DNA from: an uncultured Nitrospiraceae bacterium
GTDB taxonomy: Bacteria > Nitrospirota > Thermodesulfovibrionia > Thermodesulfovibrionales > Dissulfurispiraceae
Assembly (NCBI GenBank): GCA_947085205.1
Contig: CAMTVO010000042.1
Location: forward strand, 1-20,222
Length of the DNA: 20,222 nt
Reading direction: 5' to 3'
Shown: positions 1 through 20,222 of the stretch, piece after piece
How the letters are laid out: every line of letters begins with the position of its first letter
Numbering within the stretch: the stretch's first letter is position 1
The notes under the pieces: generated by a model
What the model was told of the DNA's origin: nothing
The model's database searches: none
What the model saw: only the letters and a program-made list of their open reading frames with translations
Program-made: the position numbers and the translations under genes

Positions 1-10
1 AAAGTCCGAA

Positions 11-39
11 ATTCCCTCCCCCGACAATCGGGAATGACG
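11..39. repeat. Partial CGTC-tagged palindromic (REP-like) repeat
   Basis: CCCGA-CAA-TCGGG hairpin followed by AATGACG (reverse complement CGTCATT). Same end motif as the elements at 14875 and 18048-18120. Confidence 0.5.
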
Positions 40-65
40 GCTGAATAGTTAATAGTTCTAAAATA

Positions 66-1673
66 TCACGAAACAGCGCAATCGTCAAGCAATTTAAGAA
101 AAGCATCGGGCAAAGAATCGATAATGTCGGATGCAATCAGAGAATGCTCTCCCCTTGCCTTTGCTGCAATGTCTCCTGCGAGGCCATGGAGATAAACACC
201 AAGCACAGATGAATCAATCGGGTTCAATCCCTGTCCTAATAAAGAAGCAATTATGCCTGTCAAAACATCTCCAGAGCCGGCAGTAGCCATTCCCGGGTTT
301 CCTGTGGTATTGATAAAAGCATTACCGTCCGGCTCTGCAACAATAGTTGGAACTCCTTTTAAGACGAGATATGTTCTCGTTTCCTTTGAAAACGATATTG
401 CAGTATTGATCCTGTCTTTTTCTACTGCCCTTTGCAATAATCTCGCCATCTCTCCCGCATGCGGCGTGAGAATAATCGGCGATTTTGCCTTTTTAAAAAG
501 ACCTATCGCCTCTTTAGACATAACCCCCCTTTGCCCCCCCTTAACAAGGGGGGGATGGGGGGGTGCTATCGCGTTTATTCCATCCGCATCTATCACCATC
601 GGAACTGTTGATTTCTGGATAAGCTCATTCATAACCTTTTCTGTGTTGTTTGAAACTCCGATTCCCGGGCCTATTGCAATAACATCAATCCTTTCTGAAG
701 CGAAATTGAGAATCACATCCGCTGCCTTCGGCGAAAGCGTTCCGTTTCCGTTATCCGGCAAAGGAAGCGTCATCTCTTCTGTAACCCTGTTCTGAAAAAT
801 ATCTATCAATGACTCTGGAACAGCCAAGGTCACAAGACCCGAGCCGCTTCTCAGACATGCCTTTGCAGCCATCAATGCAGCGCCTGTCTTGCCTTTAGAA
901 CCTGCCACTATTAAGATATGTCCATAATCGCCTTTGTGAGAATATCCCGGCCTTGGCGGTATTAAGCCCGATACGGTTTCCTTAGTCATCAAGCCGACCC
1001 TTAAATTGTCCTCTGCAAGAAGATTGTCAGGGAAGCCGATATCCTCGACAAAAAGTCTGCCTGTGTATTCTGCGCCGGGATAGAGAAAATGTCCCCTCTT
1101 CGGCAATCCGAATGTAACTGTGCAATCAGCCTTGACAGCCTTTCCTAAAATCTCTCCGGTATCGGAAGAAATGCCTGATGGAATGTCAACTGAAACCGTT
1201 AATGCGTGATGCGTAATGCGTGATGCGTTTACAAACTTAATAACATCAGCTATGCTCCCTTTTATATGTCTGCTGATGCCTGTACCAAATATTGCATCAA
1301 TGACAACAGCGCCGTGTATATCTCTTTCATTTACAGTCTTGCGGAATTCTATAGGAATGCCGTTTTTTTTTGCAATTTGATATTGAGCGTTGCAGTCTGG
1401 ACTCAGGGAATCCTTTTTTGCAAAAATCAAGACATTGACCTTAAATCCCCAGTTATGGAGATTCCTTGCAGCCGCAATGCCGTCGCCGCCGTTGTTTCCA
1501 CCTCCGCAGAGAACGAGAACCCTCTTGAGTTTAGAGTTAGGAGTTAGGAGTTTGGAGACCTTTAATGCAACGGCAAGACCCGCCCTTTCCATAAGGACTA
1601 ATGACGGAATGCCATATTCCTCAACGGTAATCCTGTCGATCTCACGCATTTCCTGAGATGTAACGACTTTCAT
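66..1673 (-). CDS. nnr: Bifunctional NAD(P)H-hydrate epimerase/dehydratase (YjeF; NnrE-NnrD fusion)
   Basis: Motifs LMERAG, GGGNNGGDG, DAIFGTG, VDIPSG, HKGDYG, IGPGIG, VIDADG, ILTPHAGE, GMATAGSGDVL. GGGGAG RBS upstream. Confidence 0.96.
   Translation of the reverse strand: MKVVTSQEMREIDRITVEEYGIPSLVLMERAGLAVALKVSKLLTPNSKLKRVLVLCGGGNNGGDGIAAARNLHNWGFKVNVLIFAKKDSLSPDCNAQYQIAKKNGIPIEFRKTVNERDIHGAVVIDAIFGTGISRHIKGSIADVIKFVNASRITHHALTVSVDIPSGISSDTGEILGKAVKADCTVTFGLPKRGHFLYPGAEYTGRLFVEDIGFPDNLLAEDNLRVGLMTKETVSGLIPPRPGYSHKGDYGHILIVAGSKGKTGAALMAAKACLRSGSGLVTLAVPESLIDIFQNRVTEEMTLPLPDNGNGTLSPKAADVILNFASERIDVIAIGPGIGVSNNTEKVMNELIQKSTVPMVIDADGINAIAPPHPPLVKGGQRGVMSKEAIGLFKKAKSPIILTPHAGEMARLLQRAVEKDRINTAISFSKETRTYLVLKGVPTIVAEPDGNAFINTTGNPGMATAGSGDVLTGIIASLLGQGLNPIDSSVLGVYLHGLAGDIAAKARGEHSLIASDIIDSLPDAFLKLLDDCAVS
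520..564. repeat. C/G-rich palindromic repeat in-frame in nnr (encodes PPHPPLVKGGQRGV)
   Basis: ATAAC-CCCCCT-TTG-CCCCCCCTT-AAC-AAGGGGGGG-ATG-GGGGGGT. Shares the ATAAC tag and CCCCTT-NNN-AAGGGG hairpin with the DUF559-flanking repeats. Confidence 0.85.
1200..1228. repeat. Heptamer tandem repeat (TRATGCG)x4 inside nnr
   Basis: taatgcg tgatgcg taatgcg tgatgcg; encodes ASRITHHAL. Confidence 0.9.
1527..1557. repeat. Heptamer tandem repeat (GAGTTAG-like)x4.4 inside nnr
   Basis: gagttta gagttag gagttag gagtttg gag; encodes SKLLTPNSKL. Confidence 0.88.
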
Positions 1674-1682
1674 GACTCCCCT

Positions 1683-1943
1683 TTATCTGTAAACTTCTCT
1701 GCGATGAGCAACTCGATAGACTTTAACAAGCCTGCTTTCATCATCTATCTCATAAAGTATCCTGTAATCTCCTGCTCTAATACGCCGGCGCGAACCGCCA
1801 CCGCTGAGTTTCTTGGAATTATGAGGTCTTGGTTCCTCATACAATCCGAGGATTATTTCTTCAAATCTTGATAACAGTTTGCCCGAAAAACCATCAAGGT
1901 CTTTTTGTGCCTGCGGCATTAACTTGACGAAATAAGAACTCAA
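1683..1943 (-). CDS. RelE/ParE-family type II toxin
   Basis: 86 aa basic protein with AQKDL...PRP...KKL...RIRAGDYRILYEIDD...HRREVY. Overlaps the upstream gene by 4 bp (ATGA). Confidence 0.9.
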   Translation of the reverse strand: MSSYFVKLMPQAQKDLDGFSGKLLSRFEEIILGLYEEPRPHNSKKLSGGGSRRRIRAGDYRILYEIDDESRLVKVYRVAHRREVYR

Positions 1944-2161
1944 GCAGTTTTTCCAGCCCTGCGGCGTTTTGAAAAATATTCTCTAGCAGAGATTGCTTTG
2001 CCCTTTGCCTTTTTTGCTTTTTCAATAAGTGCTATATCGATAAGGTCTTCTCTTAGTGCAGGGTCATTTATCACTTTCTCAAGAAAAGCCTCTTTTTCCT
2101 TAATCCTGAGCGTCTTGAATGCTGTGAAAAAAACTTCTGCTGTTGTCTGATTTGCTCTCAA
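1940..2161 (-). CDS. Probable antitoxin of the RelE-type toxin (73 aa, TTG start)
   Basis: Directly upstream of and overlapping the toxin. Strong RBS AGGAGGTG (2167-2174) 5 nt before TTG at 2161. EDLIDIALIEKA segment resembles toxin-binding helices of such antitoxins. Confidence 0.75.
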   Translation of the reverse strand: MRANQTTAEVFFTAFKTLRIKEKEAFLEKVINDPALREDLIDIALIEKAKKAKGKAISAREYFSKRRRAGKTA

Positions 2162-2226
2162 AATCTCACCTCCTGTTAAGCTTTGTCTTATTTTACCTGA
2201 ATCTTCCTTTAAAATCATTTGCTTTC

Positions 2227-2348
2227 ATAACTCCCCCTAACCCCCTCTTACCTTAAGAGGGGTATTTTCTTTCCTTCCCCCTTGAAGTAAGGGGGATTGA
2301 GGGGGTTACATCCTCCCCTTAAGGTAAGGGGAGGTTGGGAGGGGTTAT
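2227..2348. repeat. Palindromic repeat cluster (three hairpin units, ATAAC...GTTAT ends) at the 3' end of DUF559
   Basis: Hairpins CCCCTCTTA-CCT-TAAGAGGGG, TCCCCCTT-GAAGT-AAGGGGGA and CCTCCCCTT-AAGGT-AAGGGGAGG. Contains the DUF559 stop codon. Confidence 0.95.
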
Positions 2349-2696
2349 CCTCTCCGCTATTATCCTTAAAACATCATTAAGATTTTGCAACACCTCATTA
2401 TTCCAGAACCTCATGACATCGATTCCCTGTGTCTTCAGATACTCTGTGCGAACAGCATCATATTCCAATTGGTCATTTTCATTATGCCCGCCTCCATCCA
2501 ATTCTATGGCGAGTTTCAGCATGGGACAATAGAAGTCTAAAATATAAGGGCCTATACTGTATTGCCTGAAGAATTTCAGACCGTGAAATTGTTTGCTACG
2601 CACATGAGACCAGAAGGTTTTTTCAGCATCTGTTTGATTCCTCCTCAACTCCTGCCGCCGCTGTTTCAGTATCGATGCATTCCGCACTGCTTTCAT
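2319..2696 (-). CDS. DUF559 (Vsr-like / PD-(D/E)xK) endonuclease-domain protein
   Basis: Typical pattern LRRNQTDAE..FW...KFFRQY.IGPYILDFYC...LAIELDGGGH....YDAVRT..L...G..VMRFWNNEV. Confidence 0.93.
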   Translation of the reverse strand: MKAVRNASILKQRRQELRRNQTDAEKTFWSHVRSKQFHGLKFFRQYSIGPYILDFYCPMLKLAIELDGGGHNENDQLEYDAVRTEYLKTQGIDVMRFWNNEVLQNLNDVLRIIAERITPPNLPLP

Positions 2697-2818
2697 AACT
2701 CCCCCTAACCCCCTCTTACCTTAAGAGGGGGAACATAGGATGAAACGTTTTTTAAGAGGGACCCCTCAGCAAATCCTTTCTCCTCCCCTTGAGGTAAGGG
2801 GAGGTTGGGAGGGGTTAT
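2695..2818. repeat. Inverted doublet of the palindromic repeat upstream of DUF559
   Basis: 2688-2730 is identical to 2220-2262 (43 bp). 2781-2818 matches 2311-2348 at 37/38 positions. Provides GGGGGAG-TT-ATG for DUF559. Confidence 0.95.
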
Positions 2819-2891
2819 TCCCCTGTCTTTCCTTCGCCTCTGTCAAAAACTCCTCAGCACGATTTTATAAAGCAAAATTAAAGAGCGGACT

Positions 2892-3983
2892 TTAAGCCCT
2901 CACTTTTGAAAAATTATCAAGAGACTCAAGAGTATTTAATGCATCTTCTTCATTCCAAAGCACTTTCGAGCCGTATGTTTCATTAAGCTTTAATGGTTTG
3001 CTACATATCCAATCATGTAAGCGCTTTTCGGTCAATAATACATCGCAATAAGGCAAAGCCCATGCAGCATGAGAAAAGTCAATAAGGTCATTCTCTTTGA
3101 AACGCTGACTCTTGTTATATCTCAGGAATGCGTGAAGATTTGCATTTATGTGAAAGAACGGCAACTCTTTATTGATCTTTTTTTGAGCAAAAGCATTATA
3201 AATTAGGTTTGACAATAACTCCACACTTTTTGATTCGCGCAAAGCTTCTGTGCTTACAGAACCTCCAGCATCATTTTGGTAAAGATAAATCCAGAGTTTT
3301 TCAATCTCAGGCTTTGCTATATCAAGGACCCCAGCTATTTCATGCATAAAAACTTCGTGAAATGTCTTCCAATCTTGATTCTCATCTTTCCCTTGATTAA
3401 GTTTAGCAATAAGATTGTCTCTATTCCATAAAGGGAAATCACTTTTTATAGTTTTTAACATTTCTACCAGAGTAAATTTTGAAAAGTGATCAAAAAAGCT
3501 GATTCTAATGTTATTCATCTGCTCGTCGGGAATTCCCTCTACTGCGGGATAGAACTCCCCCAACAAAAAGGCCACTTTTGTAAACACATACTTTATGGGA
3601 TTAAAAGGAGATTTTCCTTCTGCTCTCGCTTGACTGTTACGCACAAAACTAAGGAGTTCTTGTCCCACAATGTTAAGCGGTGATATGAAGCAAACCTGCT
3701 GGCTAAGTTCATCCATTACCTGTGCCATATTTAACCTTTTTTCTTTGTTGCGTATGTTCATAAGTTCTTGGAAAACATGAGGGCTTAAAGGACAAATCGC
3801 AACTTCTTTTTGAACAAGGTCTTTCAGCTTTTCATAGATTGCTGTTTGTACTAAAGATGCTTTTCCAAGTGATGCATCACGCATGAAAATCCAGTATTTC
3901 GTATCAAGGTAAATTTGGTACTTATTCAGTACCATATCTCCAATCTTAATTTTAAACTGCTCTGAAAAATCTTCTATCTTCAT
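2892..3983 (-). CDS. Hypothetical protein with PIN-like nuclease signature
   Basis: 363 aa, AT-rich. N-terminal IYLDT, PLSPHVFQEL and C-terminal ENDLIDFSHAAWALPYCDVLLTE resemble the acidic PIN active-site pattern split by a large insert. Confidence 0.6.
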   Translation of the reverse strand: MKIEDFSEQFKIKIGDMVLNKYQIYLDTKYWIFMRDASLGKASLVQTAIYEKLKDLVQKEVAICPLSPHVFQELMNIRNKEKRLNMAQVMDELSQQVCFISPLNIVGQELLSFVRNSQARAEGKSPFNPIKYVFTKVAFLLGEFYPAVEGIPDEQMNNIRISFFDHFSKFTLVEMLKTIKSDFPLWNRDNLIAKLNQGKDENQDWKTFHEVFMHEIAGVLDIAKPEIEKLWIYLYQNDAGGSVSTEALRESKSVELLSNLIYNAFAQKKINKELPFFHINANLHAFLRYNKSQRFKENDLIDFSHAAWALPYCDVLLTEKRLHDWICSKPLKLNETYGSKVLWNEEDALNTLESLDNFSKVRA

Positions 3984-4029
3984 TGTTTAATTTTCAAATT
4001 GTTGTCATTTTTAAATCGCATCCCATCTG

Positions 4030-4485
4030 TTACTTCTTCCAACCATTAATCCAGCCACTACCAATTCCTTTGTGAATTACCTTATGCTCCGGAGGTTTCG
4101 GCTCCTTTCCTAGTTTATAATATTTTCGAGTGCAATCTTTCGTCATGCACACCCACCCATTAGCATATTCTTTTAAATGGGACTTCTTACCGTTCGCCAT
4201 ACAAGATGGACAAAAATAGTTACCTGTTTTCTTTTCTTTGTAAATAGCCACATCGGGGATAAATACATATTTGGGTCTTTTTACAAATATGTATCCCGCT
4301 AATGCAATGCAGGCAATTATCAAAACAACGACTACCCAAAACCATGCCAGTGGATCAACGCTATTTATAAATTTTACAGGAACAAATTGGGCAGCAACAA
4401 GTATTAAAGTGCTAATAATGGTAAGGATTACCGTAGCAATATGTTCAGCTATTTTTTCAATCAATTTTTCCTTCAAAAGCTTCAT
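4030..4485 (-). CDS. Hypothetical membrane protein, two TM helices plus C-terminal Zn-ribbon
   Basis: Hydrophobic segments IATVILTIISTLILVAAQFV and LAWFWVVVVLIIACIALAGYIFV; CPSC...CMTKDC. AGGA RBS upstream. Confidence 0.7.
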   Translation of the reverse strand: MKLLKEKLIEKIAEHIATVILTIISTLILVAAQFVPVKFINSVDPLAWFWVVVVLIIACIALAGYIFVKRPKYVFIPDVAIYKEKKTGNYFCPSCMANGKKSHLKEYANGWVCMTKDCTRKYYKLGKEPKPPEHKVIHKGIGSGWINGWKK

Positions 4486-4524
4486 TCGTTTTCCTGTGTT
4501 AATCTACTGTTATATTTGTTAAAA

Positions 4525-7500
4525 TCACTTCCCCTCAATTATTTTCCTCTCCTCTTCCGTTATCCCATAAAGCCCATAAACAATATTATCAATCTTCTCA
4601 TCTGTAACCGCAATCTCACGTTCTATTTTATCACGCTCTGCTGATAGTAGGAGGGAGTTTTTCTTTTTATGAAGCTCAAGCATTCGGTCAACGAGGGAGA
4701 CGAGTTTGTCGTGGATGGCTTTTTCAGAAGGGTTGGTGAAATTAATGGTGCGGATGGGAAGTTCTAAAAGCGGTGCTTTATCAATTTGCAATGCATTGCC
4801 CTGTTTCTTTCCTTTCTTGTCAAACCAGAAATGAGCAATCTTAGAATTTAAAATTGCAACAAGATATTTGAGATTTATGTCGCCTGGTTTTAATACGAAA
4901 AAGGTCTGAGATACATAACAGGGGAAATCAGTATAGGTAAAACAAGGTCTTTGTGTCTTTCTTAATGAAATTATTTTTTCGCCAAGGAAAAATCTTTCCT
5001 CCCTTGCACGGTGAAGTCCATACGGTTTAAAATCTGATGTAATAACAGACTTGAATTTATCCAGATGTGCCTTGATATGAGGATAATCCTTTATATATTT
5101 TATAGTTTCTGTAGTCGTATAGATAACCCAAAGTGAATTGGCAGGGTTTCCATAATATCTTGTCAATTCATTAGTTGTATAAAAAGGCTTTATTATCTTT
5201 TCCTCTTCTTTGGTAAGACGGAGCCTTTTCTTTTCCTCTGTTGAAATATTGAAGATGCCATCGCCTATCTTTACTGTTGGGTCACTTAATTTTGGAAGAT
5301 GCTTTGCTATGACAAAGTCCTGAGGTAGGACAATGCCTTGAGCAACATCATTCCCCTTTAAACGATATGTTCCATTCTTTTCAATCTTGTTTAGGATTGC
5401 TGCATCTTGTTGGTTAATAAATGTGAAGACTTCGCCTTTTGTTTTAGGTTTTAAAGTAGAAGGGAATGATACTGCAAAATTATCATCCTTCCCATGGAAA
5501 AGAAAATCAGCTATATCAGAAACTGGTATATCCTTTTTTAGAATTCGCCTATAGCGTATTTCTCCTTTGTGTGGTTTATCTGTCTTTTTTAGCAGATATA
5601 CCATTGTTTGAATGCCTGCCGTTTCAAAGACCCTGTAGTCTCCAAAATCAATGAACTCCAATAATTGTGTCTCTGACAAGATTTTCTTGCGGAGGATACT
5701 TGCCCCGCTGTTTGTAATCCAGTTATTTGGTGCAATAAAACTATGCAGCCCACCAATCTTGAGAAGGTCTAAGGAGAGGCATGCAAAGATATACCATAGA
5801 TCCATTTTACCCTGATAGTATTTAAAGAGTTTTGTTCCACGCAAATCATGAAACGGCTGTTTGCTTGTATATTCTTTCACATACGGCGGGTTGCCGATGA
5901 CGCAATCAAACCCTCCGCTCTCCATTATCTCTCCAAATCCAACTGTCTTTGAGTTCCAATCAAAAGGATTGATGCGGCTTTTATCTTCGTCAGACAGTCC
6001 AGCTACAGGGACAGTCCCTTCATAACTCCCCCTTCCCCCTCTTATCTTAAGAGGGGTTATTTTCTTTCCTTCCCCCTTGAAGTAAGGGGGATTGAGGGGG
6101 TAACATCCTCCCCTTAAGGTAAGGGGAGGTTGGGAGGGGTTATCCAATATGTCATAACCAATCAAACTATTGCCGCATTTGATGTTGTTGCTCAAAGGAG
6201 GAAGAAGGTGCTGCTTTTTAGGAAGCATCCCGCGCTCGCCTTCCAATGCTTTCAGATATAGGCTCATCATAGTTATCTCAACAGCCTGAGGGTCAATGTC
6301 AACACCGAAGATGTTATTTCTGAGAATCTTTGCCTTTTCATGAATCGGCAGCGACAACTCTTCAGGCGATATTTTCCAGTAAGGAAATAGATGCAGCGTC
6401 TGCGCCTCTTTTGGATGCTCACGATAGTATTTCAGGTGGTAGTCAATCAGGTATTGATATGCTCCGAGGAGGAATGAGCCTGAACCGCACGCAGGGTCAA
6501 GTATTTTTATTTTTTCTATCTGTTTCGGTGTCTTGCCCTCAATGAGTTTTCCGACTGTATTTTTGACAATGTAATCAACAATATATTTCGGCGTGTAATA
6601 AACCCCACCTGCCTTTCTTACCTCCGGCTTTTCCTCAACCTTAACCCTCTGCGGAGTTACCCTTATCGTGCTTCCAAGATAACGCTCATATATGCTTCCC
6701 AAGAGTTCAACGCCTATGGCGTCAAACCTGTATCTGCTCTTCGGGAAATAGAGGTTCTCTATAATCTCTGCAATGAGGTTTGAATCAACATCTGCTCTCT
6801 CACATGCGTGAGGTTTAAAAATATCGCCGTTTAAATCATCGTTCACTTCGTGGAAGAGGTCAAGGAGATGGCTCATTATGGATTTTCTCTTGCCTTCTTC
6901 TTTCCAGAGGGCCACAATCTCTATTAATTCCTTGTCAGGCCGTATCCTTCTGTCCTCTGCGATGCGGATAAAGATAATCCTGTCGAGGAGTTTCTGGACA
7001 ACATCATTCAATAACTTCACATCGAATTCAGGATTCCGTTTATGAATATCCTTTGCAAGCTCTGTCCTCCATTCTGTTAAATCTTCAAGGAATGATTTGT
7101 CAGGCGGAATCCTGAGCCTCTTGCTCTTTGTATCCTTGGGCAATAGGGCTTCCAAAGAACCCTGTTCAATGCGCTCTTTTGAAAGCTCCCAAAGTTTTTC
7201 TATGTTATTGAGGTAATCAGTATGTTTGAGGCCGAGGATTAATCCTTCGTCAGGGAATTTCGGATTTGGCTTTAAAGATGCGTCATAAAGCCTGAACTCT
7301 TCAAAGTCAGTGAGAATTACAAAATAGACCTCTTTTGTGGACCACACATAACTCTTTGCCTGAAGTATGTGGTTGATGTCATCAAGGGCAACAGACGGGG
7401 CTTTCGCTTCGATAAAAAATTTTATTGCTCCGTTTATTCTGAAGTTGTAATCGGGTCTTCCCGTAGTTTCCGGCGAAAGCTCGACGATTACATCTCTTTC

Positions 7501-7680
7501 ATGCGGCGGTTTCTGCGCCTTGTTTTCTATGTCCCAGCCGAGGGCTTTGAAAAAGGGGTTTATGAAGTCGATTCTTACCTGTGCCTCAAGATAGCCTTTT
7601 GACAGATAGTGGACTTTATCCTTCTCAAACTTTGAGATTAGCGCATTAAGTTTTTCTTTGAATATGTCAATATCGCCCAT
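4525..7680 (-). CDS. Type IIG restriction-modification enzyme (endonuclease + N6-adenine MTase + TRD; Eco57I/TaqI-C-like)
   Basis: N-terminal RPDY...FFIEAK nuclease motif, GVYYTP, motif I ILDPACGSGSFL, GVDID, motif IV VIGNPPY, C-terminal YLVAILNS and ID..VY.LYGIT.EE.KIIE. Confidence 0.93.
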   Translation of the reverse strand: MGDIDIFKEKLNALISKFEKDKVHYLSKGYLEAQVRIDFINPFFKALGWDIENKAQKPPHERDVIVELSPETTGRPDYNFRINGAIKFFIEAKAPSVALDDINHILQAKSYVWSTKEVYFVILTDFEEFRLYDASLKPNPKFPDEGLILGLKHTDYLNNIEKLWELSKERIEQGSLEALLPKDTKSKRLRIPPDKSFLEDLTEWRTELAKDIHKRNPEFDVKLLNDVVQKLLDRIIFIRIAEDRRIRPDKELIEIVALWKEEGKRKSIMSHLLDLFHEVNDDLNGDIFKPHACERADVDSNLIAEIIENLYFPKSRYRFDAIGVELLGSIYERYLGSTIRVTPQRVKVEEKPEVRKAGGVYYTPKYIVDYIVKNTVGKLIEGKTPKQIEKIKILDPACGSGSFLLGAYQYLIDYHLKYYREHPKEAQTLHLFPYWKISPEELSLPIHEKAKILRNNIFGVDIDPQAVEITMMSLYLKALEGERGMLPKKQHLLPPLSNNIKCGNSLIGYDILDNPSQPPLTLRGGCYPLNPPYFKGEGKKITPLKIRGGRGSYEGTVPVAGLSDEDKSRINPFDWNSKTVGFGEIMESGGFDCVIGNPPYVKEYTSKQPFHDLRGTKLFKYYQGKMDLWYIFACLSLDLLKIGGLHSFIAPNNWITNSGASILRKKILSETQLLEFIDFGDYRVFETAGIQTMVYLLKKTDKPHKGEIRYRRILKKDIPVSDIADFLFHGKDDNFAVSFPSTLKPKTKGEVFTFINQQDAAILNKIEKNGTYRLKGNDVAQGIVLPQDFVIAKHLPKLSDPTVKIGDGIFNISTEEKKRLRLTKEEEKIIKPFYTTNELTRYYGNPANSLWVIYTTTETIKYIKDYPHIKAHLDKFKSVITSDFKPYGLHRAREERFFLGEKIISLRKTQRPCFTYTDFPCYVSQTFFVLKPGDINLKYLVAILNSKIAHFWFDKKGKKQGNALQIDKAPLLELPIRTINFTNPSEKAIHDKLVSLVDRMLELHKKKNSLLLSAERDKIEREIAVTDEKIDNIVYGLYGITEEERKIIEGK
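6008..6145. repeat. 127-bp copy of the DUF559 3' repeat cluster plus GGGAC-A-GTCCC palindrome, in-frame in the R-M gene
   Basis: 6019-6145 aligns to 2224-2350 with four local differences. Encodes DNPSQPPLTLRGGCYPLNPPYFKGEGKKITPLKIRGGRGSYEGTVP. Confidence 0.96.
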
Positions 7681-7689
7681 TTGCTCAGG

Positions 7690-8115
7690 TTACGGCTTCA
7701 TTCCCGTCTGCATATACCACGGAGACTCTTCCGGCTTCTGGAAGCCGCAGAGCTTATAAATGTAATCGCTCACCTGTTCTGCGGTAAAAGGCCTGATAAG
7801 AACTCCGCTTACTATCTTGGACTGGATAATGCTTACAATCTCCTCCTTTGTAGTCCCTGAAGATGCTATGATAAGGATTTTCAGAGATGGCTTGTCGTTC
7901 TTTATCTCCTTTGCAAATTCGAGAGTAGATTCGTTACCAATAACCGAATCAAGGATTACAGAACAACAGTTTTTGACATCTCCAAGAACCATGCCGAGCT
8001 GTTTTGTTGTATCGAAATACCTTACGCTTATCATTTTTTCGAATTCCCTCAATGCCCAGCTTATCGGATGGACGATATCCTTTTTTACGCACACCAATAC
8101 AGATTTTTTTGCCAT
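7690..8115 (-). CDS. Atypical stand-alone receiver (CheY-like) domain protein
   Basis: Alternating beta/alpha pattern with VILD, LEFAKEIK...P.LKILII, GVLIRPFT.EQV. Acidic pair after beta1 absent and KP replaced by RP. Confidence 0.65.
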   Translation of the reverse strand: MAKKSVLVCVKKDIVHPISWALREFEKMISVRYFDTTKQLGMVLGDVKNCCSVILDSVIGNESTLEFAKEIKNDKPSLKILIIASSGTTKEEIVSIIQSKIVSGVLIRPFTAEQVSDYIYKLCGFQKPEESPWYMQTGMKP

Positions 8116-8124
8116 AATATACCT

Positions 8125-8919
8125 CTAAAAAGAATGTTCTTTCCCCGGGAAGATGCCTTTTTCAACTTCTTCCTTATATTCTCTGACCGCCTTTAATGCG
8201 TCTTCTTTAAGATTTACATATCTCTTTACAAACTTGGGAACAAACCTCTCGAACAATCCGAGCGCATCATGCATTACCAATACCTGCCCGTCGCAATGAG
8301 GCCCTGCGCCTATACCGATAATCGGGATTGTCAATTCATCTGTTATCTTTGCCGCTAAATCCGCAGGTATCGCCTCAAGGACAATGGAAAAGGCGCCAGC
8401 GGCTTCCAGTATCTTTGCGTCCTCCATAAGCCTCTTCTGAGCATCCTCTGTTTTGCCCTGAACCCTGAACCCTCCCATCCTGTGTATTGCATGAGGAGTA
8501 AGCCCTATATGAGCCATCACAGGAATCTCAGACTTCGTCATCGCCTCGACCTGTTCGGCAACCTCTCTTCCGCCCTCAAGTTTAACCGCCTGAGCCCCGG
8601 CTTCCTTGATAAACCGCCCTGCGTTCCTCACTGCATCCTCAACGCTCACCTGATACGAAAGATAGGGCATATCGCCGATAACCATCGTATTTTTTGCAGC
8701 CCGCGAAACCATTTTTGTATGGTATAGCATCTCATCCATAGTTACAGGCAGGGTGTTTTCGAGACCCTGAACAACCATTGCGAGCGAATCTCCCACAAGG
8801 ATTGCGTCTATCCCCGCCTCATCAACAATCTGTGCAAATGGATAATCGTATGCAGTAAGCATAACAATTTTCTGTTTTTCCTGCTTCTTCTTTAAAAAAT
8901 CATTAATCGTAACTTTCAT
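8125..8919 (-). CDS. panB: 3-methyl-2-oxobutanoate hydroxymethyltransferase
   Basis: MLTAYD, ILVGDSL, GDMP, VKLEGG, HIGLTP, IGIGAG..CDGQVLV.HD. GGAGG RBS. Confidence 0.97.
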
Positions 8920-8949
8920 AAATCAGTCCTCCATACACATTCTGCCGAC

Positions 8950-9117
8950 AATAATAGGGTTGGGCTGACTTGAAGCAAAATTGCTGGGTTCTCTGAGGGG
9001 CAAAATAACGACTGCCCCTTAGTCCTGCACTAATAAAAACTTTTATATTCTGGTTTATCATTACATTAAGTATAAACGACTAATTAATTTTGCGAAAGTC
9101 AGCTTAACCTTGTTATT
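8950..9117. mobile_element. 168-bp MITE-like element or structured RNA between recJ and panB
   Basis: Imperfect terminal inverted repeats 8950-8982 / 9086-9117; inner hairpin 8993-9022. Confidence 0.55.
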
Positions 9118-10858
9118 AGGTCGATGGCCTTATTGCCTTCAAATTAAGCTGCAAATATCTTCCGCCGTCCCATTCATTTATTACCGGCAAAAAGGCAGCA
9201 TCAATCAATTCATTATCTGTAACGCTGCTTAAAAGGCCGCCGAAATCAAAACCAATGCTGTCTATCCTCCGGCCGCTCTGTCTTAAGCGCATCTTGAGAT
9301 GGTTCTTGCCGACAATCCTCGGCTGCACTACCTCGAGCCCTTTTGCTCCGAACAAAGGCTCTTCATTGCAGCAGCCGAAAGGCTCGAGCCCTGAGATTTC
9401 ATCTATTAGTCCAACGCTTATATCAGACATAGTAACGGCAGCATCAATATTCAAAACAGGAATAAAGTCATCATCCGAGAGTGTATTCATTACCACATCA
9501 GAAATCATCGCCCTGAATTTTTCTATATCCACGGATGAAAGAGCAAGCCCCGCTGCCTGTTTATGTCCTCCAAACCTTTTAAGAATGTCCTTGCATTGCG
9601 TAAGACCGTAATGAATATCAAACTGCGGTATGCTCCGTCCAGAGCCTTTGGCCATACCGTTTTCTATTGAGAGGATAAATGCAGGGCGGCAGTATTTTTC
9701 AGCAATCCTCGATGCAACAATGCCGACTACGCCGTGATGCCAGCCTTCCGATGCAATGACAATAGCGCCATCAAGCGTGCAGCGTGCAGCGTCAAGCGTA
9801 TTGAGCATCTCTAAAGCCTCTTGATAAACAGACCCCTCTATCTCTTGCCTTCTTTGATTTAAATCATTCAGCCATTTCGCAAGCTCCCCGGCCTCTGCTT
9901 CGGATTTCGTAGTCAAAAGCCTCACGACATCGGTTGCATCTGCCATCCTTCCTGCAGCATTAATCCTCGGTATAATGGAGTAATACAAAAAAGATGTCTT
10001 GAAAAAATCAGACCTTATTCCCGACACATCCTTCAGTGCCCTGATACCGGGACGCTGTCCCGACTGGACTAGTTTTATGCCCTCTTTGAGGATAATCCTG
10101 TTGTCTCCAATCACAGGAACTACATCGGCAGCGGTCCCGATTGCAGCGAGGTCAAAGAGCTCGTATATATCGTCAATATTGCTATCAAATAAGCCTTGAA
10201 TGAGTTTGAATGCCACGCCGGCTCCGGAAAGGATGGATTGGAGTGTTGGAGTATTGGAGTGTTGTATTTTAGGATTTATTATCGCCAGAGCATAAGGAAG
10301 TAAAAATTCATTGCTAACTCCTAACTCCTGACTCCTGACTCCTGACTGCCTTGTCGGTTCGTGATGGTCTGTAATGATTACATCTATACCTGCCGAATTA
10401 GCAATTGAAACAGCCTCAAATGATGTAATGCCGCAGTCAACAGTGATGATTAGCTTTGCGCCAACCGTCTTCGCCTTTTCTACTCCTTCACTGCCGAATC
10501 CGTAGCCGTGGGCAATCCTGTTGGGGATAAAATAGTGAACATCTATGCCGATTTTCTTGAGACCCTCGACCATTATTGCGGTCGCAGTAATCCCGTCTGC
10601 ATCATAATCTCCATGGACAAAGACCCTCTCTCCTAATCTTTTAGCCTCCTTGATTCTATTTATTGCGATTTTGATATGAGGCAGTTCAAATGGGTCGGAG
10701 AGTTTATTTACGGCAGGACTAAGAAAAGATTCTATTTGCTCCGACGTCTTTATCCCCCTGTTTATCAATACCTGCGCAAACACAGGGGATATAGAAGCCG
10801 CTTTAGAAAGATATTCTACATATTCAGGATTAGTTTTATTTACCACCCATTTTTTCAC
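9116..10858 (-). CDS. recJ: Single-stranded-DNA-specific exonuclease RecJ
   Basis: HGDYDADG, ITVDCG, TDHH, GTAADVV, PRINAAGR, GSGRS, FGGHKQAAG, LEPFG. GTG start. Confidence 0.97.
   Translation of the reverse strand: MKKWVVNKTNPEYVEYLSKAASISPVFAQVLINRGIKTSEQIESFLSPAVNKLSDPFELPHIKIAINRIKEAKRLGERVFVHGDYDADGITATAIMVEGLKKIGIDVHYFIPNRIAHGYGFGSEGVEKAKTVGAKLIITVDCGITSFEAVSIANSAGIDVIITDHHEPTRQSGVRSQELGVSNEFLLPYALAIINPKIQHSNTPTLQSILSGAGVAFKLIQGLFDSNIDDIYELFDLAAIGTAADVVPVIGDNRIILKEGIKLVQSGQRPGIRALKDVSGIRSDFFKTSFLYYSIIPRINAAGRMADATDVVRLLTTKSEAEAGELAKWLNDLNQRRQEIEGSVYQEALEMLNTLDAARCTLDGAIVIASEGWHHGVVGIVASRIAEKYCRPAFILSIENGMAKGSGRSIPQFDIHYGLTQCKDILKRFGGHKQAAGLALSSVDIEKFRAMISDVVMNTLSDDDFIPVLNIDAAVTMSDISVGLIDEISGLEPFGCCNEEPLFGAKGLEVVQPRIVGKNHLKMRLRQSGRRIDSIGFDFGGLLSSVTDNELIDAAFLPVINEWDGGRYLQLNLKAIRPST
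9771..9799. repeat. Heptamer tandem repeat x4 inside recJ
   Basis: tcaagcg tgcagcg tgcagcg tcaagcg; encodes TLDAARCTLD. Confidence 0.85.
10237..10264. repeat. Octamer tandem repeat (RTTGGAGT)x3.5 inside recJ
   Basis: attggagt gttggagt attggagt gttg; encodes QHSNTPTLQ. Confidence 0.85.
10314..10348. repeat. Heptamer tandem repeat (CTRACTC)x5 inside recJ
   Basis: ctaactc ctaactc ctgactc ctgactc ctgactg; encodes QSGVRSQELGVS just after the DHH motif. Confidence 0.92.
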
Positions 10859-10862
10859 ACTT

Positions 10863-11771
10863 TTACTTTTTGCTTCCTGCTTTCATGCCTAACAGCACAA
10901 CAACAGGGCTTGCCACAAAAATAGAAGAATATGAGCCTATGGCAATACCCATTAACATGGCAAGGGCAAAGTCGTGTATAACCTCTCCGCCAAAGAGAAA
11001 CAGCGCGAGGGCAGCTAAAAAGGTGGTGAATGATGTTATGATTGTTCTTGATAGAACCTCATTAATACTCCTGTTTATAACAGTTTCTATCGGCTCTTTA
11101 ACCATCTTTTTTATATTTTCCCTTATCCTGTCGAACACCACAACCGTGTCTGTAAGGGAATATCCAGCTATGGCAAGCAGTGCGCTTAAAAGAATGAGGT
11201 TTATCTCCTTGTCCATTATATAAAAGATTCCGAGGACAGCAAGGACATCGTGAAATGTAGCAATGGTGGCTCCCACTCCAAACCTGAACTGAAACCTCCA
11301 GCCCACATATATCAGCAGCCCTGCAATAGCCATAGATACAGCCCATATTGCATCCTGTCTCAACCTTGAGCTAACCTTTGGGCCTATCTCTGTGGTGGAG
11401 TCAATTACAGGTCTTTTATCGGAAAATTTTTGAGAAAGTATCCGGATTATTTTTTCAGAAAAGCCGCCCAGTTTCTCCTCCTGTTTTTTTACCCTTATAA
11501 GGATTTTATTTTCTGCCGGCAAATCCTGAAGGTCAAAATCCTTGAGTCCCCCTTCATCAATGGTCTTTCTCACTTCATGGAGGGACACAGGACTCTCAAA
11601 CTTAATCTGAACCGATGTGCCGCCTGTAAAATCTACGCCAAGATTTGCTTTGCCGAGCGCTATCTGAATTAATGCCACTATGCCGAGTATTGACAATATA
11701 CCTGTAACGATAAAGGCATATTTCCTTTTGCCCATGAAATCTATATTTGTATTTTTCAGAAGCTCTATCAT
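10863..11771 (-). CDS. secF: Protein translocase subunit SecF
   Basis: [41 protein letters not shown]. Overlaps secD by 4 bp. Confidence 0.97.
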
Positions 11772-13390
11772 ATGCTCAACCCCTTGACCTCTTTTTTGGA
11801 ATGCATGATATCGAAGACAGTCTTAGTGCCTATGAGCGCTGTGAAGAGATTTATTGCGACAGCAAGGCTCAATGTAACCGCAAAACCCTTTATGGGACCT
11901 GTTCCGAACTGGAATAATACTGCAGCAGTTATAAGGATTGTCACATGGGAGTCAAAAATTGTCCAGAAAGCCTTTTTGTATCCTCCCTCGACAGCAGCTT
12001 TCGGAGTCTTGCCTGCCCTCAGCTCTTCCCTCATCCTTTCAAACATGAGGACATTGGAGTCAACAGCCATACCGATCGCAAGGATTATTCCAGCTATGCC
12101 GGGCATTGTGAGTGTTGCATTGAGAGCTGCCATTGCGCCTAATAGAAGTATTATATTTAAGAGCAAGGCAAAATCCGCTATGATGCCCGACAGTCTGTAA
12201 TAGAAAATCATGAATGCAACAACAAGGATAGTCCCTATTATCCCCGCCATCTTGCCTGCCTCAATGGAATCGCTTCCGAGGGATGGGCCGACCGTTACAT
12301 TCTGAAGCATATTGACAGGAGCCGGCAGTGAACCTGCCCTCAATACTATCGCAAGGTCTTTAACCTCTTCCAGTGTAAAGTTTCCTGTTATCTGGGCGTC
12401 TCCTCCGCTTATCCTTTCCTGTATCACAGGGGCTGAATAAACATTTCCGTCAAGGATTATGGCAAGCCTCTTTTTCACATTCTGTGCCGTTATATCCTCG
12501 AATATCTTTGCGCCTGCGGGATTAAACTTAATGGAAACATACGGCTCATTGAACCGGGTATCAATACTTACCCTCGCCTCTGTCAAAAGGTCGCCTGTAA
12601 GTAATACCTTCTCTTTAAGAAGGACAGGTCTTTTTGTAACAACGCCTGTCTCTTTGTTTACGACCTTCTGGAAGAGTATCTCGGCCCCTTCGGGAATTTT
12701 ATCTTTAAATCTCTCAAAAAACTGCGCATCTTCTCCCGGCATAATGGAAGCAGGCAGTTCTGCAGCTAATGGAGATACGTCATCAGCAAGCTTGAATTCC
12801 AGAATGGCCGTTTTACCTATTATCTCAACCGCCCTTTTCGGATCCTTTACTCCGGGCAACTGCACGACAATTTCATTTTCCGCCTGCCTGTGTATTGTGG
12901 GCTCTGCAACACCGAACTGGTCTATCCTGTTCCTTATAATCTCAAGCACCTGGTCTGTCGACATGTCCTTTATCCTGCCGACCTCATCAGCAGAAAGCTT
13001 GTATTTTATGACATCCTTGCTCTCAACGAGCGTCAATACAGGATAAGTGTCTTCTATAACCTTCCTGACATCCATATTGGCAGGGGTTATAACCACAAAG
13101 AGACCGTCCTTTTTTACGTTAGCCTGAATTTTTTTCCTCTCAAAAACTCCGACTAAAGAAGATGCAATTCTCTCTGTAGCGATATCGACAGCCTTGTCTC
13201 CTTCGACTTCAAAGACGAGATGCAACCCTCCCTGAAGGTCGAGTCCGAGGACTATTCCCTTGTTTGGCATGTTCTTCTTCCACCACTCAGGCATGCCCTG
13301 AAACAGCGGCGTGTTAGGCAAAAAAAAGACCGCAGCAACAACTACGGTCAGAGTTATAAGGATTATTCTCCAAAATACATCTTTCTTCAT
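11768..13390 (-). CDS. secD: Protein translocase subunit SecD
   Basis: [60 protein letters not shown]. Confidence 0.97.
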
Positions 13391-13408
13391 CTATTCTCCG
13401 ACCTCCGA

Positions 13409-13756
13409 TTAATCCTCGTCAGCGGTTGAGCGCACAGCAGCTATGTAGCCTTTCCCAAGCTTTATCTTTACATTGTCATCAACTTTTACTACAATTGTAT
13501 TGTTGCCGACGCTGTCAATTACCCCATAAACTCCACCTGCTGTTATTACTTTATCGCCTTTTTTCAGGTTTTCGAGCATCTGCCTGTGCTCTTTCGCCTT
13601 TTTTTGCTGCGGTCTTATAAGAAGGAAATAAAAGACCACAAAAATCAGTATCAATGGGAGCAGGCTCGCAATCATTCCCTGGGCTCCACCCGTCTGCCCC
13701 CCCTGGGGAGCACTCCCCATAGCATAAGCATCGGCAACTAAATTAAATAAAAACAT
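13409..13756 (-). CDS. yajC: Preprotein translocase subunit YajC (start revised to 13756)
   Basis: FYFLLIRPQQKK.K.H..M...LKKGDKVIT.GG.YG. GGAGGTG RBS just upstream of ATG at 13756. Confidence 0.95.
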   Translation of the reverse strand: MFLFNLVADAYAMGSAPQGGQTGGAQGMIASLLPLILIFVVFYFLLIRPQQKKAKEHRQMLENLKKGDKVITAGGVYGVIDSVGNNTIVVKVDDNVKIKLGKGYIAAVRSTADED

Positions 13757-13777
13757 TCGGCACCTCCATTTTTTAGT

Positions 13778-13870
13778 AAATAACCAATAATCAAGCACCA
13801 ATTTCCAGATAAATTCCAACTTGCCAAATTCAAAACTGTTTGGTGATTGTGATTTGGTTATTGGTTATTT
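13778..13870. repeat. Inverted pair of heptamer tracts (AATAACC / GGTTATT) in the yajC leader
   Basis: 13778-13794 pairs with 13854-13870 at 16/17; degenerate 7-nt periodicity continues inward. Confidence 0.8.
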
Positions 13871-13883
13871 TTGTTTGCTGTAT

Positions 13884-13912
13884 ATATTAACAGTCTTATA
13901 GAAAAATCTCAA
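13884..13912 (-). promoter_or_regulatory. Putative sigma70 promoter for yajC-secDF
   Basis: TTGAGA-17 nt-TAATAT with TGn extension on the minus strand. Confidence 0.45.
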
Positions 13913-14053
13913 GGACTACAGCAGGAAACTGCATTTTTTTTCAGGTTGGCAATTCACGGTTTGATCGCCGAGTTTATGGTTGTTCATCAAATATAGCATT
14001 TTCCGGAATGTCTGAAAGTTGCGAGGGATGGAAAGTTTTTGTTAAGCTTTAGC

Positions 14054-14830
14054 ATGCATCCTGTACTCATTGAAATAGGCCCCTTTGAGATAAGGTATTA
14101 CAGCCTTATGTACTTGCTTGCAATAACATCTGGCATATTTCTTTTAAGGCAAGAGATCACAAGGAAGGGTCTTGCCTTATCAAAGGATGATGTCATTAAC
14201 CTCGTTTTATTATCTATCTTTGGAGGCATTATCTGTGCGAGGCTTTACTATGTGGCATTCAACTGGGATTATTACGGCGTCCACATAAAGGAGATACCTG
14301 CCATATGGAAGGGTGGTCTTGCGAGCCACGGCGGATTTATAGGTGGTTTTATCGTTGCGTATCTCTATTTAAGGCATTACAGGGTTCCCATCTGGAAGAT
14401 AGGCGATTCAATACTGCCCCTCATAGTCATGGGGGAGGCATTTGTGAGATTTGGTAATTTCATGAATGGAGAGGCCCATGGCGTGCCCACAACCCTGCCG
14501 TGGGGCATAGTTTTTCCACAGGGAAGTCCAGCTGGCAATGAGTTTCCAAATACACCTGTACATCCCACTATGCTCTATCAACTCTTTTATAATCTGATGG
14601 CTTTCTCTGTTGTCTGGTTCGGACTCAGGAAAAAGGAGTACAAAGACGGCTTTGTAGCAGCAGTCACTGTTATTATCTATTCCATCGGCAGGTTCTTCAT
14701 AGAGGGTCTAAGGGCAGACAGCCTTTATTTAGGGCCATTCAGGATTGCCCAGATAATGAGCATGGCGCTTATTTCAGCCATGATCTATATAATTCTTTCC
14801 AGAAGGCTCTGGGTTAAAGTAGTTATATAG
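14054..14830 (+). CDS. lgt: Prolipoprotein diacylglyceryl transferase
   Basis: MHP....GP..IR.Y, ARL.YV, W.GGLASHGG, RFGNFMNGE, HPTMLY, GRFFIE..R. Start placed at ATG 14054; TTG 14039 is the alternative. Confidence 0.95.
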   Translation: MHPVLIEIGPFEIRYYSLMYLLAITSGIFLLRQEITRKGLALSKDDVINLVLLSIFGGIICARLYYVAFNWDYYGVHIKEIPAIWKGGLASHGGFIGGFIVAYLYLRHYRVPIWKIGDSILPLIVMGEAFVRFGNFMNGEAHGVPTTLPWGIVFPQGSPAGNEFPNTPVHPTMLYQLFYNLMAFSVVWFGLRKKEYKDGFVAAVTVIIYSIGRFFIEGLRADSLYLGPFRIAQIMSMALISAMIYIILSRRLWVKVVI

Positions 14831-14874
14831 AGCGACAACATAGTTAATTAGTGCGACAGAGCGGCAACTTTGTT

Positions 14875-14943
14875 GTCATTCCCCGACCACCTCCCCCTCC
14901 CCCTGATCAAGTCAGAGGGCATGGATCAAGTCAGAGGGCATGG
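14875..14943. repeat. Degenerate GTCATT-tagged repeat containing a self-nested 25-bp unit
   Basis: GTCATTCCCCGAC...CCCCCT-CCCCCT-GATCAAGTCAGAGGGCATG-GATCAAGTCAGAGGGCATG. Confidence 0.85.
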
Positions 14944-15016
14944 CCTTTATTGTATCCGGCGGAGTTACAGGGATAAAGTAACGACATTTTAAGTGCATAA
15001 GTTTTTAAAATAACAA

Positions 15017-15841
15017 TTAAAAATAGGAGAGATCCTTCAGGTAATTTCTGAACAGTTCCAGCCCCTTTTTATGCTCGCCTGTAAAATCATAGTCAATCAT
15101 GTTCCAGTAAGAAATAATTTCTTTTTCTGACATAAACCCCTTCATCGGCGAATGTTTTGCGATTTCTGGAAGACTTTTAAGAGCAATCTCCTTTGCCCTG
15201 TCTAAATCCTGAATAAATTTATCTAAAAGTTCCCCTTGACCCCTGACCCCTGACCCTTGACCCTTGAAAAGTTCCCTTCTCGCAATCCAGAGTGCAAACA
15301 CAAAAGGCAGATTTGTGTTTTGATGCCATAGATCACCCAAATCATAAATTAATTCATTCTGACTGCTAACTGCCGACTGTTGACTTCTGTGTTTTAGAGC
15401 ATCGTCTCCTATCAAAAGAAATGCTTCGCCTTCTGAATTCTCCGGATCCTGTAAAATCTGTAATTTGCACTGGATCCAATAAAATTTTCTAAGAATAATA
15501 TCAAGCAGGGCAACAGATGTTTCTGACTGAAAAGATACATATATAGTGCCTCCATTCAATTCCTCAATCGGTATTTTGCTGAAAAGTAAGATACTGCCCA
15601 CAGGGCCTTTGGAGCTTATGGAGTGTCCATCAATTATTTGGTATAAAGATGGATTTTTGAGATACTCAATAGACGAAGAAGGGCTTATATCCAACTCGCC
15701 GTCTCTGAGCATTTTATTGAGCATGGAAGGCACGCCTTCTACAAACTCGTAAGGCGAGCAATCGCATTCCCTTTCAAGCATATAGAATATCGGGAAAAGA
15801 TTTGCATAAGGAATCTTACCTATTCTTAATTTTATATTCAT
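15017..15841 (-). CDS. mqnA: Chorismate dehydratase (futalosine menaquinone pathway)
   Basis: RIG.I.Y.N..P, GVPS.LN, SSIEY, GPVGSILLFS, SETS..L, LLIGDDAL, DLG.LW...T.LPFVFALW. Confidence 0.9.
   Translation of the reverse strand: MNIKLRIGKIPYANLFPIFYMLERECDCSPYEFVEGVPSMLNKMLRDGELDISPSSSIEYLKNPSLYQIIDGHSISSKGPVGSILLFSKIPIEELNGGTIYVSFQSETSVALLDIILRKFYWIQCKLQILQDPENSEGEAFLLIGDDALKHRSQQSAVSSQNELIYDLGDLWHQNTNLPFVFALWIARRELFKGQGSGVRGQGELLDKFIQDLDRAKEIALKSLPEIAKHSPMKGFMSEKEIISYWNMIDYDFTGEHKKGLELFRNYLKDLSYF
15233..15267. repeat. Heptamer tandem repeat (CCCYTGA)x5 inside mqnA
   Basis: cccttga cccctga cccctga cccttga cccttga; encodes KGQGSGVRGQG. Confidence 0.92.
15359..15386. repeat. Heptamer tandem repeat (CTGACTG-like)x4 inside mqnA
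   Basis: ctgactg ctaactg ccgactg ttgactt; encodes SQQSAVSSQ. Confidence 0.8.
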
Positions 15842-15873
15842 TCACATCTGTACAAGATAAATTAATAAAAATC

Positions 15874-16045
15874 AAGGCATATGGCTTAATTTTATGCAGC
15901 AAAAGCACGGGTTACTTCAACTCGGCTGAAGTCGGTAGCGGAAGCCGAGCAAAACAATTTGGTAAAAGCATTATGGTCAAATATATAATAATATACACTT
16001 GCACAAAGGTAATTTTTTTGCAAAGAAAATTGAGCCTTATGCCTT
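15874..16045. mobile_element. 172-bp MITE-like element between rtcB and mqnA
   Basis: 20-bp terminal inverted repeats (15874-15893 / 16026-16045, 18/20 match); internal GC-rich hairpins at 15914-15949. Confidence 0.5.
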
Positions 16046-16074
16046 TACTGAAATTATATTGAACAGCAATGATT

Positions 16075-17520
16075 TCATCCCTTTATTACTCCCATCGGCC
16101 TCAGCCTTGCAACCTTTAAAGAAATTCCTGCGTTATGCACAACCTCAACCACATTCGAAACATCTTTATAAGCCTCTGACATCTCCTCTGCAAGCGTCTC
16201 CCTTCCCGCCGCCCTAACGATTATCCCTCTATCCTCCATCTCACGCCATATTGCGCGCCCCTTTGCCTGCCTAATGGCCTGATGACGGGACATCACCCTG
16301 CCTGCTCCGTGGCATGTAGAGCCGAGGGTCTCATTCATTGCCTTCTCTGTACCGATAAGAACAAAAGACGCCCTTCCCATGTCACCGGGTATGAGCACTG
16401 GCTGTCCTAAATTCCGGTAGACGGCAGGGAGTTCAGGATGACCGGGAGGAAATGCCCGTGTAGCGCCCTTTCGATGCACGACTAATTTCTTTTTCTTTCC
16501 AGCGACAATATGCTCCTCTATTTTTGCTATATTGTGGGCGACATCATAAATTAATGTCATGCCAAGCTCAATAGGCGAAGCCTTAAAAACCGACATAAAG
16601 ACCTCTCTTGTCCAGTGCATAAGGCACTGTCTGTTTGCCCATGCATAATTTGCAGCAGCCTTCATTGCTGCAAAATATTCCTGAGCCTCAGAGCTGTTAA
16701 AAGGCGCGCAGGCAAGCTCCCTGTCAGGCAGAACAATCCCGTATTTCTGAACAGCCCTGCTCATAACCTCAAGAAAATCTGTGCAAACCTGATGACCAAA
16801 ACCCCTTGAGCCTGAATGAATCATAACAGTAATCTGGCCTTTAAAAAGTCCAAGCACATTTGCCGCCCTTTCATCGAATATTTCATCAACATACTGTACT
16901 TCAAGAAAATGATTACCTGAGCCTAAAGTGCCCTGCTGCGCCCTTCCCCTTTCGTACGCCTTCCGGCTTATGATTAAAGGATCTGCGCCCTCAAGGCATC
17001 CTCCAGACTCGATTTTTTCGAGGTCTGATGCTTCGCCGAGACCTTTTTCAACAGCCCATCTCGCTCCCTTTACAAGGAGTTTTTCTTCGTCTTCAGGGCC
17101 TAGCCTTATCTTTCCCTTTGAGCCTACGCCGGAAGGTATTTCGTTGTAAAGCGCGTCTATCAATTCTTTGAGCCTTGGAACCAGCTTCTCTTTCTTGAGA
17201 TTGCTCCTTAAAAGCCTGACGCCGCAGTTTATGTCATAACCGACGCCTCCCGGAGATATTATCCCTTCTTTAATATCAAATGCAGCTACACCGCCTATCG
17301 GAAAGCCGTAGCCTGTATGTATGTCAGGCATTGCCATCGACGCTCCAATAATGCCCGGAAGCGTGGCCACATTTGCCACCTGCTCAATGGACTCTGACTC
17401 AAGCTCTTTTTCCAAGACATTATCGACATAAATAATACCGTTAGTCCTCATCCCCGGCTTATAGTCACTGGGCACTTCCAATCTGTTGGCATCTATCCTT
17501 TTAAGTCTTTCCACGGACAT
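16075..17520 (-). CDS. rtcB: RtcB RNA 3'-phosphate/5'-OH ligase
   Basis: MPDIHTGYGFPIGGV, PGGVGYDINCG, GTLGSGNHF, HSGSRG.GHQ, HN, HRKGATR, PGDMG, HGAGR. Confidence 0.97.
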   Translation of the reverse strand: MSVERLKRIDANRLEVPSDYKPGMRTNGIIYVDNVLEKELESESIEQVANVATLPGIIGASMAMPDIHTGYGFPIGGVAAFDIKEGIISPGGVGYDINCGVRLLRSNLKKEKLVPRLKELIDALYNEIPSGVGSKGKIRLGPEDEEKLLVKGARWAVEKGLGEASDLEKIESGGCLEGADPLIISRKAYERGRAQQGTLGSGNHFLEVQYVDEIFDERAANVLGLFKGQITVMIHSGSRGFGHQVCTDFLEVMSRAVQKYGIVLPDRELACAPFNSSEAQEYFAAMKAAANYAWANRQCLMHWTREVFMSVFKASPIELGMTLIYDVAHNIAKIEEHIVAGKKKKLVVHRKGATRAFPPGHPELPAVYRNLGQPVLIPGDMGRASFVLIGTEKAMNETLGSTCHGAGRVMSRHQAIRQAKGRAIWREMEDRGIIVRAAGRETLAEEMSEAYKDVSNVVEVVHNAGISLKVARLRPMGVIKG

Positions 17521-17532
17521 AATTCGCCTCCC

Positions 17533-17946
17533 TTAAATATCGAATATGACCTCTATTTCCCAATTATCGCCTGTTTTCTCCACTCTGATATTATGATACG
17601 TCGCCGCCTTAACCAGCAGCCTCCTCTCGTGCCTGTCGATATCGAATTCTTCGCCATATACATTGACCTTAATAAGATTATCGCTAAAATGCCCAACCTC
17701 TATTTTCCTTCCGATGAACCCATAAGTGTCAAGCCGGAATATCAGCTCATTAAGAAACGAGACCAACAGCCCTTCTATCGAATCGCTCTTTACCTCTATA
17801 CCTATCTCTTGTCTCTCATTAATGTTCCCGATATCCGTAATCAGGCTATACATGCCGATGCCAGCATTCACAAATGCCTCTTCACGGCTTGCTCCATAAG
17901 CCTTTATGCCGACATCACCTGATATATCAAGGACTTCGTATTGCAT
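17533..17946 (-). CDS. Archease (RtcB activator)
   Basis: YEVLDISGDVGI.AYG...EEAF, LLV.FL.ELIF, GE, VKAATYH, C-terminal FDI. Directly upstream of rtcB. Confidence 0.92.
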   Translation of the reverse strand: MQYEVLDISGDVGIKAYGASREEAFVNAGIGMYSLITDIGNINERQEIGIEVKSDSIEGLLVSFLNELIFRLDTYGFIGRKIEVGHFSDNLIKVNVYGEEFDIDRHERRLLVKAATYHNIRVEKTGDNWEIEVIFDI

Positions 17947-17986
17947 ATAAAAATGATAACATACAACTGCGCATATTATTCAGTAA

Positions 17987-18015
17987 TTTCAATCTGCATC
18001 CATTTCAGATATAAT
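17987..18015 (+). promoter_or_regulatory. Putative sigma70 promoter for the diguanylate cyclase and PLD genes
   Basis: TTTCAA-17 nt-TATAAT. Confidence 0.4.
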
Positions 18016-18033
18016 TATTGAAAGAGATATAAG

Positions 18034-18144
18034 TAATGTCCTATTTCGTCATTGCCCGACTTGATCGGGCAATCCAGAGAGAGGCATAAAGACTGGATTC
18101 CGCATCAAGTGCGGAATGACAGACAAAGCAAGCATAGGACATTA
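18034..18144. mobile_element. 111-bp element: 11-bp perfect inverted repeat enclosing a CGTC-tagged double-hairpin REP/RPE-like repeat
   Basis: TAATGTCCTAT / ATAGGACATTA. Inside: GTC-ATTGCCCGA-CTTGA-TCGGGCAAT-CCAG...CTGG-ATTCCGCA-TCAAG-TGCGGAAT-GAC. Confidence 0.75.
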
Positions 18145-18165
18145 ATATTACAGGAGTCAATAGTT

Positions 18166-19083
18166 ATGCAAGACAAAACAGAAGAAGAATTAATAGAAAA
18201 ATTAATAGAAGAACTAACAAGATATAAAAGACTCCTTGAGGCAGTGACAGATTACATCTATACCGTAAGAGTTGAAAATGATCATGTGGTTTCAACAACC
18301 CATGGTCCAAATTGTATAAAGATAACAGGGTATTCGCCGGAGGAATACGAAAAAAATCCATTGCTATGGTATCAGATGATTCATGAAGAAGACAAAAATG
18401 CCGTTTTAGAGCAAGCCTCTAAAGTGGTTTCTGGAAGACCTACTCTATCCCTTGAACACCGTATTATTTATAAAGACGGTTCCATCCGCTGGGTGAGAAA
18501 CACACCGGTCCTTCAATACGACGGATATGGACAATTTATCGGTTATGACGGATTGATTTCAGACATCACCGAACGGAAAATAATAGAAGAAAAACTCGTA
18601 GAATTTGCCGAAAGAGACCCGTTAATAAACATATACAACAGAAGAAAATTTTATAATTCCATGGAGGATGAAATAGAAAGGGCAAAAAGATACAAAAGAC
18701 CTCTGTCATTAATAATGTTTGATATAGACTATTTTAAGAAGGTAAATGATATGCACGGACATAATGTGGGAGACAGGGTTCTAATCATGATAGCTGATAT
18801 TGTAGCTGCAAATATAAGAAGAATAGATGTATTTGGAAGATTAGGCGGAGAGGAGTTTGGAATACTTGTCTCTGACACAGCGATTGAAGGCTCTAAAGCA
18901 TTGGCAAAAAAGGTAAAGGGGAAAATAGAAAGTCATAACTTTGATGTTGCAGGAAAGGTTACAATAAGCATTGGGGTGACAGAATATAAAGATGATGACA
19001 CTTCAGATAGCTTTTTAAAAAGAGTGGATGATGCTCTCTACATGGCTAAAGACAAAGGAAGAAACAGGGTTGAAGTGGTATAA
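18166..19083 (+). CDS. PAS-PAC + GGDEF diguanylate cyclase (start revised to 18166)
   Basis: ITGYSPEE, IHEED, DGSIRWV, DITERK, DPL, NRR, DIDYFK.VND..GH.VGD, RLGGEEF, ALY.AK..GRNRV. AGGAG RBS at 18152-18156. Confidence 0.93.
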   Translation: MQDKTEEELIEKLIEELTRYKRLLEAVTDYIYTVRVENDHVVSTTHGPNCIKITGYSPEEYEKNPLLWYQMIHEEDKNAVLEQASKVVSGRPTLSLEHRIIYKDGSIRWVRNTPVLQYDGYGQFIGYDGLISDITERKIIEEKLVEFAERDPLINIYNRRKFYNSMEDEIERAKRYKRPLSLIMFDIDYFKKVNDMHGHNVGDRVLIMIADIVAANIRRIDVFGRLGGEEFGILVSDTAIEGSKALAKKVKGKIESHNFDVAGKVTISIGVTEYKDDDTSDSFLKRVDDALYMAKDKGRNRVEVV

Positions 19084-20222
19084 TGCATACCTTTACAGTC
19101 CAGGCTATTGAAAAACTATTCAGGGGCAAATTCTCCGCAGCCGCCGATATACAACTCCTGTGGAAAGGGGACGAATCGTTCAGAACCATCTTCGATGCGG
19201 TAAGAAACGCAAAAGATTTTATATGCCTCGAATTCTATATCTTCAGAAATGACGAGACAGGTAATGAATTGGCAGAACTCTTAAAACAAAAAAGCAAAGA
19301 AGGAGTTAAGGTATACCTCCTTTATGACCACTTTGGCTCGTTCGGAACGCCGAGTGGCTTCTGGAAGGACATGAGGAATGCCGGAATAAAAATAAGGGCA
19401 TCCCGGCCGTTTAAGTGGACTTCTCCTTTTAATTATGTGCACAGAGACCACAGGAAGCTCATCGTTATTGACTTCAAGAAGGCATTCACCGGAGGATTAA
19501 ATATAGCAAACGAATACAGCGGTTTTCATAAAAAGATATATCCCCCTATAATTCCCCCCTTGGTAAAGGGGAATACAGGGGGGTGGCGGGATACGGGAAT
19601 AATGCTTGAAGGCCCTATAGTGAATGAACTTTTCGAGACTTTTAAAAAATGGTGGTACATATGGGGCGGAGAACCCATAACAATTTCAAATTTCAAATTT
19701 CAAATTTCAAATTTCAAGGAAGGTATCCCTGCAATTCCGATATTCGTCAGCTCTGCGAGAGGCAGAAGGAGAATGAGAAGGCTTCTCTATTACAGCATAA
19801 ACCACTCCCGGAAAAGCATTACATTAACAACCGCCTATTTTACCCCGTCTAGAAGGATGGTGGAGACATTGGAAAATGCAGTAAACCGCGGAGTAAGGGT
19901 AAGACTTCTCGTTCCGGGCATCAGTGATGTGCCGGCAGCATCATATGCAGGAAGGGCTTTCTTTGAAAGGCTCTTAAAGGCAGGCGTTGAGATATACACA
20001 TATACCGGAGAAATACTCCATGCAAAGACATACATCTTCGATGACTGCTGGAGCGTTATAGGCTCAACAAATCTCGATTTCCAGTCTTTAAGATACAACG
20101 ACGAGGGGAATGTCGGAATACTCAATGCCGACTTTGCATCAAATATGAACGCTATCTTTGAGGAAGACCTGAAAAATTCAACCGGAATAACGCTTGACGA
20201 ATGGCTTAAAAGGCCATTCAGA
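19083..20222 (+). CDS. Cardiolipin synthase-like phospholipase D (ClsB-type, no N-terminal TM), truncated by window end
   Basis: Hand translation from ATG 19083 (overlaps upstream TAA) is open for 380 codons, with two HKD motifs (HRKLIVID...GGLN, HAKTYIFD...GSTN), WRDT and TAYF.P. Absent from the ORF track because no stop falls in the window. Confidence 0.92.
   Translation, partial: MHTFTVQAIEKLFRGKFSAAADIQLLWKGDESFRTIFDAVRNAKDFICLEFYIFRNDETGNELAELLKQKSKEGVKVYLLYDHFGSFGTPSGFWKDMRNAGIKIRASRPFKWTSPFNYVHRDHRKLIVIDFKKAFTGGLNIANEYSGFHKKIYPPIIPPLVKGNTGGWRDTGIMLEGPIVNELFETFKKWWYIWGGEPITISNFKFQISNFKEGIPAIPIFVSSARGRRRMRRLLYYSINHSRKSITLTTAYFTPSRRMVETLENAVNRGVRVRLLVPGISDVPAASYAGRAFFERLLKAGVEIYTYTGEILHAKTYIFDDCWSVIGSTNLDFQSLRYNDEGNVGILNADFASNMNAIFEEDLKNSTGITLDEWLKRPFR
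19541..19583. repeat. C/G-rich palindromic repeat in-frame in the PLD gene (encodes PPIIPPLVKGNTGG)
   Basis: CCCCCTATAATTCCCCCCTT-GGT-AAAGGGGAATACAGGGGGG; same architecture as 520-564. Confidence 0.8.
19683..19717. repeat. Perfect heptamer tandem repeat (ATTTCAA)x5 inside the PLD gene
   Basis: Five exact copies; encodes ISNFKFQISNFK in the linker between the two PLD halves. Confidence 0.95.

Follow-up and report, generated by a model that had tools for sequence, protein, structure and literature searches.

A DUF559 nuclease gene bracketed by triplex-type repeats: a candidate selfish gene-plus-repeat unit in a Nitrospirota bacterium

The window (the whole stretch of DNA analysed, 20,222 nucleotides) derives from an uncultured Nitrospiraceae bacterium whose assembly amounts to 1.89 Mb and is 89.7% complete; the locus of interest lies on contig C42. 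An open reading frame on the minus strand (2319-2696) encodes a 125-residue protein matching PF04480 (DUF559) with an E-value of 6.5e-37 and a score of 126 bits, above the Pfam gathering cut-off of 20.6. This was the sole DUF559 match in the genome at that completeness, and a search across the genome for other DUF559 remnants found none. The closest DUF559 relative found, at 96%, was in a Nitrospirota record. The gene is intergenic, and two repeat clusters, at 2227-2348 and 2695-2818, overlap its two ends. The features of the locus, followed by related units elsewhere in the window, were as follows.

2186-2226, minus strand: right flank, similar to the RM gene's 3' end and the sequence after it; present in empty junctions of relatives.
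2220-2262, no strand: 43-nt perfect direct repeat (repeat family D2), whose second copy at 2688-2730 covers the first three codons of the DUF559 gene.
2227-2262, minus strand: outer subtype A unit of the downstream cluster; presumed right end of the element at 2227, with loose ends there in runs X4 and X5.
2277-2307, plus strand: middle hairpin-plus-tail unit of the downstream cluster, from the triplex-motif scan.
2311-2348, plus strand: downstream inward-facing unit, whose minus strand encodes the last codons and stop of the DUF559 gene.
2319-2696, minus strand: DUF559 (Vsr/EDxHD-fold) nuclease gene, 125 aa, with predicted catalytic residues E25, D54, H71 and D80 intact.
2695-2731, minus strand: upstream inward-facing unit with subtype A triplex motif (10-bp hairpin, TTA loop, purine third strand, ATG directly after).
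2781-2818, plus strand: outer unit of the upstream cluster (hairpin and outward tail), repeat family D3.
2828-2884, minus strand: left flank, common to relatives G181, G209 and G019, and within about 25 nt of the right flank in G181.
518-566, no strand: double-tailed unit with a triplex motif, of a different subtype, lying in frame within a NAD(P)HX dehydratase/epimerase gene.
6022-6143, no strand: copy of the three-hairpin cluster that lacks the gene and lies in frame within a variable loop of an Eco57I-like RM gene (4525-7680).
19543-19588, no strand: unit lying in frame within a PLD-family gene; degenerate, and of a different subtype.

Read along the minus strand, the upstream cluster closes with GGGGGAGTT immediately before the ATG, providing a G-rich, RBS-like tract and the start of the DUF559 gene, while the downstream cluster encodes the terminal ITPPNLPLP and the TAA stop. 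An earlier note on this DNA had placed the gene between the two clusters and assigned its start and end to them, both of which were confirmed. The note had also described the flanking units as being in inverted orientation. The two clusters are direct repeats of each other, identical over 43 nt (2220-2262 and 2688-2730); inversion is found among the units inside each cluster, where the two units that touch the gene face inward. The predicted folds of 2227-2348 (z -4.2) and 2695-2818 (z -2.6) were better than those of 200 out of 200 shuffles, and that of 6020-6145 was better than 199 out of 200 (z -3.0), as scored by folding programs that count Watson-Crick pairs only. Among the gene-less units that the note regarded as related, the cluster at 6022-6143 is a true copy of the downstream cluster (89% over 127 nt, ungapped), whereas those at 520 and 19541 belong to other subtypes of the wider family; the latter is degenerate, folds weakly (z -0.9) and was missed by the triplex-motif scan.

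The repeat itself was compared with the class II intrastrand triplex motifs that Holder et al. (2015) defined and listed 23 times in E. coli (PMC4666352, available text). Such a motif runs from a pyrimidine arm (Y) through a loop, a purine arm (R) and a second loop to a third strand, with G.G-C and A/T.A-T triads, a stem of 6-15 and loops of 1-6. In the unit at 2697-2731, these parts are a 10-bp hairpin, a TTA loop and a third strand, which yields nine valid triads. Judged by sequence plan, the flanking repeats fit the published BoxC/PIT/TM motif as a divergent subtype, and are thus not a family of the gene's own, as had been supposed. The likeness to BoxC/PIT/TM(ECO), as far as the available text of PMC4666352 describes it, extends from the order of parts (pyrimidine arm, loop, purine arm, short loop that is often TTA, mirror third strand) to paired inverted copies and variable loci; units beside nucleases of clade B resemble, by eye, the printed TM(ECO) sequences. 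None of the window's units matched the exact TM(ECO) consensus when compared by eye.

Scanning the genome for the triplex motif gave 51 loci with 79 strand hits, compared with one hit in each of two block shuffles. The scanner looks for GGG on both strands and passes over units with an AGG end, which makes these counts lower bounds. TM(ECO) motifs are stated in the same source to be always intergenic (PMC4666352, available text), whereas 39 of the 51 loci here fall within open frames of at least 150 codons, some of which may be spurious. To examine the third strand, 167 hairpins beside DUF559 genes were chosen without regard to their tails. The tails formed 6.74 triads with their own hairpins and 4.99 when swapped (maximum 5.22 in 500 swaps). 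This better fit to the own purine arm argues that the mirror relation is kept while the sequence changes. The available text of PMC4666352 reports no support for stable triplexes in vivo.

Other repeats were seen in the same genome. Palindromes of the GTCATTCCC type lie at 1-40 and 18048-18120 of the window (the 9-mer has 70 hits in the genome), and heptamer tandem repeats run in frame through several genes, for example at 1203-1226 and 19680-19716. A decayed small GIY-YIG gene (L004 1640-1700; G000:C15 near 26088) directly follows a GTCATTGCGAG-type palindrome, of which the genome has eight copies; this is possibly a parallel pairing of nuclease and repeat. The single Y1_Tnp gene (L002 1400-1940, G000:C5) is bracketed by short GGGACAG/CTGTCCC inverted motifs that resemble another abundant repeat family of the genome and are unlike the triplex units. 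By eye, the last ~140 nt of contig C5 duplicate the end of the window's contig, perhaps reflecting an assembly join.

The encoded protein is predicted to be a nuclease. D54, H71 and D80 are invariant, and E25 is at least 90% conserved, among 82 intact DUF559 sequences. The spacing of D54-H71-D80 (17/9) equals that of D196-H213-D222 in I-Bth0305I, residues given in the available text of PMC3239194 as the counterparts of Vsr D51, H69 and D97. The catalytic residues are thereby predicted from conservation, spacing and fold, rather than from residue-level superposition. A structure model built from the 82-row alignment reached a pLDDT of 85 (50 from the single sequence), and matched 3hrl and 3r3p (I-Bth0305I, E 1e-4); 3hrl was also matched by sequence (E 7.8e-24), and mitoribosomal proteins were among the other fold neighbours. 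Searches of the 125-aa protein gave no Y1_Tnp hit and no DDE domain, the fold being Vsr-like. The DUF559 domain begins at residue 10 of 125, leaving the protein without an N-terminal NUMOD region. The earlier note knew of no mobility role for such a domain; I-Bth0305I, a close structural relative, is an established homing endonuclease (PMC3239194, available text).

Comparison with two relatives gave dN/dS values of 0.08 and 0.11 (about 0.1), indicating purifying selection on the gene. Across the family, DUF559 matches were found in 87 of 201 genomes, with up to 11 per genome, and 21 of 101 matches contained a stop codon. A family so patchy, multi-copy and often broken fits the expectation for a selfish gene. 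It also makes it unlikely that the nuclease is a domesticated host function, which might resolve or repair triplexes or hairpins, or process hairpin RNA, with the repeats regulating its own expression. Purifying selection and the single copy in this genome would suit such a role, as would the mitoribosomal fold neighbours, the upstream unit abutting the start (the third strand is directly followed by ATG in 16 of 29 members of clade A, to which the gene belongs) and the high conservation of ycjD that is reported for E. coli phylogroups A, B1 and C (PMC12817139, available text). Set against this are the unrelated genomic contexts of the family and the genomes full of other repeat subtypes that have no matching enzyme. 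Moreover, an RNA role sits poorly with the statement, in the available text of PMC4666352, that purine-motif triplexes do not form in RNA.

We then assessed how regularly the repeat accompanies the gene, using 101 DUF559 loci (the window's own, 89 taken from the best-scoring among 204 matches at order level, and a further 11 found in other genomes). The triplex motif was present within 250 nt upstream at 74 of 96 loci and within 250 nt downstream at 72 of 100. It was found on either side at 85 of 95 loci, with an inward-facing pair at 51 of 95, while the triplex scanner detected no unit at 10 of 95. In control windows of the same size further out at the same loci, the motif occurred in 19 of 535. 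Thus, the gene is flanked by cognate palindromes that also occur alone, which is the arrangement of a REPtron-like element. For TM motifs the available text of PMC4666352 found no mobility gene nearby, whereas here a nuclease family is tied to them.

A RAYT/IS200-type HUH transposase might instead spread the repeats, the DUF559 gene being merely a frequent neighbour. Such a gene is indeed at hand, since this genome has one Y1_Tnp gene and 52 of 68 family genomes have one. However, none of the 31 Y1_Tnp loci examined, that of this genome included, had the triplex motif nearby, and the genome's own copy has different short inverted flanks. The HUH transposase thus does not explain the repeats, and this account, largely refuted for the sampled loci, is very improbable.

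The association reaches E. coli K-12: its ycjD gene (43% identical) has a decayed unit at its end and is located 168 nt from the published TM no. 9; no unit was found upstream of ycjD. According to the available text of PMC12817139, ycjD occupies the site at which other E. coli phylogroups have the eefRABCD operon, making the K-12 fabI-sapF interval (L287) a replaced site beside a TM repeat. In the reverse search, starting from loci that carry the exact subtype A motif, DUF559 was nearby at 7 of 123 from metagenomes and at 0 of 18 from viruses, in both cases with flanks of only 300-700 nt. These counts are consistent with many solo copies and say nothing on mobility.

Repeat subtype was next set against nuclease phylogeny. 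Seven repeat classes placed on a 114-protein tree required 14 changes, compared with 57.6 when shuffled, and 0 of 200 shuffles were as low. This was a quick tree, with classes defined after the data had been seen; likeness to the window, or the repeat, had guided the choice of 13 of its 114 rows, 21 rows carried no label, and L005, which duplicates L037, was left out. A class-free Mantel test over 78 loci gave a rho of 0.41 (maximum 0.15 in 300 permutations). Furthermore, in 26 of 28 same-genome comparisons, which are non-independent, the repeat was nearer to that of the closest protein elsewhere than to that of the genome's other DUF559 gene; there was one tie and one loss. The clades of the tree mix host families and phyla, and there are at least five repeat subtypes that each surround a separate DUF559 clade. 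Within the sample of related genomes, a given nuclease branch mostly carries its own version of the repeat. That subtype follows nuclease shows that gene and repeats are inherited as a unit; recognition is not implied, as co-inheritance alone accounts for the covariation.

The genomic contexts of the unit are diverse. The neighbours of clade A vary and include Cas6/Csm1, an integrase, aroA, glycosyltransferases, a creatininase and SurA, among others. In two genomes a clade A unit separates Cas6 from Csm1, and in a third genome one is found next to Cas_NE0113 (L033, L234, L228). At two further loci (L032, L039), DUF559 domains with flanking hairpins sit inside frames of 409 and 874 codons, apparently RM genes. 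In the window, the surroundings form an island (1683-7680) of an Eco57I-like RM gene with variable toxin-antitoxin or unknown cassettes, as also seen at L066, L068, L069, L070, L072 and L074. Between the cassettes of relatives, the last 40-70 codons of the RM gene recur again and again, which suggests a cassette array growing at the RM 3' end. Two frames of the island, 2892-3983 (363 aa) and 4030-4485 (151 aa), had no Pfam hits and have homologues beside an RM gene in G209.

Such surroundings could indicate that the protein is an accessory nuclease of defence islands, for instance a partner of the neighbouring RM enzyme, with incidental repeats. In its favour, the gene has an RM gene and toxin-antitoxin cassettes around it both in the window and in several relatives, and three clade members lie beside CRISPR-associated genes. 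Yet many clade members lie among housekeeping or metabolic genes, and the constant feature is the repeats rather than the neighbours, leaving this interpretation improbable.

Filled and empty sites were sought in relatives. In four genomes (G043, G054, G149, G006) a response-regulator gene lies directly next to the NAD(P)HX repair gene, whereas here the island separates the two. An empty junction was found in G181, in which the two flanks of the window are joined within about 25 nt and without any repeat. In G106, a cluster is followed by only the first codons of a DUF559 gene; the RM gene of that genome breaks off at its internal cluster and continues into the flank that here follows the DUF559 cluster. 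In runs X4 and X5, contigs part from the window exactly at 2227 and run on into RM-end sequence; on this basis the right end of the element is presumed to fall after GTTA. In 148 sampled copies, the sequence following this end was TG in 63 and TGAA in 24. No target-site duplication was seen at filled compared with empty junctions, and no fixed left end at the junctions compared. Cassette shuffling in the island could itself yield both filled and empty junctions. A joint from 2687 to 2220 on an X5 contig, considered as an excised circle or a tandem, was rejected as evidence because a collapsed 43-nt repeat at depth 3.7 looks identical. An X4 joint skips 2222-2824; one of its sides measures 28 nt, and the joint may stem from another organism.

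The RM loop that holds the cluster at 6022-6143 was also compared between relatives. Among 27 readable alleles, eight carried triplex-type units and seven were empty, while most of the remainder held other repeat families; 3 of 30 alleles had no anchor. Since the loop takes unrelated repeat families too, a general insertion process operates. The methylase loop (window 5960-6150; L288-L317) has a length of 14-17 aa in empty alleles and reaches 64 aa in filled ones, the insertions being in frame. Among relatives, G054 and G217 share the unit at 518-566 in the NAD(P)HX repair gene, and six others lack it; several of these six have heptamer or other repeats in the same loop.

Solo copies were further surveyed across genomes using a subtype A search pattern that admits some non-A units too. 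The pattern was found in 15 of 17 genomes with clade A, 22 of 47 with other clades only, and 19 of 137 without a DUF559 match. For distant solo copies, the difference between clade A genomes (12 of 17) and other-clade genomes (22 of 47) was not significant (p 0.16); the distant copies were drawn from the 150 matches listed, with 12 others left out and G115 inferred. In the present assembly, subtype A amounts to three clusters within 4 kb, and no matching nuclease or remnant was found for the other 48 of the 51 triplex loci.

These observations bear on whether the nuclease acts at all. Some other process may spread the triplex repeats, and a trapped DUF559 gene may travel passively by repeat-to-repeat recombination. 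Hitchhiking of this kind accounts for the covariation and the empty junctions without recognition, and agrees with the mixed occupancy of the RM loop, with the G106 RM gene that breaks off at its cluster and continues into the flank, and with the non-significant solo-copy test. Nevertheless, it does not account for the five or more subtypes that each surround a DUF559 clade of their own, when 0 of 31 HUH loci and 19 of 535 neighbouring windows have the motif, nor for the purifying selection on the active site. We therefore regard passive carriage as unlikely.

In REP/REPIN systems with RAYT, a single nuclease gene is bracketed by cognate palindromes, the solo repeats outnumber the gene, and repeat type tracks enzyme clade. 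The DUF559 unit shares each of these features: one nuclease gene between cognate palindromes, more solo repeats, and a repeat type that tracks the clade. It differs in its enzyme, which has a PD-(D/E)XK Vsr fold where the REPtron enzyme is HUH/Y1, so that no covalent tyrosine strand transfer is expected. The repeats differ as well: those of REPtrons carry GTAG/CGTC tags, whereas the DUF559-linked repeats have a third-strand tail, and units of the gene's subtype end in GTTA, with the GTAG or CGTC end tag absent. In Rickettsia palindromic elements, palindromic repeats are read through in frame in protein loops, a trait shared with the present units, although the sequence family differs; we know of no cognate nuclease for those elements. 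Classical IS/MITE (DDE) elements differ from the DUF559 unit, which has neither a DDE transposase nor a target-site duplication.

The EDxHD homing endonuclease I-Bth0305I is alike in fold, catalytic set and spacing, and its selfish spread by cutting and host repair (PMC3239194, available text) is the route that we infer for the DUF559 unit. Unlike it, the DUF559 protein lacks a NUMOD region, the unit has no conserved host gene or allele-specific site, and the gene, intergenic here and in varying contexts elsewhere, is flanked by repeats and apparently lies outside any intron or intein. Fold and catalytic residues are likewise shared with Vsr and with DUF559/YcjD/NGO0050 (PMC3424549, available text; PDB 3hrl). 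No C5 methyltransferase partner, as in the Vsr system, was found among the window's neighbours or in 51 flanking ORFs (the longest per side), and, unlike the Vsr system, the DUF559 family is patchy and often broken. By analogy, the unit would thus combine a REP/RAYT-like layout with homing-endonuclease-like chemistry, while lacking defining features of both and of DDE elements.

Taken together, the DUF559 gene and its repeats probably constitute a nicking-driven, homing-like selfish gene-plus-repeat unit. The Vsr-type nuclease would nick its own repeat subtype, the recognised substrate being a folded single strand of hairpin plus third strand. Host recombination or microhomology repair would then copy the whole unit, or the repeat alone, to new sites. 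Without strand-transfer chemistry of its own, insertion would have to be completed by such repair; the small replacements at the junctions, and the fact that no target duplication was seen, agree with this. Gene-less clusters such as 6022-6143 would be non-autonomous derivatives or homing targets, and solo units of other subtypes may have been spread by other DUF559 clades, since lost or unassembled. The earlier note had taken gene and repeats for an autonomous unit, and this view was supported in part: repeats are enriched beside DUF559 genes, subtype covaries with nuclease, contexts vary, relatives such as G181 show empty junctions, and the single HUH gene offers no explanation. Counting against it are the 48 triplex loci here without a matching enzyme, the non-significant solo-copy comparison, the 19 of 137 genomes that have the subtype A pattern but no DUF559 match, the junctions with neither a target-site duplication nor a fixed left end, and the general insertion process indicated by the RM loop. 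That the nuclease moves the repeats is still what we infer from these patterns.

A broader proposal is advanced tentatively: DUF559/YcjD proteins may be the missing mobilising enzymes of the BoxC/PIT repeats, a Vsr-fold nuclease reading the intrastrand triplex in a clade-specific code and giving rise to homing-like spread of the gene and to in-frame loop insertions. The open literature searched (subscription literature lying outside its scope) contained no description of a pairing between DUF559/ycjD and BoxC/triplex repeats. The repeat family and the protein family are each known; any novelty would lie in their pairing and depends on the presumed mechanism.

BoxC/PIT repeats have been known since the 1990s without a function or a spreading mechanism. 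A cognate nuclease makes the question testable, in E. coli K-12 too, where ycjD lies beside TM no. 9. If the interpretation is correct, the unit would represent a class of mobile element with neither DDE nor HUH chemistry, its enzyme would be a candidate natural reader of triplex DNA, and its repeats would be a source of in-frame loop insertions in many proteins.

Follow-up and report, generated by a model that had tools for sequence, protein, structure and literature searches.

Palindromic repeats that are read in frame inside many unrelated host genes have been described as Rickettsia palindromic elements (RPEs) and intragenic REPs, with clusters of 43-82 aa and double insertions also reported in the sections of these sources used here (PMC10969869; PMC3733652). 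In the same sections, insertion at the same site is reported for Xanthomonas recB only (PMC3733652, section 15); the intragenic REPs have their list in Additional file 3 of that paper, and R-M genes may be among them. A second kind of repeat, the triplex motif TM_ECO, is given as always intergenic in E. coli MG1655 in the portion of PMC4666352 drawn upon. In restriction-modification (R-M) genes, movement of specificity domains through recombination at repeats is known, as stated in the excerpted text of PMC3077401.

The window (the whole 20,222-nt stretch of DNA that was analysed) carries on its minus strand a type IIG R-M gene (4525..7680) whose single open frame of 1051 aa comprises REase, MTase and specificity half. 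The product was identified as PADLOC REase_MTase_IIG (E 7e-168), and as in type IIG enzymes the REase, MTase and recognition domain lie in one chain with their motifs intact, including methylase motif I (D395-G401) and NPPY (597-600). The full-length structural model was poor (pTM 0.46, low confidence near motif I), with CamA and M.BseCI as its top structural matches; because the fold was weak around motif I, a domain model was used instead (pTM 0.82, confident methylase core). Fold and motif order match those of gamma-class adenine methyltransferases (CamA 7LNI, M.BseCI, BpuSI, M.TaqI), whereas the interval between two CamA-aligned blocks is ~28 aa in CamA and ~113 aa here. In the domain model pLDDT fell below 50 in the insert and the cut N-end only, and the insert was modelled as low-confidence coil flanked by confidently folded segments; the loop at this site is predicted to be flexible, to lie on the surface and to be tolerant. 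Purifying selection was evident on both halves, with dN/dS about 0.08 before the loop (0.044/0.528, vs L004) and 0.06 after it (0.065/1.088, vs L002), ratios that integrate over long lineages and say nothing on present-day activity. On the account favoured below, the enzyme would be active and the loop peptide neutral.

Between NSLIGYDI and SRINPFDW this gene contains a three-hairpin repeat cluster (6019..6145, minus strand) that is read in frame as 42 codons (D513-E554). A 13-nt palindrome unrelated to the cluster (6007..6019, no strand assigned; 7 copies in the genome) is read as GTVP and is common to loop alleles P0010, P0011, L002 and L004, so that the ~46 repeat-derived residues counted by the first-pass annotation correspond to the 42 codons of the cluster plus GTVP. 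Folding of the cluster was better than that of shuffles (z -3.0 to -3.3); hairpins were present in each of the clusters, with z from -3.0 to -3.9 over the four strands folded. In this 89.7%-complete genome the only close look-alikes are 2224-2350 and the arms of 2688-2818. The former, intergenic cluster A (2224..2350, minus strand), is a 96% identical direct repeat situated 3795 bp from the coding cluster, at the 3' flank of a DUF559 cassette.

Global alignment of the two 127-nt segments recovered the four differences originally described: relative to the intergenic copy, the coding copy shows AA>T at ~6034, which is net -1, then C>T at 6045, one additional T at 6057-6058 (+1) and lastly T>A at 6102. 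When translated in the R-M frame the intergenic copy yields ...KKIPLLR*, while the coding copy reads through. Hybrids carrying a single change also stop, at codon index 37 with the +1 only and at 33 with the arm change only, whereas the coding copy is stop-free; the sequence observation is thereby confirmed, and either indel alone leaves a stop. Hairpin units 1 and 2 plus the spacer (6060..6145, minus strand) have one substitution against the local intergenic copy. The +1 base (6057..6058, minus strand) lies at the border of spacer and third arm, and the third arm (6022..6056, minus strand) is the 1-nt-linker allele, formed by the -1 together with C>T.

Reading of such repeats in frame is not peculiar to this gene. 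For the wider hairpin family, 25 of 37 genome sites fell inside long frames, compared with 939 of 2000 random windows, indicating that an in-frame copy is ordinary in this genome; among the other in-frame sites, insertion status was confirmed against homologues for NnrDE only. A search of Rfam returned two weak matches only, far below cut-off. Hairpins of the wider family are in frame at window positions 520-563 (NnrDE) and 19550-19584 (a second gene). Tandem repeats of 7-8 nt are likewise in frame in NnrDE, RecJ and a menaquinone gene (1202-1228, 1534-1557, 9771-9799, 10238-10264, 10317-10347, 15233-15267 and 15359-15389).

Alignment with homologues confirmed the proposed insertion at this loop, the query having 65 aa where empty homologues have 20-21 aa. 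Among the best 120 of ~8000 homologues, 114 could be parsed (two of the remaining six were filled and four short), and the loop was longer than 23 aa in 92 of these, query included. The other 22 of 114, at 23 aa or less, supply the insert-free homologues by which an in-frame insertion of the RPE kind is recognized. All 92 long loops fall in eight peptide classes and 21 stack at least two of them, where the classes are our own regex peptide patterns and overlap; the DNA behind the loop peptides was palindromic, by eye, in the loci inspected. When 99 full-length proteins were scored with strict repeat motifs, 57 had a hit in this loop and 13 in the loop that follows; 11 had one in the C-half (in 7 of them a native motif), and for the 508-residue N-half the count was 0. 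In a control, 3 of 30 family loci had the repeat peptide of the window's NnrDE gene. Of 150 representatives taken at 50% identity, 137 were parsed (13 were not) and 114 of the 137 had a short interval, indicating that the hotspot is mostly limited to the close clade. A literature search, with most subscription papers and all supplements outside its scope, yielded no report of this loop hotspot or of a link between DUF559 and repeats.

A second site was seen between FDW and GGFD (window 5900-5950), where 28 of 114 close homologues have a ~11-aa hairpin peptide and Acidobacteria loci have longer inserts. There, the distant R-M homologue P0331 contains a Y1 (IS200-like) transposase domain in frame, bounded by repeated peptides (residues 421-524).

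To assess the state of the frame, 46 distinct genomic alleles of the loop were classified: 12 were empty and 2 lacked the right flank, while of the 32 filled ones 30 were in frame and 2 broken. The 30 in-frame alleles among 32 filled ones depart from a one-third expectation (p 1e-12; since kin are not independent, this and our other p-values overstate), supporting the earlier proposal that selection keeps the enzyme readable. Because most close relatives carry some repeat in the loop, the open frame is likely to reflect selection among common repeat variants and not two rare rescue mutations.

The third arm bears directly on this point. Among 317 genomes of the order, 76 contained its pattern, against 0 for the control, and the exact coding arm was found in at least 13 places in 5 other genomes and in 18 of 120 metagenome loci. 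Among 134 non-redundant arms with enough flank, a set which includes loci found via the R-M protein, those situated inside long open frames were 13 of 48 with a 1-nt linker, 3 of 80 with a 2-nt linker (for which the metagenome arm pattern, ending in TGA, closed one frame) and 4 of 6 with a 3-nt linker. The 1-nt and 2-nt classes differ in their presence in long frames (p 2e-4), and 35 of the 48 1-nt-linker arms are outside long frames. These counts indicate that the -1 is a standing allele of the repeat family, present outside genes too and favoured inside them. Moreover, the arm peptide is identical in this loop of six other homologues, and three-unit loop forms with the same left junction as the query occur in P0005, P0007 and L031; P0005-P0009 are at peptide level only, so that the older three-unit allele is seen as peptide, plus L031. 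At a different site, within the specificity half, the arm peptide is also in frame in the R-M gene of a relative (L112:8400-8460, genome G021), downstream of which lies a 93% identical DUF559 cassette.

In contrast to the arm, the +1 spacer was found at no other locus among 35 clusters with spacers of 16-41 nt. It is therefore private to the query locus, which leaves room for one compensating base. Across units 1 and 2 and the spacer, the coding copy equals the local intergenic copy at 6 of 6 positions where the latter differs from that of G021, whereas in the third arm the coding copy departs from the local copy (both from alignment with G021, by eye). Since units 1 and 2 track the local copy and the third arm does not, the pattern points to a conversion tract, likely covering 6060..6145, laid onto an older in-frame allele and ending at the +1. 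The first-pass annotation had read the two indels as compensating, frame-saving changes. For the -1 with its C>T this reading is weakened, as the pair forms a widespread allele that is non-coding as well and whose peptide recurs in the six homologues; for the +1, seen nowhere else, it may. The opposing suggestion, that the coding variants are simply the genome-wide consensus, comes close: the arm is a family-wide allele, though not this genome's consensus.

The account we favour, and hold to be reasonably probable, is that a cluster of the cassette-flank type sits in frame in a tolerant loop, with repeats gained or swapped by recombination and frame-open versions selected. Of its parts, the gain and swapping of repeats by the loop via recombination is likely, as is the retention by selection of only frame-open versions. 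In outline, a three-unit loop allele would predate this genome, given the left junction shared by P0005, P0007 and L031. Units 1 and 2 with the spacer would then have been refreshed through gene conversion, with cluster A at a distance of 3.8 kb as the donor, by a tract that ended before the third arm, which would retain the common frame-compatible allele. The +1 may mark the tract boundary or be a single compensating base, and loop alleles would have spread via homologous recombination in the conserved flanks.

The loop is situated at the border between the conserved N-half and a specificity half that is exchanged freely: where the N-half is 89-94% identical to that of the query, the C-half may be 8-27% identical. 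Near-identical N-halves can also have different loops (P0059/P0071, 100%; P0044/P0085, 97%). On the N-half tree, built by a quick search that left 38 of the 99 inner branches unresolved, and for recombining genes, which fit trees poorly, C-half classes were distributed at random (35 changes, shuffled 35). Loop classes took 55 changes on the same tree (shuffled mean 68, minimum 60); they somewhat track it, indicating that inheritance accounts for part of their distribution.

A far-reaching interpretation would make the loop a dedicated repeat trap and recombination hinge, targeted at this border of the two halves by several unrelated nuclease-linked repeat families and sometimes by whole nuclease or transposase cassettes, thereby driving specificity swaps or deletion shut-off; we consider this doubtful. 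Also unlikely is that the loop repeats are kept as useful, either as crossover points at which specificity halves are swapped or as a switch whereby deletion takes out the gene's 3' half along with the cassette. The border position and the domain movement known in other R-M genes speak for such a use, as does L031, in which a truncated R-M gene ends at the loop cluster and is followed by DNA like that after cluster A and then by a toxin-antitoxin pair. This layout is the product expected of recombination between the loop cluster and a cassette-flank cluster, and no DUF559 match was found in genome G134 (98% complete), a carrier of the L031-type allele. However, C-halves are swapped in empty alleles too and loop classes are mixed across C-half classes; unrelated repeats cannot pair together, the conserved flanks are enough for exchange, and deletion is a one-way step. 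L130 is another deletion allele, its deletion running from a repeat in the first loop to one in the second. Separately, eight loci (L007, L008, L012, L013, L017, L021, L030 and L031) have 1-4 extra R-M 3' ends downstream, among cargo and toxin-antitoxin genes, resembling an array grown through recombination at the conserved 3' end.

The path proposed originally, in which a complete copy of cluster A entered and disrupted the gene and two later indels restored the frame, is distinctly unlikely. It would explain the 96% identity of the coding cluster to the local copy, the stops in both single-change states and the restriction of the +1 to this locus, and broken loop alleles do exist in relatives (L059, L128 and L131). 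Nevertheless, it needs two steps with dead intermediates, and the -1 plus C>T together match the common arm allele, with the arm peptide and three-unit forms present in other homologues.

Between the R-M gene and the DUF559 cassette lie two cargo ORFs of 363 and 151 aa (2892..4485, minus strand) with no Pfam or PADLOC match. The DUF559 (Vsr-like) endonuclease gene (2319..2696, minus strand) is the genome's only match, and its start and stop codons are within the flanking clusters. Cluster B, the 5' flank (2688/2692..2818, minus strand), shares its outer arms with cluster A in direct orientation and has a different middle. After the cassette come a ParE-family gene and its upstream partner ORF (1683..2218, minus strand); it is to DNA like that immediately past cluster A that the truncated R-M gene of L031 is joined. 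In HrpA, MetH, YgiQ, type I subunits and other type IIG families, relatives of the local DUF559 are in frame with repeat peptides at their borders. Against the favoured account, DUF559 was inside the short flanks of 4 of 120 arm loci only. DUF559 is a candidate mobiliser of the repeats.

Several features of the cassettes were noted in passing. At the end of the repeat (window 2688-2705 and 2220-2237) are a purine-rich stretch and an ATG, which in the first copy forms the DUF559 start codon; in the other, the repeat end lies directly before the next gene's start. In P0121-P0131, P0177, P0204 and P0233, prepilin-type proteins are preceded by a DUF559 that a repeat peptide links to them, fusions that may be read-through gene calls. 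A hairpin-bounded DUF559 cassette occupies L030:2870-3410, out of frame in the C-half of a member of the same R-M family, with its flank near-duplicated over ~12 nt.

It had also been suggested that the site may be the empty allele of an in-frame DUF559 insertion; the solo cluster would then be the footprint of a cassette lost from the loop by flank-flank recombination. The shared outer arms in direct orientation would permit this, the local DUF559 gene falls in the R-M register, and cassettes do enter such genes, as seen with the out-of-frame copy in L030, the in-frame transposase in the next loop of P0331 and the in-frame DUF559 of many other hosts. Yet four stops interrupt the local cassette when it is read in the R-M register, and DUF559 was found in this loop in 0 of 120 best homologues, 0 of 150 representatives at 50% identity (13 unparsed) and 0 of 46 genomic alleles, making the suggestion highly improbable.

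Barely credible is an artefact in which the assembler placed a collapsed repeat in the gene: this is a metagenome assembly with two 96% identical copies 3.8 kb apart and no listed contig bridging the whole insert site, but contigs from independent assembly show no difference from the coding copy or from its junction to the 5' half, and homologues from other data sets have a similar insert with an identical junction. Specifically, Logan contigs from runs X1 and X2 were identical over 6027-6145 and 6115/6116-6196/6218, where both runs belong to one study, possibly the source, the matching sequences are assembled contigs and not reads, and a contig end falls 7 nt from the -1 site, which these contigs do not bridge. 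One RNA run likewise had no contig over the full insert. Misassembly of the coding cluster, the concern raised at the outset, is therefore unlikely. A joint 2348>6019 in run X3 was not accepted as a deletion, because of extra letters and a side of only 28 nt, and runs with small shares (X7-X20) were left out as evidence for habitat or expression.

With the two-indel rescue mostly explained away, the main interest of the locus is a hotspot used by multiple repeat families. It provides a natural library of one protein loop, with ~90 filled and ~20 empty alleles, several palindrome families, and broken and deleted forms, through which palindrome entry into coding sequence becomes testable, as does the question of whether insertion itself or subsequent filtering sets the frame. 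The DUF559 cassette and the copy 3.8 kb away form a cis pair with which to test whether DUF559 moves repeats, and the loop is, within a type IIG enzyme, a site permissive for insertion.

Compared with RPEs and intragenic REPs, the cluster is alike in being palindromic, with stable hairpins, read in frame and part of a dispersed family that is largely inside genes. By analogy, it would work like Rickettsia palindromic elements, and the likeness first drawn to them is upheld as one of behaviour. It differs in that the insertions here concern one loop of one enzyme family, with eight peptide classes in ~80% of close homologues. Furthermore, the partner gene is DUF559, which sets it apart from REP families, and terminal GTAG or CGTC tags were absent from the three clusters. 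As in MITE-type terminal inverted repeats, the ends agree at 7 of 8 first bases and the arms are long and imperfect; no target-site duplication was seen, and against L004 the junctions resemble a ~13-nt replacement (by eye; the true ancestor may differ).

The BoxC, PIT and TM_ECO triplex motifs, as presented in the portion of PMC4666352 drawn upon, resemble the clusters in having a hairpin with a third C-/G-rich tract, paired copies and a link to local rearrangement, the three-tract layout of the clusters being judged by eye. No match to the TM_ECO consensus was found in them within 5 substitutions, and unlike TM_ECO, which is intergenic, 25 of the 37 sites here are inside long frames. Finally, as with the domain movement covered in the excerpt of PMC3077401, the recognition part is exchanged between alleles and deletion alleles occur at repeats. 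There, however, the repeats are native segments of the S subunit, whereas here they are palindromes of foreign origin, located in a methylase loop, and the enzyme is a single chain.
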